The notes below the pieces were generated by a model. It saw only the letters and a list, made by a program, of their open reading frames with translations. It was not told the origin of the DNA and did no database searches. Of a stretch of DNA of 64,000 nt, positions 1 to 64,000 are shown one piece after another. Positions within the stretch are counted from its first letter, which is position 1. Each line of letters begins with the position of its first letter. A program made the position numbers and the translations under genes. The stretch comes from an uncultured Planctomycetales bacterium (GTDB lineage: Bacteria > Planctomycetota > Phycisphaerae > SM23-33 > FEN-1343). The stretch is taken from NCBI GenBank assembly GCA_964535025.1, contig CAZHRW010000149.1, positions 11,932-75,931 of the forward strand, given 5' to 3'.

Positions 1-334
1 GGCGGCCGAATGCGCCGTTGGGCATCAGCCCCAGCAGCCCAACCAACGGCAGGATCATCCAGGCCATCACCCGCAGGTCCTCGCGCAGGGCCGTGGTGAC
101 CAGGTGGACCATCTGCCCCCACGCGACGGGGGGGAGGGCGGAGCGACTCAGAAAGATCAGCAGCCCCCGCTGGGCGGCAAACAGGACGATCAGCACCGCC
201 ACCAGCCCCGCGGCCGGACGCACCCGCGGATGGCCGATCCATCGGCCGAACGCCACGCGCCGGGCGGGTTCGTTGGTCCACGCCTTTTGATCGCCGGATT
301 CCCCGCGTAACCGCCGCACGCCGCGCCCGTCCAT
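1..334 (-). CDS. Hypothetical membrane protein, N-terminal part; the gene runs off the window start
   Basis: Minus-strand ATG at 334 reads MDGRGV...GLVAVLIVLFAAQRGLLIFL...MAWMILPLVGLLGL, with two or more hydrophobic helices. The plus-frame ORFs 18..290 and 104..310 are Arg/Pro-rich and look like shadow ORFs. Confidence 0.35.
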   Translation of the reverse strand, partial: MDGRGVRRLRGESGDQKAWTNEPARRVAFGRWIGHPRVRPAAGLVAVLIVLFAAQRGLLIFLSRSALPPVAWGQMVHLVTTALREDLRVMAWMILPLVGLLGLMPNGAFGR

Positions 335-422
335 GCCTGGTGGTAGTCAGCTCTGCCGTACGTTGTTCCGTTCGCGCATTGTCCGCGTTAACGGTTGTGT
401 CAGCAAGAGGTCAGGTGGGGCG

Positions 423-1238
423 TTACCAGCTTTCTTCGATGAGCTGCTGGAGCTTGGCGAGGGCCTGTTTTTCGAGTTGGCGGACGCGTTCGCGAGTCAG
501 GCCGATCTGCTTGCCGACCTCTTTGAGCGTGCGTTGTGGACCCTCGTAGCCGTCGAGGCCGTAGCGGAGGGTGACGATGGTTTGCTCGCGTTCGTCGAGG
601 TGGTGCAGGAGATTGCGGATCGCCTCGCGTGTGGCCTCGGCCATGGTGGCCGCGTCGGGGCCGGGGGTGTGCTCGTCGGTAAGCATCTCGCCGATGGCCG
701 CGGCTTCCTCCCCGGACATCTGCGTGGGCGAATTGACGGCCGTCAGGGCCTGCTGGATGATCCCGGCTTTCTTGAGCGAGATATCCAGCCGGTCGGCCAT
801 CTCCTCCAGCGTGGCCGGACGGCCCTGTTCGGTCTCGATCTCGCGGACCACGGCCCGCCAGCGGGTGATCTCCTCGACCATGTAGGCGGGGATGTGGATC
901 GACTGGCCGGCGTTGATCATGGCCCGCTTGACGGCCTGCTTGATCCACCAGGCGGCGTAGGTACTGAAGCGTACGCCGGCGTCCGGGTCGAACTCCTCGA
1001 CCGCCCGCATCAGGCCGATGTTGCCTTCGGCGACCAGGTCCGAGAGGGTCATGCCGCGGTTGGAGTACTGCTTGGCGATGTTGACCACGAGGCGAAGGTT
1101 GGCCTGGATCATCTCCTGGCGGGCGATCGGGTCGCCGTGCTCGCGGATCCGCCGTGACAACTGCTTCTCCTGCTCGGCGGTCAGCAGGGGGGTGTCATTG
1201 ATCTGCTTGAGATACCAACCGAGACCGGTGCCGGCCAT
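423..1238 (-). CDS. Sigma-70 family RNA polymerase sigma factor (RpoD/RpoS-like, regions 1.2 to 4)
   Basis: WYLKQI...PLLTAEQE matches region 1.2. LRLVVNIAKQY...DLVAEGNIGLMRAVEEFD matches region 2. The C-terminal HTH (region 4) is QIGLTRERVRQLEKQAL. Start placed at the ATG preceded by GAGGA; the track start at 1292 is a GTG. Confidence 0.85.
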   Translation of the reverse strand: MAGTGLGWYLKQINDTPLLTAEQEKQLSRRIREHGDPIARQEMIQANLRLVVNIAKQYSNRGMTLSDLVAEGNIGLMRAVEEFDPDAGVRFSTYAAWWIKQAVKRAMINAGQSIHIPAYMVEEITRWRAVVREIETEQGRPATLEEMADRLDISLKKAGIIQQALTAVNSPTQMSGEEAAAIGEMLTDEHTPGPDAATMAEATREAIRNLLHHLDEREQTIVTLRYGLDGYEGPQRTLKEVGKQIGLTRERVRQLEKQALAKLQQLIEESW

Positions 1239-1473
1239 GCCGCAATCCTCACTGAGCCATGTGGGTCCCCGCCGGGCGGGGAATTCCTCCACAAGCGATT
1301 GTCGGCATGGAAGTAGGGTCGCTTGAGTAAGGGTGAGGCCTTAGGGATCGGCAGTGCTGCCGGTGCGCGCGACGTACGCCGGGAGGCGCGGACTTCGGCG
1401 CGAGGGACCGGTCACGGGGCGATGAGGGGGGTTGTCCGGCAAGGAGCTCCGGCTGATCAGCCGCCCGCCGCGT

Positions 1474-1815
1474 CTACGCCTTGGTTGCGACGGGCTGCTT
1501 GAACTTGATCTCGGCGATTTTCACTTCGAGGTACTGCTGGCGGTGCCCGGCCTTACGGCGGTACCCCTTGCGGCGGCGGAACTTGACGACATCCACCTTA
1601 TCGCCGCGTACCTGGCGACGCTGGATGTCGGCCACCACGGTGGCGCCATCCACGAGCGGGGCGCCGATCTGGCCGTCTCCGTCGTCACTGATCAGCAGCA
1701 CTCGGTCGAAGGTGATCTGCGTGACGTCGTCGCCCACCTCGCGGACATCCACGCGGATGACATCGCCGGCCGCCACCTTGAACTGCTGGCCGCTGTCCTC
1801 AATGATCGCGTACAT
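1474..1815 (-). CDS. rplU: 50S ribosomal protein L21
   Basis: MYAIIEDSGQQFKV... is the L21 signature. An AAGGAA RBS precedes the ATG. No room downstream for rpmA. Confidence 0.9.
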   Translation of the reverse strand: MYAIIEDSGQQFKVAAGDVIRVDVREVGDDVTQITFDRVLLISDDGDGQIGAPLVDGATVVADIQRRQVRGDKVDVVKFRRRKGYRRKAGHRQQYLEVKIAEIKFKQPVATKA

Positions 1816-1940
1816 CGTTGTCGTTCCTTCGCTTCCTGCAGATTCACTTCGCGCCGGCGAGCTTCCGTAGCCGCCACCGGCAAAGTCGGGCCATTATGAC
1901 CCAATACGGCGCCGTGTCAAGGGCAGTTCTTCCGTGATTC

Positions 1941-3311
1941 TCACGATCGGTTCCCAAGGCGGCGCATCAGCGCCACGGAGGCATGGATTGCACGGCGGAA
2001 CTGGTCGAGGGCGAATCGCTCGTTGGGGCTGTGCACGCGGTCGCTCGGCAGGGACAAGCCCATGATCAGCGGGTCGACGCCGAGGTGCCGGTGGAAGTGG
2101 ATGGCCACGGGGATGCTCGCCCCGCAGCGGACCAGGACGCAAGGCGCCTCGAACGCCTCGCTGATCGCCCCGCGGGCCGCCTCGACGGCCGGCGCGTCCG
2201 GGTCGGCCAGCCAGGGGTCCTGCGCCGTCAGCAGGTCCACCGTCAGGCCGATCCCCGCCGGGCAGTGCTTGCGCAGATGGGCTTCGAGCTGCCGGGCGAC
2301 GCGCTCGGCCTGCTGGTCGCAGACCAACCGGCAGGACAATTTGGCCTTCGCCCAGGCGGGGATGACCGTCTTGCAGCCCTCGCCCATGTACCCGCCCCAC
2401 AGGCCGTGGCAATCCAGCGTGGGCAGCGCCCAGAGCCGTTCCAGCGGCGGCACGTCTTCGGGGCCGGCCAGGGTCGTCGCGCCGATCTCGGCCCGCCAGG
2501 CGTCGGCGTCGAAGGCCAGACCCTCCCACATGGACCGCTCGGCCTCGCCGGGGGGGCGGACGTCGTTGTAGAACTCTTCGACGGCCACTCGCCCGTCGTC
2601 GTCGTGCAGGGAGGCGACCAGGGCGGCCAGGGCGTTGAGCGGGTTGGGCGCCAGCCCGCCGCACAGGCCGCTGTGCAGATCGTGGTCGGGACCGGTCGCC
2701 GTCACCTCGATGTAGGTCAGTCCCCGCAGGGCGTAGGTCAGCGATGGGGTTTCGTCGTCGTAGAAGGCCCCGTCGGCGATGGCGATGGCGTCGCAGGCGA
2801 GTCGTTCGGTGTTGTCGGCGACGAACGGGCCGAGCGTGGGCGAGCCGACCTCCTCTTCGCCCTCGAAGAGGCACTTGATGTTGACCGGCAGGGCCTCCCC
2901 GGCCGCCCGAAAGGCCTCGATGGCCGCGATCCACGCGAACACCGGCCCCTTGTCGTCGCTGGCGCCGCGGGCGACCAGGTGGCCGTCGGCGACGGTCGGA
3001 TCGAACGGGTCGGTCTGCCACAACTCCAGCGGGTCGGGCGGCTGGACGTCGTAATGGCCGTATACCAGCAGCGTGGGCTTGTCAGGGTCCGCGGGTCCGG
3101 CAGCCACCACGGCCGGACGGCCGAGCGGTTCGATCGTCGCTTCCAGCCCCGCCGCCTCGAGGCGGGCGGCCAGCCATTCGGCGCAGGCACGGCTGTCAGG
3201 GGCGTGGTCGGTCTGGGCGGAGATGCTCGGGAACCGGCAGAAGGCCTTCAGCGACTCGACGGACGCGTCGAATCGCGTCTCGACCTGGGATCGGACGGCG
3301 TCGTTGGGCAT
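1941..3311 (-). CDS. M20 family metallopeptidase (dipeptidase / ArgE-DapE-CPG2 superfamily)
   Basis: LLVYGHYDVQP...GASDDKG...FEGEEEVGS are M20 metal-binding motifs. A GAGGAGAA RBS precedes the ATG. Confidence 0.85.
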   Translation of the reverse strand: MPNDAVRSQVETRFDASVESLKAFCRFPSISAQTDHAPDSRACAEWLAARLEAAGLEATIEPLGRPAVVAAGPADPDKPTLLVYGHYDVQPPDPLELWQTDPFDPTVADGHLVARGASDDKGPVFAWIAAIEAFRAAGEALPVNIKCLFEGEEEVGSPTLGPFVADNTERLACDAIAIADGAFYDDETPSLTYALRGLTYIEVTATGPDHDLHSGLCGGLAPNPLNALAALVASLHDDDGRVAVEEFYNDVRPPGEAERSMWEGLAFDADAWRAEIGATTLAGPEDVPPLERLWALPTLDCHGLWGGYMGEGCKTVIPAWAKAKLSCRLVCDQQAERVARQLEAHLRKHCPAGIGLTVDLLTAQDPWLADPDAPAVEAARGAISEAFEAPCVLVRCGASIPVAIHFHRHLGVDPLIMGLSLPSDRVHSPNERFALDQFRRAIHASVALMRRLGNRS

Positions 3312-3444
3312 GGCGTTCTCCTCAGTCGGCCTTTACCTTAGCCGCTCGGCCCGCTGATGCAAGCGGTTCCATCGCTGGCGGCGGAGATGGCGCTTTGTTA
3401 GAATCGTACGCGACGCGGACTTGCAGGGAGAGAGGTGGTCGGCC

Positions 3445-4536
3445 ATGGAGGTGATTGGAGCGTTTATCGGCGGTGTGGTGCTCGGCGCGGCGGTCGTGGC
3501 GGTCGTCACGCTGCTGTACGGGCGCACCGCCGGCAAGGCCGCCGAGGCGCGGTTCCGCGATGCGTTCGCGGCGCTGTCGGCCGACGCCCTGTCGGCCAAC
3601 AGCGAACGCTTCCTTACGCTGGCCCGCGAACGGCTGGCGGCCCAGACGGCGGCCGGGTCGGCCGAACTGGAGAAGCGCAAGGAGATGATCGACCGCTCCC
3701 TCCAGCAGGTGGGCGAGCGTCTCGAAGCGGTCCGCGACCTGTCGGCGAAGCTCGAAAGCGCCCGCAAGGAGGATCACGGTAAGCTCACCCAGCAGGTGGC
3801 CGAGTCGATCCGCCAGGTAGCCGAGCTGCGCGACACCACCGACCAGTTGCGCGCCGCCCTCGCCCATCCCCAGCAGCGGGGCAAGTGGGGCGAGCGGATG
3901 GCCGACGACATCCTCCAGCGGGCGGGGATGATCGAGGGGGTCAACTACACCAAGCAGGAAACCATGACCGACGGGCGCCGTCCGGACTTCACGTTCCTGC
4001 TGGGCAACGGCGTCAAGCTCAACATGGACGTCAAGTTCCCCCTGGACAACTACCTGCGACACCTGGAGGGCGACGACGACTCGGCGGCCCTGCAGGGGTT
4101 CCTCACCGATGTTCGCACACAGATCCGGGCGATCTCCACTCGCGAGTACATCAACCCCACCGACGGCACGGCGGATTTCGCGTTGATGTTCATCCCCAAC
4201 GAGCGGGTCTTTGCCTTCATTCAGGACCTCGATCATGCCCTGCTCAGCGAGGCCGCCCAGCGGCGGGTGCTGCTGGTGGGGCCGCTGAGTCTGCTGGCGG
4301 TGCTCCACGTCGTCCGCCAGGCCGCCGAGGTGGCCAACCTCTCCCGCCAGACCTCCGATGCGCTGCAACTGGTCGCCGAATTCACCCGCCAGTGGGGCAA
4401 GTTCACCGAAGAGCTCGACAAGCTCGGCGGTCGTCTCGACGCGGCCGTCAAGCAATACGAGACGATCCGCACCACGCGCGCCAACGTCCTGGAACGTCCG
4501 CTCCGGCGGCTGGAGGATCTGCGGGCGCAAGGGTAG
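3445..4536 (+). CDS. rmuC: DNA recombination protein RmuC
   Basis: N-terminal TM anchor followed by a long coiled-coil region and a C-terminal RmuC domain (FALMFIPNERVFAFI...LLVGPLSLLAVL). Start at the ATG after GGGAGAGAGG; the track start at 3421 is a TTG. Confidence 0.85.
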   Translation: MEVIGAFIGGVVLGAAVVAVVTLLYGRTAGKAAEARFRDAFAALSADALSANSERFLTLARERLAAQTAAGSAELEKRKEMIDRSLQQVGERLEAVRDLSAKLESARKEDHGKLTQQVAESIRQVAELRDTTDQLRAALAHPQQRGKWGERMADDILQRAGMIEGVNYTKQETMTDGRRPDFTFLLGNGVKLNMDVKFPLDNYLRHLEGDDDSAALQGFLTDVRTQIRAISTREYINPTDGTADFALMFIPNERVFAFIQDLDHALLSEAAQRRVLLVGPLSLLAVLHVVRQAAEVANLSRQTSDALQLVAEFTRQWGKFTEELDKLGGRLDAAVKQYETIRTTRANVLERPLRRLEDLRAQG

Positions 4537-4649
4537 GCTGTGTGCTGTCGGACCAGGGGACTGCCTTGAGAAATTCGGATCTCATGCATCTTCGTCGCCG
4601 TATGGCTTTCGTTGACAGAACGGTGAGTGCACCGGATACTTGACCTTTC

Positions 4650-5975
4650 ATGGTCGCCATTGCGCTGGACATTCTGTATGCATTGGGCCTGGTGGCTACC
4701 GGTCCGATGTGGCTGACGCGGATGATCCGCCACGGGCGCTATCGCACGGGCTGGGCCCAGCGGTTCGGACGGGCGCCAATCTGCGGCGACGGCGGGCCGG
4801 TGATCTGGATCCACGCGGTGAGCCTCGGCGAGGTGAACGGCATCCGCGCGCTGATCGACGAGTTGGCCGCCCGGGTGCCCAATCACCGGATCGTCATCTC
4901 CTCGACGACGGACACCGGTATGGCCCGGGCCGAAGCGCTGTTCGCGCCCGCTCGGGAGGTCTTCCGGTTTCCGCTGGACTTCTCCTGGGCGGTTCGCCGG
5001 GCGTTCGATCGCGTCGACCCGGCGCTGGTGGTCCTGATGGAGGGGGAGATCTGGCCGAACTTCCTCGCGCGCGCCAATCGTCGTCGCGTCCCGGTTGTGG
5101 TGGTCAACGGGCGGATCAGCGAGAACAAGGGCTACCCCCGCTACCGGAAAATCCGGCCGCTGGTCAAGCGGCTGTTCAACCGGGTGACGGTGCTGGCGGT
5201 GCAGGACGAGGTGTACGCCGAGCGGTTCATCGACCTGGGGGCCGATCCCGAGCGGGTGACGGTGACGGGCATGATGAAATTCGACACCGTCGACACCGCC
5301 GCCTCCGTCGCCGGGGCCGACGCCCTGGCCGCGGCGTTGGGGTTGGGCGCCGGCGATCGGCTCGTTGTCGCCGGCGGGACCGGGCCCGGCGAAGAGGCGC
5401 TCCTGCTGGAGGTGTTCGCCGCCCTCCGCGCCGGGGGACACGCGGATGAGCGGACGTTTCTGGCGATCGTGCCCCGCAAGCCCGAACGGTTCGACGAGGT
5501 CGCCCGCCTGATCGACAAGGCCGGCCTCGACCTCGTCCGCCGCACCGAACGGCCGGACGGCAGCACCGGCACGCTGGCCGATGGGGCCGTGATCCTCGGC
5601 GACACGATGGGGGAGCTGCGCAAGTTCTACAGCCTGGCCGACGCCGTCTTCGTCGGCCGTTCCCTGGTGCCGATGGGCGGTTCGGACATGCTCGAGGCGG
5701 CGGCGCTGGGCAAACCGGTGGCCTTCGGCCCGCACGTGTTCAACTTTCCCCAGGCGCCGGATCTGCTGGCCGCCGGCGGCGCCGTCCAGGTGGCCGACGG
5801 CGAGGAACTGGCCCGTACGCTTGCCCGGTGGTTGGCCGACGGGGATGTCGCGGCCGAACTGGGCCGGCGGGCGCGGGCGTATATCCGCAGCCGCCAGGGC
5901 GCCACGGTACGAAACGCGGCACTCATCCGCGACCTGCTCGACGGGCGCCAAACGAGCGCCGCGACGGGCGAGTGA
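4650..5975 (+). CDS. waaA: 3-deoxy-D-manno-octulosonic acid (Kdo) transferase
   Basis: WIHAVSLGEV...VISSTTDTG is the KdtA/WaaA N-terminal glycosyltransferase signature. C-terminal GT-B fold. Confidence 0.85.
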   Translation: MVAIALDILYALGLVATGPMWLTRMIRHGRYRTGWAQRFGRAPICGDGGPVIWIHAVSLGEVNGIRALIDELAARVPNHRIVISSTTDTGMARAEALFAPAREVFRFPLDFSWAVRRAFDRVDPALVVLMEGEIWPNFLARANRRRVPVVVVNGRISENKGYPRYRKIRPLVKRLFNRVTVLAVQDEVYAERFIDLGADPERVTVTGMMKFDTVDTAASVAGADALAAALGLGAGDRLVVAGGTGPGEEALLLEVFAALRAGGHADERTFLAIVPRKPERFDEVARLIDKAGLDLVRRTERPDGSTGTLADGAVILGDTMGELRKFYSLADAVFVGRSLVPMGGSDMLEAAALGKPVAFGPHVFNFPQAPDLLAAGGAVQVADGEELARTLARWLADGDVAAELGRRARAYIRSRQGATVRNAALIRDLLDGRQTSAATGE

Positions 5976-5988
5976 GAGAGGAAGTATC

Positions 5989-7104
5989 GTGCCCAGCACG
6001 CATTGGAGAAACGAGGTCGTCCGTCGAGCCCGCCGGATCGTCGTAAAGGTAGGCACCTCGGCGTTGACCGACGACCGCGGGCAACTGGACGTGCAGGTGG
6101 TGGCGGATCTGGCGGCCCAGTTGGCGACCGTCATGCGCGACGGGCTGGATGTCACGCTGGTCAGCAGCGGCGCCGTCGGCGCCGGCATGGGCGAGCTGGG
6201 ACTGACCCGCCGGCCGAAGACGCTGCCGCTGCTTCAGGCGACCGCGGCGGTGGGCCAGGGGCAGTTGATGCGGCAGTTCCACGACGCTTTCGTGCCGTTC
6301 GACGTGAAGGTGGCCCAGATTCTCGTCACCCGCGGCGACTTCGAGAACCGTGCGCGCTATCTCAACATCCGCAACACGATCGCCGCCCTCCAGGACCTCG
6401 GGGCCGTGCCGATCATCAACGAGAACGATTCGGTGGCGGTCGACGAGCTGCGCTTCGGCGACAACGACATGATCGCGGCCCACGTGACGAACATGGTCCA
6501 GGCGGAGGTGCTGGTCCTGCTGACGGTGGTCGACGGGGTGCTGTCGGGCTCGCAGGTGCTCGACGTGATCGAAGACGCCCGGGCCGACGCCGCCCGCCTG
6601 CCCACCGGCGCCATCAGCCGATTGGGCTCGGGGGGCATGGGCTCGAAGCTCCACGCGGCCCACATGGTGACGGCGGCCGGGGAGGTGGCGATCATCGCCA
6701 ACGCCCGCACGCCCAACGTCCTCGGCCGTCTGCTGGCGGGCGAGAAGCTCGGCACACTGTGCACGCCGGGCCCCAACAAGCTGTCGGCCCGCCGCCGGTG
6801 GATCGGCCAGGCCTCCCGGGCCGCCGGGCGAATCGTCATCGACGCCGGCGCCGTCGAGGCCCTCCGCCGCAAGGGCCGCAGCCTGCTGCCCACCGGCATT
6901 ACCGCTGTGTCCGGCTCGTTTACCAAGGGCGACACCGTCGCGATCGTCGACGGACGCGGCAAGATCGTCGCGCGGGGGCTGAGCAACTACGACGTCGACC
7001 AGGTCGACCGGATCAAGGGCCTCAAGACCGGCCAGGTCGCCAGGGCCCTTGGTGACAAACCCTACGACGAGGTGGTCCATCGCAACAACATGATGATTCT
7101 CTGA
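5989..7104 (+). CDS. proB: Glutamate 5-kinase with C-terminal PUA domain
   Basis: VVKVGTSALTD...VSSGAVGAG...ENDSVAVDELRFGDND kinase motifs, plus a C-terminal PUA domain. GTG start after GAGAGGAAG, one gene downstream of the waaA stop. Confidence 0.9.
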   Translation: MPSTHWRNEVVRRARRIVVKVGTSALTDDRGQLDVQVVADLAAQLATVMRDGLDVTLVSSGAVGAGMGELGLTRRPKTLPLLQATAAVGQGQLMRQFHDAFVPFDVKVAQILVTRGDFENRARYLNIRNTIAALQDLGAVPIINENDSVAVDELRFGDNDMIAAHVTNMVQAEVLVLLTVVDGVLSGSQVLDVIEDARADAARLPTGAISRLGSGGMGSKLHAAHMVTAAGEVAIIANARTPNVLGRLLAGEKLGTLCTPGPNKLSARRRWIGQASRAAGRIVIDAGAVEALRRKGRSLLPTGITAVSGSFTKGDTVAIVDGRGKIVARGLSNYDVDQVDRIKGLKTGQVARALGDKPYDEVVHRNNMMIL

Positions 7105-7206
7105 CCGGCAGGCTGTGGGCGGGGCCTGTCGTTCCCGGCCGGCTTTCATATCGTAAGCTACTTGACGACAGCCGGCTGCGCGGGCGATCGTGGCGAATGT
7201 CCGGAC

Positions 7207-7236
7207 TTGACCTCACGGCGGTTTCGGCGGTATGAT
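7207..7236 (+). promoter_or_regulatory. Candidate sigma-70 promoter: TTGACC, 18-bp spacer, TATGAT, upstream of the FHA-GAF-kinase gene
   Basis: Hexamers read directly in the 178-bp intergenic region. Confidence 0.3.
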
Positions 7237-7281
7237 GTAGCCCGGGTGATGACTTCTTAACACTGGCGCGTCGGAGCGGAC

Positions 7282-8943
7282 GTGGCAACGATTCACGTCA
7301 TCCAGGGCCCCGACAAGGGGCGCACGCATGATCTGCCGGCGCGGGAGACGCGCGTCGGCCGAGAGGCCGAGGATCTGCAGTTGAACGATCCGACCGTCTC
7401 GCGGGAACACGTGCGCCTGTTCCCGCAGAACGGCGAGTGGATCATCGAGGATCTCGGCTCGGCCAACGGCACGTACGTCAACGGCGTGCGGCTGCGACGG
7501 ACGCTGCCCCTGCGCCAGGGCGACCAGGTCCGCGTGGGCAGCACGCTGCTGGTCTTCGGCGGGTCGGGCCCGGCCCCCGTCACCGACGGGGCGCTCGACA
7601 TCGACGAAGACGGCCGCCTCGTCGATTCAGCCATCATCACCTCCGTACCGGGCAACGCCGATTCGGTGATCATGCCCACGCCCGAGGCCGGCGACCGCGC
7701 CATTGGCAACCTCCGCCACCTGTACAACCTGATCGGCACCATCAGCACCATCTTTGACGCCGAACTGCTGGCCAATCGCGTGCTCGACCACGTCTGTGAG
7801 CTGTTCCACCCCGATCGCGGCTTCGTGGTGCTCATCGCCCCGGACGGCAAACTCACCCCCATCGCCGTCCGCTACGAAGAGGGCGAGAAAACCGACGACA
7901 CCGTGCCCATCTCGCGCACCATCGTCAACCACGTGGTGGAACACCAGGTGGGCGTGCTGTGCTCGAACGCCATGGTCGACAAACGCTTTACCAAGGGTCA
8001 CTCCGTCCACGACTTCGGCATCCAGTCGGTGCTGTGCGTGCCCATCGTCGGGCGGGAGCGGATCCTCGGCGTGATCCACGTCGACTCGGCCGTCTCGAAT
8101 CTGACTTACTCCACCGAACAGCTCCGCCTGCTGACGGCGATCGGCTACCAGACGGGCCTGGCATTGGAGAACGTGCAACTGTACGAGGCGTCGGTCACCT
8201 CCGAGCGGCTCGCCGCCGTCGGCGAGGCCGTCGCGTCGCTGAGCCATTCGATCAAGAACATCCTCCAGGCCCTCCAGGCCGGCGCCGACGTCGTCGACAT
8301 GGCGGTCGATCACGGCCAACTCGACCAGGCCCGCGAAGCCTGGCCCATCGTCACCCGGAACCTCGAGCGGATCAATTCGCTGATCGTCAACATGCTCGCC
8401 TTCTCGAAGCAGCGCCAGCCGCTGCTGCAGTCGATCTCGATCAACCATGTGGTTACCGAGTGCGTCGATCTGCTCACCGCACGGGCCGACGAGCGGCGCG
8501 TGGCGCTTTTGGCCGACCTGGGCGACGTTCCGCCCATCCCCGCCGACGTCGAAGGCCTGCACCAGGCGCTGGTCAACCTGGTGACCAACGCCCTCGACGT
8601 CGTCCCCGACGGCACCGGCGCCGTGACCATCCGCACCACCTTCGACACCATGGAGCGCCTGGCCCGCATCGCCGTCGCCGACAACGGCCCGGGGATCGAC
8701 GCGGCCACGCGGGCGCGGATCTTCGAGCCGTTCTTCTCCACCAAGGGTCAGAAGGGCACCGGGCTGGGTCTGGCGGTCACCCGCAAGGTCGTCGAGGAGC
8801 ACGGTGGCCGCATCGAAGTCGACGCCGCTCCCGGTCGCGGCTCGATCTTCACCATCGTCCTGCCCAGTACGCCCCCCGAATTTGCCGGCGCTCAGGACAC
8901 CCAGGGCCCCGCCTGGCCCAAGCGTTACCACCCCAAGCGCTAG
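7282..8943 (+). CDS. Sensor histidine kinase with N-terminal FHA domain and central GAF domain (FHA-GAF-HisKA-HATPase_c); no receiver domain
   Basis: FHA: ...VGREAEDLQLNDPTVSREHVRL...GSANGTYVNG. GAF in the middle. H-box: SLSHSIKNILQAL. HATPase_c G-boxes: DNGPGID...GTGLGLAV. GTG start. Confidence 0.8.
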   Translation: MATIHVIQGPDKGRTHDLPARETRVGREAEDLQLNDPTVSREHVRLFPQNGEWIIEDLGSANGTYVNGVRLRRTLPLRQGDQVRVGSTLLVFGGSGPAPVTDGALDIDEDGRLVDSAIITSVPGNADSVIMPTPEAGDRAIGNLRHLYNLIGTISTIFDAELLANRVLDHVCELFHPDRGFVVLIAPDGKLTPIAVRYEEGEKTDDTVPISRTIVNHVVEHQVGVLCSNAMVDKRFTKGHSVHDFGIQSVLCVPIVGRERILGVIHVDSAVSNLTYSTEQLRLLTAIGYQTGLALENVQLYEASVTSERLAAVGEAVASLSHSIKNILQALQAGADVVDMAVDHGQLDQAREAWPIVTRNLERINSLIVNMLAFSKQRQPLLQSISINHVVTECVDLLTARADERRVALLADLGDVPPIPADVEGLHQALVNLVTNALDVVPDGTGAVTIRTTFDTMERLARIAVADNGPGIDAATRARIFEPFFSTKGQKGTGLGLAVTRKVVEEHGGRIEVDAAPGRGSIFTIVLPSTPPEFAGAQDTQGPAWPKRYHPKR

Positions 8944-8961
8944 GGCGGACGAGGTGCGGGC

Positions 8962-9576
8962 TTACCCGCCCGGCACCCAGTAGGCTTCGATGGTGTCGAT
9001 TTCCAGCGAGAACGGGCCCTCGTGGGGCTCGCTGATCATGAGGCCGATGCCGGTGATCTCCCCGGCGGGAACCCGTTGCCAGGCAAGCCGCTCGCCGCGC
9101 CGGTAGGGGGCGAACTCGACGAAGGGCGCCAGCACCTTACGCCATTGGTCCGTCCTGGTGTCGAAAGCCGCCTGGTAGCGGGGTCCTTCGTCATCCGGCC
9201 CGGTCGTGACATAGAGGATGTACCGCCGGCCGTCGCCCCGCACACGCAGAACAAGCCCTTCGCAGCCCGCCAGGGCGCCGTCGGGCAGGGGCGCGCGGAC
9301 GGAGGCGAAACCGCCCTGGTTGGCCAACGACACGGTCCCGGCAAACGCCGCGGTGCCGCCTTGGACATACACCAGGCGGCTCTGGGATTCGCCGCCCATG
9401 ACCGTATCGTCGGCCGATTGCCACGGCGCGACCTCCGCCGGGTCGTCGAAGTCGAACAATACCCTCCGCCGGACGCCGATCGTCTCGCTTTCAGCCGCCC
9501 GATCTGCACAGCCGATGATCGCCGTCAGGCCCAGGGCGAGCATCATCGCGACGGTCCTGCATGCACGTGGAGCCAT
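8962..9576 (-). CDS. CIA30 (complex I intermediate-associated protein 30) domain lipoprotein
   Basis: DDTVMGGES...ANQGGFASVR matches CIA30 family motifs. Signal peptide plus lipobox (LTAIIGC). GGAGGGA RBS before the internal ATG. Confidence 0.7.
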   Translation of the reverse strand: MAPRACRTVAMMLALGLTAIIGCADRAAESETIGVRRRVLFDFDDPAEVAPWQSADDTVMGGESQSRLVYVQGGTAAFAGTVSLANQGGFASVRAPLPDGALAGCEGLVLRVRGDGRRYILYVTTGPDDEGPRYQAAFDTRTDQWRKVLAPFVEFAPYRRGERLAWQRVPAGEITGIGLMISEPHEGPFSLEIDTIEAYWVPGG

Positions 9577-9623
9577 GATCTTATCCCTCCACTGCATTTT
9601 AGCGCGATTGCCGGACGACGGCC

Positions 9624-10577
9624 TCAACGGCCCAGCGCGCCGCAGGCCGCGTCAAGGTACGCCGCGTCGTCGGCATCGGGCGCCACGGCGACATCAGGTA
9701 CGAGGCCGTCCGTGCCGGTGCGGCCGAGGGCGGGGAAATGGTAGTCGCCGACCTTCCGGACGACCATCCGCCCGGCGGTGTCGGGGGCCGGGCGGAGGAT
9801 CTCCAGCGCCCCGGGCGTCGGCCGGCCGACCAGCGTCGCGCGCCCGGCGTTCCGCAGGGCGCCGGCCAGCAGTTCCGAGCCATCCCGCGTGCCACCATCG
9901 ATCAGGACCGCCAGGGGCAGCGACGTCATCTCCGGACGCGACGCTCGCACGACGGCCGCCCGGCCATGCATCCGCGAGCCCCACAGCGTCGCCGGCGGCG
10001 CCGTGAACAGCTCGGCCACCTCGCGGACGGTGGGGACCGGCCCGCCGACACTGTTGCGCAGGTCCAGGCACAGGCCCGCCGCCCCCGCGCCGGTCAACTG
10101 CGCCACGGCGTCACGCACGGCCGTGGGGGTGTGGCGGCTGAAGCTCCTGATGCGGATCACGCCGATCCCGTCTGTCAGACGGCTGGACACGCCGCCGATG
10201 ACCACGATCTCCCGCCGCAGCTTGAGCGTCCGTCGCGACCCGTCGGCCGCGATCGCCTCGACGGTCACTTCGCTGCCGGCCGGCCCGGCCAGCCGCCGGG
10301 CGATCTGCTCGGGCGGTTCGTCGGCCACGGAGGTCGCGTCCACGGCGGCGACGATCTCGCCGATCGCCAGGTCGGCCGCTTCGGCGGGGCTGCCACCGAC
10401 GACCCAGTCGATCCGCCCACCCCGCGGATCGCGGCTCAGCACAAGGCCGACACCGGCAATCGGCGTATCGTCCGCCGAGGGTTTGACAAGGTCGGCCGTC
10501 CGGGATGTGCACGCCGACAGCAGGCCGGCGATCAACAGGCACGCGAGGACGAACGGGATTGGATGGGGTTCACGCAT
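9624..10577 (-). CDS. S41 family C-terminal processing peptidase (PDZ plus tail-specific protease domain), lipoprotein
   Basis: Lipobox LLSAC. PDZ-like segment. S41 catalytic region: VLIDGGTRDGSELLAGALRNAGRATLVG. Confidence 0.8.
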   Translation of the reverse strand: MREPHPIPFVLACLLIAGLLSACTSRTADLVKPSADDTPIAGVGLVLSRDPRGGRIDWVVGGSPAEAADLAIGEIVAAVDATSVADEPPEQIARRLAGPAGSEVTVEAIAADGSRRTLKLRREIVVIGGVSSRLTDGIGVIRIRSFSRHTPTAVRDAVAQLTGAGAAGLCLDLRNSVGGPVPTVREVAELFTAPPATLWGSRMHGRAAVVRASRPEMTSLPLAVLIDGGTRDGSELLAGALRNAGRATLVGRPTPGALEILRPAPDTAGRMVVRKVGDYHFPALGRTGTDGLVPDVAVAPDADDAAYLDAACGALGR

Positions 10578-10621
10578 GATCGTTCCTGCCTCTCTGGAGC
10601 AATCTCAGCATCGGTTCGATG

Positions 10622-11692
10622 TCATGGCCCACTGGCCTGGTCTCGTGCGGGCGAGAGCGTGGCCGCGTAGGCGCATCGCGGCTCGGCGGCGAGGTAGTCA
10701 CCTGTGGCGGCGTAGGCCCGTGCGCGGCAGCCGCCGCAGACGGTTTTGTATTTGCAGGCGCCGCAGGCGCCTTTGAGGCGTCCAACGTCGCGGAGGTCGG
10801 CCAACAGGGGGCTGTCGCGCCAGATTCGCTCGATGCCGGCGCCGTCGGTGTCGAGGTGGCCGGCGGCGACCGGCAGATAGCCGCAGGGGAAGATCTCGCC
10901 GGCGTGGCTGACGAAGATCACCGAGATCCCCGCCAGGCAGCCGCGCGTCTCGGTGTGCATGGCGCCCGGGCGGCCGTGCGCGGGCAGTGTCTCGCCGCGC
11001 TGGGCGAGGATGCGGAAGAAATGGGGGGCGCAGGTGGCCTTGAGTTGGAGGGGCCCGCCGCGACGGTCGCAGACCCAGTGGAGCATCGTTTCGTACTGGT
11101 CGGGGCTGATCTGGTGGCTGTCGGCGATCTCGACGCCGCACCCGACCGGGACGAGGGCGAACAGGTGCAGTGCGGTGGCGCCCAGGGATTGAGCGAGGGC
11201 GTACAGGGCGTCGAGCTGGTCGATGTTGTGAGCGGCGACGGTGCAGTTGATCTGCAGGTCGACGCCGGCGGCCCGGACCTGCTCACAGCCGTTCAGGGCC
11301 GCGCGAAAGCTGCCGGGCAGGCCCCGGAAGGCGTCGTGGGTGGCGGGGTCGGCGCCGTCAAGGCTGACGGCGGTGCGGCGGAAGCCGGCGTCGGCGATTC
11401 GCCGGGCGGTGGCGGCGTCGATAAGCGTGCCGTTGGTCGCCAGGGCGGTTGGCAGACCGAGCCGGCGGGCATGGGCGGCCATCGCCTCCCAGTCCGGACG
11501 GAGCAGCGGCTCGCCGCCGGAGAAGATGACGATTGGACGACCCATTCCCGCCAACTCGGCCAGGAGGGTCTTGACCTGCTCGCCGCTCAGGTCGTTCTCG
11601 TCGCGGCGGCCGGCGCGGCAGTGGCGGCAGTGGAGGTTACACCGTTGGGTGGTTTCCCAGAAGACCAGTCGCAGGGCGGGCGGGTCGGTCAT
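10622..11692 (-). CDS. Radical SAM/SPASM-domain protein, NirJ/AhbC/AhbD-like
   Basis: N-terminal CNLHCRHC (CxxxCxxC) cluster. The surrounding sequence VFWETTQRCNLHCRHC resembles NirJ/Ahb. C-terminal SPASM cysteines: ACGACKYKTVCGGCRARAY. Confidence 0.8.
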   Translation of the reverse strand: MTDPPALRLVFWETTQRCNLHCRHCRAGRRDENDLSGEQVKTLLAELAGMGRPIVIFSGGEPLLRPDWEAMAAHARRLGLPTALATNGTLIDAATARRIADAGFRRTAVSLDGADPATHDAFRGLPGSFRAALNGCEQVRAAGVDLQINCTVAAHNIDQLDALYALAQSLGATALHLFALVPVGCGVEIADSHQISPDQYETMLHWVCDRRGGPLQLKATCAPHFFRILAQRGETLPAHGRPGAMHTETRGCLAGISVIFVSHAGEIFPCGYLPVAAGHLDTDGAGIERIWRDSPLLADLRDVGRLKGACGACKYKTVCGGCRARAYAATGDYLAAEPRCAYAATLSPARDQASGP

Positions 11693-11699
11693 GGCTCAC

Positions 11700-12863
11700 T
11701 CACTCGGCCGCCGTGTCGGGGCGGATCTCGTCGTCGGTCAGGTAGCAGGCGGGGTCGTCGGCCCAGCGATCGCCGGTGGCGGCCTCGGCGCGGGCGCGGA
11801 AGTTGCCGTTGCACACCTCCAGCCAGCGGCACCGTCGACAGCGGCCGGTGAGGCGCGTTTTGCGGTTGCGCAGCTCCGCCAGCAGGGGGATCGACTCGTC
11901 GGTCCAGATGGCGCTGAAGGGGCGTTGGCGGATGTTGCCGAGCGTCTGCGTCCGCCAGAACGGGTCGGGATGGACCGCCCCGTCCCAGCTCACGCAGGCG
12001 ATCCGCTCGCCGGAGGCGTTGCCGCGGTTGAGTTGCAGCAGATGCATGGCGTGGCGGGCCTGGTCGGGATCCTCCCGCGCGAGGCGCTGGACGAGATACG
12101 GGCCGTCGGCGTGGTTGTCGACGGTGAGCACCTCGATCCGCCGCCCGCGGGCGTGGAGGTCGCGGGTGCGGTCGATGATCGTATCGACGGCGCGGCGTGT
12201 GGCGGCGGCGTCGAGGGCGTCGTCCCTCAGGGCGGCGCCGCGGCCGGCGGCGACGAGGTGGTAGAAGCAGATTCGGGGCACTCCCTCGCGTTCGATGAGA
12301 TCGAAGATGGCGGGCAGTTCGTCGACGTTGTGGCGCGTCATCGTCAGGCGGACGCCCACCTTGACGCCGGCGGCGCGGCAGTGGCGGATGCCTTCCAGGG
12401 CCGCGGCGAACGCGCCGCTCTGGCCGCGGAAGCGATCGTGCGTGTCTTCCAGGCCGTCCAGGCTCACGCCGACGTACCCGAGGGCGAGTCGGCGGAAGCG
12501 TTCGGCGAGGGTGGCCGTGATGAACGTTCCGTTCGTGGAGACCACCGCGCGGAGGCCGACGTGGCGTGCGTGGTCGATCAGGTCGAGCAGGTCGGCCCGC
12601 AGCAGCGGTTCGCCGCCGGAGAAGAGGACCACCGGCGCGCCCATGGCGGCCAGGTCGTCCAGGAGGGCCTTGGCCTCGTCGGTGGTCAACTCGTCGGGGG
12701 CGGCCGCGTCGGTCGATCCGCTGTAGCAGTGGGCGCATCGCAGGTTGCACCGGCGCGTGCAGTTGAACACCACCACCGGCCGCGGCGGGCCGTCGAACCG
12801 CCGATAGCGCAGGCGGTCCGATGCCTCGGCGGTTCCGCAGCACAACCTGGATATCCCGACCAT
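11700..12863 (-). CDS. Radical SAM/SPASM-domain protein, paralog of the adjacent gene (NirJ/AhbC/AhbD-like)
   Basis: CNLRCAHC cluster. C-terminal CRRCRWLEVCNGNFRARA SPASM-type cysteines. AGGAGAAG RBS. Start lies 8 bp from the downstream paralog. Confidence 0.8.
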   Translation of the reverse strand: MVGISRLCCGTAEASDRLRYRRFDGPPRPVVVFNCTRRCNLRCAHCYSGSTDAAAPDELTTDEAKALLDDLAAMGAPVVLFSGGEPLLRADLLDLIDHARHVGLRAVVSTNGTFITATLAERFRRLALGYVGVSLDGLEDTHDRFRGQSGAFAAALEGIRHCRAAGVKVGVRLTMTRHNVDELPAIFDLIEREGVPRICFYHLVAAGRGAALRDDALDAAATRRAVDTIIDRTRDLHARGRRIEVLTVDNHADGPYLVQRLAREDPDQARHAMHLLQLNRGNASGERIACVSWDGAVHPDPFWRTQTLGNIRQRPFSAIWTDESIPLLAELRNRKTRLTGRCRRCRWLEVCNGNFRARAEAATGDRWADDPACYLTDDEIRPDTAAE

Positions 12864-13087
12864 TGCTTCTCCTGTGGAGTGTCCGGCCCATCATACGAGG
12901 CCGGGGGCCCTCCGGGCAAGCGGGGGCGAAGGGCGCGGGTTCCTTCGACAATCGTTACTCTTGTTCGGTATTCACTGGTCGCCGTGCTTTCTCCCCTTCT
13001 CAGAATCTGCAACTCGCCCTAGAATGGACAGTAGGAGCATGAGTTGGCCGATTTCGGCCCGGCGTCACGGATGCCGCCGCCGTGGGT

Positions 13088-13501
13088 ATGTGCGGCGTGA
13101 AGATCCGTTTGTGGTACATCTTCTGGGTAATCGCTTCATTTCTGCTGAGCGGCTGCGCCGGCGAACCGCGTGTGCTGCTCGTGTACAACCCCGACACGCT
13201 GCTGCACTTCGATGCCGAGCGCGAGCCGGCGGCGCTGTTCGGTCCCGAGGACCTGGCCGCCGCGAACATCTACGGCCGCGACGAGATCGCCGGCGTGAGC
13301 CTCAATCGCCGCGCCGTCGTCGAAACCTCCGTCGGCTACCTGGATTACGGCCGTCTCATCCACACCCACCTGTTCTACGTCGACCGCCAGGCCGGCCACT
13401 ACCACCCCCGCACCTTCGGGCGCTTCGGCGGCGGGCCGAACATCCACCGCCACGTCCGCCGGACGTTCATCTACAGCAGTCACGGGGCGGGCGTGCAGTA
13501 G
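13088..13501 (+). CDS. Hypothetical lipoprotein
   Basis: Signal peptide with lipobox (FLLSGC). No recognisable domain. Start is ambiguous between GTG 13082 and ATG 13088. Confidence 0.5.
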   Translation: MCGVKIRLWYIFWVIASFLLSGCAGEPRVLLVYNPDTLLHFDAEREPAALFGPEDLAAANIYGRDEIAGVSLNRRAVVETSVGYLDYGRLIHTHLFYVDRQAGHYHPRTFGRFGGGPNIHRHVRRTFIYSSHGAGVQ

Positions 13502-14433
13502 ACCCCGTCCACTCCTGGGAGGTGGAGGTGTTTGTCGACGACGCGCGCGCCGGCCGTCCAGGTGGCCTGGGCGAGCATGGCGCTGTCGCGGAGGCGGCGG
13601 CGGGTGCGGAGCATCACGGAGATGCAGCCGAGGCTGAAGACCAGGGGCCACAGATTGACCACGATCCGGATGATATCGAAGACGATACCCGGGCGGTAGG
13701 GCCCATGCCATGTGATGGTCCAAGCAGCCGCAAGGATGAACGGCGCCGCGAGGATGCCTCCGAAGACGATGGCGATATCGCGTGCCAGGCGGCGGTCGGG
13801 GATGCGGACCATCAGCCCGCGGAGGAATAGCAGGAGGGCCAGCAGACCGACCCAGGTCATGAACAGGAGAGCCCATGCATACCAGACGGTGTCGTAAGAG
13901 GCTCTCCGGTGCGTCATGCCCAGCGTGTCGATCAGCAGGTGCAGGAAGCCCAGTGTCAGGACAACCAGGAGGGCCACGCGGGCGATCCGCCTGGCCGCGA
14001 GCGGGTGTTCGCGGCGAACAGGGCGTGGCTCGCGCGTGGTGAGCAGCCAGGTGCCGAGGATCGCCGTGAGGTTCGTCGCCACGAGGCCGCCCAGGAATGC
14101 GGCAAAGGGCTCGCCGCCGAGGAAGGCAATGACGATGCCGAGGGTCATCATGGCGATCACGCAGAGCGCCCCGAAGCCGAAGATCACCGTCAGGCCCATC
14201 GTCAGCGTGCGGAGATACGTCGGCGGCGCGAACCGAAGCAGCCGCGGGTCGAGGCTCCTGGCGACGGACGTGCCGCACTCCGGGCAGCGGCCGTCGGGCA
14301 TCAGGCCGCGAAGGTTGTAATCGCATTCGACGCAGGGCAGGTCGAGGGGCAGTTCGTCGCTCTCGCCCGGCGCAGAGCCGGCGGCGCCCTGCGGCGCAGA
14401 CAACGGCGCGGTGGATGGGGCGTTCTCGCTCAT
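13480..14433 (-). CDS. Hypothetical membrane protein with N-terminal zinc-ribbon (CVEC...CPEC) and about six TM helices
   Basis: CxxC(x15)CxxC motif followed by multiple hydrophobic helices. Its 3' end overlaps the convergent lipoprotein gene by 22 bp. Confidence 0.5.
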   Translation of the reverse strand: MSENAPSTAPLSAPQGAAGSAPGESDELPLDLPCVECDYNLRGLMPDGRCPECGTSVARSLDPRLLRFAPPTYLRTLTMGLTVIFGFGALCVIAMMTLGIVIAFLGGEPFAAFLGGLVATNLTAILGTWLLTTREPRPVRREHPLAARRIARVALLVVLTLGFLHLLIDTLGMTHRRASYDTVWYAWALLFMTWVGLLALLLFLRGLMVRIPDRRLARDIAIVFGGILAAPFILAAAWTITWHGPYRPGIVFDIIRIVVNLWPLVFSLGCISVMLRTRRRLRDSAMLAQATWTAGARVVDKHLHLPGVDGVYCTPAP

Positions 14434-14615
14434 GCGGTACCTGCGAGCATAGCCGATCGCCCCCGGCGTTCAAGGGGAAGCGTCGCCGGCCGCGGGATGG
14501 TCTTCGACCGTTGGCGTATCTTCAGCCCCCAGCCCGCCGTTACCTTGCCTTGTGACGATGCCGGCGGCATAATCGGTCTCACAGCGGATGGCGTGAACCG
14601 AGAAGGAGTACACGG

Positions 14616-15827
14616 ATGGTGCAGTTGCGTTGGTGGGCGGCGTTGGGGGTGATCGGTGCGGCGTGGGCGGGCGGGTGTGTGCGGCCGGGACCGGTGCCGG
14701 TGGGGCCGGGGCCGGACTACGACCGGCCGCTGCCGCCGGGACGGCTGGCGCTGCAGCGGGTGACCGACTCGGCGGCCATCCCCGATTTCTCCCAGGCGGC
14801 CCAGTCGGAGGGACTCCGCGATGCGATCGCCCACAGCCTCAACTACCTGGCCAAGCCGTCGTCGAGGGCGCATTTCCCCTACGGGACGATCAGCCATGCC
14901 CGGACGGTCGCGTCGCTGGAGGCGATGGACGACCTGCTGGCGGCGGGACTGACGTGCGAGCAGCTCAACGTCGAGCTGCGGCGGCGGTTCGAGGTTTACA
15001 CCTCCGTCGGGTGGAACGGACGGGGGACGGTGCTGTTCACCGGCTATTACACGCCCATCTTCGCCGCGTCGCCCGAACGAACCGACCGGTTCCGCTATCC
15101 CCTGTATCGTCCCCCCGAGGGGCTGGCCAAGGGCCCCGACGGCGAGATCCTCGGCGTCCGCCTGATCAACGGGCAGATCGTCGACCTGCCCTCGCGGGCG
15201 GATCTGCCCGGCTCGGGGCTGCTGGTCGGGCGCGAACTGGTATGGCTGGCCGACCCGTTCGAGGCCTACATCGCCCACGTCCAGGGCTCGGCCTGCCTGC
15301 GGCTCACCGGTGGGTCGATGATGACCGTCGGCTATGCCGCGTCGAACGGACACCCCTACCGCAGCGTCGCCAAGGCGCTCGTCGACGACGGGCGAATCCC
15401 CGCCGAGCAAATGTCGCTGGCGGCGATGATCGACTACTTCGATCGGCATCCCGGGCAGGTGGACGCCTACATCGACCGCAACCCGCGTTTCATCTTCTTC
15501 GAACCGTCGCAAGGAGCCCCACGCGGCAGCCTGAACGAGCCGGTGACGCCGATGCGGACGATTGCGACCGACAAGTCGGTCTATCCCCGGGCCGCCCTGG
15601 CGTTTGTCCAGGCGGCGCTGCCGACGCCCGTCGGCGGGCGGATCGTCCAGTTGCCCTACAGCGGCTTCGCCCTCGACCAGGACACCGGCGGGGCGATCCG
15701 GGCGGCGGGCCGCTGCGACATCTACATGGGGATCGGCGACGACGCCGGTCGTCGAGCCGGCCGGACGCAGACGGAAGGACGGCTGTATTACCTCTTCCTC
15801 AAGCCCCAGTACATGCCGAGTCGCTAG
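14616..15827 (+). CDS. mltA: Membrane-bound lytic murein transglycosylase A (MltA family, 3D domain)
   Basis: MltA-specific insertion domain and C-terminal 3D domain (YMGIGDDAGRRAGR...). GAAGGAG RBS. Confidence 0.85.
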   Translation: MVQLRWWAALGVIGAAWAGGCVRPGPVPVGPGPDYDRPLPPGRLALQRVTDSAAIPDFSQAAQSEGLRDAIAHSLNYLAKPSSRAHFPYGTISHARTVASLEAMDDLLAAGLTCEQLNVELRRRFEVYTSVGWNGRGTVLFTGYYTPIFAASPERTDRFRYPLYRPPEGLAKGPDGEILGVRLINGQIVDLPSRADLPGSGLLVGRELVWLADPFEAYIAHVQGSACLRLTGGSMMTVGYAASNGHPYRSVAKALVDDGRIPAEQMSLAAMIDYFDRHPGQVDAYIDRNPRFIFFEPSQGAPRGSLNEPVTPMRTIATDKSVYPRAALAFVQAALPTPVGGRIVQLPYSGFALDQDTGGAIRAAGRCDIYMGIGDDAGRRAGRTQTEGRLYYLFLKPQYMPSR

Positions 15828-15845
15828 GCGGCGGGAGTCCCGCGG

Positions 15846-16751
15846 ATGAGCCGCTCGAATACCGGGGCATCGCTGGCGGGGCTGGGCGCGTGCGTGTTGT
15901 GGGCGTCGACGATCGGGGTATCGCGCCTGCTGACCGAGCCGCTGGGGCCGATGACCACCGGGGGGGTGCTGTTCGTCCTGGCCGGGTTGGTGTGCGGCGC
16001 GTGGACGTACCGGACGGCCGAGGGGCGAAGGCAACTGCGGGGGTTGCCGCTGCGCTACCTGCTGGGCTGCGGAGCGATCTTCATTGCGTACGAGGCGAGC
16101 CTGTACGGCGCCGTGGGCCTGGCCGCCGGCCGTCAGCAGGTGGTGGAGGTGGGCGTGATCAACTACGCCTGGCCGGGGCTGACGCTCCTGCTGTCGATCC
16201 CCCTGCTGGGGCGCCGGCCCCGCTGGACCTTCCCGCTGGGGATCCTCATCGCCACGGCCGGGGTGGTCGTGGTCATGGCGCCGCGGGGGGGCTGGAGCCT
16301 CGAGGGTTTCATCGCCAACCTTCAGGCCAATGCCGTCCCGTACGCCCTGGCGGTCAGCGCGGCGGTGACGTGGGCGCTGTACTCGAACCTCATCCGCCGC
16401 TGGACCCCGGACGTTCGGGGCGGGGCGCTGCCGTTGTTCCTGCTGGTCGGCGGGGTGATCATGCTCGCCGCGCGCGGCCTGGTCGATGACGGACCGCCGC
16501 GGTGGAGTTGGGGCATCCTGCCGCCCCTGGCGTTCATGGTCGTCGGCCCGACGATGCTCTCGTATATCCTCTGGGACGTCGCCATGCGCCGCGGGAATCC
16601 CACCCTCGTCGCTTCGGCCGCCTACATCACGCCGATTCTATCCACGCTCACCAGCGCCATCGTCCTTCAGATCCTTCCGGCCCCGGCCGTCTGGCTCGGC
16701 TGCGTGCTGGTGGTCGGCGGCGCGGTCGTCTGTCGCGTGTCGCTGCGGTGA
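15846..16751 (+). CDS. EamA/DMT superfamily transporter (YddG-like exporter)
   Basis: Ten predicted TM helices arranged as a duplicated EamA domain. Confidence 0.8.
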   Translation: MSRSNTGASLAGLGACVLWASTIGVSRLLTEPLGPMTTGGVLFVLAGLVCGAWTYRTAEGRRQLRGLPLRYLLGCGAIFIAYEASLYGAVGLAAGRQQVVEVGVINYAWPGLTLLLSIPLLGRRPRWTFPLGILIATAGVVVVMAPRGGWSLEGFIANLQANAVPYALAVSAAVTWALYSNLIRRWTPDVRGGALPLFLLVGGVIMLAARGLVDDGPPRWSWGILPPLAFMVVGPTMLSYILWDVAMRRGNPTLVASAAYITPILSTLTSAIVLQILPAPAVWLGCVLVVGGAVVCRVSLR

Positions 16752-16758
16752 GGCGGCG

Positions 16759-17304
16759 TCAGGGAAGCATGCCGGCGGTCAACTCGATGTCCACGTTCAA
16801 CCGCTCGGCCATGTCGGCCAGGGCGGCGCGGAAGGCGGCGATGTTGGCGGCGCTGGGCACGTCGATGGTGGCCAGGAGGTGGAAGAAGGCGGTCCCGGTG
16901 TGCGGGGCCGATTCCACGTAGGTGTCCAGGGCGCGGATGTTGACGTCGTGGCGGGCCAGCTCGTGGGTGACCGCCTGGACGATGCCCGGGTGATCCATGG
17001 CGTAGACCGCCAACTCGTAGGGCAGGGACCCCGGCGGTGCGGTGTGCTCGGCGGGGGCGGCGGTGGGCTTGACGACCACGGCCAGGCCGGCGTCGCGCTC
17101 CAGCTCGCGGGTCTGCAGGCGGATCGCCTCGGTGGCGGCCTCCTCGCCGCTGATCAGCAGGATCATCGCGAACTCGCCCCCGAGCGTCGCCGCCCGCGTC
17201 GATTCCACGTTACCCCCGCGCTGGTAAACGTACCCGCTGACGGCGTCGACCAACCCCGGCCGGTCCGCCCCGATGGCGGTCATCACGACGTAGTGCTTTT
17301 CCAT
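16759..17304 (-). CDS. Glycine cleavage system regulatory protein GcvR-like (tandem ACT domains)
   Basis: Two ACT-type repeats (VMTAIGADRPGLV... and LAVYAMDHPGIV...). Confidence 0.7.
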   Translation of the reverse strand: MEKHYVVMTAIGADRPGLVDAVSGYVYQRGGNVESTRAATLGGEFAMILLISGEEAATEAIRLQTRELERDAGLAVVVKPTAAPAEHTAPPGSLPYELAVYAMDHPGIVQAVTHELARHDVNIRALDTYVESAPHTGTAFFHLLATIDVPSAANIAAFRAALADMAERLNVDIELTAGMLP

Positions 17305-17364
17305 GTGTCGTTATCCTTTTCCTCTTCCGCGCTGTTTGCCTGCTGGTTCTCCAGGCCCATGCCG

Positions 17365-17515
17365 TAAACCCGAAATCCCAAACTCGAAACACGAAACAAA
17401 CTCGAAACGGCCAAACGGAAAAGCACCAAACGACAGGGCCTGGTCGTTTTGAAGTTTGGCGTCCTGATCCGTTTGGGATTTGTTTCGGATTTCGTGCTTC
17501 GGATTTCGGATTTCT
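17365..17515. repeat. AT-rich imperfect dyad-symmetric element built from CGAAA/GAAAC pentamer repeats around a central hairpin (AACGACAGGGCCTGGTCGTT)
   Basis: Left arm ...CCGAAATCCCAAACTCGAAACACGAAACAAACTCGAAACGG...; right arm ...CCGTTTGGGATTTGTTTCGGATTTCGTGCTTCGGATTTCGGATTTC. Lies between the sulfatase stop and the gcvR-like start. Confidence 0.5.
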
Positions 17516-17560
17516 TCTCTGCCGCGGGCGGCGCGATCGGAGGGGCGACTGCCAAGTGGT

Positions 17561-19657
17561 CTACTCCCCCATCAGGGCGGCTATCGTGTCGTCGCCGGCG
17601 TCGCGGCGGTGAATGCGGACCGAGTCGATGAGCCCGTGAAAGCCCGTCGCCGAGACCGCCGGATCCACCGGCGAGCCGCTATCGGCCCCGAGGCTCAGCG
17701 GGTCGGTCGGGTGCGCGCGGAGCAGGTGCATCAGGCGGATCGATCCGGTCCGCCGCCCGTCGACGTAGAGGTGCGCGTGCGTTTCGTCGATGACCCCGGC
17801 CAGGTGCGTCCAGCGGCCCAGGCACGACGCGCGGCCGTCGGCGACGTAGACGGCGTGCCCGTCCCGCACGGAGAAGCCGGGGACGCCCCCGTCGACGAAC
17901 AGGGCGTAGCCCAGCCGCTCGCCGCCGTGGGCGCAGAGGACCCCGTCGCCGTCGGCCTTGACCCACGCCTCGACGATCCACGGCGCGAAGGCCGGATTGA
18001 GGCTGTCGGAGCGGCCGACCATCACGCGCTCGGCGCCCGTGAACCGCAGGGCCGTGCCGCGCCGGCCCTCCACGGCGGCGGCGGCGCCGTAGAGCCGCCC
18101 GTGGTTGGAGTTGCCGGAGACGTCCTCCACTCGCCCGTCGGCGATCGCGTCGAACGTCCACGCCGCCACCAGGCCGCGGGGAGCGGTGCTGGTGGCATGG
18201 ACCGGCTGGGCGCGGTAGCCCGTCTCGCGCATGAGGCGTTCGAGTTCGGCCCGCAGCTCGGCGACGCGCGCGGCGTGGTCGGGGCGGTCGGCCAGGTTGG
18301 TCATTTCGTGAGGGTCGCGTTTCAGGTCGTACAGCTCGTGCTGGTCGAGGTCCGGGTAGCGGGTGTACTTCCACCGGTCGGTCCGCACGCAGACCATCCG
18401 CGGGACCAGGGGCGTCAGGTCCCGCCAGTATTCGTAAAGGAAGCTCTCGCGCCACGCGGTCGGCCGTCCGGCCAGCAGGGGCGCCGCGGAGAGCCCCTGC
18501 ATGACCGGCGCAGGGTCCACGCCGGCCAGGTCCAGCAGCGTGGGGCCGAGGTCGATGTTGAGCATCATCTCGTCGATCGTCCCGCCCGCCTTGACCCGGC
18601 GCGGGTAGCGCAGGAGCAGGGGGATCCGCATCGACGCTTCATAGCTGAGCCGCTTGTCGCCGCGGCCGCCGTTGTCGCCGAGGAAGTAGCCGTTGTCGCT
18701 GGTGAACACGACCACGGTGTCGTCGGCGATGCCCAGCTCGTCCAGCGTGTCGAGCAGCCTGCCGACGCCTTCGTCGACGGCGAGGATCGCCTCCATGTAG
18801 CCGCGATGGTAGGGCCGGGGCTTCCACGCCTGCGGGGGCAGCTCGTCGAGCACTTCCGGTTCGACCGAGCTGCGCAGCCGCAGGGGCGAGGGGAATCGCG
18901 TTCGCTTCCAGGCGGGTTTGCCCCGGCGCGGGTCGCGGAAGCTGGGCGGCGGGTCGAGGGCGACGTCGGCGTAGGTTCCCTTGTGCCGCGGGGCCGGCTG
19001 GAAGGGGGCGTGGACCGCCTTGTGGGCGAGGTACAGGCAGAAGGGCCGCTCGCCGCCGGCCTGCCGGCGGATCCAGCGGTCGGCGTGGTCGGTGAGGATG
19101 TCGGTGATGTAACCGGTCTGGGTCGACCGCTCGCCGTTGACGTTGATCTCGGGGTCGAAATAAACGCCCTGGCCCTTGAAGCTCACCCAGTGGTCGAACC
19201 CCTCGCGCGGCTCGTCGCGGTCGCTGTCGAGGTGCCACTTGCCCACGAAGGCGGTGCGGTAGCCGCCGCGGTCGCGGAGGCACTGGCAGAACGAGGGGGT
19301 CCTGGCGGGATCGTAATCGTTGGTGGCGTTGAGCATGACCCCGTGCGTGTGGGCGTAGGTGCCCGTCAGGAAGCTCGCCCGGCTGGGCGAGCAGAGGGAG
19401 GTCGTGACGAACGCGTTGGCGAACAGGACCCCCTCGCGGCGGAGGCGGTCGAGGTGGGGCGTCCGGAGGAACGGGTGGCCCATGCAGCTCATCGCGTCGA
19501 ACCGCTGGTCGTCGGTGATCACCACCACGATGTTGGGTCGCCGTCCGTTCCGCTCGCCGGCCAGGACCTGTTCCAGTGCACCCGTGCCCAGGGCGGCCGC
19601 GGCCAGGGCGCCGGTGCCGGCCCGCATGAACTCACGCCGGTTGATCGGTTTCATCAT
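17561..19657 (-). CDS. Cys-type sulfatase (formylglycine motif CSPSR) with Tat signal peptide and C-terminal LamG/concanavalin-like domain
   Basis: RREFMR twin-arginine motif followed by an A-rich h-region. SLCSPSRASFLTG sulfatase signature. C-terminal roughly 230 aa jellyroll (LamG_3-like). Confidence 0.9.
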   Translation of the reverse strand: MMKPINRREFMRAGTGALAAAALGTGALEQVLAGERNGRRPNIVVVITDDQRFDAMSCMGHPFLRTPHLDRLRREGVLFANAFVTTSLCSPSRASFLTGTYAHTHGVMLNATNDYDPARTPSFCQCLRDRGGYRTAFVGKWHLDSDRDEPREGFDHWVSFKGQGVYFDPEINVNGERSTQTGYITDILTDHADRWIRRQAGGERPFCLYLAHKAVHAPFQPAPRHKGTYADVALDPPPSFRDPRRGKPAWKRTRFPSPLRLRSSVEPEVLDELPPQAWKPRPYHRGYMEAILAVDEGVGRLLDTLDELGIADDTVVVFTSDNGYFLGDNGGRGDKRLSYEASMRIPLLLRYPRRVKAGGTIDEMMLNIDLGPTLLDLAGVDPAPVMQGLSAAPLLAGRPTAWRESFLYEYWRDLTPLVPRMVCVRTDRWKYTRYPDLDQHELYDLKRDPHEMTNLADRPDHAARVAELRAELERLMRETGYRAQPVHATSTAPRGLVAAWTFDAIADGRVEDVSGNSNHGRLYGAAAAVEGRRGTALRFTGAERVMVGRSDSLNPAFAPWIVEAWVKADGDGVLCAHGGERLGYALFVDGGVPGFSVRDGHAVYVADGRASCLGRWTHLAGVIDETHAHLYVDGRRTGSIRLMHLLRAHPTDPLSLGADSGSPVDPAVSATGFHGLIDSVRIHRRDAGDDTIAALMGE

Positions 19658-19875
19658 CGCACGCTCCGACTTGTCTCATAGCAGCCCCTGCCGGTTTACC
19701 GTCTCCGACGGCGGTAGTGTACCCGATGGCACGCCCGTTGGGCAACGCCTGAGGCGGTACAGTTCCCAGCCGTTGCATCTTGGGATCGGCCATAGTCTCT
19801 CCTAGGGAATTCTCCGATGTCCCGCATTAGAATACATGAAGTATAAAACCGGATTAGCCCCGATTGCGGTGCGGC

Positions 19876-19905
19876 GGAATGTGCTCATAATGGGGGTCGT
19901 TTTGG
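19876..19905 (+). promoter_or_regulatory. Candidate promoter TTGCGG, 17-bp spacer, CATAAT, upstream of the HicB-like gene
   Basis: Read directly from the AT-richer intergenic region 19.80-19.93 kb. Confidence 0.3.
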
Positions 19906-19936
19906 GAGTCGTGAACGTTTGGAAAGGAGGCTTAAC

Positions 19937-20179
19937 GTGCAGTTATCCGTACGCATCGCGAAGCACGCGGAGACGGGGTACACCGCCTGGTGTCCGGCCC
20001 TGCCGGGGTGTGTGGTGTGGGGCTCGACGAAACGCGAGGCCCTGCGGAAGGCCAGGAGGGCCGCCCGGGGCTATCTGGAGCACCTGGATACCACGCTGCC
20101 CCGCGAGCTGGGGCGGCACTTCGCCGCCGAGACGGCCGCGGCAACCCGTCGCCCGGAGACCGCCCTCTGCGCGCATTGA
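19937..20179 (+). CDS. HicB-like antitoxin (UPF0150 / HicB family); no cognate HicA detected
   Basis: GYTAWCPALPGCVVWGSTKREALRKARRAARGYLEHL matches the HicB N-terminal domain pattern (Y-A-CP-LPGC...G-T-EEAL...YLE). GTG start 7 nt after GGAGG. Confidence 0.6.
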   Translation: MQLSVRIAKHAETGYTAWCPALPGCVVWGSTKREALRKARRAARGYLEHLDTTLPRELGRHFAAETAAATRRPETALCAH

Positions 20180-20598
20180 CGCCGAGCAGGGGGCACCTCA
20201 TCGGGCGCCGCCTGAGGTCCATCAGGGCGTGACGGTCAGCGTGCCGATCACGCCGCCGGCCTCGTGGGGGATGCCCCAACACGGCGAGGGTCACGCCGGC
20301 GATCCCATGCGCCGGCAGGCGCGCGTGGCGACCGATCACGCGCGGCCGAGGGGTTCGGTGCGCCCCGGGGGGATCGACGCGGCCGGACAGTGCCTGACTC
20401 GGTCATGGACGGCGCACGCCGCGTGTTGTACCATTCCTGCCGCTGTTGTGGCCGGGTTCCAACGGCCCGAGGTAGGAAACACCGGGCTGGGACTTTGTTG
20501 GCCGGCGGTCCGCGGGCCATCTCCGGGGCTCCGAAGTTCTTTCGGGACAAACCGTCGCGTGCGCACGCCGTGTCGTATGCTTGGGGTGTAGGAAAGCT

Positions 20599-22158
20599 GT
20601 GAAGCAGGAACTCGAGACAGAACGACTGGCCCTGCAGCGGCGGCTGGACGGGTCCAAGACCCAGGTCGAGCGGAACCGCCTGGGGCAGTTTGCCACGCCG
20701 ACCCGCCTGGCGCTGGACATCATGCGGCTCGCCCACCGGTTGGTCGGCGGGCGGTCCGCCATCCGGTTCCTCGATCCGGCGATCGGGACGGGGAGCTTCT
20801 ACTCGGCCCTGCTGGATGTCTTCGGCCTCGGGCGCATCGGCTGGGCCCGCGGCGTCGAGATCGACCCCCACTACGGACGACCGGCCCGGGCGCTGTGGGC
20901 CGGGCGGGGGCTGGAGATCGAGCTGGCGGATTTCACCGCCCTGCCCCCGCCGGGCGACGACACCCAGCGGGCCGACCTGATCGTCTGCAATCCGCCCTAT
21001 GTCCGCCACCATCACCTCAGCCGCGACCACAAGTTGAGGTTGACCCGCGCCAGCGCCCGCGCCTGCGGCGTGTCGCTGACGGGGCGGTCGGGGCTGTATT
21101 GCCACTTCGTGGGCCTCAGCCATGCCTGGCTGGCCGAGGGGGGCGTGGCGCTGTGGCTGGTGCCGGGGCAGTTCATGGACATGAACTACGGCGTCCGGTT
21201 GAAGCACTACCTGCTCGAACGGGTGACGCTGGAGCGGATCCACCGGTTCGATCCGTCCGACGCGCAGTTCGTCGACGCGCTGGTCTCCTCGGCGGTCATC
21301 GCCTACCGCAAGGCGCCGCCGCCGCCCGGCCACATGGTGCATCTGACCTACGGCGGCACGCTCGACGAGCCGCGGCTGCGCCGGGATGTGACGGCCGACA
21401 TGCTGGCGCCGAAACGGAAGTGGTCGACCCTCGCGACGGCGAGCGAGGAGCCCGACGAGCCGATCAGCCGCTTGGCGGACCTGTTCCGCATCCGCCGGGG
21501 CGTGGCGACGGGCGCCAACGGTTTTTTCATTCTGCCGGCGGAAAAAGCCGACGCCCTGAGCCTGCCGCGCGAGATGCTGCGACCCATTCTGCCCAGCCCG
21601 CGGCTGCTGAACACCGACGAGGTCGAAAGCGACGGCGACGGGTGGCCGCGAATCGACCGGTCGTTCGTCCTGATCGACTGTCCTCTTCCCGAACAGGAGG
21701 TCCGTCGGCTCTATCCGCGGCTGTGGGACTACCTGGCCGAGGGTGCCGCCCGCGGCGTGCCGGACCGGTACCTCTGCAGGCACCGCGACCCCTGGTACGC
21801 CCAGGAACGTTATCTGCCGGCGCCGCTGCTGTGCACGTACATGGGGCGGCGCAAGGGGGATCGGCCGACCTTTCGGTTCATTCTGAACCACTCGCGGGCC
21901 GTCGCCGCCAACGGCTACCTGATGCTCTACCCCAAGCCGACCCTGGCCGCGGTGGTCGCCGGCGACGGGGCGAGGCTTCGCGCCGTCTGGCGGGCCCTGG
22001 CTTCCATCGACCCCGAGAGCCTCATCGACATCGGGCGGGAGTACGGCGGGGGGCTGCACAAGGTCGAGCCCCGCGAACTGGCCGCGGCCTCGGCCGCCGG
22101 CGTCCTCGAGGTCGTCCCGGAGGCCGCGCCGATGCGGACGCTGCTGTTCCCGACGTAG
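20599..22158 (+). CDS. N6-adenine DNA methyltransferase, TaqI/Eco57I-like gamma-class (solo methyltransferase)
   Basis: Motif I DPAIGTGSF; motif IV LIVCNPPYV (NPPY); C-terminal target-recognition-like domain. No nuclease domain and no adjacent restriction endonuclease gene. Start is uncertain: the track start is TTG 20581, with an in-frame GTG at 20599. Confidence 0.75.
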   Translation: MKQELETERLALQRRLDGSKTQVERNRLGQFATPTRLALDIMRLAHRLVGGRSAIRFLDPAIGTGSFYSALLDVFGLGRIGWARGVEIDPHYGRPARALWAGRGLEIELADFTALPPPGDDTQRADLIVCNPPYVRHHHLSRDHKLRLTRASARACGVSLTGRSGLYCHFVGLSHAWLAEGGVALWLVPGQFMDMNYGVRLKHYLLERVTLERIHRFDPSDAQFVDALVSSAVIAYRKAPPPPGHMVHLTYGGTLDEPRLRRDVTADMLAPKRKWSTLATASEEPDEPISRLADLFRIRRGVATGANGFFILPAEKADALSLPREMLRPILPSPRLLNTDEVESDGDGWPRIDRSFVLIDCPLPEQEVRRLYPRLWDYLAEGAARGVPDRYLCRHRDPWYAQERYLPAPLLCTYMGRRKGDRPTFRFILNHSRAVAANGYLMLYPKPTLAAVVAGDGARLRAVWRALASIDPESLIDIGREYGGGLHKVEPRELAAASAAGVLEVVPEAAPMRTLLFPT

Positions 22159-22160
22159 CG

Positions 22161-22192
22161 CCTGCACGTGGCGAGCCCTGCACGTGGCGAGC
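22161..22192. repeat. Perfect 16-bp tandem direct repeat (CCTGCACGTGGCGAGC x2), each unit containing a CACGTG palindrome; a third CACGTG lies at about 22247
   Basis: Immediately after the methyltransferase stop and upstream of the deacetylase gene. Confidence 0.6.
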
Positions 22193-22268
22193 CCTTCCCC
22201 CAGTCCCGGTTCTGTGGTAAACTGGCGTGTGTTATCCGTTTAATGGCCAGGCACACGTGGAGGAGACC

Positions 22269-23552
22269 ATGGACAAGACACTCGCATCGCTGATCTTCGT
22301 GGCTGTCGGTTGTGCCCTGTGTGTCGCGCCCGGCGACGCGCTCGGCGCCGGCGAGCAACTGCTGAACCTGCCCCTCGACCGCCCGACCTTCCCGGTGCCG
22401 GCGGACATCGTCTGGCCCGAGGCCGTCGGCGAGCCGCACATCTGCCTGTGGTATGGCGACAAGTTCGCCGCGGTGAGCATCACCATCGACGACAACTGGA
22501 AGCCCGACCAGGCGTGGTGGATCGAGATGGCCGAGACCTATGAGTTCACGCCGACCTGGTTCATCATCGTTGGCGGCGTGGAAAACCAGAGCAACCCGAG
22601 CTTCTCGGGCGTCTGGTCCGATTACGTCGCCCTTCACGCCGCAGGCGGGAGCATCCAGTCGCACACGATGACGCACAACTGCTCCGACGACACCCGTCCG
22701 GACGCCGACGTGCGCTGGGAGTACGGCCAGTCGCAGGCACTCATCGACGCCAACGTCACCGACGGGCGGTGCCTGGCGATCGCCTACCCGTGCGGCGTGG
22801 GGCGGACCGACCTGGCCGCGGAGTACTTCATCGCCGGCCGCGGCGTGCACGGCACGCCCAACAAGCCCGGACGGATCAACTGGATGATGACCGACAGCTC
22901 CAGCGGGCGGATCGGGCCCGATTACGTCAACCCGATCCTCTACGGGACCTCGGGCATCGCCTGGCTGAACTCCGCCCAGTGGAAGCGCTCGTGGCTGTGC
23001 ACGCACTTCCACGGCGTCAACGACAAGGTCGCCGAGGAGGTCAATCTCGCCGCCATCGACGCGGCGAGGGACCTGATCTGGTGGGGCAGCTTCGTCGAGG
23101 TCGCCAAGTTCGGCCAGGAGCGCGACTCGGCGGAGATCGCCATGGTCGCCAACAACCAGACCCGCATTGCCTTCCAGATCACCGACCGGATGAATGACGG
23201 GATCTTCGACCACCCCCTGACGATCAAGCTCCGCCTGCCCGACGGGTGGGACGGCGCCGCCGCCGCCACGCAGGACGGCCAGGCCATCGGCTTCACGCTG
23301 ACGAGCCGGGGCGACTACGACTACATCCTCCTGGACGCCGTTCCCGATCGCGGCCTCGTCGAGATCACGCCCGTCGCGGCCTACCCCGGCGACGCCGACC
23401 GGGACGGCGACGTCGACCTCGACGACTTTGCTGCGCTCAAGACGAACTTCGGCACCGCCGCCGGCGCTGCGTGGGACCAGGGCGACTTCGACGGCGACGG
23501 CGACGTCGACCTCGACGACTTCGCCATCCTCAAGACGAACTTCGGCGGTTGA
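22269..23552 (+). CDS. Secreted polysaccharide deacetylase-family protein with C-terminal dockerin-like (DxDxDGxVDxxD) repeats
   Basis: Signal peptide MDKTLASLIFVAVGCALCVAPGDALGA. AVSITIDDNW NodB-like start. Two C-terminal DRDGDVDLDDFAALKTNFG and DGDGDVDLDDFAILKTNFG dockerin-type repeats. GGAGGAGA RBS. Confidence 0.75.
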   Translation: MDKTLASLIFVAVGCALCVAPGDALGAGEQLLNLPLDRPTFPVPADIVWPEAVGEPHICLWYGDKFAAVSITIDDNWKPDQAWWIEMAETYEFTPTWFIIVGGVENQSNPSFSGVWSDYVALHAAGGSIQSHTMTHNCSDDTRPDADVRWEYGQSQALIDANVTDGRCLAIAYPCGVGRTDLAAEYFIAGRGVHGTPNKPGRINWMMTDSSSGRIGPDYVNPILYGTSGIAWLNSAQWKRSWLCTHFHGVNDKVAEEVNLAAIDAARDLIWWGSFVEVAKFGQERDSAEIAMVANNQTRIAFQITDRMNDGIFDHPLTIKLRLPDGWDGAAAATQDGQAIGFTLTSRGDYDYILLDAVPDRGLVEITPVAAYPGDADRDGDVDLDDFAALKTNFGTAAGAAWDQGDFDGDGDVDLDDFAILKTNFGG

Positions 23553-23599
23553 TTGATCCGATCATCCCGCCGCCGCTGTTCATCGGCGGCGGGGGTCCG

Positions 23600-24193
23600 C
23601 TACCGCCGTCGCACGATCGCCGCGCCCCCCAGCGCCAGAAGCGTGAACGTCACCGGTTCGGGGACGATGCTGACGAAGGCGTCGTCGAGGTAGCCGTCGT
23701 TATTGTAGCCGTCGTAGCGCTGTGCGGTGAAGGTATAGCGCAGCGCCGTGGTGCCGGCGGGCAGGGGCAACTCGCCGTCGCGGAAGACCCAGGTGTGGTT
23801 GCTGTAGAACCAGCCGAGATCGTCCGAGGCGAGGACGTCGCCGGCAGCGTCGAGGGCGGCCAGCTCGATCAGGCCGCTGTCGCGCTGCGTTTGCCAGCCG
23901 GCCTGCCAGCCGCCGAACGTGGCGGTGAGGTCGTCGGCAAGCGGCTCGTCGAACTCGATGAGCTGGAACGTCGTGGTCAACGCGAAGCCGTCGAAGCTGC
24001 CGATGAGGTAGTACTGGCCGCCGTGGGGCGGGGGATTCGTCTGGCGGACCGCGGCGCCGTCGGTCGTCCAGCCGTTCAGGCCGTCCTCGAAGCCGGCGTT
24101 GGTCAGCAGGTTCGTGTTGAAGACGATGTCGGCCGATGCCGGGACGGCCAGGGCCGCCAGGAGACCCAGACACAAGACATTGCGGATCATCAT
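23600..24193 (-). CDS. PEP-CTERM sorting-domain protein (secreted; putative carbohydrate-binding N-terminal domain)
   Basis: Signal peptide. C-terminus VPEPVTFTLLALGGAAIVRRR is a PEP motif, TM helix, then basic tail. AAGGAGGAA RBS. Confidence 0.75.
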   Translation of the reverse strand: MMIRNVLCLGLLAALAVPASADIVFNTNLLTNAGFEDGLNGWTTDGAAVRQTNPPPHGGQYYLIGSFDGFALTTTFQLIEFDEPLADDLTATFGGWQAGWQTQRDSGLIELAALDAAGDVLASDDLGWFYSNHTWVFRDGELPLPAGTTALRYTFTAQRYDGYNNDGYLDDAFVSIVPEPVTFTLLALGGAAIVRRR

Positions 24194-24263
24194 GATTCCT
24201 CCTTTGCCGCAATCCACTTAAGACACAAGCCTACACGAGGTTGTTCGAACTGTCAATCCGGCA

Positions 24264-25151
24264 TCACTTCTTCGCCGCCTCGAAGCCGGCCATCACGTCG
24301 AGCAGTTCGGCGGTGATCTGGCTCTGCCGCTGGCGGTGGTAGGTGGTGCGGAGGGCTTCGAGGCGGTCGTCGATGTTGCGTTCGGCGGCCTGCATGGAGG
24401 CCAGGCGGCTGGCGTTCTCGGCGGCGAGCGAGCCGGCGAAGGCGCGGAAGAGCGAGACGAACAGGTACTGGCCGACCAGGTGGCCCAGCATCGCCCCGGG
24501 CTCGTGGCGGAACATCGGCCGCGACGGCCCCGGCCACGGGCGGTCGCGAAGCTCGGCCAGCCATTGAAGGGAGAGGGGGAACACGTGGCGGGTCACCGAG
24601 CGGTACGACGCGCCGCCGGTCGGCAGGTGGTGCAGGACGACCACACGCCCGGCGCCGCGGTCGCGAAGCCGCTGGACCGCCGGCAGCAGCCGCCGCGTGT
24701 AGCCGGCGATCGCCTCGGCCGAGCGGGGCAGGTCGAACGTCTCGACGACGTCCTCCCCCTCGGCGGCCAGCCGCCCGGCCAGGCGACGGCCGATCGCCAG
24801 GACCCGCCGGCGGTCGCGGCCGGCGCCCATCGAGTCGAGCCCCTCGAGGGCATGGCGGACGATGCGGCTGTTGAACTGCCCGACGAGGCCCTGGTCGGAG
24901 CCGAAGACCACCGCCAGGACCGCCTCGCCGCCGCGGGCGCCGCCGTCGGCGCGAAGGCTGATGGCCCCGTCGGCGGTCGACAGGAGGATCTGCAGGCCCT
25001 GCTCGACGGCCGTGGCGTACTCGGCCAGGGACGCGTCGGCCCGCTGGTACTGGCGGATGTTGACCGCCGCCATGCCCTTCATCGTTTTGACGACCTGCGA
25101 GAGTCCTTCGGCGGACTCAATCTTGTCCCGGAGTTCCTCAACGTTGGGCAT
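24264..25151 (-). CDS. atpG: ATP synthase gamma subunit (N-ATPase operon)
   Basis: Gamma N-terminal helix [30 protein letters not shown] and C-terminal helix ...[14 protein letters not shown]. Confidence 0.9.
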
Positions 25152-26688
25152 GGGATGGCTGCTCGCTTTCGACGGCCTCGGCGGCCTGGCGGCCGGCGTC
25201 GCGGAGGCGGTCGCGGTCTTCGTCGCGGAGGTCCTCGCCGCTGTCGATCCGCTCGGCGAGGTCGCCCAGCTGCTCGTTCAACGTCGCCCGCAGCCGTGCG
25301 GCGGCGTCGGCGACCCGCTCGACGGGCAGCTCGTCGAACAGCCCCTCCTTGACGGCGAACAGGACGGCGACCTGCTCGGCGGCGCCCATCGGGGCGCCCT
25401 GGGGCTGCTTGAGGATCTCCCGCACCCGCCGGCCGTGCTCGAGCCTGAGCCGCTGACGCTCCTCCAGCCGCGTGCCGTACCGGCTGAAACGCTCGAGCTC
25501 CTCGAACTGCGCGAACGACAGCCGCAGGTCCCCGGCCGTCTCGCGGAAGGCCGGCAACTGGGCCTTGCCGCCGACGCGGGAGACCGACCGCCCGACGTGG
25601 ACCGCCGGCAGTTGGCCCTGGCGGAACAGGTCGGGCGAGAGGTAGAGCTGCCCGTCGGTGATCGAGATGAGGTTGGTGGCGATGTAGGCGCTGATGTTCT
25701 GGGCCTCGGTCTCGATGATCGGCAGGGCGGTGATCGACCCGCCGCCGCGGTCGCCGGTGAGGTGCGTGGCGCGTTCGAGCAGGCGGGAGTGGACGTAGAA
25801 GATGTCGCCGGGGAACGCCTCGCGGCCGGGCGGACGGCGGAGCAGCAGCGACAGCTCGCGGTAGGCCCGGGCGTGGTGGGTGAGGTCGTCGAAGACCACC
25901 AGGACATCCCGCCCGCGGTCCATGTAGTATTCCGCCAGCGTCATCGCCGCGTACGGCGCGACGTACCGCTGGCCGGCCGGGTCGTCGCCGGCGGCGACGA
26001 TCGCGGCGGTGTAGGCCATCGCCCCCCGCTGGTCGAGCTGGTCGAGCACCTTGGCGACCGCCGAGCTGCGCTGGCCGATCGCGCAGTAGATGCACAGCAC
26101 GTTGAAGCCCGCCTGGTTGAGGATCGCGTCGATGGCGACGGCGGTCTTGCCGGTCTGGCGGTCGCCGAGGATCAGTTCGCGCTGCCCGCGGCCGATGGGG
26201 ATGAGGGCGTCGACGACCTTCAACCCCGTCTGCAGGGGCGTGGCGACCGGGTCGCGGTCGAGCAGGCCCGGCGCGGAGCGCTCAACGGGGCGCCGTTCGA
26301 CGGCGTGCAGCGGCCCCTTGCCGTCGCGCGGACGGCCGGAGGCGTCGACGACGCGCCCGATCGTGGCATCGCCGACGGGGAAGTCCAGCACCCGCCCGGT
26401 CAGGCGGACCTCGTCGCCGGCGTGGGTCTCTTCCGCCTCGTCCAGCAGGATCACCCCCAGCACGTCGGGGTCGAGGTTGAACGCCATGCCCAGCCGTCCG
26501 CCCGGGAATCGCACCAGCTCCTCCGACCGCGCGCCCGGCAGGCCGTGCACCGTGGCGACGCCCGAGCCGATGCTCGCGACCCGTCCGATCTCGCGCGGCC
26601 GCAGCGACGGGCCGCGCTGACCGGCCGCGTCGGCCGCGCGACCGACGTCGTCGGCGATGGCGGCGAGTGTGAACGCCTTATCCGTCAT
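25138..26688 (-). CDS. atpA: ATP synthase alpha subunit (N-ATPase operon)
   Basis: P-loop [13 protein letters not shown] plus conserved alpha motifs. Start placed at MTDKAFT...; the track start at 26826 is an Arg/Pro-rich upstream extension. Confidence 0.9.
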
Positions 26689-27502
26689 GGCCGGCGTCCT
26701 CCGTTTCCGTCCGCCCTGGGTTGGTATCCTCCGCCTGGCGGATCTCGCGGACCTGCTGGTCGATGGCTTCGTTGATGGCGTCGGCGAGGTCCTCGGCGTA
26801 TTCGGCGATGTTCCATCCGACCGCACGGCCGCCCGCGCGGAGCTGCAGGCCGCACACGAGCGTCGCGTCGGTCGCGAAGCGGACCTCCGTCTTGCCGCCG
26901 GCCAGGGCGCCGACGGCGTCGCGGACCCGTCTGGCCTGCTTGTCGGGCAGGTCGAACGCGGCGGCGACCTCGACGACGCCCCGGCCGTCGAGGGCCTCGC
27001 GCAACTCGCGGCGGGCGTCGTCGTCGAGGCCCTCCAGCCGTCGCAGGAAGACCTCCACCGCCTGCTGCTGCAGGTCGGCGCCGGCCAGGTCGGCCAGGAC
27101 CTTCGCCGCCAGGGCCCCCAGCCGCTCGGCCGCCTCGCGGCGGAGGTCGGCGACGAAGCTCACCCGCTGGTCGTCCAGGGCCGCCAGCCACTGCCGCTTG
27201 CGCTCGCTGACGTCCTGCTCGGCGCGGTCGGTCCGCTCCTGGCGGAGCTGGGCGGCCTCGTCGCGGGCCTGCCGGAGGAACTCGTCGCGCTTGTCATCGA
27301 GCTGGCGGCGCTTGTCGCGGTAATCGGCGGCCTGCCGGTCGGCCTCGTCGGCCTTGCGCTGGGCCTGGTCGAACTGCTCCCGGATGGTCGCCTTGCGCTT
27401 GTCGAGCGCCGTCAGGATGCGGTCGTAGAGGAAGACCTTCAACAGGACCGCCAGGATGGCGAAGTTGATGATCTGCGCGATGACGGTGACCCAGTCGATC
27501 AT
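26678..27502 (-). CDS. atpF: ATP synthase b subunit with delta(OSCP)-like C-terminal extension (274 aa)
   Basis: N-terminal TM followed by a long charged coiled coil. The C-terminus ([29 protein letters not shown]) resembles the delta-subunit C-terminal domain. No separate atpH in the operon. Confidence 0.75.
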
Positions 27503-27715
27503 GGTGCGCTCCGAAGTGTCAGGCGTCCTTGCATGCCTGATCCTGTCGGCGAGCAGGAGAGCAGTTGAGCAGGAGACCGCAGGTGAGCCGTTTGTGGCTT
27601 CCGTGTCATAACGTGCCTTCCATAGAGGGCGTGTCGTTCCTACTGTTCACCTGATCTCCTGTTCACCTGCTCTGTAGCGTTTTGGCTTTTGATTCTTGGA
27701 ATCAAAGCCAAAACG

Positions 27716-27976
27716 CTACGTGCCGGTCCAGAAGGGGTTGGCGAACAGCAGGATCATCGAGACGACGAAGCAGTAGATGGCCGTCGACTCGACCATCGCC
27801 AGGCCGACGAACAGCGTCCGCGTGATCCGCCCGGCTTCGTCGGGCTGCTGGGCGATGGCCCGCAGCGCCTCGGCCAGGCCCCGCCCCTCGCCGAGGGCCG
27901 GGCCGATCGAGCCGATGCCGATCGTGATCCCGGCGGTGAAGATCGATACCATGGCGATCAGTGATTGTGGATCCAT
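27716..27976 (-). CDS. atpE: ATP synthase c subunit carrying the Na+-binding ligand set
   Basis: SIGPALGEG...AQQPDE...VESTAIY...ANPF aligns to the I. tartaricus c subunit. Gln in helix 1 and Glu-Ser-Thr / Tyr in helix 2 are all present. Confidence 0.9.
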   Translation of the reverse strand: MDPQSLIAMVSIFTAGITIGIGSIGPALGEGRGLAEALRAIAQQPDEAGRITRTLFVGLAMVESTAIYCFVVSMILLFANPFWTGT

Positions 27977-27989
27977 CGGCGTCTCCTTG

Positions 27990-28727
27990 TCAGGGGCCCG
28001 TTTGCTCGCTTGACGGCCCCGCGGCGGTTTGGGGTTTTTCGTGCGTTTTCTTCTGCACCTGGATGCCCGAGGCGATGTACACGGCGGCGAGGACGGCGAA
28101 GATGTACGCCTGCACCAGCCCGGTCAGCAGGCCCAGCAGCTGCATGAAGATCGGGAAGATGAACGGGGCGATCGCCACGAGGATGGCGACGACCTTCACC
28201 CCGCTCATGGCGTTGCCGAACAAGCGCACCGCCAGCGCCAGCGTGCGGGACAGCTCGCCCATGAGGTTGAACGGCAGCATCAGGGGCGTGGGGCTGATGT
28301 AGTGGCGGAAGTAGGTCTTGGGCCCCTCGGCGAGGATCCCGTAGATCGGCACCGCCAGGAACACGCAGATCGCCAGGCCCGCCGTCGTGGACAGCGACGC
28401 CGTCGGCGGCAGGTAGCCGGGGATGAGCGTCAGCGTGTTGGCCACGGCGATGAACAGGAACAGCGTCCCGACGAACGGGATGTAGGGCCCGGCCGGCTGG
28501 CGGGTGATCTCGCGGACCTGGTCGCGGATCGTCTCGACGATCATCTCCAGCAAGGCCTGCCGGCGGGGCGCCGTCGCGTCGGTGCGCAGACGGCGGGTCA
28601 GCAGATACGAGCCGATCACCATCACCGCCATCAGCGCCCACGTGTAGACGATGGTGGCGTTGAGTTTGAACGCGCCCCACGTCCAGAACACGATCTCGTC
28701 CGGCGAGATGGTTTCCAGGTCGCCCAC
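27990..28727 (-). CDS. atpB: ATP synthase a subunit
   Basis: Five-helix F0-a protein with the conserved Arg (LAVRLFGNAMSG). Confidence 0.85.
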   Translation of the reverse strand: MGDLETISPDEIVFWTWGAFKLNATIVYTWALMAVMVIGSYLLTRRLRTDATAPRRQALLEMIVETIRDQVREITRQPAGPYIPFVGTLFLFIAVANTLTLIPGYLPPTASLSTTAGLAICVFLAVPIYGILAEGPKTYFRHYISPTPLMLPFNLMGELSRTLALAVRLFGNAMSGVKVVAILVAIAPFIFPIFMQLLGLLTGLVQAYIFAVLAAVYIASGIQVQKKTHEKPQTAAGPSSEQTGP

Positions 28728-28728
28728 G

Positions 28729-29019
28729 TCAGCGTGTCTCCTTGTCCGGTTCGGTCCTCGCCCGCCGCAGGGCCGCGATCCGCACCAGCGTGAACCCCAC
28801 CAGCCCCGCCGCCGGCGGCTCCCACCGCCCGGGCCGTGCCAGCAGGTAGAAGATCGCCAGCAGCGCGCCCATTCGCACGACGAAGCTCGTCAGGAACAGC
28901 AGGGCCGGACGGCTCGTGACGGCCAGCCGTCGCGTCGTCCACCACAGCCCGCCGAGGAACACCGCCCCGGCGGTGGCCCCGGCGAACAGCCCCGTCACCA
29001 GCAGCGTCCAGCGGTCCAT
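28729..29019 (-). CDS. atpR: N-ATPase AtpR subunit (small membrane protein)
   Basis: 96 aa with two TM helices; LGGLWWTTRRLAVTSRPALLF carries the conserved Arg. Its position between atpQ and atpB is diagnostic. Confidence 0.7.
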   Translation of the reverse strand: MDRWTLLVTGLFAGATAGAVFLGGLWWTTRRLAVTSRPALLFLTSFVVRMGALLAIFYLLARPGRWEPPAAGLVGFTLVRIAALRRARTEPDKETR

Positions 29020-29031
29020 CCGTGCTCCTTG

Positions 29032-29343
29032 CTAGCGTCCTTCCGACTCGCGTTTGACCCAGTACCACGCCGTCAGGCAGCCGACGATCACGCCCATCCC
29101 CAGCCCCGTGAGCGTCCAGGAGATCCGTCCGCCCAGTTGCCGGTCGAGCCAGGCGCCGATCAGGGCGCCGACGACCGTGGGGATCGCCACCGACCAGCCG
29201 GCGACGCCCATCATGCCCAGCCAGAACCAGACGGAGCGATCGTCCTCCCGCCGGGCGCGGACCTTGCGCTGCTCCTTGTGCGTGACCGCGTCGCCGAAGC
29301 GGTTGTCGTCGCGTCCGTCGGTTGGCGACTGTCTGTCATCCAC
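29032..29343 (-). CDS. atpQ: N-ATPase AtpQ (AtpI/AtpZ-like small membrane protein)
   Basis: 103 aa, two or three TM helices; sits between atpC and atpR. Confidence 0.6.
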   Translation of the reverse strand: MDDRQSPTDGRDDNRFGDAVTHKEQRKVRARREDDRSVWFWLGMMGVAGWSVAIPTVVGALIGAWLDRQLGGRISWTLTGLGMGVIVGCLTAWYWVKRESEGR

Positions 29344-29722
29344 GGTGTTCCAGCTCGATAAAGCGTCGGATGAAGTCGGCCTGCATCTTCTCCGACGCGG
29401 CGATCGCCTGCTGCTGATGCTCGCTGAGGCGTCGGAAGTCCTCCTCGGCCGCCTCCCGCAGCCTGCCCAGGGCCCCGCGGACCGCCCGCGGGGTCGACAC
29501 CCGCACGTCGCCGCCGCACTTGACCAGCACGCCGCCGTCGATCGCCAGGAACGTCTCGTCCCCGTCGGCCGTGCGGAAGCTCAACAGCCCCGGCCCCAGC
29601 GCCGACACCAGGTCCACGTGCCGCTCCAGCAGGGTGAACGACCCCTCGGCGCCGTCGGCCGTCACGGCGGCGACGTCCTGGTCGACCTCGACACGCGTCG
29701 GCAGCAGGACCTGAAGATGCAT
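29336..29722 (-). CDS. atpC: ATP synthase epsilon subunit
   Basis: MHLQVLLPTRVEVDQDVAAVTA... is the epsilon beta-sandwich N-terminus, followed by a C-terminal helical hairpin. Confidence 0.85.
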   Translation of the reverse strand: MHLQVLLPTRVEVDQDVAAVTADGAEGSFTLLERHVDLVSALGPGLLSFRTADGDETFLAIDGGVLVKCGGDVRVSTPRAVRGALGRLREAAEEDFRRLSEHQQQAIAASEKMQADFIRRFIELEHRG

Positions 29723-29748
29723 GGCTTCTCGCTTGCCGGGCTTCGGGG

Positions 29749-29925
29749 CCCGGCTAAATTCTGTCGCCCCTTTGGGGCTTTGTGCGTAAACGGCGCTCCT
29801 GTCCGGGGACTGGCGCCCCCGGCTAAACTCTGTTGCCCCTTTCGGGGCTTTGTGCGTAAACGGCGCTCCTGTCCGGGGGCTGGCGCCCCCGGCTAAACTC
29901 TGTCGCCCCTTTGGGGCTTTGTCCC
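29749..29925. repeat. 70-bp tandem repeat (about 2.5 copies) inside the 388-bp atpD-atpC spacer; each unit contains CCGGGG(G/A)CTGGCGCCCCCGG
   Basis: Units begin at 29749, 29819 and 29889 (period 70, over 90% identical). Followed at 29956-29975 by the inverted partner CCGGGGGCGCCAGCCCCCGG. Extra direct repeats CAGCCCCGGAGGGGCGG lie at about 29930 and about 29998. Confidence 0.85.
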
Positions 29926-30109
29926 CGTCAGCCCCGGAGGGGCGGCGGAATTTTGCCGGGGGCGCCAGCCCCCGGAAAACGGCTTACGAACACGAGCCAG
30001 CCCCGGAGGGGCGGCATACGTTCCAAGGGGGCGTCAGCCCCCGCCCATCGTCTCCTTTCGTCGCCGCACGCTTGCGTCAAGGGCGGCCCGGGCGCGCGCG
30101 CCGGCTGAA

Positions 30110-31600
<1,491 letters not shown>

Positions 31601-31996
31601 TCAGGCTGGCCGCCGGGGCGGCTTGGCGCCCGGGGCGTGCTCGCGGCAGAACCGCGACCAGGGCTGGGCGGTCAGCCGCTGGAGGTCGATCGCCTTGCCG
31701 CACGTCTCGCAGCGGCCGTACGTCCCGTCTTCCATCCGCCGCAGGGCCTCGTCGATCTCGTAGACCAGGTCCCGCTCGATCTGGGCGAGCTGCTTGGCGG
31801 TGGCCCGCCCGTGCTCGTCGGTGCCCTCGTCGGCCGGGTGGGTCGGCAGGCGGGTGTGCATGTCGCCGCCGCCGGCGCTCCAGCCGGGCTGGTCGTCGTC
31901 GACCTGGCGAAAATCGCCGGTGATCTCGCGGCGGTGTTGCAGCAGCGCCTCGCGCAGCGTCCCGAGCTGCTTGCGATTCAATGGCGTCCGACGCAT
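31601..31996 (-). CDS. DksA/TraR family C4-type zinc-finger protein
   Basis: C-terminal CETCGKAIDLQRLTAQPWSRFC four-Cys finger. GAGGAG RBS before the chosen ATG. Confidence 0.7.
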   Translation of the reverse strand: MRRTPLNRKQLGTLREALLQHRREITGDFRQVDDDQPGWSAGGGDMHTRLPTHPADEGTDEHGRATAKQLAQIERDLVYEIDEALRRMEDGTYGRCETCGKAIDLQRLTAQPWSRFCREHAPGAKPPRRPA

Positions 31997-32287
31997 GGGT
32001 CGCTCCTCGCGCGGCCGGCGGCGCCCCGAGGGCATCCCCGCCGCCGCGTCACAGGGAAGGGTATGCTACTTGCCACCTGAATGCTTTTCAAACGTCTCTT
32101 TCGCTTAGGACCACGGCACCTTTCCCGCCATGATCCACGCGCCTTCCTCGCCGGCCGCCGCCGCTAACCCATCGTTCGGGTTCGATCCGGTCGCGGGCCA
32201 TAGAATTCAAAGGACGGCATGGGCACAAGGCGCGTCGGCTGCCGCCCGGCGGCAGCGGCGGCCGCGACCAGCGACAGGGAGCGAACG

Positions 32288-32722
32288 ATGAGCCAGTTAC
32301 GCACATTGGGCTTCTTCGAAGCGGTGATCCAGACGACCCAGGAATGGATGGTCGAGCTGACCGAGCTGACCGGCCGCGCCGACGAACACAAGGCCTGGCA
32401 GATGCTCCGGGCCGTGCTGCACGTCCTGCGGGACCGGATGACCGTCGCCCACAGCGCCCACCTCAGCGCGCAACTGCCGACGATCATCCGGGGCCTGTAC
32501 TTCGAGGGCTGGCGGCCGGCCGAGCAGCCGCTCCGCCTGCGCACCCGCGCCGAGTTCATCACGGCGGTCAGCGACGAGTTGTCCGGCCACCCGGAGATCG
32601 ACCCCAACCAGGCCGTCGCCTGCGTCTTCCGGCTCCTGGCCCACCGCATCACCGGCGGCGAGCTGGACAAGATCAAGCAGTCGCTCCAGCCGGAGCTGCG
32701 GGCGATGTGGCCGACGGCGTGA
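32288..32722 (+). CDS. DUF2267 domain protein
   Basis: C-terminal GELDKIKQSLQPELRAMWP pattern typical of DUF2267. GGGAG RBS. Confidence 0.6.
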   Translation: MSQLRTLGFFEAVIQTTQEWMVELTELTGRADEHKAWQMLRAVLHVLRDRMTVAHSAHLSAQLPTIIRGLYFEGWRPAEQPLRLRTRAEFITAVSDELSGHPEIDPNQAVACVFRLLAHRITGGELDKIKQSLQPELRAMWPTA

Positions 32723-32855
32723 ACGGCGAATATCGAATATCGAACAAGGAATATCGAATATCGAAGTAGGCTGTCGCCCCAGGGCGCGTCAGCGGTCGTT
32801 GGCCGTTTGACTTCGACATTCGATATTCCTTGTTCAGTATTCGATATTCGCCGTT
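32722..32855. repeat. Long AT-rich imperfect inverted repeat (45-bp arms, about 42/45 complementary, 44-nt loop) built from GAATATCGAA units; candidate bidirectional terminator or processing hairpin
   Basis: Left arm AACGGCGAATATCGAATATCGAACAAGGAATATCGAATATCGAAG; right arm CTTCGACATTCGATATTCCTTGTTCAGTATTCGATATTCGCCGTT. Lies between the convergent DUF2267 and MarC genes. Confidence 0.6.
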
Positions 32856-32860
32856 TGACA

Positions 32861-33463
32861 TCACCCGAACGCGAGCTTCGCCCCCGTAATAAGCATCTCG
32901 ACGGCGACGGCGACGAGGATCATGCCCATGAGCCGTTCGACGGCGACGAGGACGCGTTCACCGAGCAGCCGCCGCAGCAGGGGGGCGCTGAGGAAGCTGA
33001 CCAGCGCGACGGCCCACGCCGCCAGCAGGGCCGCGGCCCAGACGGCCAGGCGGTCGGGCCAGCGGGCGGCCATGAGCATCAGCGTGGCCATCGTGCTGGG
33101 CCCGGCGATCAGCGGCAGGGCGATCGGCACGATCATTGCTTCGCCCTCCTCGCCGCCGCAGGTCATGTCGCCCGCGCCGCCGGGGCGGCCGGGGAAGATC
33201 ATCCGGATCGCCACGATGAACAACACCACGCCCCCGGCGGCGCTGAGCGACGCCTGGCTGATGTGCATCGCCCGCATGATCTGATCGCCGGCCACCAGGA
33301 ACACCCCCAGCACGGCCAGGGCGATCAGCCCCTCCCGCAGGATCACCCACCGATACCGCCACCGCTGACCCTCCCCGTGCGGGACCAGCGCGAGGATCAC
33401 CGGAATCGACCCGAACGGGTCGATCACCAGGCACAACGTGATGAACGCCGAGACGAAGGACAT
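32861..33463 (-). CDS. MarC family (UPF0056) integral membrane protein
   Basis: Six TM helices; N-terminal FVSAFITLCLVIDPFGSIPV motif of the MarC/NAAT family. Confidence 0.8.
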   Translation of the reverse strand: MSFVSAFITLCLVIDPFGSIPVILALVPHGEGQRWRYRWVILREGLIALAVLGVFLVAGDQIMRAMHISQASLSAAGGVVLFIVAIRMIFPGRPGGAGDMTCGGEEGEAMIVPIALPLIAGPSTMATLMLMAARWPDRLAVWAAALLAAWAVALVSFLSAPLLRRLLGERVLVAVERLMGMILVAVAVEMLITGAKLAFG

Positions 33464-33548
33464 CGTTCTTTTGAGACCTGAGACGTGAGACCTGAGGCCT
33501 GAGGTACGGCGAGGGCACCCCAAGCTTCACGTCTCAGGCCTGTCTTCC

Positions 33549-34685
33549 TCAGTGATTCTTCGCCCACTTCGCCTTCATTCGCTTCATTTCGTTATTCAGC
33601 GGGACGGGCTTGCCGGGGCACTGTTTGCGTTTTTCGACGCGCCAGCGGCCGTCGTCGTCCTTGCGGACGGGCAGGCGCTTGGCGACGGGGGGGACGCGGC
33701 AGGCGGCGGCGGGCTCGCGGGCGTACCAGTAGGCGACCGAGGCCATCTCGTTGGCCAGGTGGTTGCCGTGCCCGTGCTCGAGGGTGACCTTGATCTCGCG
33801 GGTGAACCGCACCGGGTTCTCCAGGTGGTGGACGTAGGAGGTCTGGTAGCCGCCGGTGTCGGCTTCGTGGAGGCTCGAGCCGTTGCGGGCGAAGGCGTTG
33901 GGCTGCATGCCCCAGGCCTGGTTGAAATAGTCTTCGCTGCCGGTGCCGTGCAGGTCGGGCGGCCACTTGTAGCCGTCCACCCAGATCATGTCGTCGCCCT
34001 CACCCCACCAGGTGCCCTGGAAGTTGGTCACCGAGAGGTTGCAGCCGATGTAATGGCCGGCCCCGCGGGTGTCGAGGATGACGTAGTTGTTCTCCCAGGC
34101 GAGCCGTCCGGCGTTGACGATGTCGGCTTGGGGGGTGTTGACGCGGATCTCGTGGCCCCAGCCGCCGAAGGGGTTGGCGCGGCGGAACTCGGCGTGGAAA
34201 TAGCCCGCGTCGTCGCCGAGCGCCTCGAGGGTCTCGTAATCGATGTAAAAGTACTGTCCCTGATCGGTGTCGCCCTCGTTGATCAGCTCGATCACGGCCC
34301 GCTCGCGGAAGGGCATCGGCGCGTAGCAGTTGAGGGCGCAGCCGGTGTTGAACTGGTTGTTGCGGCTGGTGGAGGCGGTGAACAGCAGCGACTGGTAGGA
34401 GTTGACCAGCCCGTGGCCGAGGCCGAAGAAGTCGCCCAGGGGCACCAGGACGCTGGGGCGTTTGGCGTTGTCCCAGGTGAACTTCAGCAGGCACTGGCGG
34501 TAGCCGGCCCGCTGGGTCATCCACAGGTGCGTGATCCGCCCCGGTCCGGCCAGGTCCGCCAGCACGCGGGATTCGCCGGCCGGGATGATCCAGCGGTCGG
34601 CGTTCCGCCCGGTGGTGTCCCACGACGAAACCCGCCGCGTGCGACGCGAGGGGTCGATGCGTGTCAGTGCGTTCAGGTCGACCAT
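33549..34685 (-). CDS. DUF2961 / glycoside hydrolase family 172-like protein
   Basis: About 380-aa beta-rich protein of this family. Start at the ATG after GAGGAAAGG. Family assignment is by overall pattern only. Confidence 0.55.
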   Translation of the reverse strand: MVDLNALTRIDPSRRTRRVSSWDTTGRNADRWIIPAGESRVLADLAGPGRITHLWMTQRAGYRQCLLKFTWDNAKRPSVLVPLGDFFGLGHGLVNSYQSLLFTASTSRNNQFNTGCALNCYAPMPFRERAVIELINEGDTDQGQYFYIDYETLEALGDDAGYFHAEFRRANPFGGWGHEIRVNTPQADIVNAGRLAWENNYVILDTRGAGHYIGCNLSVTNFQGTWWGEGDDMIWVDGYKWPPDLHGTGSEDYFNQAWGMQPNAFARNGSSLHEADTGGYQTSYVHHLENPVRFTREIKVTLEHGHGNHLANEMASVAYWYAREPAAACRVPPVAKRLPVRKDDDGRWRVEKRKQCPGKPVPLNNEMKRMKAKWAKNH

Positions 34686-34789
34686 GATCGCCTTTCCTCG
34701 AAAGCCCGCCATTGTCCGCGGGCGCCCCGGCGTTTGCGCGCACGGCGATTCTACAAGGTGGGCCGCCGGCCGCAAGGGGGCGCCGGACC

Positions 34790-35626
34790 TTACCGGGCCG
34801 TCCGTCGTCCGACGCTGTCCGACCGGTCCGACCGGTCCGACTTGTCCGACGCGTCCGACTTGTCCGACTTGTCCGACGCGTCTGGTGGGTCCGACGCCTC
34901 CCGGATCCCCTTACACTGGGGATACCCCGAGCAGCCCCAGAATGCCTTGCCGGCGTGAGGGCCCTGCTTGGCGGTGCGCCGGCGCATCGGCTTGCCGCAC
35001 AGCGGGCAGGCGGGCGCATCCGCGGCGGCGTGGCGCGCTTCGGTCCGGGCGGCATGGAGGCGCTCGGTGAAGCCGCCCTGGTCGAGGAACTGGCGGCTCT
35101 GGGCTTCGATCTGCCGCCGCAGGAGATAGGCGGCCTGGTTCACGGCGCACAGCATGGCGTTCGCGGCCAGTTCCGCCTCGGCCTCGGCGACGAACGCCGC
35201 CAGGCCCGCCAGGCCCGTCAGGCGGATCGTCCCCGGCGTCGCCGGCGGGAGGTCGGGCGCGGCATCGTGTTTGAGCCGTTCCCGCATGGCGAGGGCCTGG
35301 GGCGACTCCTTGGGCCAGACCCGCAGGCCGTGCTGGAGGAGAAAAGTCCGATAGTCCTTGAGCAGTTCATCGGAGAGGCTGGCTCGCGCGACATTCGTGA
35401 GCTTCATCTCGGCCTTGCGGCTCGTGGCCGCGGCGCCGATGGCCTCGCTGATATTCCGCACCCCGCTCCGCGCCGCCTGAACCATCTGATCGTGCGTCCG
35501 CGACCGCTTCTCGATGAAACGATCGCAGAACACGACCGTCGCATCGTAAACGGCCTCGGCCACCTTGTAACTGCGAAGCCGCTCATAGCCCCCGTGCGGC
35601 AAGAGGACGGACTCATCGCTGGCCAT
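34790..35626 (-). CDS. Four-helix-bundle protein (Avd / 23S rRNA IVS family) fused to a helical suffix domain, a topoisomerase-type C4 zinc ribbon and a C-terminal Ser-Asp repeat tail
   Basis: N-terminus YKVAEAVYDATVVFCDRFIEKRSRTHDQMVQAARSGVRNISEAIG matches the four-helix-bundle family. CPLCGKPMRRRTAKQGPHAGKAFWGCSGYPQC is a Topo-I-type Zn ribbon. The tail SDPPDASDKSDKSDASDKSDRSDRSD is encoded by the GTCCGAC array. ATG start follows AGGGGAGCA; the track start is a TTG. Confidence 0.7.
   Translation of the reverse strand: MASDESVLLPHGGYERLRSYKVAEAVYDATVVFCDRFIEKRSRTHDQMVQAARSGVRNISEAIGAAATSRKAEMKLTNVARASLSDELLKDYRTFLLQHGLRVWPKESPQALAMRERLKHDAAPDLPPATPGTIRLTGLAGLAAFVAEAEAELAANAMLCAVNQAAYLLRRQIEAQSRQFLDQGGFTERLHAARTEARHAAADAPACPLCGKPMRRRTAKQGPHAGKAFWGCSGYPQCKGIREASDPPDASDKSDKSDASDKSDRSDRSDSVGRRTAR
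34807..34895. repeat. Array C: nine GTCCGAC heptamers at 9-10 bp phasing (inside the 3' end of the CDS; encodes the SD-x repeats)
   Basis: Counted directly: GTCCGAC gct GTCCGAC cg GTCCGAC cg GTCCGAC tt ... . Confidence 0.9.
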
Positions 35627-35671
35627 GGTAGTGCTCCCCTGCGTTTCCAAAGGTCAAGGACGGATCGACCT

Positions 35672-35753
35672 GTCGGACGGCGTCAGACGGGTCGGACAGG
35701 TCAGATGGGTCTGACGGTGTCGGACAGGTCAGACAGGTCCGACAATGTCGGAC
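35672..35753. repeat. Array A: nine GTC(N)GAC palindromic heptamers (mostly GTCGGAC/GTCAGAC) at 9-10 bp phasing, upstream of the four-helix-bundle gene
   Basis: Counted directly; opposite orientation bias to arrays B and C. Confidence 0.9.
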
Positions 35754-35861
35754 GATTTGGGCTCACGCGGCCCATCGGATATTGGACCCCTGCGGGGGAC
35801 ACCTGTCAAGCCGCGCCATAGCGGAAAAACCGCCCCCGAATCGTCCACGCGAGTCTCTGCT

Positions 35862-36016
35862 GTCCGACGCTGTCTGACCGGTCGGACGAGTCCGACCTGT
35901 CCGACGCCGTCTGACGCGTCAGACGAGTCCGACCCGTCCGACGCCGTCTGAGCCGTCAGACGAGTCCGACCCGTCCGACGCTGTCTGACCTGTCTGACGA
36001 GTCCGACCTGTCCGAC
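35862..36016. repeat. Array B: seventeen GTC(N)GAC heptamers with a regular 3-2-2-2 nt spacer pattern (37-bp supra-unit; one 36-bp block duplicated)
   Basis: Counted directly. The central base N is A, C, G or T. Not frame-preserving (supra-period 37). Confidence 0.9.
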
Positions 36017-36099
36017 GCCGTCCGTGCGGCGCGGCCGCCACCAATGGCTATAATAGCCAAATAAGGCCGCGCGTTCACGCTCGCGAGGGCGCGATGAAC

Positions 36100-36470
36100 A
36101 AAATGAAAGCAAACCACAACAAAATACGGCCGGCGCTCAATAAAATGAAGGCAGCGTTAAACAATGTGCACGACCGGCCCAATAAACTGACATATTCCCC
36201 CAATAAAAGAAAGCCCCGAGTCGCCCCGTGCGCGCCCCGGGGGTCTGGGTAAGCTGGGTAAAATATCCGAGAATTCGGGTTTTATGCCGGATGCAAGGCG
36301 CGCGCATCTATGTGGGGACAGGATATGAGAAAAAACCCCTCGGACGCACCCTCCGGCGTTAAGCTGGGCAAGCTGGGGGCTCTGCGGCGTCGCGGCGCCC
36401 GGAGAATTCGGGTTTTATGCCGTTAAACTGGGTAAGATACCGGAGAATTCCGGTTTTATGCCGTCTCGAT
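36100..36470. repeat. AT-rich noncoding island with several direct-repeat families: CAATAAA-type repeats, AAGCTGGGTAA-type repeats, and three copies of a 23-bp element CCG(R)GAATTC(S)GGTTTTATGCCG (short hairpin plus T-tract)
   Basis: Copies at about 36267-36289, 36398-36422 and 36439-36463. Local GC is far below the 70% background. No ORF with protein-like composition. Confidence 0.7.
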
Positions 36471-36727
36471 GCCGTCAAAACGGCCGAAAACGAGGAGCAT
36501 TTTCGAGTATCCTGTCACTGAATGCGGGGGAGCTGGACGGGGCCGACCGGGGCGGCGGGGCCGTCCGGGTCTCGGCGCCGCTCGAAGGCCCCGGCACGGC
36601 CGGCCGGGCAGAAGGGCCGCCGCGGGCGGGCCCTTGCATTGGACGGGCGTTGAGGGTACGAGGGGCCTTCACCCAACGAAGGGCCGCGACGGCGGCCGGG
36701 GCGGACCCCGGGCGCGGCGCGGCTAAC

Positions 36728-37660
36728 ATGAGAAAAACCATGGACTTCCCCGCCCTCGACGACGCCACGCGCCTCGCCCGGCTCACACCGCCGGCCGGGG
36801 CGGTCGAGATGGTGCTCGACACCGACACGTACAATGAGATCGACGATCAGTTCGCCGTGGCCTACGCGCTCCTGTCGCCCGAGCGGCTCAACGTGCGGGC
36901 CCTGTATGCCGCCCCGTTCCACAACAACCGCTCCAGCGGTCCAGGTGACGGTATGATCAAGAGTTACGAGGAGATCGGCCGCCTGCTCGAGCGGATGGGA
37001 CGCTCGGGCGACGGCCTGGTTTTCCGCGGCTCCGAGCGGTACCTGGGCGGCGCCGACGAGCCCGTCGACAGCGACGCGGCGAGGGACCTGGTGGCTCGGG
37101 GGATGGCCGATCGGGACGGACCGCTGTATGTGGTTGCGATCGGGGCGATTACGAACGTCGCCTCGGCGCTGCTGATCGAGCCGCGCCTCGTCGAGCGGGT
37201 CGTCGTCGTCTGGCTGGGCGGTCAGCCGCACTACTGGCACACGGCCCGCGAGTTCAACCTCAGCCAGGACCTCCACGCCGCACGCGTTATCCTTGGATCC
37301 GGCGTACCTTTCGGTCACATCCCCTGCACGCACGTGGCCCAGTTGCTCCGCACGACGGCCGGCGAGTTGAGGACGGACATGGGCGATGCCGGGCCGGTCG
37401 GTAAGTTCCTTCTGCAGCGTTTCTTGGAATATCGCGAGGACCTCTTCGCGTGGGCGAAGGAGATCTGGGACCTCGCGCCGATCGCGTGGCTGGTCAATCC
37501 GTCGTGGCTGCCATCGACGGTGGTTCACACCCCGCGGCTGACCGACCAGCACACCTGGTCGCCCGACCCGTTCGCCCCGCTGATGCGCGTGGCGATCGAC
37601 TGCAACCGCAACGCGATCTTCGCCGACGTGTTCGGCAAGCTCAACGCGGCGGAAACCTAA
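36728..37660 (+). CDS. Nucleoside hydrolase (IUNH family)
   Basis: VLDTDTYNEIDDQFA is the DxDxxxDD aspartate cluster of inosine-uridine nucleoside hydrolases. Unusually long upstream noncoding region, about 600 bp. Confidence 0.75.
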   Translation: MRKTMDFPALDDATRLARLTPPAGAVEMVLDTDTYNEIDDQFAVAYALLSPERLNVRALYAAPFHNNRSSGPGDGMIKSYEEIGRLLERMGRSGDGLVFRGSERYLGGADEPVDSDAARDLVARGMADRDGPLYVVAIGAITNVASALLIEPRLVERVVVVWLGGQPHYWHTAREFNLSQDLHAARVILGSGVPFGHIPCTHVAQLLRTTAGELRTDMGDAGPVGKFLLQRFLEYREDLFAWAKEIWDLAPIAWLVNPSWLPSTVVHTPRLTDQHTWSPDPFAPLMRVAIDCNRNAIFADVFGKLNAAET

Positions 37661-37685
37661 CAACCGTGGAAGTAAGGTAATAGAA

Positions 37686-37722
37686 GCGGGATGGACGAGG
37701 CGTTTGGGCCCGTCCATCCCGC
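37686..37722. terminator. Candidate bidirectional intrinsic terminator (12-bp stem GCGGGATGGACG/CGTCCATCCCGC, 13-nt loop) between convergent genes
   Basis: Perfect stem read from the sequence; pyrimidine/T-rich flanks on both sides. Confidence 0.5.
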
Positions 37723-37753
37723 CCGTTTCCCTCCGATCCGGCGATAAGACGGC

Positions 37754-38113
37754 CTAGCCTTCCGTCTCTTCGAGCTTGTCCCGCAGGATCTCGTTGATCC
37801 GCCGCATCAGGTCGACGTACTCCATCTGGGCCTCGTTGAACTTCTTGAAGGCCGGGTCCGCCACGAGCTTGTCGTGCAGGTCCTTCAGACGCCGCTTGTC
37901 GTCCAGCTCCACGGTCTCACCCATACGTTCCTGCTGGGAAAGTTTATCCATGTGCTGCTGGTACTCGGTCATCAGTTCGATCAGCTCGGGGTTGTCTTCG
38001 ACCGAATCCTTAGCGTCGCGAAGGGCTTGCGCCTGGTCGGATTGGCTGAGCGCCTCCCCGAGCTTCTCGGCGAGGTCCATCGACGAACCGGTGGTCTTCT
38101 CTGATGAATCCAT
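37754..38113 (-). CDS. YlbF/YmcA family protein (UPF0342)
   Basis: About 119-aa helical protein with the family pattern (LAEKLGEALSQSDQAQALRDAKD...FKKFNEAQMEYVDLMRRINEIL). AGGAGAGAG RBS. Confidence 0.6.
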   Translation of the reverse strand: MDSSEKTTGSSMDLAEKLGEALSQSDQAQALRDAKDSVEDNPELIELMTEYQQHMDKLSQQERMGETVELDDKRRLKDLHDKLVADPAFKKFNEAQMEYVDLMRRINEILRDKLEETEG

Positions 38114-38161
38114 AGTCTCTCTCCTGGCAAAGGACGTCCCCTCTACGTATCATAGGGCGCC

Positions 38162-40459
38162 ATGGCGGAAAAATACCTCGAAGCGATTATTGAAACGCTG
38201 GCCGACAAGCATTATCAGCCGCTGAAGATGCGACAACTCGCCCGTCGGATGGGCGTGGCGGACAGCGATTACGCGGCGTTCCGGGACGCGGTCAAGCAGC
38301 TCAAGGACGCCGGTCGCGTCGTCTACGGGCCGAAGAACGACCTGAGCCTGCCGCCGATGCCCGAGCGGGTGGTGGGCGTCTATCGTGCCAATGCGCGGGG
38401 GTTTGGGTTCATCACCCCCGAGGAGCCCAACGCGCACGGCGACCTGTTCGTCCCCGCCGGCGACAGCCTGGACGCGATGACCGGCGACACCGTCGCCGCC
38501 CGCGTGGTCCGCGGCGGAAAGCGTGACGGCAAGCGGGTTTACCGCGGCGTGATCGTCGAGATCCTCGTCCGCGGGAACAACCGGTTCGTCGGCGAGCTGA
38601 ACCGCTCCAGCGACGGGAAGGTCTGGTTCGTCATGCCCCAGGGCCGCGGGTTTTCCGATCCGATCCTCATCGACGACGCCGGCCCGGCCGCCCGCGAGGG
38701 TGTCAAGGTCGTCGTCGAGATTATCCATTACCCCAGCGGGGCCGATCTCGCCCGCGGTGTGATCGTCGAGCAGCTCGGGATGGGCGGGCCGGTGGACGTT
38801 GAGACACTTGGCATCATCCGCGAGCACGGCCTGCCGGAGGTCTTCAGCGACGGCGCGATGGCCGACGCCCGCCGGGCCCTGGAGAGCTTCGACGCCGCGA
38901 GCGATCCAAGTCGCGAGGATTTAAGGGATTGGACGATCGTCACGATCGACCCCCCCGACGCCCGCGACTACGACGACGCGGTGTCGATCCACCGGCTGGA
39001 TAACGGCGGCCGCCGGTTGGGCGTGCACATCGCCGATGTGTCGCACTTCGTCCGCGAGGGTGCCGCCCTCGACGACGACGCCCGCGAGCGGGGCAACAGC
39101 GCCTATTTCCCCCGCAAGGTCGTGCCGATGCTGCCGGAGATCCTCTCCAACGGCGTCTGCTCGCTCCAGGAGGGCCAGGACCGCTTCGTCAAGACCGCAC
39201 TGATCGACTATGACCGCGACGGCCACGTCAGCGGCGCGCGGCTGACCAACGCGGTGATCCGCTCGTCCAAGCGGCTGACCTACCGCCAGGCGCAGGAAAT
39301 AATCGACGGTAAAATCGGCGGTTACGACAAGGCCGTCGTCGAGCTCGTCCGCGAGATGGCCTCGTTGGCGCGGAGGATCGAAGCCCGTCGTCGTGAGCAG
39401 GGGATGCTCCACCTGGACCTGCCGGAGGTGGAACTGGTCCTCTCGGACGAAGGGGGCGTCGTCGACGTCGAGGCCGCCGACGAGAGCTACACGCACACGA
39501 TCATCGAGATGTTCATGGTCGAGGCCAACGAGGCCGCCGCCCGCCTGCTGGAGGGGCTGAATGTGCCGTTCCTGCGCCGCATCCACCCTGACCGGGACGC
39601 CGCGTCCGGCAAGCACCTGGCCGAGTTCGTCCGCGCGTGCGGCTACCGCATCGGCCGCGACCTCAGCCGGCGGGACATCCAGGACCTGATCCGCCGCGTC
39701 CGCGGGCGACCGGAGAGCTACGCGGTTAACCTCGCTCTGCTCAAGACCTTCGAGCAGGCGGAGTACTCGCCGATGCGGATCGGCCACTACGCCCTGGCGT
39801 CGGAGTGCTACTGCCATTTCACCAGCCCGATCCGCCGCTACCCCGACCTGACGGTCCACCGGCTCATCGACGCCCACCTGCGCGGCCACCTCGATGTCGA
39901 AGCGGTCGACGTGGGCGAGACGACGGCGCTCGGCCGCCATTGCAGCTTCACCGAACGGCGTGCCGAGCGGGCCGAGCGGGAGCTGCGCAACCTGCTGGTG
40001 CTGATCATGCTGTCCGAGCGGATCGGGGAGGTCTTCGACGGGGTGGTCACGGGCGTGACCTCGTTCGGCCTGTTCGTCCAGTCCAGTAAGTACCTTGTCG
40101 AAGGTCTCTTGCGCCTGGAGGACCTCGGCGACGACTGGTGGGAACCCGACCCGCCCCGCGGGCAGGTGGTTGCCCAGCGGACGGGCAGGCGGGTCCGCCT
40201 GGGCGACCTGCTGACCGTGCGGATCGTCCAGGTTGACCTGGCCCGCCGTGAGATGGACCTCGCCGTCGTCGGCGAGATCGGCCGCCCGCCCGGCGCGCGC
40301 AAGGCCAAGGCGGACAAGGCCAAGGGGACCGGCAAGGCCAAGGCCAAGGGGGCCGACAAGCCCAAAGGGACCGGCAAGGGCAAGGGCCCAAAGCGTCCGG
40401 CGTCGGCCGTTGGTACGAAACGCCCCAAGGGGGGCGGTAAGCGCCGTCGGGGCGGTTGA
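38162..40459 (+). CDS. rnr: Ribonuclease R
   Basis: N-terminal HTH/cold-shock domains, RNB catalytic domain, S1 domain and a Lys-rich C-terminal tail. Confidence 0.9.
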   Translation: MAEKYLEAIIETLADKHYQPLKMRQLARRMGVADSDYAAFRDAVKQLKDAGRVVYGPKNDLSLPPMPERVVGVYRANARGFGFITPEEPNAHGDLFVPAGDSLDAMTGDTVAARVVRGGKRDGKRVYRGVIVEILVRGNNRFVGELNRSSDGKVWFVMPQGRGFSDPILIDDAGPAAREGVKVVVEIIHYPSGADLARGVIVEQLGMGGPVDVETLGIIREHGLPEVFSDGAMADARRALESFDAASDPSREDLRDWTIVTIDPPDARDYDDAVSIHRLDNGGRRLGVHIADVSHFVREGAALDDDARERGNSAYFPRKVVPMLPEILSNGVCSLQEGQDRFVKTALIDYDRDGHVSGARLTNAVIRSSKRLTYRQAQEIIDGKIGGYDKAVVELVREMASLARRIEARRREQGMLHLDLPEVELVLSDEGGVVDVEAADESYTHTIIEMFMVEANEAAARLLEGLNVPFLRRIHPDRDAASGKHLAEFVRACGYRIGRDLSRRDIQDLIRRVRGRPESYAVNLALLKTFEQAEYSPMRIGHYALASECYCHFTSPIRRYPDLTVHRLIDAHLRGHLDVEAVDVGETTALGRHCSFTERRAERAERELRNLLVLIMLSERIGEVFDGVVTGVTSFGLFVQSSKYLVEGLLRLEDLGDDWWEPDPPRGQVVAQRTGRRVRLGDLLTVRIVQVDLARREMDLAVVGEIGRPPGARKAKADKAKGTGKAKAKGADKPKGTGKGKGPKRPASAVGTKRPKGGGKRRRGG

Positions 40460-40669
40460 GATCCTAACCCGTTGCGGCGGCGAAGATTCCCGGAAGTTTC
40501 CCTTGCCACGGGGCCGATAGATAGCCTAGACTTGCAGGTGCCGGTGCCGGTCGACCAGGCTGGCCAGGCGTGATGCACGCCACGTCTATGTTACAATAAT
40601 GGTAGCTACGACGACGGCTTGTGGCTCCCGGTGGCGTTCACCCTGCGTTCGTCGAGGAGTGACCGACCG

Positions 40670-41365
40670 ATGGAAGACGGCGGGGTCAAGACAAACCTGG
40701 CGACGTTCATGCGGGACAAACGCGAGGATGACGGCCAACAGGCCGCCGGCCCGTTCCTGACGATCTCGCGCCAGTACGGCTGCCACGGGTATTTCCTCGG
40801 GCTGCTGCTGGTCGACATGATCAACAACGAGCCGGGCCAGATGGCCAAGTGGAAGGTCTACCAGCGGGAGATCCTCGAACGGCTCAGCGAGGAAACCGAC
40901 CTCGGCGCCGACGAGATCAACCGCCTCCGTCGCGAAAAACCCCGCGTGCTGGTGAATTTCTTCCGCAACCTCTCGCCCAAGCGCCAGCAGCAGCCCGGCG
41001 CCTTCGAGATCCGCAACCGCATCGCCAACATGATCCGAACCCTCTCTCTCGAGGGGCATTGCATCCTTATCGGCATGGGCGGGGCGGGGGCCACCGCCGA
41101 TCTGGACAACGGCTTGCGGATCCGCCTGGAAGGGCCCAAGGAGTGGCGGGTCAAGCGGATCGTCGAGGCCGAGGGCATCACCCCCGTCGAGGCGCGCCTG
41201 CTCATCCAGCAGCGGGACGAGGAACGCGAACACCTCCAGAAGATCTACGATCTCAAGTTCCGGCGCGAGCCGCCCTTCGACATCGTCTACGACTGCGCCA
41301 GCTTCTCCCTGGCGAACCTCACGCAGCACATCATCCAGGCGATGAAGATGAAGGGCCTGCTGTAA
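40670..41365 (+). CDS. Cytidylate kinase-like family protein
   Basis: FLTISRQYGCHGY P-loop-like N-terminus typical of the cytidylate-kinase-like (PF13189) family. Confidence 0.65.
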   Translation: MEDGGVKTNLATFMRDKREDDGQQAAGPFLTISRQYGCHGYFLGLLLVDMINNEPGQMAKWKVYQREILERLSEETDLGADEINRLRREKPRVLVNFFRNLSPKRQQQPGAFEIRNRIANMIRTLSLEGHCILIGMGGAGATADLDNGLRIRLEGPKEWRVKRIVEAEGITPVEARLLIQQRDEEREHLQKIYDLKFRREPPFDIVYDCASFSLANLTQHIIQAMKMKGLL

Positions 41366-41567
41366 CCGCCCGCCGGCCTTGGGCGGGCGGGTTGATCCAG
41401 CCCGGCCGCCAACGCCTTCTTGCACGCCGTCCCTGGTTCGCGCGTGGTCCATCCCGCTGTGCGTATGAATGCGCCGCGCCCTAGAATCCAATAAGGCCCG
41501 CGACGGCGCGGGCGATGGGGGCCGCCGGTGGGGCACCTCGGATCCATATCGTCAGGAGGGCAGTCGT

Positions 41568-42032
41568 ATGAACACGTTCAAGAAGATCGTGGCGCTGGGG
41601 TTCTTCATCGGCGTCCTGGCGGTCGCCGTCGCGGCGGTGACCGTGGCTCAGCAACGCGGGGGACGGGACCGGATGCCCGGCCGGATGCCACAGGACAATC
41701 AGCAGCCCGACGACCAGATGCAGCCGCGCTGCCGCGAGTTCATGCAGCGCCGCCGGCAGATGCTCGACGAGATCGCGGCCATGGAGCAGCGGTTGATGGA
41801 AATGGTCGAAACGCTGAACACCGCCGCCGACGAGCAGGCCCGGATGGATGCGCTGGTGGCGCTGGTCAACGAGCTGGCCGACCAGCACATCGAGATGTTT
41901 AGGAAGATCCAGCGGATGCACGAAGACGGCATGCGGCACACGGGCATGCACATGCGGTACGGGCCGAGGTCCATGATGGGCTGCCCGATGATGTCCGATG
42001 ACATGGACGGCGCCGGCGACACGTCGCCGTGA
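41568..42032 (+). CDS. Hypothetical periplasmic Met/His-rich helical protein (possible metal-binding or Spy/CpxP-like chaperone)
   Basis: Signal anchor. Methionine-rich helices (MQRRRQMLDEIAAMEQRLMEMVE). C-terminal MHMRYGPRSMMGCPMM. GGAGGG RBS. Confidence 0.5.
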   Translation: MNTFKKIVALGFFIGVLAVAVAAVTVAQQRGGRDRMPGRMPQDNQQPDDQMQPRCREFMQRRRQMLDEIAAMEQRLMEMVETLNTAADEQARMDALVALVNELADQHIEMFRKIQRMHEDGMRHTGMHMRYGPRSMMGCPMMSDDMDGAGDTSP

Positions 42033-42113
42033 CCGGGCGGCCGTGGCCGCCGGGCGCACACAAACGCCCGCACGGATCCCGCGCGGGCGTCGCAGACGGT
42101 CGGTCCGGACGTC

Positions 42114-42305
42114 TCAGGCCTGCTGCGCCTGGCCCGGCTTGGGCGGCGGGCTGGCCGGATCGTGGGCGCGGAGGTAGAGTTTGGTCTTGCGCCGGAAGTC
42201 ACGGCGGAGCTTGCCCTTCTCGAAGCCGACCCCGCCCTTGCGGCCGTGGTTGGCCCGCTTGCTCCGCCAGCGCCGCAGTTTCCCGTTGCGTTGTCGATGC
42301 GACAT
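42114..42305 (-). CDS. Small highly basic protein (63 aa), unknown function
   Basis: GCAGGAGCA RBS 8 nt before the ATG. Lys/Arg-rich (ribosomal-protein-like composition), but no confident family match. Confidence 0.35.
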   Translation of the reverse strand: MSHRQRNGKLRRWRSKRANHGRKGGVGFEKGKLRRDFRRKTKLYLRAHDPASPPPKPGQAQQA

Positions 42306-42528
42306 GCTAATGCTCCTGCAAATCGTTGCTGCCTGCCTGCGAAAGACGAGAATTCTACCACGACGGCAGCGGGGAGCAATGGACTTTTTGGCCCGGCGTC
42401 GAATTCGCCGCCGCCGCCGCCGCGGGTTTTTCGCCGAACGCCGACCCCCGGGCGGCGCGGCCGCGTGTGCAGTAGGGGGCGATCACGGGCTTGTAGGAAG
42501 GATCTGTCCTTCGGTAAGATAGGGTATC

Positions 42529-43071
42529 ATGAACGCACTAGCCGTCGTGGACATTCCGTCGCTGACCATCGTGAAATACCCCGATCCCCGTCTGCGCGAC
42601 CAAGGCGAGACGGTCACGGTGTTCGACGAGCACCTCCGCGCCCTGATCGAGAAGATGTTCGAGTTGATGTACCGCTACAACGGCGTCGGCCTGGCCGCCC
42701 AGCAGGTGGGCCTGCCGCTGCGGCTGTTCGTGGCCAACCCGACGCTCAGCGAGGGCGACGAGCGGATCTACATCAATTCGGAATTGATCGACCTGTCCGG
42801 CAGCGCCGAGGCCGAGGAAGGGTGCCTGAGCTTCCCGAACCTCTACGTCGCCATCAAACGGGCCGCGACCGCCACGATCCGCGCGACCGACGCCGAGGGC
42901 AACACCTTCGAGCAGACCGGGGGGGACCTGCTCGCGCGGATCTACCAGCACGAGCACGACCACACCGAAGGACGGCTGCTGGTCGACCGGATGTCCCCGG
43001 TCGCGAAGATCGCCAATCGCCGACTGCTCAAGGCGATGGAAGACGAGTACGCCTCGCGGCAGGGGCGGTAA
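42529..43071 (+). CDS. def: Peptide deformylase
   Basis: GLAAQQVG, EGCLSFP and QHEHDH motifs. Confidence 0.9.
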   Translation: MNALAVVDIPSLTIVKYPDPRLRDQGETVTVFDEHLRALIEKMFELMYRYNGVGLAAQQVGLPLRLFVANPTLSEGDERIYINSELIDLSGSAEAEEGCLSFPNLYVAIKRAATATIRATDAEGNTFEQTGGDLLARIYQHEHDHTEGRLLVDRMSPVAKIANRRLLKAMEDEYASRQGR

Positions 43072-43110
43072 CGGCGAGAGGCGCCGCCTGTCGGCGGGCG
43101 ACGATCCCTG

Positions 43111-43605
43111 ATGGCCAAGAAGCACAAGACAGCCACCGGCCAGGCCCCGTCGGGCCCGCACGCCCCGCGGTTCCGCAACCGCCGCGCGTTCCACGAGTAT
43201 CACATCGACGAGCGGGTCGAGGCGGGGCTGGTGCTCACCGGCACGGAGGTCAAGAGCCTCCGGGCGGGCAAGTGCAACCTCGAGGAGGCCTACGCGCGTG
43301 TGAGCGGCGAGGAGGTCTTCCTCGTCGGCGCCGAGATCGCCACCTACCCCCAGGCCGTCGGCGTTCTCCAGCACGAGCCGAAACGCACGCGCAAGTGCCT
43401 GCTGCACAAGCGGCAGATCGACGAACTGGCCAAGCTCACCGCCCAGAAGGGCATGACGATCATCCCCCTGGCCGTCTACTTCCATCACGGCTACGCCAAG
43501 GTCGAGCTCGGCGTCGGTCGCGGCAAGCAGTTGCGCGACAAGCGGCGCGACCTCAAGGACCGCCAGGTCAAGCGCGACATCCAGCGGGCCATGCGGGGCC
43601 GCTAG
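43111..43605 (+). CDS. smpB: SsrA-binding protein
   Basis: Canonical SmpB sequence (FHEYHIDERVEAGLVLTGTEVKSLR...). Confidence 0.9.
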   Translation: MAKKHKTATGQAPSGPHAPRFRNRRAFHEYHIDERVEAGLVLTGTEVKSLRAGKCNLEEAYARVSGEEVFLVGAEIATYPQAVGVLQHEPKRTRKCLLHKRQIDELAKLTAQKGMTIIPLAVYFHHGYAKVELGVGRGKQLRDKRRDLKDRQVKRDIQRAMRGR

Positions 43606-43767
43606 AGGCACCATAACACACCAGCGATACCCACACGACCCGCGGCCGGTACCGCAGGCGCGCTTCGCCGGGATCATCACCCGCATCGACTTGTGTTTCG
43701 CCGTTGGCGCACGCCCCTCAATCGACACCGTCGCCCCCTTATGATCATTGTACCGCCACGCAGCAAG

Positions 43768-45099
43768 TTACGGCAACCAGGCCCCGTAGCCCCGCAGGCG
43801 GTCGCGCAGGTCATCGGTGTCCACCGCGTGGACGTTGGCGTCGGCGGTCGTCGCGGCCATCGCCGCGGCCAGGCCCGCCGCTTCGCCCATGGCCAGGCAG
43901 GGCGGCATCACGCGAATCGAGCCGTGCACGGCCCGGTCGGCCGAGACATCCCGCCCGGCCGTCAGGACGTTCCGCAGGTCCCGGGGCGTCAGGCAGCGGT
44001 AGGGGATGCCGTGCGATTCGCCGGGGCCGTAGCGGTGCGTGCCCTCTTTCATCGACTTGGGGGTGCCGTTGGCATCTTTGCGGGAGCCGTGGATGTCCAC
44101 GTAATAGTTGTTGCGGCAGATCTCGTCGGGGAAGCTCTTGCGGGCGAGGTAGTCGTCGAGGGTGAGGCGGTAGTCGCCGACGATCCGCCGGCTCTCGCGG
44201 ATGCCCATCAGCGCGCCGGTGTTGACCACGTAACTGGAGGCGAAGGCAGCCGGGTGGTAGGCGGCCAGTGCGTCGCGGAGCTGTTTCGCCATCCGGCGGC
44301 CGAGCATCATCGCGTCCGACAGCGAGGCCGGGTCGGTCGAGTCGACACCATACAGGTGGGCGGCGTTGAAGCCGACGGTGCCGGGTCCCAGCGTGTTGTT
44401 GCACAGGTGGGCGTCGAGGATGTCGGGGAAGTCCGGGTCGTCCTTGATCAGGTGGGCGGGACTGTGGGGGTTGCCGGGGTGCAGCCAGGGCCCGTGCCTG
44501 TAGTGGTAGTCGTTCACGCCGGCCAGGTCGAAGCAGTGCGTGGCGGCCTGGAGGTTGCCCTCCTCGTCGCCCATCTCAAAGTCGGCCCCGGCCCACGCGG
44601 CCAGGTCGCCGTCGCCGGTGCAGTCGACGAAGACCTTCGCCCGCAGGGCCCTCAGGCCGGCCTTGGAGGCGGTGATGATCGCATTGACGCCGCCGTGCTC
44701 ATCGCGTTGGACGGCCGCCAGCGTCGTAAACAGCCGTACCGTCGCCCCGGCGTCGGTGACCAGGTCGTCGTAGATCCGCTTGAGACCTTCCGGGTCGATG
44801 GGGACCCAGTCCATCGCGTCGTCGGCGACGTGGGGCTGTTGAGCCTTGCTCAGCGTGAACACCCGCTCGGCCAGGCCGCGATAGATGAGCTTTTCCTTGT
44901 CGGAGAACGGGCACCACGCCGGCACGAGTCCGGCGGTGCCCATTCCGCCCAGGCAGCCGGTCGATTCGATCAGCAGCGTCCTGGCGCCCTCGCGAGCGGC
45001 GGCGGTCGCGGCGGTGCAGCCGGCGGGCCCGCCGCCGGCGACGATGACGTCCCAGGTGTCGTCCAGGTCGAGCGATCGGGTGAAGGAGACGGTTGGCAT
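43768..45099 (-). CDS. FAD-dependent oxidoreductase (FAD_oxidored family)
   Basis: DVIVAGGGPAGCTAA Rossmann dinucleotide-binding motif. Confidence 0.75.
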   Translation of the reverse strand: MPTVSFTRSLDLDDTWDVIVAGGGPAGCTAATAAAREGARTLLIESTGCLGGMGTAGLVPAWCPFSDKEKLIYRGLAERVFTLSKAQQPHVADDAMDWVPIDPEGLKRIYDDLVTDAGATVRLFTTLAAVQRDEHGGVNAIITASKAGLRALRAKVFVDCTGDGDLAAWAGADFEMGDEEGNLQAATHCFDLAGVNDYHYRHGPWLHPGNPHSPAHLIKDDPDFPDILDAHLCNNTLGPGTVGFNAAHLYGVDSTDPASLSDAMMLGRRMAKQLRDALAAYHPAAFASSYVVNTGALMGIRESRRIVGDYRLTLDDYLARKSFPDEICRNNYYVDIHGSRKDANGTPKSMKEGTHRYGPGESHGIPYRCLTPRDLRNVLTAGRDVSADRAVHGSIRVMPPCLAMGEAAGLAAAMAATTADANVHAVDTDDLRDRLRGYGAWLP

Positions 45100-45107
45100 C
45101 GGGCCTC

Positions 45108-47351
45108 TCAATCCTTGGTGTTGTTATCGAACCCCTCGGAGACCTGGGCGGCTTCGGCGCCCCCGGCGGCCTTGAGGGCCAGGTAGAAGCATAGCAGCAG
45201 CCCGCCGACCACCAGCAGGAGCATCACGGCCAGGGTCGCCAGCGACCAGCCGGAGAGTGTCGGGTGTTCCACCGCCGGCCGGGTCGCCGGTTGCGTTGTC
45301 GCCACCTGGGATGCGGCCTGTTGCGTGGCGGCGGGTTGGGGGGTTGGCGCGACGGCCGCTTGGCCCGGCCGGGTCGCCGGCTGCGTGGCGGCCGGTTGGG
45401 TTGCCGCCGCGACGGCGTCGGCGTCCGGCCGATCGAACTGCCCGGCCATCACCAGCAGGGCCAGCAGCAGGCCGGCGCAGGCGCCGGTGGAAAGGACCGA
45501 CAGGCTGGCGGCCCCGCGGGCCCAGCGGCTGGGGCGCCGGCGGTCGGTCTCGGCGACGACGACGCCGGCGGCGCCCAGCACCAGGGCCAGCAGGCTGAGG
45601 CCCAGGCCGGTCAGCAGGACCGTCCGACCGGCGGTGAGGGCGGCTTTGCCGGCGTCCTGCAGGCCGGCGTCGGTGTAGTCGGCCTTGGCATGGAGGGCAT
45701 GGGCGAAGCCGAGGCACACGAGCACCACGGCGACGACGGCCAACGCCAGGCCCAGGAGGCCGCCCGTCCGCGGCCCGGTGGGGTGGCCGACGTGGGCGGC
45801 GTGGGTATCGGCGCCGCCCGAGCGGATCAGGCTCAGCGCCACCGCCAGCAGGGGAGCCACGGCGCCGACGATCAGGGCGACCAGGTGGGGCCAGTGGGTG
45901 AACCCCTTGTCGGTCTTGAGAAACCCGGGTGTTGTCGCCTGATCGAAGAGGCTCCAGATGAACAGCGCCGAGAGCATCACCGGGACGACGACACGGATCA
46001 GCCAGTCCCACCACGCGCCCAGCCGCCAGTCGCTTCGCTCGTTGGCGTGGTGGCGCAGGCGGGCGATGCGGTACGTCCAGCCCAGTACGACGCACTGCAG
46101 CAGTCCCAGCAGGGCGATCCCCCACGGCCCCATGATCAGCCCGTCCATCGCGTCCAGCCACAGCAGGCCGCCCCGTGTGCAGTAGAGAAGGCCGATGCCC
46201 AGGGCAACCAGGACCATGATCACCAGGGCGACGTGGCGATTGCACCGCAGCTTGTCGACGATGGAGGCCAGGACGCTCTCGGCGATGGAGAACGCCGAGT
46301 CGATGCCCAGCGTGATCAGGGCGAAGAAGAAGATCGTCGAGAACAGCGCCGAATAGGGCAGTTGGGCCAGGGCGTAGGGAAACGCTACGAACGCCAGGCC
46401 GGGCCCTTCCTTGGCGACGGTGTCGACCGCCCCGCCGGTGGTCACCGCCATGCCCCCCAGCGTGGCGAACACGGCGATGCCCGCGACAAAGCTGGTGCCC
46501 ATGTCGCCCAGGCCGATGATGGCGGCGTTGTTGTTCAGATCGCTCTTGCGATGAAGGAAGCTGGCGTAGGTGACCATCACGCCGAACGCCAGGCTCATCG
46601 AGAAGAACACCTGCCCGAAGGCGTAACGCCAGGTCGTCGGCTTGGCCAGTTCCGACCAGACGGGCCGGAGGTAGTATTCCAGCCCCGTCTCGGCGCCCTC
46701 AAGGGTGAGGCCGCGGACGGTGAGGATCAGCAGCATCAGCCATGGCAGCGGGACGGTCCACAGGACGATCCTGCTGACCAGCCGGACGCCGCGGAAGATG
46801 CACAGGTAGATCATCACCCACACGACGATCAGGCTCCAGACGATATTCGGCACCAGCCCGCCCAGCGTGCCCGGCGGGGCGTTCTCGGGCATCTGGAGAT
46901 AGGTCCCGTAGAAGTACCCTTCGGCCTGCGTGACGCCCTCGGCGCCCTTGGCGGCCCAGGGCAGCTCGCCGCCGTTGAACAGCCCCTGCACGCTGACGAG
47001 AAAGAAGCTCAGGCAGTAGGCCAGGATGACGGCGTAGTAGGTAACGATGACGAACCCCAGCAGGATCCCCCACCAGCCGACCGGCTCGCTGCGGCGGTTG
47101 ACGCCCCGGAAGGCGTCGGGGGCCGCCCGCTGTGTCATGTGGCCGAGGCTGAACTCCAGGATCAGCACCGGAATGCCGATCAGGAGCATCCCGACGATGT
47201 AGGGGATCAGGAACGCACCGCCGCCGTAGCTGTAGAGCTTGTAGGGGAAGCCCCACAGGTTGCCCAGCCCGACGGCCGAGCCGATGGCGGCCAGGACGAA
47301 GCCGGATCGCGTTCCCCAGTTCTCACGCTGTTCTTCCAGGAGTTGGGCCAT
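45108..47351 (-). CDS. Neurotransmitter:sodium symporter (NSS/SNF) family transporter with a roughly 230-aa C-terminal extension
   Basis: WGTRSGFVLAAIGSAVGLGNLWGFPY signature. Core of 11-12 TM helices. The extension carries extra TM segments, a Gln/Pro/Ala/Thr-rich linker and a terminal TM. Confidence 0.85.
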   Translation of the reverse strand: MAQLLEEQRENWGTRSGFVLAAIGSAVGLGNLWGFPYKLYSYGGGAFLIPYIVGMLLIGIPVLILEFSLGHMTQRAAPDAFRGVNRRSEPVGWWGILLGFVIVTYYAVILAYCLSFFLVSVQGLFNGGELPWAAKGAEGVTQAEGYFYGTYLQMPENAPPGTLGGLVPNIVWSLIVVWVMIYLCIFRGVRLVSRIVLWTVPLPWLMLLILTVRGLTLEGAETGLEYYLRPVWSELAKPTTWRYAFGQVFFSMSLAFGVMVTYASFLHRKSDLNNNAAIIGLGDMGTSFVAGIAVFATLGGMAVTTGGAVDTVAKEGPGLAFVAFPYALAQLPYSALFSTIFFFALITLGIDSAFSIAESVLASIVDKLRCNRHVALVIMVLVALGIGLLYCTRGGLLWLDAMDGLIMGPWGIALLGLLQCVVLGWTYRIARLRHHANERSDWRLGAWWDWLIRVVVPVMLSALFIWSLFDQATTPGFLKTDKGFTHWPHLVALIVGAVAPLLAVALSLIRSGGADTHAAHVGHPTGPRTGGLLGLALAVVAVVLVCLGFAHALHAKADYTDAGLQDAGKAALTAGRTVLLTGLGLSLLALVLGAAGVVVAETDRRRPSRWARGAASLSVLSTGACAGLLLALLVMAGQFDRPDADAVAAATQPAATQPATRPGQAAVAPTPQPAATQQAASQVATTQPATRPAVEHPTLSGWSLATLAVMLLLVVGGLLLCFYLALKAAGGAEAAQVSEGFDNNTKD

Positions 47352-47600
47352 GGGTCGCCTCGCTGTCACCCAGTGCGATCGATATGTGCTCGCCGATGCC
47401 TGTTAGTGTTGCAAAATCGCCGCCCAACGCAAGCGCAAAGCGGGTGGCCCCAATCGGCAGGGCGATCGGGCGCCACCCCCCTCAACATATTGAGCATTTC
47501 TTGCATAGAATAAGTAACGGCTGAAGTGGGCAAGGCGAAAAATGTTTCATGTAACATATGGACAAGTATAGTCTTATGATACACTTACGAGCCTGACTGC

Positions 47601-47628
47601 TTGACTTGCCGGCCGGATCTGGTATAGT
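47601..47628 (+). promoter_or_regulatory. Near-consensus sigma-70 promoter TTGACT, 16-bp spacer, TATAGT, giving a very short leader to folC
   Basis: Read directly. Lies in a 270-bp AT-rich divergent region that also contains small palindromes (CATGTAACATATG). Confidence 0.5.
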
Positions 47629-47638
47629 TGCACTCACT

Positions 47639-49045
47639 ATGGCCATCGCAACCTCCGACAAGAAAACGAGTCGCGGCAAATCGGCCTCCGGGACCTTCCG
47701 CAGGTACGATGCCGCGCTCAAGTATCTGTTCTCCATGACCGACTATGAGCAGATGCTTCGGGTGCGCTACAACCGCGACACCTTCAGTCTCGACCGTATG
47801 TATAAGCTCCTGGAGGGGTTAGGTAATCCCCAGGACCGGATCCGCAGCGTCCACATCGCCGGGACCAAGGGCAAGGGCTCCACGGTCGAGATGCTCAGTC
47901 AGATGCTGATCACCTGCGGGTACAAGGTCGGGGTGTACACCAGCCCGCACATCACCGACATCCGCGAGCGGATCCGCATCAACCACACGATGATCACCCA
48001 GGCGGCGATGACCCGCCTGATCTCGGCGGTCGAGCCGATCATCACCCGGATGGGCGACGAGAAGCCCACGTTCTTCGAGATCCTCACGGCCATCGCGTTC
48101 CTGCACTTCGCCAACGAGGAGGTGGACGTCGCCGTCATCGAGACGGGTCTGGGCGGACGACTGGACTCGACGAACGTGCTCATGCCGGACGTGTGCGGCC
48201 TGACGAGCATCTCGCTGGACCACATGCACCAGCTCGGTCGGACGGTCGACCAGATCGCCAAGGAGAAGGCGGGGATCTTCAAGCGGGACATCCCGGCCGT
48301 CAGCGTGCCGCAGCGGCCGGAGGTCGAGGTGGTCCTGCGCCGCGCCGCCAAGGAAGCCAAGACCCCGCTGATGTTCGCCGGCAAGGACATCGACTTCAGC
48401 TACCGCTTCGAGTCCAGCCGCGACAGCGGTCCGCAGACCCGCGTGTGCATGACCACCGACACCAGCCGCTTCGAGCACCTGCCCGTGCCGCTGCTCGGCG
48501 AGCACCAGGCCGTCAACTGCGGGCTGGCGCTGGCGCTGCTGGATGAGCTGAAGAAGAAGGGCTTCGACAAGATCGACGACGCCACCGCCATCGAAGGGCT
48601 CCGCCAGACCTATCTGCCCGGGCGCATGGAGATGGTCTGCCCCGACCCGCGGATCATCGCCGACGGCGCCCACAATGCCGCGTCCGTCGCGGCGTTGATG
48701 CGGGCGATCGGGCAGAACATCCCGTACGACTCGATGGTCGTCGTCTTCGGCTGTGCCGTCGACAAGGACATCCCCGGCATGATGCGGGAACTGGCGCTGG
48801 GCGCCGACAAGATCGTCTTCGCCTCGGTCGGCGGGACCCGCGCCGCCAAGACGCGCGACCTGGCCGACGCCTTCGAGGAGTGCACCGGCAAGACCGCCCA
48901 ACTGGCCGACAGCGTCGAAGAGGCCCTCAACATCGCCGCCTCGGCCGTCAGCCGCGAGGACATCATCTGCGTGACCGGCAGTTTCTACCTCGTCGGCGCC
49001 GTCAAGGCGATCCTCGCCGCCCGTCAGCAGCCGCAGGTGTCCTAG
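47639..49045 (+). CDS. folC: Bifunctional folylpolyglutamate synthase / dihydrofolate synthase
   Basis: HIAGTKGKGST P-loop and Mur-ligase family motifs. Confidence 0.85.
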   Translation: MAIATSDKKTSRGKSASGTFRRYDAALKYLFSMTDYEQMLRVRYNRDTFSLDRMYKLLEGLGNPQDRIRSVHIAGTKGKGSTVEMLSQMLITCGYKVGVYTSPHITDIRERIRINHTMITQAAMTRLISAVEPIITRMGDEKPTFFEILTAIAFLHFANEEVDVAVIETGLGGRLDSTNVLMPDVCGLTSISLDHMHQLGRTVDQIAKEKAGIFKRDIPAVSVPQRPEVEVVLRRAAKEAKTPLMFAGKDIDFSYRFESSRDSGPQTRVCMTTDTSRFEHLPVPLLGEHQAVNCGLALALLDELKKKGFDKIDDATAIEGLRQTYLPGRMEMVCPDPRIIADGAHNAASVAALMRAIGQNIPYDSMVVVFGCAVDKDIPGMMRELALGADKIVFASVGGTRAAKTRDLADAFEECTGKTAQLADSVEEALNIAASAVSREDIICVTGSFYLVGAVKAILAARQQPQVS

Positions 49046-49906
49046 CTAGTCCCGCGGCGCGAAGGCGTCGGCGAACTCACGGGTGTCGATATTGGACGGC
49101 AGCGTTCGTCCGGTGGCGTAGCTGAACAGGACGGCCTTGAAGACGACGTCGGCGGCGCTGCTGAAGGCGATGGCCAGCGCGACCACGATGACGGCGACGG
49201 CGACGCACGCCGCCGCGACCACCGCCGAGCCGCTCATCATCCCCAGGTAGATCAGCACGCCCGCGCCCAGCAGCACCGGGAGCATCACCAGGAAACTCAG
49301 CAGCCCCAGCGAGAAGTTCCCCACCAGCGCCGTGCCCCACGTCTTGCGGAGGACCGCCAGCGACCGCTTGAACGCCTTGGCGGGGCCGACGCCCTCGACG
49401 GCGATCACGGGCACCACCAGGTACGTCATGGCCGTCCAGGCCATCCCGAGGACCGCGGAGATGAACTGGGCCGCCCGCTTGTTGGAGTTCTCGATGATCC
49501 GCAGCACCACCCCGATGACCGCCGAGACGACGGCCCAGCCGAAGATCGGCCCGAATCGCCGCCACGCCAGAGCCAGCCCGTAGCCCAACGTGGGTCGCCC
49601 GCCGTTGAGGGCCTGCATCGCGCAGGCGACCAGGGCGGTGTTGAAGAAGACGATGACGAAGTAGTTGCAGAAGTAGAACGCGAACAGCGTCAGGTACATC
49701 ACCACGTCGCCGTCACCCTCGCCGTTCTCCGCCGCGGCCCATTGCTCGATCGTGCCCGCCTGCCACAGCGGCAGGACGAAACTGGCCGAGACGACCATCG
49801 CCGCGATCCCCGCCAGCAGGGGCAGGACGATGAGGTGCTTGTGGTCCCACAGCAGGGCGTAACTCGTCTTGGCGTACTCCCAGCTTCGTGAAAGCGAATC
49901 GAACAT
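49046..49906 (-). CDS. Hypothetical polytopic membrane protein
   Basis: Five to six TM helices; no recognisable catalytic motif. Confidence 0.5.
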   Translation of the reverse strand: MFDSLSRSWEYAKTSYALLWDHKHLIVLPLLAGIAAMVVSASFVLPLWQAGTIEQWAAAENGEGDGDVVMYLTLFAFYFCNYFVIVFFNTALVACAMQALNGGRPTLGYGLALAWRRFGPIFGWAVVSAVIGVVLRIIENSNKRAAQFISAVLGMAWTAMTYLVVPVIAVEGVGPAKAFKRSLAVLRKTWGTALVGNFSLGLLSFLVMLPVLLGAGVLIYLGMMSGSAVVAAACVAVAVIVVALAIAFSSAADVVFKAVLFSYATGRTLPSNIDTREFADAFAPRD

Positions 49907-50193
49907 GGTCGTTCCCTTTCAAAGATAGGACGGCGGCGTCTCCCATGCGCCGACAGCCGCCAGGATAGGCGAACGCAACCCCAAAAACAAGGCGCTGTTG
50001 CGTTTGGACGGCCGGGGAGCGGTGCGGCTCAAGAAAAAGCGCGGCGGCGAACGATAAGCAGAGAGGACGGGCCAGCTTTGGCATCTCATCGTGTGCGCCC
50101 GGCGGGACGAATCCACACCGGCCCCGCCGAGCACGCGGAGGGCGGGTCGTCGCGGGTGTGGGACCTTTGCATTGGTTCACGGAAGGAGTTAGG

Positions 50194-51675
50194 ATGAGGC
50201 ATACCCTGTTGCTTTCACGCCAGGCGCACCGGAGAGCCCCGCAGGTGGAGCAGACCTACGCCGGACAGACCATTCACCTGATCGGCATCGGCGGCACCGG
50301 CATGCGCGCCCTGGCCGACATGCTCATCCAGCGCGGGGCGGTCGTCTCCGGCAGCGACCTGGCCGGCGGGGCCGCGGTCGAACGGCTCCGCGACGCCGGG
50401 GCGACGATCCACCTGGGCCACCAGGGCGAGTATGTTCCCGACGGCTGCGACCGGGTGGTCTACTCGGCCGCCGTCCACGAGGCCAATCCCGAGCTGCTCG
50501 CCGCCCGGGCCGCGGGCGTGCGGTGCGTCAAGTACAGCCGGATGCTCGGCGAGCTGATGGCCGCCCAGTGCGGCGTGGCGGTCGCGGGCACGCACGGCAA
50601 GAGCACCACGACGGCGATGGTCGCCCACGCCCTCGTCGCCGCCGGGCTCGACCCGAGCTTCATCGTCGGCGCCACGGTGCCCCAGCTCGGCGGGCCGTGC
50701 CGCGTCGGACAGGGGCGGTTCTTCGTCGCCGAGGCCTGCGAGTACGACCGCAGCTTCCTGAACCTGCGGCCCACGCTGGCGGCGGTGCTGAACATCGAGG
50801 AGGACCACCTGGACTGCTACGGGGACCTCGACGCGATCATCGAGGCCTTCCGCAGCTTCCTGGCCGCCGTGAGCGTCGACGGGATCGCCGTGGTCAACGG
50901 CGAGGACCGCAACGTCGCCGCCGCCGCCCGGTCGGCCGTCTGCGAGGTGCAGACGTTCGGCCTGCGGGACGGGTGCATGTGGCGGGCGGTGAACGTCGAA
51001 GCCGAAACGGGGCTCTACCGCTTCGACGTGAGCTTCACCGGGCGGGAGTTCACCCGCATCGAGCTCCGCCAGCCGGGGCTGCACAACGTCTACAACGCCC
51101 TGGCCGCCTGCGCCATCGGCCACCACGCCGGGCTGGCGCCGCGGCAGATCGCCGACGCGCTGGGCAGTTTCGCCGGCACCTACCGGCGGATGACCGTCAA
51201 GGGCCGCGCCGGCGGCGTGACGGTGGTCGACGACTACGCCCACCATCCCACCGAGATCCAGGTGACCCTGCGGGCCCTGCGCGACCGCTACGGGCCGCGG
51301 CGGCTGGTGTGCGTCTTCCAGCCGCACCAGCACTCGCGAACGCGGTTCCTGCTGAACGATTTCGCCCGCAGCTTCTCGGCCGCCGACGAGGTGGTCGTGC
51401 CGGATATCTATTTCGTTCGCGACAGCGTCCGGGAGAAAGACTATATTTGCTCGGAGGACCTGGCCTCGCAGATCCGCCTGCAGGGCGGACGGGCCGGGTA
51501 CCTCAAGACATTCGCGCAGATCGCCGACCACCTGGTCGCCACGTTGACCGCCGGCGACCTGCTGGTGACGATGGGCGCGGGCAACGTGTGGGAAATCGCC
51601 GATACGGTCCTCGATCGTCTCGGCGACCGGCAGGCTGAAAGGCCGTCGGACGAGCGGCGGAGCCCCATCGCATGA
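50194..51675 (+). CDS. murC: UDP-N-acetylmuramate--L-alanine ligase
   Basis: HLIGIGGTGM and GTHGKSTTT motifs. GAAGGAG RBS. Confidence 0.9.
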   Translation: MRHTLLLSRQAHRRAPQVEQTYAGQTIHLIGIGGTGMRALADMLIQRGAVVSGSDLAGGAAVERLRDAGATIHLGHQGEYVPDGCDRVVYSAAVHEANPELLAARAAGVRCVKYSRMLGELMAAQCGVAVAGTHGKSTTTAMVAHALVAAGLDPSFIVGATVPQLGGPCRVGQGRFFVAEACEYDRSFLNLRPTLAAVLNIEEDHLDCYGDLDAIIEAFRSFLAAVSVDGIAVVNGEDRNVAAAARSAVCEVQTFGLRDGCMWRAVNVEAETGLYRFDVSFTGREFTRIELRQPGLHNVYNALAACAIGHHAGLAPRQIADALGSFAGTYRRMTVKGRAGGVTVVDDYAHHPTEIQVTLRALRDRYGPRRLVCVFQPHQHSRTRFLLNDFARSFSAADEVVVPDIYFVRDSVREKDYICSEDLASQIRLQGGRAGYLKTFAQIADHLVATLTAGDLLVTMGAGNVWEIADTVLDRLGDRQAERPSDERRSPIA

Positions 51676-52568
51676 CGGACACCCGATCCAGGCAGTTGTT
51701 CGCAGGGCTGGACTCGATCGTCAGGACCGGCGTGTCGCTGGCCGAGCGCACGTGGTTTCACATCGGCGGGCCGGCCGAGTATTTCATCGAGCCGACCGAC
51801 GCGGATCAGCTCCGCGAGGTCCTGCGCCGCTGCCGTGACAGCGAGGTGCCCCTCCATGTGCTGGGCGGGGGGGCCAACCTGCTGATCGACGACGGCGGCG
51901 TGAAGGGCGCCGTCGTGCACCTGTCGGCGGAGGCGTTCTCCGGCGTGCGGTTCGCCGACGGGGTGCTGACCGTCGGCGCCGGGCGGGACCTGCCCAAGCT
52001 CGTGCTGCACTGCGTCCGCCAGGGCTGGGCGGGGCTGGAGTGCCTGACGGGCATCCCCGGCACGATCGGCGGGTGCGTGAGGATGAACGCCGGCGGCGAC
52101 TTCGGCGACGTCGGGTCGATCATCGATTCGGTCGAGGTCATGGCCGCCGACGGGGTCGCCTTCACCCGCACCCACGACGACCTGGCCTTCAGCTACCGCT
52201 CCACGAACATCACCTCGCCGGTCATCCTCGGCGCGTCGTTCCGCCTGAGCGAGGACGATCCGCACCGGATCCTCCGGCAGGTGAAGGAAATCTGGATCTA
52301 CAAGAAGAACAGCCAGCCCCTGGGCCACCCCAACGCCGGCTGCGTCTTCAAGAACCCCCGGGGCATGTCCGCCGGCGCCCTGATCGACCAGGCGGGTCTC
52401 AAGGGACGACGGGTCGGCGGCGCGCACGTCAGCGAGAAGCACGCCAACTTCATCCTCGCCGACCCCGACACGCGGGCCTCCGACGTGCTCAAGCTGATCA
52501 ACATCATCCGCGAGGCGGTCTACAAGCGGTTCGAGGTGTACCTGGAACTGGAACTGGAAATCTGGTGA
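51672..52568 (+). CDS. murB: UDP-N-acetylenolpyruvoylglucosamine reductase
   Basis: FAD-binding domain and MurB C-terminal domain. ATGA overlap with murC. Confidence 0.9.
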   Translation: MTDTRSRQLFAGLDSIVRTGVSLAERTWFHIGGPAEYFIEPTDADQLREVLRRCRDSEVPLHVLGGGANLLIDDGGVKGAVVHLSAEAFSGVRFADGVLTVGAGRDLPKLVLHCVRQGWAGLECLTGIPGTIGGCVRMNAGGDFGDVGSIIDSVEVMAADGVAFTRTHDDLAFSYRSTNITSPVILGASFRLSEDDPHRILRQVKEIWIYKKNSQPLGHPNAGCVFKNPRGMSAGALIDQAGLKGRRVGGAHVSEKHANFILADPDTRASDVLKLINIIREAVYKRFEVYLELELEIW

Positions 52569-52619
52569 GCCCCGCGGCGCCGGAGGCGCCGCCGACGGCC
52601 ACGGCAGGGGAAAACGATC

Positions 52620-53615
52620 ATGGATGAGACAGGCCAGCACGGAACCGACGGGCCCCTGACAATCCTCGTGGCCACCGGCGGCATCTCCGCCGAGCGGGAG
52701 GTCTCGCTGATGTCCGGCCGGGCCGTCGCCGAGGCGCTGGAAAGCCGCGGCCACCGCGTCCGCCTGGCCGATATCCACCCGCTGCACATCGAGCCGCTGG
52801 ACGATCCGGCCATCGACGTGGTGTTCATCGCGATGCACGGCGCCTTCGGCGAGGACGGCCAGATGCAGCAGTGCTGCGAGGATCGCGCCCTCGCTTACGT
52901 CGGGGCCGATCCGCACGCCAGCGAACTGGCGATGGACAAGGCCGCCAGCAAGCAGCTCTTTCGCAAGGCTGGCCTCGACACACCCGATTGGGTCGTCGTC
53001 GAGGAGTTCAACGACGACGCCCGCCGGACGCAACTGCTCCGCACGCCGGGGCTGCCCTGCGTGCTCAAGCCGGTCGACGGCGGGTCCAGCGTGGATATCG
53101 TCATCGCCCCGACCGCCGCCCGCCGCGCCGACGCCCTGGCCGGGTTGCTGGACAAGTATTCCCGCGCCCTGGTCGAGCGGTTCGTCGCGGGGCGGGAGTT
53201 CACCGTCGGCGTGCTGGGCGAGGAGGCACTGCCGGTGATGGAGATCCGCGTCGGGCGGGACTTCTACGACTACGCCGCCAAGTACGACGACGATGCGACC
53301 GAATTCATCCTCGATCACGGCCTGGACGACCGGGCCGTCAAGGGGCTGACGTCGGCGGCCCTGACGGCCCACCACGTCCTGGGCTGCCGCGACATGTCTC
53401 GGACCGACTTCCGCGTGGATGCCACCGGCCGCGTGTGGGCGCTGGAGACCAACACGATCCCCGGCTTCACGGCCCACTCGCTGCTGCCGAAGGCCGCCGC
53501 GGCGGCCGGGGTCGACTTCGCCGAGTTGTGCGACCGCCTGGTGGCCATGGCGCTGCGGCGGCGGGCCCTCGCCGACGAGGTCCTTTCCTCGGGGCGCTCG
53601 AGAAACTGCGGGTGA
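52620..53615 (+). CDS. ddl: D-alanine--D-alanine ligase
   Basis: ATP-grasp fold with Ddl N-terminal motif VLVATGGISAEREVSL. Confidence 0.9.
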   Translation: MDETGQHGTDGPLTILVATGGISAEREVSLMSGRAVAEALESRGHRVRLADIHPLHIEPLDDPAIDVVFIAMHGAFGEDGQMQQCCEDRALAYVGADPHASELAMDKAASKQLFRKAGLDTPDWVVVEEFNDDARRTQLLRTPGLPCVLKPVDGGSSVDIVIAPTAARRADALAGLLDKYSRALVERFVAGREFTVGVLGEEALPVMEIRVGRDFYDYAAKYDDDATEFILDHGLDDRAVKGLTSAALTAHHVLGCRDMSRTDFRVDATGRVWALETNTIPGFTAHSLLPKAAAAAGVDFAELCDRLVAMALRRRALADEVLSSGRSRNCG

Positions 53616-53620
53616 GACGT

Positions 53621-54604
53621 ATGGCCGGCAAACGCAGGCAACGCAAGATCAAGCCGTCGCCCAAGCCCGCCGAACCGGGTCCGGTGCGGCGATGGTGGGC
53701 GGGGCTGCCGGCCGACGAGAAGCGTGCGGCGGCGGGCCGCATGGCCGCTGTGGCGCTGGTGATCGGCGCGGCGGTCGGTGCGGTGGTGGGGCTGGGGGAG
53801 CTTCGCGGATACGTGATGGCCCAGCCGTCGTACGCCGACAGCACGGCCGTGGTGGTGCTGGCCGATCGCCCGGACTGGATGGTCGAGGCCGTGGCGGCGG
53901 AGCTCCGCGCCCGGTTGTCCCGGGCGGCCGGGCCGCGGGCCGAGACGTTCGAGCCTCACCTGGCCGAGCGGGTGTACGCCGAGGCGCGGCGGTGTCCGTG
54001 GATTCGTCGTGTGCACGAGGTGCGGATCGAACGCGCGGCCGCAGGGGCGGAGGATCAGGCGATGTCGGCCGGGCGGATCGTCGTGGACGCCGAGTACCGC
54101 CGCCCCGTCGCCCGGGCGGTTCGCGGCCCGATCGAGCGGTACATCGACGACCAGGGCGTCGTCCTGCCGACCGACAGCGCCCGCCTGCAGGCGATGCGCT
54201 GGCCGATGGTGCGTATCACCGGCCTGCGGGAACCGGCGCCCGACTGCGGGCGGGTGTGGCCCGGGGAGGACCTGACGGCGGGATTGAAGATCCTCGGTCT
54301 GCTGGCCGGCAAGCCGTACTTCAACCAGATCACCACCATCGACGTCGGCAACTTCCGCGGCCGCTACAGCCGCGCGGAGGCCTCCATCCTCCTGGAGGCC
54401 AGCGACGGCCTGGCGGTGACCGAGATCCGCTTCGGCGACCTGCCGTCCGACGGCCTGCCGCCGGTGGGCGTCCCCTCGATCGAACGGCGGCTCGGCTACC
54501 TCGACAGTTGGCACCGTCGCAACGGCGGCCGCCTCGCCGGCCCGACCTATCTCGACCTGCGCCAGTCCGACGCGATCAACGTGCCGGAGGGATACGTTCC
54601 GTAG
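53621..54604 (+). CDS. FtsQ/DivIB-like protein (basic N-terminus, one TM, POTRA-like segment)
   Basis: Sits where ftsQ normally follows ddl. MAGKRRQRKIKP..., then a TM helix, then a POTRA-like ...CPWIRRVHEVRIERAA...IVVDAEYRRPVA segment. Not followed by ftsA/ftsZ. Confidence 0.5.
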   Translation: MAGKRRQRKIKPSPKPAEPGPVRRWWAGLPADEKRAAAGRMAAVALVIGAAVGAVVGLGELRGYVMAQPSYADSTAVVVLADRPDWMVEAVAAELRARLSRAAGPRAETFEPHLAERVYAEARRCPWIRRVHEVRIERAAAGAEDQAMSAGRIVVDAEYRRPVARAVRGPIERYIDDQGVVLPTDSARLQAMRWPMVRITGLREPAPDCGRVWPGEDLTAGLKILGLLAGKPYFNQITTIDVGNFRGRYSRAEASILLEASDGLAVTEIRFGDLPSDGLPPVGVPSIERRLGYLDSWHRRNGGRLAGPTYLDLRQSDAINVPEGYVP

Positions 54605-54607
54605 GGG

Positions 54608-55162
54608 CTAGACCTCCGTCGCCAGCATCCCCCACGCCTCGCGATCCTCGAACACCCCGTGCTTGAGCACGTGCTGCCGCAGCGTGCCTTCGTGCGTCAT
54701 GCCGACCTTGGCCAGGACCCGCCCCGAGGCCGGGTTCCGCGTGAAATGGTGGGCGACGACGCGGTGGAGCCCCACTTCTTCGAAGGCGAAGCGGACCAGC
54801 CGCCGCGCCGCCTCGGTGGCATAACCACGTCCCCAATAAGGAACACCGATCCAGTAGCCCAGCTCCGCGCGGCGGTGGGGGTTGTCCAGGCCCGACAGGC
54901 CCACCGCGCCGACCAGCTCGCCCGTCGCGGCGGCCGTGATCGCCAGGTGCAGTTCCCGCCGGGCGACCCAATGCGCGGCCAGCGAGGCGATCCATCGCTC
55001 GGCCAGACCGTCCTCATAGGGGTGCGGCATGTACAGCATGGTCGCGGCGACCTCCTTGGCGCCGGCCAGGCGGCCGACGTCGTCGGCGTCGGCGGGCGTG
55101 AGCGGGCGCAGGATGAGCCGTTCGGTTCTCAGCGTCGGCAGCGACGTGTGAGGCTCCACCAT
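54608..55162 (-). CDS. GNAT family N-acetyltransferase (RimJ/RimL-like)
   Basis: LILRPLTPADADDV...GYWIGVPYWGRGYATEAARRLVRFAFEEVGLHRV acetyl-CoA binding motifs. The real gene is the C-terminal third of track ORF 54608..55960. Confidence 0.8.
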   Translation of the reverse strand: MVEPHTSLPTLRTERLILRPLTPADADDVGRLAGAKEVAATMLYMPHPYEDGLAERWIASLAAHWVARRELHLAITAAATGELVGAVGLSGLDNPHRRAELGYWIGVPYWGRGYATEAARRLVRFAFEEVGLHRVVAHHFTRNPASGRVLAKVGMTHEGTLRQHVLKHGVFEDREAWGMLATEV

Positions 55163-55167
55163 CGTTG

Positions 55168-56331
55168 TCACTCCAGCACGGCGGCGGCCGCGTCGTTGAT
55201 CGTTCGGATCCTCCGCTGGAGGTCGGCGGCCGTCGCGCGCGGGTTCAGGCCGATCATGACAGTGCGGGCGAGGATATCCAGGGACCTCTTGCAGACGTCC
55301 CGGCCATACTGCTTGCGGCAGGCGCGGTTGGCCTTGAGGTTGAAGGGGTCCAGCGCCGGGTGGTGCGAGCCGCGCTTGGCGCGGATGGCGTCCCACTCGG
55401 TGTACGTGTGCCGGCCGGTCTTGCCGGTGACAGTCCCGCCGGCCAGGTCGGCGAAGCGGTCGGCCTGGGCGGCCGTGTCGAAGAGATAGCTGATCTGCGT
55501 GGCGCACTCGCCGTCGGGATTGTGCACCGGCGTCGGCGCCAGACCCGCCTTGGTCGTCGCGGCGGCGATCCGCCGCTTCTGCCGGCGCAGACGGCCGACC
55601 AGCCCGTCGATGCGGTCGAGCTGGACGTTCAGCAGGGCGCCCTGGATCTCCGACGCCCGCGAGCCGTTCGAAACGAACGGCTGCACGTCGGCCTTGCGCC
55701 CCGTCCAGTAGGCGTTGCAGCAGTCGATCATCGTCCGCACGCGGTTCATCACCGCCTTGCGGTTGGCGACCACCGCGCCGCCCTCGCCGCAGGTCATGTT
55801 CTTGAAGTAGTTGAAGCTGAACGCCCCCGCGTCGCCCAGTGTGCCCAGCGGCTTGCCGCGGTAGCTGCCGCCGACGGCCTGGCAGGCGTCCTCGACGATC
55901 AGCAGGTTGTACTTCTTGGCGATGCGCCGGATCGCCCGCATGTCGCACGCCACGCCCCACATGTGGACCGGCACGACCGCGCGGGTGCGGGGGCCGATCG
56001 CCGCCTCCAGCGCGGCCGGGTCGAGCGTGATCGACTCATCGATGTCGCACAGCACCGGGATCGCCCCGGCCGCCAGGACCGCCACCGCCGTGGCCATGTA
56101 CGTGTGGGCCGGCACGATCACCTCGTCGCCGGGGCCGATCTCCAGGCCGACCATCGCCGCCGTCAGCGCCGTCGTGCCCGAACTGGTCAGGCACACGTAC
56201 CGGGCGCCGAGCTTCGCGGCGTAACGCCGCTCGAACCGCTCGCACTGCCCGCCGGCGTGATAGCGGAATATCTTGCCGCTGCGGATGACCTTCGCGACGG
56301 CATCGATCTCTTTCGGGCCGACTTCCAGCAT
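55168..56331 (-). CDS. DegT/DnrJ/EryC1/StrS family PLP-dependent aminotransferase
   Basis: Fold-type I sugar aminotransferase pattern with an active-site Lys region (AFSFNYFKNMTCGEGG). Confidence 0.85.
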   Translation of the reverse strand: MLEVGPKEIDAVAKVIRSGKIFRYHAGGQCERFERRYAAKLGARYVCLTSSGTTALTAAMVGLEIGPGDEVIVPAHTYMATAVAVLAAGAIPVLCDIDESITLDPAALEAAIGPRTRAVVPVHMWGVACDMRAIRRIAKKYNLLIVEDACQAVGGSYRGKPLGTLGDAGAFSFNYFKNMTCGEGGAVVANRKAVMNRVRTMIDCCNAYWTGRKADVQPFVSNGSRASEIQGALLNVQLDRIDGLVGRLRRQKRRIAAATTKAGLAPTPVHNPDGECATQISYLFDTAAQADRFADLAGGTVTGKTGRHTYTEWDAIRAKRGSHHPALDPFNLKANRACRKQYGRDVCKRSLDILARTVMIGLNPRATAADLQRRIRTINDAAAAVLE

Positions 56332-56404
56332 GGAGAACTCCTCGTGGGACAGAACAGTAGGGGGCCGGTTTGCCCTTCGCTCTTAGCGAGGACGCCGCGG
56401 CGTG

Positions 56405-57679
56405 TCAAGGTTGCAGCACCGCGGTCGCGCCGGGCGGGAGGGGGGCCTGGGTGGCCTGGCGGACCCGCGGGTCGCTGTCGGCGGCGGCCTCGCGCAGGAG
56501 GGCGGCGACCTCGGTGTCGAACGTCCCCAGCATCCGCAGGGCCATCACCGCCCGCGGGCGGTGGGGGTGCCGGCGGTTTCGCAGGATCGCCGCCAGGCGG
56601 GGCACGGCCGGCGTGCCGATCCGCCGCAGCGCCAGCGGGGCGGCGATGTCGCGGATCCGCTCGACCGGGTCGTCCAGCGCCGCGGTCAGCGCCTCGGTCG
56701 CCGCCGCCGCGCCGCCGCGGAGCATCGACAGCGAGAGGACCGATTCGAAGCGGGTCTTCTCGTCATCGGCGCCGAGACCTTCGATCAGCGCCGGCACGGC
56801 GACGGCCGGATCGGGGTCGATCCGCCCCAGCGTCAACGCCGCGTGCTTGCGGACGCGCGGGTTCGTCTCGCCGGTCAGCACCGCCGCGATGGCCGGCGCG
56901 GCCGAGCGGGCCGCCGGGCCGAGTGTCTTGATCGCGAGGACCGCCTCGTTGCGCACGCCGGCGTCGCCGTGGCGGGTGGCGGCTACCAGCACCGGCAGCA
57001 CCGCCGACGGATCGGTCGTCCCCATCGCCCCCAGCGCTGTGGCCGCTCGCCGACGGACGTCAACGACGTCGGTTTGCAGCAGCGTGATCAGCCTGTCGAT
57101 CGCCGGTGCGGCCGCTTGAGGGTCCAGACGCCCCAGGGCGAACGCCGCCCGCACGCGGACCTCGACGACCGGGTCGTCCAGCAGCCGCATCAGCGGTTCG
57201 GCCGCCGGCGAGGACGGCTCGCCGATCCACCCCAGCGCCCGCGCTGCCGCCGCCCGCACCGAGGGGTCCGCGTCGCTCAACAGCCCCGACAGTGCCTCCA
57301 CGGCCGGCGCGGCCTGCTCCTTCATCGCCGCCAGCGCCTCGGTCGCCCCGATGCGCTCGGCGGGCGCCGCCGCCCCCAGCCGCTCGATCAGCGCTGCGAT
57401 CGCCGGATCGACGGCGCTCGGGGCCTCCGCTTCCGTGGCGGGGGCGGTGGCGACCGTTTCCACGGCGGGGGCGGTGGCGATCGTTTCCACAGGCGGCGCA
57501 GGGACCTCGGCGGCACGCTCGGCCGGTTGTGTCCGGGCCGCGGTTGGGGCGGTCGGGTCGGCGTCGCCGCGGTTGCCGCTGTCGCAGCCCGGCCTCACCA
57601 GTGTCGCAAGGCACACCGTCGCCAGGACCGACGCAGCGCTGACGGTGGCGGCGGCACGAGCTCGTGGGGTTGTATGCAT
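56405..57679 (-). CDS. HEAT-repeat (PBS-lyase-like) lipoprotein
   Basis: Lipobox (LVRPGCDSG). About eight repeats of the ...VRxxAAxALGxIG... type. Confidence 0.7.
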   Translation of the reverse strand: MHTTPRARAAATVSAASVLATVCLATLVRPGCDSGNRGDADPTAPTAARTQPAERAAEVPAPPVETIATAPAVETVATAPATEAEAPSAVDPAIAALIERLGAAAPAERIGATEALAAMKEQAAPAVEALSGLLSDADPSVRAAAARALGWIGEPSSPAAEPLMRLLDDPVVEVRVRAAFALGRLDPQAAAPAIDRLITLLQTDVVDVRRRAATALGAMGTTDPSAVLPVLVAATRHGDAGVRNEAVLAIKTLGPAARSAAPAIAAVLTGETNPRVRKHAALTLGRIDPDPAVAVPALIEGLGADDEKTRFESVLSLSMLRGGAAAATEALTAALDDPVERIRDIAAPLALRRIGTPAVPRLAAILRNRRHPHRPRAVMALRMLGTFDTEVAALLREAAADSDPRVRQATQAPLPPGATAVLQP

Positions 57680-57840
57680 GCCAGTCTCCGGATCCCGCGG
57701 GTCCGTTGTCCGCGTGGCGCACGTCGTCAGTCCACCAGAGCGTCACGCGGCTGTCAAGTCTTCGCTTGCCCATTGGACGCGGCAGCCGGCTTGGCCGGGA
57801 TCGTCTGGTGATGCCGCACGCGGGCGCGTATAATCCGCCC

Positions 57841-58542
57841 ATGATTTCGTCATCGGGGCGAACGCAGGCGACGCACGGTGCGGAGCCGTTGCACGTGTGG
57901 ACGGCGGGCGGGCTGCTATGGCTGGCGGCGAATTTGGCGGCGCTGGCCGTGGGGCTGTTCCCGCGGGCGGTTCACCCGGCGGGGGCGCCGACGGTGCCGC
58001 CGGCGCTGCAGGCGCTGGCGGTCGGACAGGTGGCGTTCGCGCTGATCGCCTATCCGCTGATGATCCACGCGCGCGGCCGGCGGCCGCGCTGGCGGGATGC
58101 GGCCGAATGGGTCGTGTGGGCGCTGCTGGCGGCGCCGTTCGTCGGCGCCGCGGCGTGGCTGGCCGACGCGGACGCCCCCGACGTGGCGCGGGCCGCGACG
58201 ATCGTCGTGGTCGCCTTCGCGGCCGGCTCGCTGCTGGGTCGCGTCGCCCTGGTCGGTCGGGCCGCGGCGTCCGTCGCCCTGCTGGCCGGCCTGGTGGCCG
58301 TCGCCGGCGGGCCGGCGGCGGTCCATCTCGCGTGGACATACCTGGCGCCCGGGCCTGGGCCGCCGGAGACGCTGTGGCGGCTCTGCCCGACCACCTTCGC
58401 CTGGTCGGCGGCCGCCTCCGGCGGCGGCGCCTGGTTGCCGTCGCCCCTCTGGCCGCCGGCGATCTGGGTGGCCGTCGCGGGCCTGCTGTGGACCCTCGGG
58501 CGGCCAGTGGGGAAAGCCAAAGGGCGACGAGCGGCAGGCTGA
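57841..58542 (+). CDS. Hypothetical membrane protein
   Basis: Several hydrophobic helices. TATAAT 11 nt upstream of the ATG. Composition is borderline for high-GC DNA. Confidence 0.4.
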   Translation: MISSSGRTQATHGAEPLHVWTAGGLLWLAANLAALAVGLFPRAVHPAGAPTVPPALQALAVGQVAFALIAYPLMIHARGRRPRWRDAAEWVVWALLAAPFVGAAAWLADADAPDVARAATIVVVAFAAGSLLGRVALVGRAAASVALLAGLVAVAGGPAAVHLAWTYLAPGPGPPETLWRLCPTTFAWSAAASGGGAWLPSPLWPPAIWVAVAGLLWTLGRPVGKAKGRRAAG

Positions 58543-58618
58543 AGGGCAGGTGTCGCGGTTGGGACGTCGCGTGTCCCACCGGGTGCCGGCCCTGATCCGC
58601 GAACGCCTGGGGCGGTGC

Positions 58619-59224
58619 TCACGCCGACGTCGGATCCGACGCGGCCTGGCGGGTGGAGGAGCGGAAATCGAGGACCTCTTCGTCGGTGGCGAGCTGATCG
58701 ATGGGGTGGTCGTGGTCGTCGCAGGGCAGTTCGTCGACGACCTGCTCGCGGAAGGCCAGGCCGAAGGTGGTTGCGACGCGTTCACCGTGGGCCAGGAAGC
58801 GGTCGTAGAAGCCCCCGCCGCGCCCCAGCCGCCGGCCGTGACGGTCGAAGGCCAGGCCCGGGACGATGATCAGGTCGATCATCTCAACCGGCACCGGGGA
58901 GGCGTGTTCCGGCGGTTCGGGCACGCCGTGACGGCCGGGGACGACGCCGGCGGCCAGCGAGGTGATCTGCAGGGGAGTCAGCCGGCGATGCTCCCACGAG
59001 ATCCGCGGCGCGGCGATAATCTTGCCGGCCTGCCAGCCGGCCAGGGCGATGGCGCCGGTGTCGACTTCGTCGTCCATCGACAGGTAGATCATCACCACCT
59101 GCGCCTGCCGGAAGGTGTCGGTGCAGGTGAGGTGCTTGCAAGCGGCGAGGGACCGCGCGTACCGGGTCATGGGGTCCATGGCCGCCAGTGTCTCACGGAT
59201 CTGTTGACGGAGCTGCGTTTTCAT
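58619..59224 (-). CDS. 5-formyltetrahydrofolate cyclo-ligase
   Basis: MTHFS family: ...IVPGLAFDRHGRRLGRGGGFYDRFL. Confidence 0.8.
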   Translation of the reverse strand: MKTQLRQQIRETLAAMDPMTRYARSLAACKHLTCTDTFRQAQVVMIYLSMDDEVDTGAIALAGWQAGKIIAAPRISWEHRRLTPLQITSLAAGVVPGRHGVPEPPEHASPVPVEMIDLIIVPGLAFDRHGRRLGRGGGFYDRFLAHGERVATTFGLAFREQVVDELPCDDHDHPIDQLATDEEVLDFRSSTRQAASDPTSA

Positions 59225-59345
59225 ACGGATGCACCCTCGTTCAGTCCGGATGCCCGAGGTCGTGGACAGTCCTGTTCGGTCGGCAGGCGTTCCCGTCGGA
59301 ACACGTGCCCCTTACCGTTTACTGTCGCCCGTCGTGTCGTCGAAA

Positions 59346-60716
59346 TCAACCCCCTGGCGCGCTTTTCCCCCGCAGCGACCGGGCGTAGCGAAGGTAGGCG
59401 GCGATGTGCTTTTCGTAGCCGCGATCGGTGGGCTCATAATAGGTGCGGTCGACGCCGAGGTAGTCCTGGTCGGGGCTGACGCCGCCGGGGTAGTCGTGGC
59501 TGTACTGGTAGCCCTCGGCGGCGCCCTCGCGGCGCATGGCGGGGTGGGGGGCGTTGCGCAGGTGCATGGGGACCGGCAGCGTGCGGTTGGCCTTGATGTC
59601 GTCGGTGGCGCCATAGATGGCCCGGGTGGCCGCATTGCTCTTGGGGGCACAGGCCATGTAAATGACGGCCTGGGCCAGCGTAAGCTGACATTCGGGCATG
59701 CCGATCTTCTCGGTGATATCGAACGCCGCCGCCGCGACGGTGATGGCCCGCGGGTCGGCGTTGCCGACGTCCTCGCTGGCGAGGATGGCGATCCGCCGGG
59801 CGATGAAGCGGGGGTCCTCGCCGGCGACGAGCATCTTGGCCAACCAGTAGACCGCCGCGTCGGGGTCGCTGCCCCGCATTGACTTGATCAGGGCGCTGGC
59901 GGCGTCGTAGTGCTGGTCGCCGTGCGTGTCGTAGACGATGGCCTTGGCCTGGATCGACTCGACGGCGGTGTCGAGGTCGACGTGGACCGGCGCGGTCTCG
60001 TCGCCGGCGGCCCGGAGCTGGCTGAGCACGGCGACCTCCAGGGCCGTCAGGGCCCGCCGCGCGTCACCGTCGGAGATCCTCGCCAGGTGAGCCAGCGCGT
60101 CGGCGTCGGCTGTGACGGCGTAGCGCCCCAGGCCGCGCTCGGCGTCGGCCAGGGCTCGCTTGAGCAGGGTGATGATGTGCTCGTCGGTGAGCGGCTCGAA
60201 GCGAAAGACGCTCGAACGGCTCAACAGGGGCGAATTGATCGCGAAGTAGGGGTTCTCCGTCGTCGCGCCGATCAGCAGGATCGTCCCGTTCTCGACGTCG
60301 GCCAGAAGCACGTCCTGCTGGGCGCGGTTGAAGCGGTGCAGCTCGTCGATGAACAGGACCGTCCGCGTCTCCCGCGTCGCCAGCTCCGCGCGCGCCGCGT
60401 CGATGATCTCCCGCACATCCTTCACCGACGCCGACGCCGCGTGCAGCGTGCGAAAGGTGCACGCACAGGTGTTGGCGATCACCCCGGCCAGCGTCGTCTT
60501 GCCCACGCCGGGCGGGCCGTGAAAGATCAGGCTGGTCAGCCGGTTCGCCTCGATCATCCGCCGCAGCAGCTTGCCGGGGCCGAGGAAGGCCTCCTGCCCG
60601 AGCACCTCGTCGAGCGTCGGCGGGCGCATCCGCACCGCCAGAGGGGCGCGCCGGGCGACGGCATCCCGCTCGGCGGGGGTGAACAAATCCGACCTGTCAG
60701 GGCGCGACGGAGCCAT
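59346..60716 (-). CDS. rarA: Replication-associated recombination protein A (AAA+ ATPase)
   Basis: GPPGVGKTTLA Walker A, LFIDELHRFN Walker B, MgsA C-terminal domain. Confidence 0.9.
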   Translation of the reverse strand: MAPSRPDRSDLFTPAERDAVARRAPLAVRMRPPTLDEVLGQEAFLGPGKLLRRMIEANRLTSLIFHGPPGVGKTTLAGVIANTCACTFRTLHAASASVKDVREIIDAARAELATRETRTVLFIDELHRFNRAQQDVLLADVENGTILLIGATTENPYFAINSPLLSRSSVFRFEPLTDEHIITLLKRALADAERGLGRYAVTADADALAHLARISDGDARRALTALEVAVLSQLRAAGDETAPVHVDLDTAVESIQAKAIVYDTHGDQHYDAASALIKSMRGSDPDAAVYWLAKMLVAGEDPRFIARRIAILASEDVGNADPRAITVAAAAFDITEKIGMPECQLTLAQAVIYMACAPKSNAATRAIYGATDDIKANRTLPVPMHLRNAPHPAMRREGAAEGYQYSHDYPGGVSPDQDYLGVDRTYYEPTDRGYEKHIAAYLRYARSLRGKSAPGG

Positions 60717-60836
60717 AACTCGCTACAAAATCGTAACCTGGGTTACGCATTTCATCGGCGGACCAACGTTGGGGTCCGCACGGGCCGATAGAGTATAGTA
60801 TACGTCACGGTCCTGGAAGTCCTAGGAGAGTTCAGC

Positions 60837-62675
60837 ATGTGCGGTATCGTCGGATACATCGGACGCAGGAAGGCGCAAGACATTCTAGTAGAGGGACTTA
60901 AGCGCCTGGAGTACCGCGGCTACGACTCGGCCGGTCTCTGCGCCGTCGCCGACGGCGCCCTGACGACCGCCAAGTGCCCCGGGCGGATCGCCAATCTCGA
61001 ACAGCGCCTCGCCGAGACGCCTGCGCTCGCCGACGCCACCATCGGTATCGCCCACACCCGCTGGGCTACGCACGGCTCGCCGACCGAGGCGAACGCCCAC
61101 CCGCACCTCAGCGACGACGGATGCATCTCGCTGGTTCATAACGGTATCATCGAAAACTACTTGGCGCTCAAGCAGTGGCTTCAGTCCAAGGGCCGCACCT
61201 TCGCCAGCGAGACCGATTCGGAGGTGCTGTCGAACCTGATCGCCGAGTTCTACGCCTCGACGGGCGACTTCGTCGAGGCCGTCCGGACGGCCCTGCACGA
61301 GGTGACCGGCACGTACGGGATCGCGGTGCTCTGTCGCGACGAGCCGGATACGATGGTCACGGCCCGGCGGGGCAGCCCGCTGATCGTGGGGATCGGCCAG
61401 GATGAATACATCGTCGCCTCCGACGCCGCGGCGATCGTCGCCCACACCGCCAACGTGGTGTATCTCCACGACAACGAGATGGCGGTCATCACCGGCGACC
61501 GGATGCGGACGATCACGATCGACAACGTCCCGACCACCAAGGACGTCGAGCTGATCGAGTACAGCCTCGAGGAGATCGCCCTGGGCGGGTTCGAGCACTT
61601 CATGCTCAAGGAGATCTTCGAGCAGCCCCAGTCGATTCGCGACTGCCTGCGCGGGCGACTGGACATGCGGGAATCGCGGGTGCAGTTGGGCGGCATCGAG
61701 TCGGTCGCCCGCGAGTTGATCCGGACCCGACGGTTCATCTTCACCGCCTGCGGCACCGCCTGGCACGCCGGACTGATCGGGGAGTTTCTCTTCGAGGATC
61801 TCGCCCGGATCCCGGCCGAGACGGAGTACGCCTCGGAGTTTCGCTACCGCAACCCGATCATCGACGGCGGGACGGCCGTGGTGGCGATCAGCCAGTCGGG
61901 GGAGACCGCCGACACGCTGGCGGCCCTGCGGGAGGCGCGGGACAAGGGCGCCCTGGCGCTGGGGATCGTCAACGCCGTCGGTTCGACCATCGCCCGCGAG
62001 ACCGACGCCGGCGTCTACCTTCACGCCGGGCCCGAGATCGGCGTGGCCTCGACCAAGGCTTTCACCTGCCAGGTCGCCGTCGAGACGATGCTCGCGCTGT
62101 ATCTCGGCCGGCGGAAGTTCATGTCGCAGGAGGTTACCACCCGCTACATGGAAGCCCTGGCCGAGATCCCCGACAAGATCGAGCGAGTCCTCGCCCAGAG
62201 CGACCGGATCCGCGACGTGGTCTCCCGCGTGGCCGGCCGGGAGAACTGGCTGTTCCTCGGGCGGGGCTACAACTACCCCGTCGCCCTGGAAGGGGCGCTG
62301 AAGCTCAAGGAGATCAGCTACATCCATGCCGAGGGGCTGCCCGCCGCCGAGATGAAGCACGGGCCGATCGCCCTGATCCACGAGGGCATGCCGGTGGTGT
62401 TCATCGCCCCGCGGTGCGGGGTGTATGACAAGATCATCTCGAACATCGAGGAGGTCCGCGCCCGCGGCGGGTACGTCATCGCCGTGGCGACCGAGGGCAA
62501 CGACGAGATCCGCCACTATGCCGACGCGGTGTTCTACATCCCCGATTGTCCCCAGGCCCTCCAGCCGCTCCTGACGGTCATCCCGCTGCAACTGCTGGCC
62601 TACCAGGCCGCGGTCCTGCGCGGGTGCAACGTCGATAAGCCGCGGAATCTGGCCAAGAGCGTGACCGTGGAGTGA
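60837..62675 (+). CDS. glmS: Glutamine--fructose-6-phosphate aminotransferase (isomerising)
   Basis: MCGIVGY N-terminal nucleophile and two SIS domains. AGGAGAG RBS. Confidence 0.95.
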   Translation: MCGIVGYIGRRKAQDILVEGLKRLEYRGYDSAGLCAVADGALTTAKCPGRIANLEQRLAETPALADATIGIAHTRWATHGSPTEANAHPHLSDDGCISLVHNGIIENYLALKQWLQSKGRTFASETDSEVLSNLIAEFYASTGDFVEAVRTALHEVTGTYGIAVLCRDEPDTMVTARRGSPLIVGIGQDEYIVASDAAAIVAHTANVVYLHDNEMAVITGDRMRTITIDNVPTTKDVELIEYSLEEIALGGFEHFMLKEIFEQPQSIRDCLRGRLDMRESRVQLGGIESVARELIRTRRFIFTACGTAWHAGLIGEFLFEDLARIPAETEYASEFRYRNPIIDGGTAVVAISQSGETADTLAALREARDKGALALGIVNAVGSTIARETDAGVYLHAGPEIGVASTKAFTCQVAVETMLALYLGRRKFMSQEVTTRYMEALAEIPDKIERVLAQSDRIRDVVSRVAGRENWLFLGRGYNYPVALEGALKLKEISYIHAEGLPAAEMKHGPIALIHEGMPVVFIAPRCGVYDKIISNIEEVRARGGYVIAVATEGNDEIRHYADAVFYIPDCPQALQPLLTVIPLQLLAYQAAVLRGCNVDKPRNLAKSVTVE

Positions 62676-62696
62676 GGTTCGTTTTTTGTCTGTTTC

Positions 62697-62723
62697 ATCC
62701 GACGGATCAGTCTGATCCGACGG
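62697..62723. terminator. Hairpin (13-bp stem with one mismatch, TCCGACGGATCAG / CTGATCCGACGGA) between convergent glmS and GatB/YqeY genes; candidate transcription stop
   Basis: Read from the sequence. A T-tract lies 5' of the stem on the plus strand, so not a canonical intrinsic terminator for either direction. Confidence 0.35.
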
Positions 62724-62740
62724 ATCCGACCGATTACTCC

Positions 62741-63181
62741 TCAGCCCCGCAACTGCTTGACCGCCTGCGCGACGATCTTCCCATCCACGGGCGCCTGTCG
62801 GCTTTTGAACGCCTTCATCGCCGCGCCGGTGGCGGCGCCGTCGTTGGGGGCGGCCTGGACGGCGGCGAGGGCGTCGTCGTCGGCCTGGAGGGCCGCCTTC
62901 GTCTCGTCGAGGTCCCACAGTTGCGGCAGCAGGGACTCAAGGATCGCGTTTTCCTGATCGAGGCGGGCGTGATCGGCGTCGGGTTTGGCGGCGATCGTCT
63001 CGTTGTTGCCGGCGATGATCTTCCGCAGCAGCTTCTGCGCCTCGTCCTCGCTGAGCTTGCCCGCGCGAGCCTTCTGGGCCTGCAACTCGCTCAGTGCCAG
63101 CCGCAGAATGCTCTTTTCGACCTCGCGGTGTTGGCGCATCGCGTCGGTCAGCCGCTCGCGGATCGTCGCTTCCAGTGTCAT
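62741..63181 (-). CDS. GatB/YqeY domain protein
   Basis: About 146-aa helical protein with the YqeY pattern. Confidence 0.75.
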   Translation of the reverse strand: MTLEATIRERLTDAMRQHREVEKSILRLALSELQAQKARAGKLSEDEAQKLLRKIIAGNNETIAAKPDADHARLDQENAILESLLPQLWDLDETKAALQADDDALAAVQAAPNDGAATGAAMKAFKSRQAPVDGKIVAQAVKQLRG

Positions 63182-63204
63182 CGTGCTCTCCCTGTAACGG
63201 CAGG

Positions 63205-64000
63205 CTATAGCCTCGGCGTCTGCAGGACCCCGCCGGTATCCGCCGACGTCGCCATCGCCGCGTAGCGAGCCAGCCAGCCGGTGGTGAATCGGGGCTTGCG
63301 GCGCTTGGCGGTCTTGCGGCGGCGGTTGAATTCGGCCTTGGAGACCTTGGCGTTGAGGGTCTGCTTAAGGATGTCGATTTCGATGATGTCGCCGTTTTTC
63401 AGCAGGCCGATCTCGCCGCCGGCGGCGGCTTCGGGCGAGACGTGCCCGATGCACGCCCCGGCCGTGCCGCCGCTGAAGCGCCCGTCGGTGATCAAGGCGC
63501 ACCGCTCGCCGAGGCCGGCGCCCTTGATGTAGCTGGTCGGCGCGAGCATCTCCTGCATGCCGGGCCCGCCCTTGGGGCCCTCGTTGCGGATCACGACGAC
63601 ATCCCCGGGCTTGACCTGGCCGGCGAGGATGCCTTCGCAGGCATCTTCCTGGCTTTCGTAGATCCGCGCCGGGCCGCTGTGGGTGTACATGGCCGGGTCG
63701 ACGCCGGCCAGCTTCACCACGCTCCCGTTGGCGGCGATGTTGCCGTACAGGACGACCAGTCCGCCCCGCTTGGTGTAGGCGGTCGCCGCGGTGCGGATGA
63801 CGTCGTCGGCATTGAACGTCCTGCCGCCGGCCTTGGCGGCCTTGGGCGTCTTGACCTGTGGCCCGGCCGCGAGGTCCGCCACGACCTCGGCCACCGATCG
63901 CCCCGTCGGCCTGCAGCCGATGTCGATCAACTCGCCGACCGCGGCGCTGGGGCGCCCGTGGCGGAGGCTGTAGGCGCGGATGTTCTGCCCGAGCGTCTTG
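63205..64000 (-). CDS. ilvD: Dihydroxy-acid dehydratase, C-terminal part (gene continues beyond the window end)
   Basis: ILVD_EDD C-terminal motifs (...[11 protein letters not shown]..., ...[12 protein letters not shown]...). Confidence 0.85.

Follow-up and report, generated by a model that had tools for sequence, protein, structure and literature searches.

Palindromic repeats of the Acido-Lenti-1 type in the atpD-atpC spacer of a planctomycete N-ATPase operon: a probable REP-like insertion

Repeat systems that resemble the locus described here include the REP, BIME and REPIN-RAYT elements of Proteobacteria (PMC3116915, PMC3337134, PMC6006769) and the IS200/IS605 insertion sequences, whose ends are asymmetric and lie on the same strand (PMC6006769). 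The TnpA-Y1 proteins of subclass 1.2 occur mainly in Cyanobacteria and Bacteroidetes and are "generally without" terminal secondary structures (PMC6006769). Within operons of E. coli, REP325 of yjdMN is described as an attenuator and upstream stabiliser (bioRxiv 10.64898/2026.03.23.713779), and operon stoichiometry is reshaped by protective 3′ structures (PMC5927463). The motif Acido-Lenti-1 (RF01687) is filed in Rfam under the type "Gene; sRNA" and was rated "RNA? y, cis-reg n", with covariation, by Weinberg et al. 2010 (PMC2864571); in both, it counts as a likely trans-acting sRNA, of unknown function, found in Acidobacteria and Lentisphaerae.

The stretch of DNA analysed, referred to as the window, comprises 64,000 nt from an uncultured Planctomycetales bacterium (assembly GCA_964535025.1, contig CAZHRW010000149.1, positions 11,932-75,931, forward strand). 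On its minus strand lies an operon of the order atpD-C-Q-R-B-E-F-A-G, all nine genes of which are intact in sequence, and the presence of AtpR (PF12966) and ATPase_gene1/AtpQ (PF09527) identifies it as an N-ATPase operon. Two proteins of Planctomycetota MAGs, P0121 and P0123, share 92% and 90% identity, respectively, with the atpD product, and the atpC protein is identical to those encoded on contigs L203 and L204. Between the two genes a spacer does exist, as the preliminary description had stated, with a length of 387 nt and not 388. The features of this region are as follows; R1 denotes a covariance model built here.

29336..29722, minus strand: atpC, epsilon subunit (128 aa), Pfam PF02823, intact, transcriptionally downstream of the spacer
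29723..30109, minus strand: atpD-atpC spacer, 387 nt, the entire site of the finding
29723..29735, minus strand: last ~13 nt ahead of the atpC ATG, mRNA sense GCAAGCGAGAAGCC; homology to the related loci L115, L205 and L206 resumes here
29736..29779, plus strand (antisense to the mRNA): repeat unit U1, RF01687 36.5 bits, R1 43.7 bits
29803..29849, plus strand (antisense to the mRNA): repeat unit U2, RF01687 32.1 bits, R1 56.7 bits
29873..29918, plus strand (antisense to the mRNA): repeat unit U3, RF01687 51.5 bits, R1 69.8 bits, top family match
29930..29975, minus strand (sense to the mRNA): repeat unit U4, RF01687 41.4 bits, R1 63.7 bits
29999..30044, minus strand (sense to the mRNA): repeat unit U5, RF01687 21.5 bits, R1 51.0 bits
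30045..30109, minus strand: non-repeat 65-nt segment directly past the atpD stop, with the GC palindrome GCCGGCGCGCGCGCCCGGGC and AAGGAG...ATG
30110..31591, minus strand: atpD, N-ATPase beta subunit (493 aa), Pfam PF00006, PF02874 and PF22919, transcriptionally upstream of the spacer

The repeat block is built from five two-hairpin units of about 46 nt at a period of about 70 nt, three on the plus strand (U1-U3) and two on the minus strand (U4-U5). The first hairpin of U1 is the variant CCGGGC-TTCGGG-GCCCGG. U1 and U2 are each trailed by an identical 23-nt linker, TTGTGCGTAAACGGCGCTCCTGT, and the repeat frame of U2 (29837-29906) is 94% identical to the frame before it (29767-29836). A 70-bp tandem repeat of about 2.5 copies and more than 90% identity, noticed beforehand from the sequence, was recovered by Tandem Repeats Finder at 29749-29922 (period 70, 2.5 copies, 94% matches, score 318). 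The string CCGGGGRCTGGCGCCCCCGG, which had been ascribed to every unit, occurs in U2 (at 29803) and U3 (at 29873) and is missing from U1 with its variant hairpin; its exact reverse complement was found downstream, as had been claimed, at 29956-29975, and so were both copies of the direct repeat CAGCCCCGGAGGGGCGG, at 29929 and 29998. Counted with its reverse complement, CCGGGGRCTGGCGCCCCCGG has three matches against 0.14 expected, and none of 100 shuffles reached this number. U3 and U4 together form a central long hairpin with arms at 29872-29918 and 29930-29976, 87% complementary and 11 nt apart. In agreement with the earlier suggestion that the transcript folds into very stable stems, a free energy of -231.1 kcal/mol is predicted for the mRNA strand of the spacer (z -7.5 against shuffles), and the plus strand is likewise predicted to fold beyond its shuffles (-242.7 kcal/mol, z -7.9).

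With filters off, R1 detected exactly five units in the 64-kb window, all in the spacer, and no further copy was found there by strict motif searches, unfiltered nhmmer, an Rfam gathering scan or R1. A CRISPR array was considered for the block and rejected, since the linkers also repeat, two units are inverted, and the CRISPR-DR29 model reaches 15.7 bits where 39 is the gathering score. The 65-nt segment past the atpD stop has no match to the repeat-unit models; BLAST of this segment and of the 23-nt linker against all repeat-bearing loci gave matches at chance level only. Judging from the alignment with the relatives, the last 13 nt ahead of atpC are a remnant of the ancestral atpD 3′ end together with a weak ribosome-binding region.

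Comparison with related operons suggests how the spacer arose. At 73 related N-ATPase loci the distance between atpD and atpC ranges from -11 to +84 nt, and in 48 of them the genes overlap by 11 nt. In two relatives with full synteny, L205 (AtpD 92% identical) and L206 (90%), the two genes are 1 and 2 nt apart, respectively, with no unit between them, and the repeat unit is absent throughout 80 related loci with a total of 558 kb. In the alignment with L115, L205 and L206 only the atpC-side boundary of the block is definable; there is no definable clean left boundary. Nor could a target-site duplication be recognised, given how far the relatives have diverged in their atpD tails. On these comparisons, the repeat block is very probably a recent insertion into a normally gapless atpD-atpC junction. 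The 90% relative belongs to MAG JAAYZK01, other contigs of which (L078, L113) bear unit arrays that are among the closest to those of the window, and from this relative we infer that the unit is dispersed in the window's own organism as well.

Assigned by model score and architecture, the spacer units are members of the Rfam family RF01687, Acido-Lenti-1: U3 and U4 pass its gathering score of 37, and U1, U2 and U5 score below it. The two GC hairpins of a unit have stems of 8 bp, closed by a 4-nt loop, and of 5 bp; between them lie the CTA tag, which is nearly invariant, and some 8 nt of variable sequence. This layout fits the RF01687 model with its 8-bp and 5-bp hairpins (the latter with a 3-4-nt loop) and linker of about 12 nt. 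The stems of the family covary, with double-sided changes in 12 of 13 pairs and 62 cells as compared to 3.5 in shuffles; none of 500 shuffles equalled the 12 pairs, and slid controls remained near zero. The CTA past the first hairpin reads NTAG on the opposite strand, where the first base varied among 150 units (GTAG 36, ATAG 38, TTAG 25, CTAG 8).

The two-hairpin signature was found at more than 113 unrelated loci among the matches listed, in about 45 genomes, mainly of Planctomycetota, although the sampled loci are skewed to one sequence variant because the search pattern held hairpin 1 constant. The sampled repeat loci come from genomes other than the source of the window. Among the matches listed, at least 20 loci belong to Phycisphaerales WB-IL-13 and at least 13 to a Pirellulales MAG, and the family extends to Bacteroidota, Acidobacteriota and Armatimonadota. 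In total, 178 units fall into 126 clusters, namely 87 singles, 31 "-+" doublets with centres of about 100 nt, and a few arrays. The doublets are predicted to fold as hairpins of about 200 nt with -150 to -190 kcal/mol. Most clusters are intergenic; in 95 of 106, any overlap with a called gene stays within 20 nt. The arrangement "+++--" of the window, with inverted units 11 nt apart, is absent among the 126 clusters elsewhere, where the inverted pairs are of the "-+" type with their wider centres.

In these other genomes the units are associated with a transposase gene. Among the Pfam families of 52 genes neighbouring repeats, Y1_Tnp ranks first. Units lie on both sides of a Y1 gene, in inverted orientation, at L029, L077 and L059; in the repeat-side search L100 was also counted among the loci with bracketing units, and L041 and L086 have a unit on the visible side of the gene. 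Reciprocally, when loci were chosen from the protein side, adjoining units were present at all eight Y1 loci, five of which show the order (-) unit, gene, (+) unit at distances of 57-98 nt and 24-79 nt. The 64-kb window itself contains no Y1 gene. The Y1 proteins match PF01797 (E 8.5e-28), their family alignment conserves DH.H, WQ..Y and Y...Q..HH, and clustering at 90% identity yields more than 2,600 homologues for the clade. By motif alone, this clade fits subclass 1.2 of the TnpA-Y1 proteins.

The spacer is in all likelihood a REP/BIME-like cluster, i.e. a palindromic repeat of a dispersed, intergenic family that is present five times and was inserted at this junction, and no operon-specific device. 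This reading rests on the dispersed units, the gapless junctions of the relatives and the association with Y1 transposases. The preliminary description had named a REP- or MITE-like insertion as its alternative, and this is the alternative we now prefer, the units being RF01687 members that are REP/REPIN-like and flank Y1 transposase genes in other genomes. Its first suggestion, an RNA structure selected to partition the operon, is at odds with the absence of the block from all 73 related junctions, those of the 92% and 90% relatives included. An operon-specific role was to be abandoned if the unit occurred at many unrelated loci; such dispersal is found for the 46-nt core, in other genomes. 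None of the 80 related loci holds a unit. As far as sequence can tell, the units behave like REP/REPIN elements in Planctomycetota and several other phyla, where they occur as singles, inverted doublets and arrays, and the doublets of about 200 nt look like gene-less REPIN-like derivatives. On balance, we lean towards the wider view that Acido-Lenti-1 is no RNA gene. It would instead be paired, as a repeat of the REP/REPIN type, with a widespread clade of small Y1 HUH transposases that had no partner before, and REPIN-RAYT-like systems would reach beyond Proteobacteria into Planctomycetota, Bacteroidota, Acidobacteriota and other groups.

The units could also belong to an ordinary selfish insertion sequence of the IS200/IS605 type with MITE-like (PATE-like) derivatives, and not to a domesticated REP/RAYT system, in which case the spacer would hold decayed MITE copies. 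The Y1 proteins pass the NCBIfam model of the IS200/IS605 TnpA (NF033573, cutoff 55) with 78.8, 71.9 and 55.3 bits, and fail the RayT model (NF047646, cutoff 80) with 34.9 bits, 19.5 bits or no hit. Their neighbours in the PDB are 2fyx, 2xm3, 2ec2 and 2a6m, with ISDra2, IS608 and Sulfolobus TnpA as the nearest solved structures, and the solved E. coli REP transposase is absent among these matches. The occurrence of the family across phyla, including Bacteroidota, Acidobacteriota and Armatimonadota, suggests horizontal spread, and MAG CAZNFA01 carries two diverged Y1 genes (L029 and L196). However, one motif, in inverted copies, forms both ends, in the manner of REPtrons and TIRtrons, whereas the ends of IS200/IS605 elements are asymmetric and on one strand (PMC6006769). 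Gene-less units far outnumber genes, with one Y1 gene locus found in WB-IL-13 next to its 20 or more repeat loci; most protein clusters occur on one or two contigs, and Y...Q..HH fits the low-copy, non-IS subclass 1.2 (PMC6006769). We regard this reading as rather unlikely. Independently of this question, many homologues of the Y1 proteins are called "RayT" by JGI despite their failure in NF047646.

A cis-regulatory RNA specific to this operon and selected to partition the N-ATPase transcript through processing, attenuation or differential stability would account for the predicted stability of the spacer RNA (-231 kcal/mol, z -7.5) and for its position between the gene of a three-copy subunit and that of a one-copy subunit. 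Furthermore, a 10-nt segment over the atpC ribosome-binding region is fully open with a predicted probability of 8e-7, compared with 2e-5 to 5e-3 at four other starts of the operon, and REPs inside operons can favour expression of the upstream gene (bioRxiv 10.64898/2026.03.23.713779). Against such a role stand the missing block at the related junctions and the many unrelated loci with the unit among the matches listed. The units in the spacer have both orientations, so that no single RNA motif is in use, and the alpha subunit, likewise present in three copies, is encoded downstream and would be penalised. No promoter consensus was found in the spacer, terminator-like sites in 29200-32400 number 0 against 1.1 expected, and no unit is followed by a T-run at its 3′ side on the mRNA strand; an intrinsic terminator or attenuator, in which a U-run on the transcribed strand would come after a GC-rich hairpin, was rejected for the spacer. 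A selected regulator of this kind is very unlikely.

Highly improbable, too, is the reading of the units as trans-acting sRNA genes, the class given to them by Rfam and Weinberg et al. 2010, five of which would be clustered here by chance. The Rfam type, the published rating and the covariation confirmed here speak for it. However, no gene-context preference as expected of a terminator or leader role was seen among the clusters, whose junction types (42/9/9) mirror the background (259/56/44) and whose single units are distributed over the strands without strong bias (18 vs 10). Stem pairs are nearly all Watson-Crick (1683, besides 3 G.T and 22 A.C), an uncommon pattern for RNA under selection, and the family stems show no excess of G.U over A.C, so that this asymmetry test lends no support to an RNA-specific role. 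Moreover, the spacer lacks any promoter or terminator found by our searches, its copies lie within an operon in both orientations, and elsewhere units build long DNA palindromes and bracket the Y1 gene in inverted orientation. An assembly artefact, whether from a chimeric join or from a repeat that was collapsed or expanded, has scarcely any probability: assemblies do break at repeats, the Logan contig L204 stops within the block and the 70-nt units may have been miscounted, but the identical 387-nt spacer is present in the JGI metagenome contig L114, L204 agrees with the window at every base over U1, the linker and the junction to atpC, and atpD and atpC are both intact and syntenic with the relatives.

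For the preferred reading, the inserted REP/BIME-like cluster, the following course of events can be proposed. One or more units would have been placed at the atpD/atpC junction by a Y1 transposase acting on hairpins of single-stranded DNA, presumably after the split from the relatives with 90-92% AtpD identity. Local amplification by tandem duplication may have followed, the two leftmost 70-nt frames being 94% identical. A translationally coupled junction of 1-2 nt would thus have turned into a gap of 387 nt, the mRNA would have acquired a stem-loop complex of about -230 kcal/mol, and atpC would have been uncoupled from atpD. By analogy with the E. coli REPs, the atpD segment would gain protection from 3′-exonucleases, and/or read-through into and translation of atpC and the later genes would be lowered. 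Such an effect on the expression of beta relative to the downstream genes is plausible as a by-product of the repeats.

If this holds, the insertion at the beta-epsilon junction is a natural experiment on repeats that retune operon stoichiometry, and genomes that have the block can be compared with those that lack it, 90-92% identical in AtpD, to gauge the effect of such a cluster on coupled genes. An eye-catching structure inside an operon would be a recent repeat insertion and no conserved regulator, and annotation of the spacer as five sRNA genes or as a control element of the N-ATPase is unwarranted. The association also links a 15-year-old orphan Rfam motif to a clade of Y1 transposases and points to a biology of the REP/REPIN kind in Planctomycetota and other phyla, for which there are few records of it. 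Consequences arise for Rfam annotation, for repeat masking and for MAG assembly, the last because contigs break at the units.

Compared with RF01687 as described, the window units share the 46-nt two-hairpin architecture, the loop, the linker and the covarying stems. In contrast, they occur in Planctomycetota and have GGGGGC stems, whereas the Rfam seed has stems of the UAGCGC type, and they resemble a dispersed DNA palindrome associated with a transposase and not an sRNA. With IS200/IS605 elements the system has in common a Y1 HUH transposase with HuH and catalytic tyrosine motifs; it differs by its inverted ends of one motif and by the rarity of genes relative to repeats. Subclass 1.2 (Quentin et al. 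2018, PMC6006769) shares Y...Q..HH, the conserved C-terminal domain, the size of about 150 aa and the low copy number, but clear hairpin units flank the Y1 genes here. Class 3 of the same survey was rejected, its CnGA foot and its NHVH and W[TA] motifs being a misfit. As in the TIRtron/TIRYT elements (Di Nocera et al. 2013, PMC3733652), a tyrosine-transposase gene lies between inverted repeats that form a repeat family. The TIR motif GGGGWSAS does not fit the unit flanks, and the strings CCGGGGGC and GCCCCCGG are absent from the supplements of that study, its consensus-sequence figure lying outside this comparison; the repeat family may equal one of its R. baltica families. Of the two marks of a MITE, terminal inverted repeats and a target-site duplication, the ~200-nt doublets show inverted ends.

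The likeness to the REP/BIME/REPIN-RAYT systems of Proteobacteria includes a short palindrome, rich in GC, whose stem foot adjoins an unpaired tag, clusters, sites within operons and, in other genomes, numerous intergenic copies, doublets of inverted units that fold into long hairpins, and a REPtron-like layout with a low-copy Y1 HUH gene between inverted repeats. Differences concern the tag, a conserved GTAG (GT[AG]G) in those systems, which is NTAG here and GTAG in only about a quarter of the copies, the second small hairpin of every unit, the doublet centres of about 100 nt, and the Y1 transposase, which is IS200-like and fails the RayT model. Finally, the REPs within operons of E. coli (the malEFG model, PMC5927463; REP325 in yjdMN, bioRxiv 10.64898/2026.03.23.713779) likewise form a stable palindromic cluster between co-transcribed genes. 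Host, RNases and repeat family differ from those of the spacer, which is known from sequence alone, and the cluster described here would also have broken a translationally coupled junction.

The nine atp genes of the region are all intact and lie on the minus strand in the gene order of N-ATPases. Acido-Lenti-1 units make the 387-nt spacer between atpD and atpC a REP/BIME-like cluster, recently inserted in a normally gapless junction. The genes, assigned by Pfam families, and the spacer are:

30110-31591, minus strand, atpD (beta), Pfam
29723-30109, atpD-atpC spacer, 387 nt
29336-29722, minus strand, atpC (epsilon), Pfam
29032-29343, minus strand, atpQ, PF09527
28729-29019, minus strand, atpR, PF12966
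downstream of atpR, minus strand, atpB, atpE, atpF, atpA and atpG in this order, Pfam

The preliminary description had reported a 388-bp spacer with 2.5 copies of a 70-bp unit and one reverse complement. Tandem-repeat, inverted-repeat and folding analyses bore out the repeat structure, the long spacer and the 70-nt period (2.5 copies, 94% matches at 29749-29922, Tandem Repeats Finder). The length is corrected to 387 nt and the count to five two-hairpin units, the first of which (U1) has a variant hairpin. Repeat searches placed three units (U1-U3) on the plus strand, antisense to the atp mRNA, with start-to-start spacings of 69 and 70 nt, and two (U4-U5) in the opposite, sense orientation, 69 nt apart. 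The central inverted arms comprise 47 nt each, are 87% complementary and enclose an 11-nt gap. One 20-mer hairpin is present three times versus 0.14 expected, and the proposed RNA folding found both strands far more stable than shuffled controls (z of -7.5 and -7.9). The 65 nt from the atpD stop codon to the nearest unit (30045-30109) have no match in the repeat family or in the relatives; they carry a GC palindrome (GCCGGCGCGCGCGCCCGGGC) as well as AAGGAG, which resembles a strong Shine-Dalgarno sequence and precedes an ATG with a four-codon frame. A Logan contig of SRR1179191 (L204, 1-81), assembled independently, has an identical atpC and extends 81 nt upstream of it, where it breaks off within U1 and its linker. 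The repeat interrupts short-read assemblies, and junctions of this kind may therefore be systematically missing from MAGs.

In an Rfam scan of the spacer, all five units matched RF01687, the Acido-Lenti-1 RNA, a 46-nt motif of two hairpins, with 51.5, 41.4, 36.5, 32.1 and 21.5 bits (gathering score 37 bits). At the gathering threshold, RF01687 matches in the whole 64-kb window are confined to these units. With filters off, nhmmer detected no further unit in the window, and the next best match of our own covariance model of the unit reached only 14 bits. For Acido-Lenti-1, listed from Acidobacteria and Lentisphaerae, Weinberg et al. (2010, PMC2864571) considered an RNA without a cis-regulatory role probable, and a 2026 preprint still described it as little understood. 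Judged from the sequence, a Planctomycetota host is indicated by 69% GC, the AtpD relatives and two genes neighbouring the operon:

22227-23552, plus strand, protein with dockerin-like DxDGDVDLDDF repeats
23600-24217, minus strand, PEP-CTERM protein

For the proposed comparison of atpD-atpC spacers, eighty AtpD relatives were taken from metagenomes, 73 of which carry both genes. Their stop-to-start distances span -11 to +84 nt, versus 387 nt here (-11 nt at 48 loci, -4 at nine, -1 at four, +1 at two, +7 to +27 at nine and +84 at one), and no unit was found in the 80 loci (558 kb). Protein searches yielded two closer relatives, L205 (92% AtpD identity, 1-nt gap), which shares the neighbours MarC, DUF2267 and a DksA-like gene with the window, and L206 (90%, 2-nt gap); neither contains a unit in its 10 kb. 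L206 is a contig of the MAG JAAYZK01, other contigs of which (L078, L113) carry the repeat, arrays included, with units among the best matches to U3, U4 and U5. Since L205 and L206 are unit-free and contigs of JAAYZK01 carry the repeat, the close lineage of the window hosts the family, with the junction empty until recently, and we regard the repeat block as a recent insertion. Similarity to the relatives sets in again about 12 nt ahead of the atpC start codon; the other boundary and a target duplication were not definable in this alignment because of variable atpD tails. The two leftmost 70-nt frames are 94% identical, which points to a local tandem duplication after arrival.

The preliminary description had preferred an operon-specific RNA partitioning the operon, and had held that occurrence of the unit at many unrelated loci would speak against such a role. 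The two-hairpin signature matched at least 113 stretches in a collection of species-representative genomes; the unit is thus not specific to the N-ATPase operon. With the unit dispersed elsewhere and related junctions unit-free, the partitioning role is unsupported, and the REP/MITE-like insertion named as its alternative proved right. The matches listed come from at least about 45 genomes, mainly Phycisphaerae, Pirellulales, Planctomycetales and Gemmatales, besides Bacteroidales, Acidobacteriota, Armatimonadota, Latescibacterota and Lentisphaeria/Victivallales. Loci number at least 20 in Phycisphaerales WB-IL-13, at least 13 in a Pirellulales MAG and at least nine in a Muribaculaceae MAG. An nhmmer census among the matches listed sorted 178 units into 126 clusters, of which 87 are singles, 31 are inverted '-+' doublets and a few are long arrays. 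The doublets, which fold to near-perfect hairpins of about 200 nt (-150 to -190 kcal/mol), have centres of about 100 nt, in contrast to the '+++--' cluster of the window with its 11-nt centre. One array (L198, 396-1953), far larger than the window's cluster, comprises at least 14 units in a single orientation that recur about every 108 nt; it immediately precedes a Y1_Tnp gene, downstream of which no unit lies. At seven loci from Muribaculaceae and Porphyromonadaceae MAGs (L003, L023, L047, L056, L066, L104, L108) the GC-rich unit forms part of a longer element that is conserved together with its flanks and is bounded by inverted ends (TACAGGGC ... GCCCTACAG), which suggests a larger MITE-like carrier in this lower-GC Bacteroidales host.

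Genes around the units were called by a crude GC3-based method that had been validated on the atp operon; 95 of 106 clusters overlap a called gene by no more than 20 nt. Their junctions (42 tandem, 9 divergent, 9 convergent) mirror the background proportions (259/56/44), and single units in tandem junctions lie on the same strand in 18 cases versus 10 on the opposite one. Terminators, leaders or sRNA genes driven by a promoter would not be expected to show such junction types, strand split and intergenic placement.

Neither an intrinsic terminator nor a sigma-70-like promoter was found in or near the spacer, and with all nine genes intact the block is likely to be co-transcribed with the genes on both sides. 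The insertion would have abolished the 1-2-nt coupling of atpD and atpC. The ribosome-binding region that remained for atpC is a weak GAGAAG, with a predicted fully-open probability of 8e-7 versus 2e-5 to 5e-3 at four other starts. By analogy with E. coli, the block would be expected to raise the level of atpD message over that of atpC and the following genes. There, REP325 within yjdMN both dampens read-through and makes the upstream message more stable (bioRxiv 10.64898/2026.03.23.713779), and protective 3' structures reshape operon stoichiometry (PMC5927463). We see no sign that this predicted effect is under selection; a selected boost of beta is at odds with alpha, which is required in equal amount, yet encoded downstream of the block. 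Further features of the operon are:

32091..32063, minus strand, sole sigma-70-like promoter match of the region, upstream of the DksA-like gene
31601-32035, minus strand, DksA/TraR-type zinc-finger gene (PF01258), 9 nt upstream of atpD
27503-27715, atpE-atpF spacer, 213 nt
27676-27717, minus strand, perfect 19-bp AT-rich hairpin, AGCGTTTTGGCTTTGATTC-CAA-GAATCAAAGCCAAAACGCT

The DksA/TraR-type gene is syntenic in L205, L206 and L114, a metagenome contig with the identical atpD-atpC spacer, and may be the first gene of the operon. The hairpin begins within the atpE stop codon, is followed by no U-run and could stabilise the message of the c subunit, needed in many copies; the atpE-atpF spacer measures 213 nt in L114, 195 nt in L205 and only 13 nt in L206.

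Among 52 complete genes within 400 nt of unit clusters, the top Pfam family was Y1_Tnp (PF01797) with three members, a tally extended by tblastn to six loci in six MAGs and one degraded copy; the 64-kb window gave no tblastn match. The Y1 gene lies between a (-) and a (+) unit at L029, L077 and L059 and has one doublet on either side at L100. As this association was ascertained from the repeat, a reciprocal test was run from the protein side. The L029 protein retrieved 2,645 homologues at E <= 1e-10, most of 150 aa and on one or two contigs, named 'RayT' in many JGI entries and 'IS200/IS605 family transposase' by NCBI. Units adjoin the Y1 gene at all of eight homologue loci picked solely for long contigs, five of them, including one from WB-IL-13, with a (-) unit 57-98 nt upstream and a (+) unit 24-79 nt downstream. 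The proteins conserve DH.H, WQ..Y and Y...Q..HH, the last being the signature of the low-copy, non-IS subclass 1.2 (Quentin et al. 2018, PMC6006769). NCBIfam classifies them as IS200/IS605 TnpA (55-79 bits), they do not pass its RayT model (at most 35 bits, cutoff 80), and the nearest solved structures are the TnpA of ISDra2, IS608 and Sulfolobus. The family probably spreads via the unit-bracketed Y1 transposase, whose action on the units we infer from this arrangement.

The stems covary strongly, with double-sided changes in 12 of 13 pairs (62 cells versus 3.5 in shuffles), and are almost purely Watson-Crick (1683 pairs, with 3 G.T and 22 A.C), which fits a hairpin recognised as DNA no less than one acting as RNA. 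By their shared inverted geometry, the doublets of about 200 nt correspond to the ends of the Y1 gene without the gene, the same relation as that of REPINs to REPtrons. Hairpin 1 is followed by a CTA that hardly varies; on the other strand it reads NTAG, with GTAG in 36 of 150 units, which is reminiscent of the GTAG at the foot of classical REPs.

Follow-up and report, generated by a model that had tools for sequence, protein, structure and literature searches.

Phased tandem repeat arrays accompanying a four-helix-bundle/zinc-ribbon gene in diverse bacteria

Introduction

The 23S rRNA IVS of Coxiella burnetii and Leptospira, which carry an S23p ORF (PF05635), are horizontally acquired and are regarded as selfish (PMC4990558). 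They share a general plan with the module described here, found in a 64-kb stretch of DNA (the window): a small ORF lies between self-complementary repeats and is inserted in transcribed host DNA (PMC4990558). The protein fold is also the same, although the sequence scores of the module's protein are sub-threshold. An IVS has a single inverted-repeat pair, whereas the module has tandem arrays of 9-mers that contain an invariant heptamer and are mostly in direct orientation. Its protein has a suffix and a zinc-ribbon domain in addition, and strong purifying selection acts on it, in contrast to the decaying Coxiella ORF. An Rfam scan of the whole window at the gathering threshold returned Acido-Lenti-1 only and no rRNA, so the locus lacks the setting of an IVS, which is inserted in a 23S rRNA gene at helix 25 or 45.

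The REP/REPIN-RAYT systems resemble the module in that a lone gene has short, hairpin-prone repeats of its own on either side, while more of these repeats are dispersed without the gene, for the module across metagenomes. RAYT (tnpA-REP) is, however, an HUH/Y1 transposase and the module's protein is not, as it has no such Pfam or NCBIfam match. REPs are palindromes of 20–40 bp, whereas the repeats here are tandem 9–10 bp arrays with mostly direct flanks.

A likeness to iterons and phased operator arrays is suggested by the sequence, with direct sites spaced near one helical turn, beside the gene of the presumed binder and around its putative promoter. Iterons have units of 17–22 bp, a Rep initiator and a replication origin, whereas the units here are 9–10 bp and the protein has no Rep match. 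A preliminary description of this DNA had proposed an iteron-like binding array, and that idea is partly supported but fails in the strict sense, the units being 9 bp with no Rep protein and no origin. Unlike iterons and operator arrays, the arrays also run into the coding DNA of their own and neighbouring genes. CRISPR arrays, with repeats of 23–55 bp and unique spacers of similar length, were rejected as relatives, as they had been at the outset, given the 7-bp cores and 2–3 nt spacers found here. The staphylococcal Sdr/Clf SD-repeat proteins, wall-anchored secreted adhesins with a long Ser-Asp dipeptide stretch, were also set aside: the repeat here is a tripeptide (SDx), there is no adhesin, signal or anchor domain, and the Pfam matches are to four-helix-bundle (4HB) and Zn-ribbon families only.

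Results

Three GTCNGAC arrays in and upstream of one gene

The exact heptamer GTCNGAC occurs 46 times in the window, compared with 32.5 ± 5.3 in shuffled sequences, and 33 of these fall between 34807 and 36016, a span of 1.2 kb in which chance predicts about 0.6. Two further units with one mismatch, GTCAGAT (35700) and GTCTGAG (35946), bring the total to 35, in agreement with the 9, 9 and 17 copies counted in the preliminary description. Within the arrays the units advance in 9-bp steps, with 10-bp steps interspersed periodically.

The tail array (34807–34895, minus strand) consists of nine exact units and a degenerate one, GTCTGGT (34880–34886). It lies inside the 3′ end of the Zn-ribbon ORF at 34790–35626 (minus strand), in the frame xxG-TCN-GAC, and encodes the C-terminal SDx tail (translation ...SDKSDKSDASDKSDRSDRSD...). 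The proximal upstream array (35672–35753; eight exact units and GTCAGAT) is non-coding, ends 45 nt from the ATG, and is inverted with respect to the other two, its central base on the gene strand being mostly a pyrimidine. The distal upstream array (35862–36016; 16 exact units and GTCTGAG) is also non-coding. Its steps follow the pattern 10-9-9-9 four times over, and the 37-bp supra-unit is real because Tandem Repeats Finder (TRF) reports a period of 37 at 35860–36022 (4.4 copies, 89% matches). These findings bear out the original description of the phasing, of the higher-order unit and of the SDx-encoding tail array, and also the non-coding status of the upstream arrays; the 37-bp supra-unit of the distal array breaks every frame. 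The opposite orientation ascribed earlier to the two upstream arrays was likewise confirmed: inverted alignment gives 79% complementarity, and direct comparison 68% identity. For the distal and tail arrays, direct comparison gives 78% identity. A search of the 64 kb for further GTCNGAC arrays of at least 3 units found none beyond the three. A related ATCCGACGG array is present at 62697–62734.

Pairing of the proximal with the distal array could give a long, imperfect hairpin that encloses a promoter-like block, with a fold z-score of about −12 on both strands. When strand asymmetry of folding was checked as a test for RNA function, none was found, and Rfam, run over 34700–36800 with an E-value threshold and over the whole window at the gathering threshold, placed no family at the arrays. 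Other intergenic hairpins whose arms are tandem repeats also occur in the window.

A putative Shine-Dalgarno-like GGGGAG (35634–35639, minus strand) precedes the ATG at 35626 by 7 nt; an alternative TTG start is at 35650. Between the two upstream arrays is a conserved block, GGCTTGACAGGTGTCCCC (35795–35812, minus strand), which includes a perfect −35-like TTGACA (35809–35804) followed 17–19 nt later by CCAATAT, and is promoter-like only. The block matches the homologous spacer at locus L013 over 18 consecutive positions, while the rest of that non-coding DNA has diverged. A strict scan for the sigma-70 consensus and for terminators made no call at this locus, and the candidate promoter is therefore drawn solely from the conserved TTGACA block.

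The enclosed gene

The gene at 34790–35626 (minus strand) encodes a protein of 278 aa with a four-helix bundle (23S rRNA IVS protein/S23p-like fold), a 4helix_suffix domain, a Topo-I/GRF-type C4 zinc ribbon and a disordered SDx tail. It belongs to NCBIfam TIGR04258 (four helix bundle suffix domain protein), scoring 69.1 bits against a cut-off of 40 over residues 151–199, and matches Pfam Zn_ribbon_Top1 at 33.8 bits (cut-off 32). The scores for TIGR02436 (22.5, cut-off 24) and PF05635 (19.9, cut-off 33.8) are both sub-threshold, and judged by its sequence the protein is only a divergent relative of this S23p family. An AF2 model (pLDDT 80) predicts the four-helix-bundle fold of solved S23p-family members: Foldseek matched it to 2GSC and 2RLD with probabilities of 0.99–1.0 and TMt up to 0.86, but with E-values of 0.06–0.3. 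The same search found the zinc-ribbon domain structurally similar to the NEIL3 GRF finger, and tail residues 248–272 are predicted to be disordered. The zinc-ribbon cysteines C207, C210, C232 and C238 are invariant across 25 homologs. Topo-I and GRF zinc ribbons are known as ssDNA binders, and the protein has no recognised sequence-specific dsDNA-binding domain. Its Pfam and NCBIfam matches include no Rep and no transposase family.

More than 8000 homologs were found, the best 120 being 70–78% identical and distributed across phyla. None was found in the phage collection, and the plasmid collection held only one, on a 568-kb Prevotella replicon. PADLOC assigned the protein to no defence family. 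In the window the neighbouring genes encode a GH172 protein and a nucleoside hydrolase. Four-helix-bundle proteins of the PF05635, 'S23p' or Avd-like kind are very common, and we know of no function for them outside diversity-generating retroelements. A literature search on the 'four helix bundle suffix' subfamily found nothing, and one on GTCNGAC arrays found none; the GTCNGAC matches appear to be lone operator sites for transcription factors in work on other subjects.

The same arrays at homologous loci

Of 36 loci where the protein is at least 60% identical, 30 have an array of at least 4 units within the gene or no more than 500 bp away. These arrays sit upstream of the start codon and in or after the 3′ end, and the majority of the upstream ones end 11–58 nt 5′ of the start codon. 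The hosts of the close-homolog loci belong to Planctomycetota, Lentisphaerota, Verrucomicrobiota, Kiritimatiellia, Armatimonadota, Desulfobacterota and Acidobacteriota. Further type-1 (GTCNGAC) arrays were found six times in 134 kb of flanking sequence around close homologs versus none in 197 kb around distant homologs.

The flanking arrays of one locus tend to have a common orientation (r = 0.60, p = 0.004) and are usually direct repeats; they are inverted in the window, L005 and L014, and direct elsewhere. Exact 9-mers common to flanking arrays are more frequent within a locus (32%) than between loci (8%, p < 0.0002). At L020, the array plus gene is present in 1.15 tandem copies. The 4helix_suffix gene often sits inside operons, with ATGA overlaps. 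When the window is compared with its closest relative, in which the GH172 protein is 89% identical, homology stops at the tail array; just one junction is visible, and the contigs of this relative end about 260 bp upstream of GH172. In-frame arrays also occur inside neighbouring HsdR, HsdS and CheR genes, where they appear as SDx insertions. A chimeric query representing an uninterrupted CheBR-PAS-kinase host gene found no close uninterrupted ortholog and matched only the protein P0349, which shows that the two halves can exist as one polypeptide.

It is well supported that gene and arrays form one conserved module, in which a gene for a four-helix bundle (S23p/Avd-like fold), 4helix_suffix and zinc-ribbon protein lies between tandem arrays phased at 9–10 bp, which at permissive sites also extend into it. 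This gene-repeat partnership, spread across many bacterial phyla, has not been described previously.

Repeat type follows the protein clade

The loci of protein clusters 1 and 2 carry GTCNGAC in 60 of 64 cases, while all 17 loci of cluster 3 carry ATCNG[AT]C 9-mers (Fisher p = 3e-16). At a sister pair of loci, L057 and L067, the gene lies between hairpin arrays of a 10-bp GGGAC type. The ATCNGAC core of cluster 3 is non-palindromic, and the 9–10 bp periodicity is kept between clades though the unit sequence changes. The same phyla are spread over different protein clusters, so that the repeat type follows the clade and not the host phylum. The link between the repeat and the adjacent Zn-ribbon gene, proposed in the preliminary description, is stronger than could have been known at that time, as homologs in other phyla carry the same arrays and their type co-varies with clade. 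A clade-specific repeat type flanking the gene, here three types in three clades, is a further likeness to REP/REPIN-RAYT, and co-variation of this kind was the argument that linked REPs to RAYTs. Plain co-inheritance of gene and repeat could also produce such co-variation.

The repeat as a DNA-level element

Conservation at the six core positions is 98–100% across 28 flanking arrays (193 units), a value somewhat inflated by anchoring the sample on exact core matches, while the entropy of the central base and of both spacer bases is 1.93–1.95 bits, close to the maximum. Six fixed positions together with three free ones, in non-coding arrays as well, indicate purifying selection on specific bases. 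Compensatory palindrome variants, sought in the same 193 units, were not found. A core conserved across phyla is not expected of ordinary microsatellites.

Arrays within 4HB-suffix genes are in the SDx frame, except for three short arrays flagged in another frame. Every serine codon in the peptide-defined SDx repeats is TCN (279/279) and none is AGY (0/279), compared with 52% TCN elsewhere in these genes. In x codons, 83% of third bases are G (35% elsewhere in these genes), and aspartate is encoded by GAC in 76% (54% elsewhere). The SDx repeat has 3–12 units, and between genes that are more than 89% identical it varies by whole units, both in the linker and in the tail. The repeat is well supported as a DNA-level element that gains and loses whole units. 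As the array is in the Ser-Asp-x frame within these genes, the DNA repeat yields the SD tail as a tolerated side effect, and the Ser-Asp-x tails and insertions of restriction enzymes, sensor kinases and the 4helix_suffix protein are a DNA-repeat phenomenon.

Rickettsia palindromic elements offer a parallel, in which a palindromic repeat is tolerated in ORFs because the frame is preserved and an innocuous peptide is encoded, as with the SDx insertions in HsdR, HsdS and CheR. Those elements are 100–150 bp long, in contrast to variable-copy tandem 9-mers tied to one gene family. VNTR and contingency loci are similar in that copy number differs between near-identical genes, but the unit of the coding arrays is a multiple of three, which excludes frame-shift switching of the contingency-locus kind. 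The early suggestion of a contingency locus was thus correct in that the SD tail does vary in length by whole units, and incorrect as to an on/off switch: nine-base steps keep the frame, so this is a length polymorphism.

Arrays without the gene

Of 77 metagenome arrays that have five or more units and flanks of 1 kb or longer on each side, 12 have the 4helix_suffix gene no more than 1 kb away; among the clearly non-coding ones the count is 2 of 24. Most (about 85%) thus lack the gene over that distance, and the repeat is not exclusive to it. Many similar arrays scattered through the genome had been named at the outset as the mark of a generic minisatellite; the outcome is mixed, with none similar elsewhere in the 64-kb window and a majority of metagenome arrays lacking the gene nearby. 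The gene-less arrays adjoin unrelated housekeeping genes, and a Pfam search of 135 flanking ORFs for a second gene family beside them found no family in more than 2 members.

Arrays on viral contigs were rejected as relatives: 86 loci fit the pattern, none has the gene, and many code for collagen-like G-x-T. The collagen-like reading (GGT-CNG-ACN in a long ORF) fits many viral and metagenome matches, whereas the arrays of 4HB-suffix genes, bar the three short ones, are in the SD frame instead.

Discussion

Our leading explanation, which we hold tentatively, is that the arrays of this conserved module are cis sites read by the encoded protein and serve autoregulation and/or recombination; the reading step is one that we infer. 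The invariant GTC and GAC half-sites, which flank a single free base and recur at each helical turn, would be recognition sites for a sequence-specific reader, and the best candidate is the protein encoded between the arrays, which is probably oligomeric. In the window, binding at arrays around the promoter-like block and the 5′ leader could bring about autoregulation. Across loci, the arrays would also be the boundary and recombination sequences of the module, and recombination between them could duplicate or lose the cassette and might yield some of the gene-less arrays. Counting against this explanation are the protein's lack of a recognised domain for sequence-specific dsDNA binding, the gene-less majority of metagenome arrays, the negative promoter scan, and the inverted array orientation in the window, L005 and L014. 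A further proposal, which we consider unlikely, makes the four-helix-bundle/zinc-ribbon protein and its clade-specific arrays a self-propagating gene-repeat system of a new kind, functionally REPIN-RAYT-like but non-HUH. Here the protein would recognise the arrays and promote their recombination or spread, and the cassette would enter and leave operons and inter-domain linkers, leaving frame-preserving Ser-Asp-x footprints.

The arrays might instead be a selfish or neutral minisatellite with no reader, in which slippage-prone, self-complementary repeats were born in the SD-coding tail and spread locally by unequal recombination and gene conversion, and the link to the gene is shared descent in a horizontally moving cassette. 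This would account for the folding of single arrays as ssDNA better than shuffles (z −2.3 to −7.2), for recent amplification as seen in runs of identical units and the 37-bp higher-order repeat, and for the length differences between near-identical genes. The 9-mers in common between flanking arrays, the gene-less majority of metagenome arrays and the in-frame arrays in HsdR, HsdS and CheR point the same way. It does not readily explain core positions that are 98–100% identical, even in non-coding arrays, beside free positions near maximal entropy, nor a periodicity that outlasts changes of unit sequence between clades. A pure hairpin constraint would permit compensatory palindromes, of which there are none, and clade 3 retains a non-palindromic core. 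On balance we think this account rather doubtful. A role at the RNA level, with arrays forming duplexes or hairpins in transcripts (compare the 23S rRNA IVS stems) that process, stabilise or insulate the mRNA of the inserted gene, for example as RNase III sites or terminators, is improbable. It is in keeping with a protein family that includes the IVS-encoded S23p (PMC4990558), with the strong fold of the proximal and distal arrays, and with the true hairpin elements on either side of the gene at L057 and L067. The operon setting with ATGA overlaps and the tandem-repeat-armed intergenic hairpins elsewhere in the window also agree with it. Yet a stem requires complementarity and not an invariant heptamer, and compensatory changes are absent; the flanks are direct at most loci, where pairing would be through 3-bp half-sites only; the distal array of the window is upstream of the promoter-like block; and folding has no strand asymmetry.

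Selection on the peptide is very improbable as the cause. On this account the protein depends on a Ser-Asp-x linker and tail that is disordered and acidic or phosphorylatable, and tail duplications left the non-coding arrays behind as debris. Many homologs do have SDx at the N-terminus, linker and tail, type 1 and type 2 units each encode Ser-Asp, and the tail is predicted to be disordered, but AGY serine codons are absent, synonymous positions are fixed (the G before TCN and the C in GAC), and tail length is unconstrained. Long arrays are, moreover, non-coding, as in the window (17 units with 10-bp steps), at L016 (19 units) and downstream of the gene at L021, L030 and L043, and the 10-bp units of L057 and L067 cannot be coding repeats. 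The chance that the upstream arrays are a decayed repeat-protein gene, as once suggested, or that the region is CRISPR-like, is negligible. Short ORFs there do contain SD or GRT-like peptides, but the 37-bp distal units leave no frame intact, the same arrays are non-coding at many loci, and in the SD frame AGY serine is missing and synonymous positions are invariant; the short cores and spacers and the PADLOC result for the protein stand against a CRISPR-like array.

For the 4helix_suffix subfamily, the clade-specific partnership with phased repeats provides the first concrete and testable hypothesis, a nucleic-acid target whose core and spacing are both defined. If the protein mobilises or recombines the arrays, then the module would represent a new class of repeat-associated recombination system. 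The arrays may also help to explain why many contigs with a 4helix_suffix gene span just 1–5 kb.

Phased repeat arrays flanking a four-helix-bundle gene

The window carries 46 exact GTCNGAC sites, compared with 32.5 ± 5.3 in dinucleotide-preserving shuffles, and 33 of these fall within 34807–36016, against an expectation of about 0.6. The tail array (34807–34895, nine units) lies inside the 3′ end of ORF 34790–35626 (minus strand) and is translated as Ser-Asp-x (SDx). The proximal upstream array (35672–35753) consists of eight units plus GTCAGAT, and the distal upstream array (35862–36016) of sixteen units plus GTCTGAG. Arrays occupy the 5′ leader of the gene and bracket a conserved block with TTGACA (35795–35812). 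No further arrays of this kind were found in the 64 kb. Units follow each other at 9 bp, now and then at 10 bp, and the 3-2-2-2 spacer rhythm of the preliminary description was recovered by TRF as a higher-order unit of 37 bp (35860–36022; 4.4 copies, 89% matches). The distal and tail arrays are direct copies (78% identity), and the proximal array is inverted relative to both and 79% complementary to the distal one. Since the core is palindromic, about 65% complementarity is built into any pair of arrays, so the inverted-repeat signal, though real, is modest.

The encoded protein scores above cut-off for TIGR04258 (4helix_suffix) and Zn_ribbon_Top1, and below threshold for TIGR02436/PF05635, the '23S rRNA intervening sequence protein' family. 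An AF2 model (pLDDT 80) predicts a helical bundle at the N-terminus, the strands of a zinc ribbon and a tail that is disordered; its top PDB matches are 2GSC and 2RLD (PF05635-type bundles) and the GRF zinc finger of NEIL3. Over 8000 homologs were found; the 120 best are 70–78% identical and represent several phyla, and an alignment of 25 sequences has over 100 invariant columns. A scan of species-representative genomes gave at least 582 carriers of the gene. No description of the 4helix_suffix family or of GTCNGAC arrays was found in open-access papers and bioRxiv.

Conservation of gene and arrays across phyla

Gene and repeat form a conserved cross-phylum module. Around homologs in other phyla, GTCNGAC-NN arrays were likewise seen directly 5′ of the start codon and, at the other end of the gene, within or beyond its 3′ terminus. 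Among loci with at least 60% identity, 30 of 36 have an array of at least four units in the gene or no more than 500 bp away, and the upstream array mostly ends 11–58 nt from the ATG. Where arrays lie within ORFs, they are found at the N-terminus, in an internal loop, in the linker that precedes the zinc ribbon or in the C-terminal tail, all of them permissive sites. These arrays keep strict 9 bp steps and, except for three short ones flagged as out of frame, read as xxG-TCN-GAC. The SD tail is the translation of the repeat in the only benign frame. Steps of 10 bp occur mainly in non-coding arrays, such as those upstream in the window or the array downstream of the gene at another compared locus, L043. 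Around close homologs, 134 kb contain 6 additional arrays; around distant homologs, 197 kb contain 0.

The gene neighbourhoods vary from locus to locus, and two settings recur: between or beside type I restriction genes (L005, L007 and L011), and with a CheB-CheR-PAS ORF on one side and a PAS-histidine-kinase ORF on the other (L015, L016 and L020). Overlaps of stop and start codons (ATGA) often link the gene to long neighbouring ORFs, 10 upstream and 11 downstream in 82 loci.

The association does not hold in reverse. Scanning metagenomes for arrays of five or more units gave at least 120 loci, and a homolog of the gene was present in 11 of the 120 listed; where listed arrays had 1 kb or more of sequence on either side, the gene lay within 1 kb in 12 of 77. 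The remaining metagenome arrays, among the matches listed, neighbour unrelated housekeeping genes. Part of the gene-less excess is coincidence, as the array DNA, when read as GGT-CCG-ACC, encodes collagen-like G-x-T repeats; many viral matches (within L207–L292) are of this type, lying in long repeat ORFs. Other gene-less arrays either insert SDx units in frame into different proteins or lie between genes, where some form hairpins. A low-GC metagenome contig (L131, 12.9 kb), from which the four-helix-bundle gene is absent, carries a hairpin element of about 120 nt three times (4726–4777, 8533–8575 and 10298–10358). Its apex is a GTCNGAC array with a purine to pyrimidine switch of the centre, and its base an unrelated conserved inverted repeat.

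Repeat type and protein clade

Proteins were clustered on their N-terminal 195 residues, and repeat units were determined by TRF at all loci; in distant homologs they differ from GTCNGAC. Clusters 1 and 2 have mainly GTCNGAC (60 of 64 loci), and all 17 loci of cluster 3 have (G)ATCNG[AT]C 9-mers, with GTCNGAC in only one (Fisher p = 3e-16 for repeat type versus cluster). A sister pair lacking the zinc ribbon (L057 and L067) has hairpin elements on both sides of the gene, built from 10 bp GTGGGACAAG or TCGGGACAAA units and, in L067, with a conserved loop. Verrucomicrobiota, Desulfobacterota and Acidobacteriota each occur in more than one cluster, so the repeat type goes with the protein, not the host. 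In a single, anecdotal case, a Prevotella homolog has four 9 bp TTCCTAGGA units directly downstream.

The window also contains about four units of 9 bp period at 62697–62734 (TRF consensus ATCCGACGG, 75% matches), directly after the stop codon of ORF 60837–62675. They are of the (G)ATCNG[AT]C type, typical of a distant protein clade, whereas the sole gene copy in the window is associated with GTCNGAC.

Length variation and cassette boundaries

Orientation is shared between the flanking arrays of a locus (r = 0.60, permutation p = 0.004), as are exact 9-mers (32% within loci versus 8% between loci, p < 0.0002). Flanking arrays are thus mostly direct repeats, either evolving in concert or derived from one array. 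In L020, a Verrucomicrobia MAG, a 133 nt direct repeat (2923–3055 and 3801–3933, 93% identity, spacing 878 bp) spans array, linker and the beginning of the gene (start codon, first 18 codons), giving 1.15 tandem copies of the cassette.

Further arrays close to the gene lie in frame within HsdR, as SDK/SDQ-like insertions of 6–8 units (L007, 2135–2206; L011, about 995–1050), and these R-subunit genes adjoin the four-helix-bundle gene. Presumed HsdS ORFs, recognised by eye without a Pfam match, have an SDx insertion in the C-terminus, and CheR/PAS linkers also hold such insertions.

Similarity between the window and a relative whose GH172 is 89% identical breaks off where the tail array ends, about 100 nt upstream of GH172. 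Two independent assemblies of this relative (L293, 1–261; L294, 1–236) both stop about 260 bp upstream of GH172, some 160 bp past the end of homology with the cassette side of the window, which points to a repeat or to broken coverage at that place.

Nature of the repeat and possible function

Selection on the SD peptide is one rival explanation, but codon usage points to a DNA motif, not a peptide. In 323 units from 57 loci, defined by peptide alone, 279 of 279 Ser codons are TCN, whereas AGY makes up 48% of Ser codons in the rest of these genes; x codons end in G in 83% (35% elsewhere in the genes), and Asp is GAC in 76% (54% elsewhere). Another explanation is a slippage-prone minisatellite, co-inherited passively. 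The repeat is variable in length, proteins 89–91% identical to their cluster representative differing by whole SDx units at the linker and tail. The arrays might also act as hairpins at the RNA level, in the manner of rRNA intervening sequences (PMC4990558). A set of 193 units from 28 flanking arrays, cut by period in runs anchored on exact cores, shows 98–100% conservation at the six core positions and an entropy of 1.93–1.95 bits at the central position and the two spacer positions, with no compensatory palindrome variants. Three positions diverged to saturation, next to six held without such variants, argue for recognition of specific bases, beyond recent slippage or a mere capacity to form hairpins. 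The repeat is an element at the DNA level; its core is maintained by selection, and its units are phased at about one helical turn.

REPs were linked to RAYTs by association and clade co-variation, and by the same logic the encoded protein is a candidate reader of the array core. This is a tentative assignment, plausible but falling slightly short of probable, and the description of the module is much firmer. In the window, the protein bound to the arrays would regulate its own gene, given their position around the TTGACA block and in the leader, and recombination at the arrays may additionally delimit the cassette. The module resembles rRNA intervening sequences and REP-RAYT systems in its logic, but both identities are ruled out, the first as the window has no rRNA and the second as the protein is not an HUH transposase. 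Iterons are likewise ruled out (units of 9 bp, no Rep protein). Comparison with known systems upheld the earlier view that this is not CRISPR; the suggested contingency locus was not borne out as a frame-shifting switch.

Other features of the window

Immediately past the distal array, the region 36025–36550 has a GC content of 0.53–0.59 (about 0.70 in the flanks) and a strong A skew. It contains two A-rich 21-mers (36091 and 36133) and three copies of a repeat of about 40 bp ending in GGAGAATTCGGGTTTTATGCCG (36250, 36383 and 36424) that is unique to this region of the window. It has no Rfam match, and could be a separate small RNA, a cluster of binding sites or foreign DNA.

Four intergenic hairpins (17366–17513, 27551–27720, 32722–32855 and 33472–33545) have arms made of short tandem repeats with a locus-specific 7–8 bp unit (AAACNCG, GAGCAGGA, CGAATAT and TGAGACC), and may be terminators or sites of processing whose arms are of low complexity. 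The arms of the CGAATAT hairpin are 93% complementary, with convergent ORFs on either side. In the 27551–27720 region, a perfect hairpin follows at 27676–27720. Two inverted matches to the Acido-Lenti-1 RNA (29873–29918, plus strand; 29930–29975, minus strand) lie within and beside a 70 bp tandem repeat of 2.5 copies (region 29749–29976).

Follow-up and report, generated by a model that had tools for sequence, protein, structure and literature searches.

A nine-base DNA repeat flanks and invades the genes of a widespread four-helix-bundle suffix family

The locus

The window analysed here is a stretch of DNA of 64 kb (64,000 nucleotides), and the gene under study is a minus-strand open reading frame (ORF) within it, running from an ATG at 35626 to a stop codon at 34790-34792. 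An in-frame TTG at 35650 is an alternative start giving 286 aa. Next to it lie a GH172 gene and what is, from a reading of the ORF only, a putative gene for a nucleoside hydrolase, and no paralogue was found anywhere in the window. The features discussed below are as follows.

34790..35626, minus strand: coding sequence, 278 aa plus stop; four-helix-bundle suffix family protein with a C-terminal zinc ribbon and an SDx tail
35333..35593, minus strand: bundle helices 1-3, aa 12-98 (AlphaFold2 model; sub-threshold TIGR02436 and PF05635 matches)
35177..35332, minus strand: insertion between helices 3 and 4, aa 99-150 (AlphaFold2 model)
35018..35176, minus strand: 'suffix', aa 151-203 (TIGR04258 match, E 2.2e-19)
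34901..35014, minus strand: Cys4 zinc ribbon of the Top1/GRF type, aa 205-242 (PF01396, invariant cysteines, Foldseek)
34807..34895: array a, 9 units of GTC-C-GAC-NN (plus strand), reading SDKSDKSDASDKSDRSDRSD in the gene frame
35672..35753: array b, 9 units, spacings of 9 and 10 bp, mixed central bases
35781..35809, minus strand: promoter-like element TTGACA-N17-TCCAAT, between arrays c and b
35860..36024: array c, 17 units, with a 37-bp super-period (9+9+9+10)
62697..62734: solitary short array, 4 units of the variant GATCNG[A/T]C-N, intergenic, after a gene ending at 62675

The ORF listed in a preliminary description of this DNA is real, and the Cys4 string and SD[AKR] tail given there are present in its translation. 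The combination of domains, which had been put forward as an unusual fusion, is instead the standard architecture of a very large family. It is shared by at least 7,998 clusters of homologous proteins, the best 120 of which show 73-82% identity, and PF01396 is present in 118 of these 120. Homologues occur in Planctomycetota, Verrucomicrobiota, Lentisphaerota, Desulfobacterota and other phyla, with Akkermansiaceae, Opitutales, Geobacter or Victivallis relatives among the carriers, and are named 'four helix bundle suffix domain-containing protein' by NCBI and JGI; the public collection searched contains an identical protein (P0001). Judged by its sequence, the window copy looks intact, with five deviations from the >=90% consensus (family range 0-12), and is an ordinary member of this widespread family. 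Some other copies are frameshifted or truncated. The family is very common yet uncharacterised. A literature search on the suffix family, on the nonamer motif and on such repeats found no paper on any of the three, and the association with arrays described below is found nowhere in the literature searched.

The protein

The strongest profile match is to TIGR04258 (4helix_suffix), which covers aa 151-199 with the full model (1-49) at 69.1 bits against a cut-off of 40. Matches to the two bundle models lie at aa 18-85 and fall short of their curated thresholds, with 22.5 bits against 24 for TIGR02436 (profile positions 4-66 of 109) and 20.0 bits against a gathering threshold of 33.8 for PF05635 (positions 8-70 of 106). 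Only the first ~65 profile positions are covered in either case, and the scores are low because the insertion splits the bundle and displaces its fourth helix. In the single-chain AlphaFold2 model (pLDDT 80.7) helices 18-37, 43-65 and 70-98 are predicted with a pLDDT of 92-98, and the suffix consists of helix 151-183, the fourth in the bundle, and helix 186-203. Foldseek returned the PF05635 structures 2GSC and 2RLD with a probability of 1.00 for the best chain of each, and 2GSC chains A-D superpose with a TM-score of 0.83-0.87 of target length and an rmsd of 2.5-2.7. As these chains of 110-117 residues align over 164-169 columns of the model, the alignments must bridge the insertion. A PF05635-type bundle fold is thus clearly predicted, with the fourth helix displaced by an insertion of about 50 aa. 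The four-helix-bundle N-terminus of the preliminary description therefore stands as a fold, though not by the cut-offs of either bundle model, and its helical suffix exists but is no additional domain, since it supplies the missing helix.

Comparison of 80 members identified an invariant 13-residue run, R43-G55, which includes H45 and D46; D28, E61, E73, E87 and D91 are invariant as well. The NIxEG motif reads NISEA in the window copy, with A62 at a position where at least 95% of members have glycine. The invariant run, taken with the invariant His, Asp and Glu residues, is more suggestive of an active site than of a surface that reads DNA.

The Topo-I-type Cys4 ribbon was borne out. PF01396 (Zn_ribbon_Top1) matches aa 207-242 above its gathering threshold (33.8 bits against 32), C207, C210, C232 and C238 are invariant in 58 sequences, and three strands are predicted at 213-243 by AlphaFold2. 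The GRF model matches below its cut-off (22.8 bits), the ribbon of TOP3A gives a weak profile match (E 0.014), and Foldseek aligns the ribbon with the GRF fingers of NEIL3 (probability 0.97). A type IA topoisomerase core is absent, the equivalog models scoring 11-15 bits, from the ribbon alone, against cut-offs of 456-930. The protein is basic, with a pI of 9.3 (9.95 for the ribbon). The ribbon is missing from many family members that carry arrays.

Nonamer arrays in the window

The unit of the arrays is a nonamer, [G/A]TC-N-GAC-NN, which takes the form (GTCNGAC-NN)n at this locus; the corresponding oligonucleotide is (GTCNGACNN)n. A GATCNGAC variant of the unit also occurs. The two-unit pattern GTCNGACNNGTCNGAC is found 20 times in the 64-kb window, all within 34817-36016, as opposed to 0.00 times in 100 shuffles, so that the surrounding repeat arrays reported earlier are real. 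Of the 46 GTCNGAC sites in the window, 33 fall in this 1.2 kb. Avoidance of the motif outside the arrays was considered and rejected: the deficit of GTCNGAC there is not significant (13 sites against 21.6 expected, z -1.7), and although no palindromic pentamer is more depleted than TCNGA (103 against 172), TGNCA comes close to it.

Array a is the origin of the SD tail. The low-complexity tail that had been described is present; it is, however, no protein-level feature in its own right but the in-frame translation of the nonamers, and a single 10-bp step within the array shifts the frame and so produces the final SVGRRTAR and the stop codon. The tail is disordered in the AlphaFold2 model (pLDDT below 50 at aa 248-270). 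Array b, positioned 46-127 nt before the ATG and downstream of the promoter-like element, shares the SD phase of the ORF, from which it is separated by a TGA. The 37-bp super-period of array c allows no single reading frame, which makes this array non-coding. Its complementarity to array b is 78-83%, and as single-stranded DNA it is hairpin-prone (fold z-score -4.5); the leader also folds better than its shuffles (z -2.5).

In the most closely related locus, L007, the element between arrays c and b is kept as TTGACA-N17-TTCAAT, likewise between two arrays, and nucleotide homology with the window reaches 35812. A conserved -35-like element is thus bracketed by arrays in both loci. That it is a promoter we infer, since a strict sigma-70 scan fails. 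A consensus promoter scan, a terminator scan and an Rfam scan at permissive threshold gave nothing usable. The solitary array at 62697..62734 is of the variant seen with another clade of the gene family.

Arrays across the gene family and beyond

A total of 102 arrays were counted in 94 kb around 81 gene copies, and 11 in 543 kb of flanks, which corresponds to 1.09 and 0.020 arrays per kb, a 54-fold difference. A motif-blind TRF scan detected period-9 arrays in 70 of 82 loci and none in the other 12; all 100 of the period-9 arrays found in this way fit one motif in which positions 4, 8 and 9 are free. In most loci 11-50 nt separate the end of the upstream array from the start codon. Within the gene, coding arrays are restricted to residues ~118-133, ~199-202 and from 244 on (window numbering), three sites that are disordered, and the insertion carries an array in 31 of 80 relatives, with none in the window copy. 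The arrays sit exactly at domain junctions, and there are relatives in which the ribbon beyond such a junction is missing. The motif variant tracks the protein clade and not GC content, and an asymmetric variant is found both ways round with respect to the gene. Any one array has homogeneous central bases, and the same PAS-domain gene is followed by arrays of 5, 8 and 19 units at orthologous sites; together these point to slippage. In four samples of one Kiritimatiellia species the arrays are identical, and a contingency locus with strain-level length polymorphism was on this ground rejected. In many phyla the gene family is thus flanked and invaded by a 9-base DNA repeat, of which the SDx tail is the translated read-through.

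The constraint on the arrays acts on nucleotides and not on the peptide, as judged from codon usage and alignment. Across 330 SD units, G is the last base of 93% of the codons that precede Ser (34% elsewhere), Asp is GAC in 90% (54% elsewhere) and Ser is never AGY (46% elsewhere), while the x residue of SDxSD is encodable by NNG in 351 of 352 cases. One motif is read in two frames, as SDx in one and as DxT or YxT in the other, and the same motif makes up the non-coding arrays. The G-ending x codons, the two frames and the non-coding arrays are the reasons for placing the constraint at the nucleotide level, on six motif bases, with copy number free to change. In the orthologous 4-unit arrays of loci L014 and L016, nine of ten free positions differ and none of 24 motif positions, which speaks for selection over drift.

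The repeat is also dispersed elsewhere in contigs that carry the gene, and about 90% of the long arrays in metagenomes are not adjacent to the gene family. In a sample of 120 loci selected for their arrays, direct search found the family in 12, and a family HMM search for distant bundle genes near solitary arrays found none beyond the same 12. When this sample was clustered by sequence the family was the commonest neighbour (10 loci, the next families reaching 3), and no other gene family was seen beside the arrays in more than 3 of the 120. Many arrays lie in tails or linkers of unrelated proteins, for example in the tails of GyrA-like proteins. Others were found upstream of prmA and inside a MITE-like element with inverted ends of ~30 bp, present in two copies in a 37%-GC contig.

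Genomic context

The absence of a DGR partner, already noted in the preliminary description, was upheld. No ORF in the 64 kb has both IGxxxSQ and YxDD and, apart from the local tandem arrays, there is no repeat, direct or inverted, of 45 nt or more with over ~87% identity, of the kind expected of a TR/VR pair. Among 138 neighbour ORFs from 72 related loci, RVT is absent from the 25 commonest (each in at least 2 ORFs) of 132 Pfam families, and these 72 loci have no conserved partner gene. One homologue lies between panC and purQ. On the lack of reverse-transcriptase motifs, of a TR/VR pair and of a paralogue, together with the neighbour survey, a part in a DGR was ruled out, and the gene is a stand-alone chromosomal gene, no part of a diversity-generating retroelement. 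An rRNA intervening sequence was likewise ruled out, as the window contains no rRNA; the sole Rfam matches at gathering level are two Acido-Lenti-1 motifs.

Type I and type IIG restriction-modification genes are enriched among the neighbours in the 72 related loci. The protein itself gave no PADLOC match (0 families at E <= 1), on which ground a known defence protein was rejected, and no HUH/Y1 transposase was found in Pfam, NCBIfam, PADLOC or PHROG scans, nor any nuclease or recombinase signature in profile scans. The gene family was not found in phage records; it was present on one 568-kb Prevotella replicon among plasmid records and on one of 2.9 million viral contigs, a near-absence that gives phage or plasmid cargo no support. 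The neighbouring GH172 gene is ~75% conserved across phyla, equal to the gene under study, so that high cross-phylum identity was no longer taken to indicate recent transfer. The syntenic contig closest to the window, whose GH172 is 89% identical, stops 261 bp upstream of that gene in two assemblies, and the sequence up to there has neither a 3' end of the gene under study nor more than two decayed units. GH172 loci further removed show no synteny.

Comparison with known systems

With TIGR04258, TIGR02436 and PF05635 proteins the window protein shares the helix-2/3 hallmark QxxRAxxS..NIxEG and the bundle fold seen in 2GSC and 2RLD. It differs from PF05635/TIGR02436 proteins in its split bundle and in the added zinc ribbon and tail, and its gene, unlike those of the name-giving PF05635 members, lies outside any 23S rRNA intervening sequence. 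Nonamer arrays have not been described for any of these three families in the literature searched. The representative PF05635 structure, 2GSC, has been reported to be homologous to the Avd of BPP-1, and the window protein has nucleic-acid-binding relatives with the Avd fold (PMC10053308). With bAvd (PDB 4DWL), which was not among the 50 Foldseek matches listed, the protein has in common the fold superfamily, a basic net charge comparable to that of the positively charged, homopentameric Avd barrel, and a plausible nucleic-acid role, but it is twice the size, has the extra ribbon and lacks an adjacent reverse transcriptase, TR/VR pair and target gene. The earlier label 'Avd-family' consequently holds for the fold and for no defining feature of a DGR. 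The ribbon resembles those of topoisomerases I and III-alpha and the GRF fingers of NEIL3 and APE2 in its four invariant cysteines and NEIL3-like fold, yet it stands as one isolated ribbon with neither a Toprim domain nor a topoisomerase core.

Three kinds of repeat system offer partial parallels. REP/REPIN elements with their RAYT genes are likewise short, (pseudo)palindromic intergenic repeats that flank a single conserved gene, with a repeat variant that tracks the gene clade; the protein, however, is not an HUH Y1 transposase, and the repeats are head-to-tail 9-bp arrays rather than hairpins of 20-40 bp and are also intragenic and translated. MetJ with its 8-bp met boxes, omega with 7-bp heptads and ParR with the parC iterons are cooperative, oligomeric binders of tandem operators. 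Their contiguous, phased repeats of 7-11 bp, in either orientation and bracketing a promoter, resemble the arrays, and met boxes (AGACGTCT) alternate GAC and GTC triplets as the nonamer arrays do. These proteins are, by contrast, ribbon-helix-helix dimers, whose arrays of 2-10 units are confined to promoters and never form coding linkers or dozens of dispersed copies. Contingency loci and Ser-Asp repeat proteins have in-frame tandem repeats of variable copy number that encode an acidic low-complexity peptide, but here a six-base motif is conserved with free wobble-like positions, is read in two frames and is equally found in non-coding DNA.

Possible roles of the arrays

The reading that we prefer, at a probability of roughly 0.35, is that the arrays are putative cis-acting DNA binding sites for the protein, which is basic and probably oligomeric. 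The protein would bind at its own promoter and leader and so regulate itself, solitary arrays elsewhere in the genome would be further targets, slippage would lengthen and shorten the arrays, and inside the gene they would persist solely in flexible linkers able to accommodate an SDx, TDx or YxT peptide. The grounds for this reading are the 54-fold enrichment at the family, its lead among the neighbours of array-selected loci, the fixed motif bases and the promoter-bracketing placement, along with the basic charge of the protein and the nucleic-acid binding of relatives with the Avd fold or a GRF ribbon. The presence of the asymmetric variant in both orientations favours duplex DNA over sense RNA. 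The tracking of protein clade by motif variant has been counted in favour of cis sites, yet simple co-inheritance predicts the same. Counted against them are the ~90% of long arrays that lie away from the gene, the 12 of 82 loci without a period-9 array, the fact that the one solitary array of the window is of the other motif variant, and the active-site look of the invariant block. Operators within coding sequence are unusual, and PF05635 proteins are not known to bind DNA in a sequence-specific way. The earlier suggestion of a nucleic-acid-binding module tied to the arrays was in this respect a reasonable hunch.

It is possible, though somewhat doubtful, that the arrays are autonomous, either expansion-prone and microsatellite-like or MITE-borne, and unrelated to the role of the protein. 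The gene would then lie in plastic, often restriction-modification, regions, where array-by-array recombination moves, fuses and deletes the gene and its modules, and the protein might be, for example, a restriction-modification accessory. This would account for the presence of the gene in only 12 of 120 array-selected loci and for the arrays in GyrA-like tails, upstream of prmA and in the MITE-like element. The signs of slippage (homogeneous central bases; 5, 8 and 19 units at orthologous sites), the exact junction positions with loss of the ribbon beyond them, the frameshifted or truncated gene copies and the nearby restriction-modification genes are also in agreement with it. It leaves unexplained, however, a 54-fold enrichment at four separate sites of one gene family, when no other family accompanies the arrays in more than 3 of 120 loci, and the fixity of six motif bases across phyla from 37% to 72% GC while the three free bases turn over.

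A broader proposal, which we regard as doubtful, is that of a previously unrecognised partnership of repeat and protein in many phyla, in which a non-HUH protein of the Avd fold would recognise dispersed [G/A]TCNGAC arrays and possibly maintain or spread them, with the arrays invading its own gene and being co-opted in host proteins, GyrA-like subunits among them, as acidic linkers and tails of the SDx or TDx type.

A partnership of the REP-RAYT type is unlikely. Here the protein would be a putative enzyme or recombination cofactor that acts on the arrays through ribbon-bound hairpins or single strands, and that seeds, lengthens or spreads them, with a preference for its own gene in cis. Ribbons of the Top1/GRF type bind single-stranded DNA, arrays and leader fold well as single strands (z -4.5 and -2.5), and the invariant block with its His and Asp/Glu residues may suggest catalysis. 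The repeat lies on both sides of the gene as well as being dispersed in the same contigs, and the enrichment of every tolerated site near the gene would fit action in cis. Against this, there is no nuclease, HUH or recombinase signature, many array-bearing relatives lack the ribbon, many arrays have identical central bases and so form no good hairpins, and the arrays of four samples of one species are identical.

Action of the arrays in mRNA is less probable again. With ends 11-50 nt from the start codon, most upstream arrays are probably transcribed, Avd binds RNA in DGRs, and the leader folds above its shuffles; an Avd-like protein could bind GUCNGAC repeats in its own leader and coding sequence and so govern translation or stability, or the 5' and 3' arrays could pair into a processed, IVS-like stem. 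Such a long-range stem is not supported, as complementarity between the central bases of the two arrays is inconsistent (G faces G in L020 and C faces C in L002), and the mRNA reading in general is at odds with the two orientations of the asymmetric variant, the position of array c upstream of the promoter-like element and the lack of a match to any Rfam family. That the protein is the Avd of a DGR with its reverse transcriptase and repeats elsewhere in the genome is highly improbable, for although the fold is common to PF05635 and hence to the reported homologue of BPP-1 Avd, the 64 kb contain no reverse-transcriptase motif or TR/VR-like repeat, RVT is missing from the commonest neighbour families of 72 loci, one homologue sits between panC and purQ, and the family, which is conserved as a single gene, is much too common for a DGR accessory.

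Significance

The PF05635 or 'four helix bundle' superfamily is, as far as we are aware, among the commonest bacterial families without a known function outside DGRs, and a cognate DNA motif would be the first testable handle on it. The arrays show with unusual clarity how a signal at the nucleotide level can override codon choice within a gene while being read in two frames. For gene annotation, this matters in that repeat read-through may be the source of low-complexity tails and N-terminal extensions rich in SD or TD in these phyla, and in metagenome assembly the arrays may break contigs. Should the proposed partnership of repeat and protein prove false, the locus is a routine member of a named family; should it prove true, it would represent a new kind of dispersed-repeat system beside REP-RAYT and CRISPR.

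The gene and its product

The gene under study was read as a minus-strand open reading frame, accompanied by three arrays (a, b and c) of the nonamer [G/A]TC-N-GAC-NN. An alternative in-frame TTG start at 35650 would add 8 residues.

Features of the bundle-gene locus in the window
35626 (ATG) to 34790-34792 (stop), minus strand: coding sequence of the bundle gene, 278 aa (ORF reading)
34807-34895: array a, nine GTC-N-GAC-NN units, the DNA of the SDx tail (DNA reading)
35672-35753: array b, 9 units, between the promoter-like element and the start codon
35809-35781, minus strand: promoter-like TTGACA-N17-TCCAAT (sequence reading)
35860-36024: array c, 17 units with a 9+9+9+10 super-period, upstream of the gene

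The preliminary description had seen in the product an Avd-type four-helix bundle fused to a topoisomerase-type zinc ribbon and an SD[AKR] tail. Both the Cys4 string and the tail are found in the translation, and the ribbon scores above the cut-off of Pfam Zn_ribbon_Top1 (33.8 bits vs 32, aa 207-242). The suffix model TIGR04258 (4helix_suffix, NCBIfam) aligned to aa 151-199 with 69.1 bits (cut-off 40). For the bundle, TIGR02436 (22.5 bits, cut-off 24) and PF05635 (20.0 bits, cut-off 33.8) stayed below threshold and covered just the first ~65 profile positions; the modelled fold upholds this part of the assignment. The AlphaFold2 model, computed on an alignment of 58 homologues, has a mean pLDDT of 80.7 and shows predicted helices at aa 18-37, 43-65, 70-98, 151-183 and 186-203, short ones at 109-118 and 142-148, a three-stranded ribbon at 213-243 and a tail predicted to be disordered (pLDDT below 50 at 248-270). 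Its top PDB matches in Foldseek were 2GSC and 2RLD, the two solved members of PF05635; their best chains both reach probability 1.00, and 2GSC aligns at a TM of 0.83-0.87 of target length. Because 2GSC chains of 110-117 residues align over 164-169 model columns, the alignments cross the insertion, and in the model the 'suffix' helix 151-183 is the fourth helix of a bundle split by it; this splitting, with displacement of the fourth helix, would account for the sub-threshold profile scores. 2GSC has been reported to be homologous to BPP-1 Avd, PDB 4DWL (review, PMC10053308). The ribbon resembles the GRF fingers of NEIL3 (Foldseek probability 0.97) and matched that of TOP3A only weakly (E 0.014, profile search of PDB sequences). 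The protein is basic, with a pI of 9.3.

At least 7,998 clusters matched among 8,000 candidates scored from a collection of 5.8 billion proteins. The best 120 are full length at 73-82% identity and 118 of them carry PF01396, so that the fusion architecture, formerly taken to be unusual, is the family norm. Among the names given in the source records is 'four helix bundle suffix domain-containing protein', from Planctomycetes, Kiritimatiellia, Lentisphaerae and Terrimicrobiaceae. The family thus named is uncharacterised, and the window protein is a new addition to it. Representative clusters at the 50%-identity level number 7,120 (E 1e-3), 1,925 (E 1e-10) or 180 (E 1e-30). One-genome-per-species contigs hold at least 482 stretches encoding relatives, including Hydrogenedentes, Desulfobacterota, Chloroflexota, Nitrospirota and Acidobacteriota; many of these stop after the suffix, without a ribbon. 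The homologue of the cultured organism Prevotella nigrescens (NZ_CP082843.1) has a coiled-coil C-terminus in place of the ribbon and lacks GTCNGAC, and four 9-bp TTCCTAGGA-type units lie right after its stop (L201 6700-6745). Conservation is extreme: over 80 members of 43-100% overall identity, the 13-residue run R43-G55 is at least 95% identical. The window copy shows five deviations from the ≥90% consensus, inside the family range. One is A62 (codon 62, 35441-35443), where at least 95% of the 80 members have the Gly of NIxEG; the next residue is Ile, against a consensus Ser. Apart from these residues the copy looks intact.

The arrays at the gene

Through array a the gene frame runs NNG-TCN-GAC, giving x-S-D, and one 10-bp step shifts the frame to the final SVGRRTAR and the stop; the SDx tail is a DNA array read in frame. 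The super-period of array c interrupts every reading frame. A two-unit pattern has 20 matches in the window, all at this locus, and none in 100 shuffles. The closest locus (L007) has the same order of array, TTGACA-N17-TTCAAT, array and ATG.

Across the family, the density of arrays with three or more units is 1.09 per kb up to 250 bp from 81 gene copies vs 0.020 per kb in the flanks, and 59 of the 81 loci have such an array; a motif-blind TRF scan found period-9 arrays at 70/82. The nonamer fits all 100 period-9 arrays of at least 3 copies. With phasing made without positions 1 and 3, position 1 was G/A in ~90-97% of arrays and position 3 was C in 89-100%, both varying with location; positions 4, 8 and 9 are free. 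In most loci, upstream arrays finish 11-50 nt ahead of the start codon. Of 80 members, 31 have a coding array in the insertion (window residues ~118-133), 20 in the linker that precedes the ribbon (~199-202) and 13 in the tail; none lies elsewhere in these proteins, whether helix or ribbon.

What is constrained in the arrays is the nucleotide sequence. Of 330 SD units, none has an AGY codon for Ser (46% elsewhere in these ORFs), 90% have GAC for Asp (54% elsewhere) and in 93% the codon before Ser ends in G (34% elsewhere), its first two bases, and hence the amino acid, varying freely. Among 120 homologous proteins the x of SDxSD is encodable by NNG in 351/352 cases, residues not so encodable making up 20% of the background. 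At the same sites other clades have units of GATCNG[A/T]C or ATANGAC, which a different frame translates as D-x-T, T-D-x or Y-x-T, and the variant tracks protein clade, not GC content. Between orthologous four-unit arrays (L014 and L016) 9/10 free positions differ and 0/24 motif positions. Unit number also varies: arrays after the same PAS-domain gene have 5, 8 and 19 units (L009, L017 and L010). Central bases are mostly uniform inside any one array, a pattern which indicates that arrays grew by local expansion.

Other repeats in the window

An AT-richer stretch (36100-36461) between array c and the next gene holds the 19-mer GCATAAAACCNGAATTCTC three times on the minus strand (36269, 36402 and 36443); it has no other copy in the window and is absent from the closest homologous locus. 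Beyond a gene ending at 62675 lies a solitary four-unit GATCNG[A/T]C-N array (62697-62734), a variant that goes with another clade of the family, not with the GTCNGAC type of the window gene. Outside 34700-36100 no palindromic pentamer of the form XYNY'X' (16 in all) is more depleted than the unit core TCNGA (103 observed vs 172 expected), TGNCA being nearly as depleted, and avoidance of GTCNGAC there is not significant (13 vs 21.6).

Region 29738-30043 contains two Acido-Lenti-1 RNA motifs (RF01687) in inverted orientation (29873-29918, plus strand, 51.5 bits; 29930-29975, minus strand, 41.4 bits), both inside a 70-bp tandem repeat of 2.5 copies at 94% identity, with a further diverged copy beside them at 29998-30043. 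Where two minus-strand ORFs leave a gap, two arrays of the heptamer CGAATAT (~5.6 copies; 32722-32855) make up an inverted repeat of 46 nt with 93% complementarity and a spacing of 42 nt. TGAGACC is repeated 4.6 times at 33472-33503, immediately upstream of a MarC-like gene. The long plus-strand ORF 38162-40459 has, close to its 3' end, overlapping tandem repeats with periods from 15 to 26 (consensus CAAGGCCAAGGGGAC..., 40300-40401), from which a Lys/Gly-rich low-complexity tail is presumably translated.

Genomic context and arrays away from the gene

Between loci, nucleotide homology does not reach past the gene with its arrays, and the genes alongside differ: 138 neighbouring ORFs of 72 related loci carry 132 Pfam families, the commonest being PAS (6), type I restriction-modification S (5) and R (3-4) subunits and N6 methylases (3). 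One Kiritimatiellia homologue is located between panC and purQ. PADLOC gave no match for the bundle protein. Transport as phage or plasmid cargo was not supported: phage records have no member, and members turned up in one large Prevotella replicon among plasmid records and in one viral contig. A link to rRNA intervening sequences was ruled out by the lack of rRNA in the window (Rfam). In the closest syntenic relative two independent assemblies (L206 1-261, L207 1-236) stop at points no more than 25 bp apart and ~250 bp upstream of the neighbouring GH172 gene. In the window this is the position of the bundle gene, which suggests that a repeat broke the assembly there.

Scanning metagenome contigs array-first, with five exact units required, gave at least 120 loci, and of 120 only 12 carry the bundle gene; by sequence clustering its family is nonetheless by far the commonest array neighbour (10 loci vs 3 for the next families). 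Of 127 arrays placed, 56 are outside any long SD-frame ORF, 31 stand at an N-terminus or ahead of it, 26 in C-terminal tails and 14 internally. Three GyrA/ParC-like proteins on different contigs have acidic C-terminal tails (e.g. SDESDLSDLSDASDVSDQSD) encoded by GTCNGAC arrays (L092 319-370; L094 7375-7426; L112 6688-6730), and in three contigs an array lies upstream of prmA. Few viral contigs have such arrays (25 of 2.9 million).

Possible roles of the arrays

The anatomy of the arrays, their association with the gene and the constraint on their nucleotides are established by these data; any mechanism beyond them we infer. Cooperative operator arrays have a classic layout of phased short repeats around promoter and leader, as in MetJ/met boxes, omega/heptads and ParR/parC, and the window arrays likewise consist of phased short repeats set around a promoter-like element and leader. 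This layout, the basic protein, a fold used by Avd and the frequent presence of a ribbon of a single-strand-binding type favour the tentative reading, given a probability of about 35%, that the arrays are candidate binding sites of the protein. The asymmetric motif variant occurs in both orientations and the central bases of 5' and 3' arrays are not complementary, which favours duplex DNA over sense RNA as the target.

Its main rival, which we think rather unlikely, sees in the arrays autonomous repeats, either prone to expansion or carried by MITEs, whose association with the gene would come from recombination and location in plastic regions. A MITE-like element is present in two copies 5.5 kb apart (4640-4960 and 10220-10440) on a 37%-GC metagenome contig (L125), with ~30-bp inverted ends around 6 and 7 units, all exact GTCNGAC/ATCNGAC, and the 12.9-kb stretch lacks a four-helix-bundle gene. 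An active role of the protein on the arrays, as in REP-RAYT systems, would draw on invariant His, Asp and Glu residues that form a block and on the proneness of the arrays to hairpins, and seems improbable. Action at the mRNA level is more improbable still. A DGR role is scarcely credible and was rejected, as the absence of a visible reverse transcriptase and TR/VR pair noted earlier holds over the whole 64 kb, where neither an ORF combining reverse-transcriptase motifs nor a long imperfect repeat pair nor a paralogue of the bundle gene is present, and no reverse transcriptase is listed among the 25 commonest neighbour families of the 138 ORFs.

Literature searches gave no description of the gene-and-array ensemble, and it differs from REP-RAYT, from operator arrays and from contingency loci. 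If the arrays are binding sites, the protein would bind those at its own promoter and leader and so regulate itself, solitary arrays elsewhere would be bound too, and coding arrays may be tolerated in flexible linkers only.
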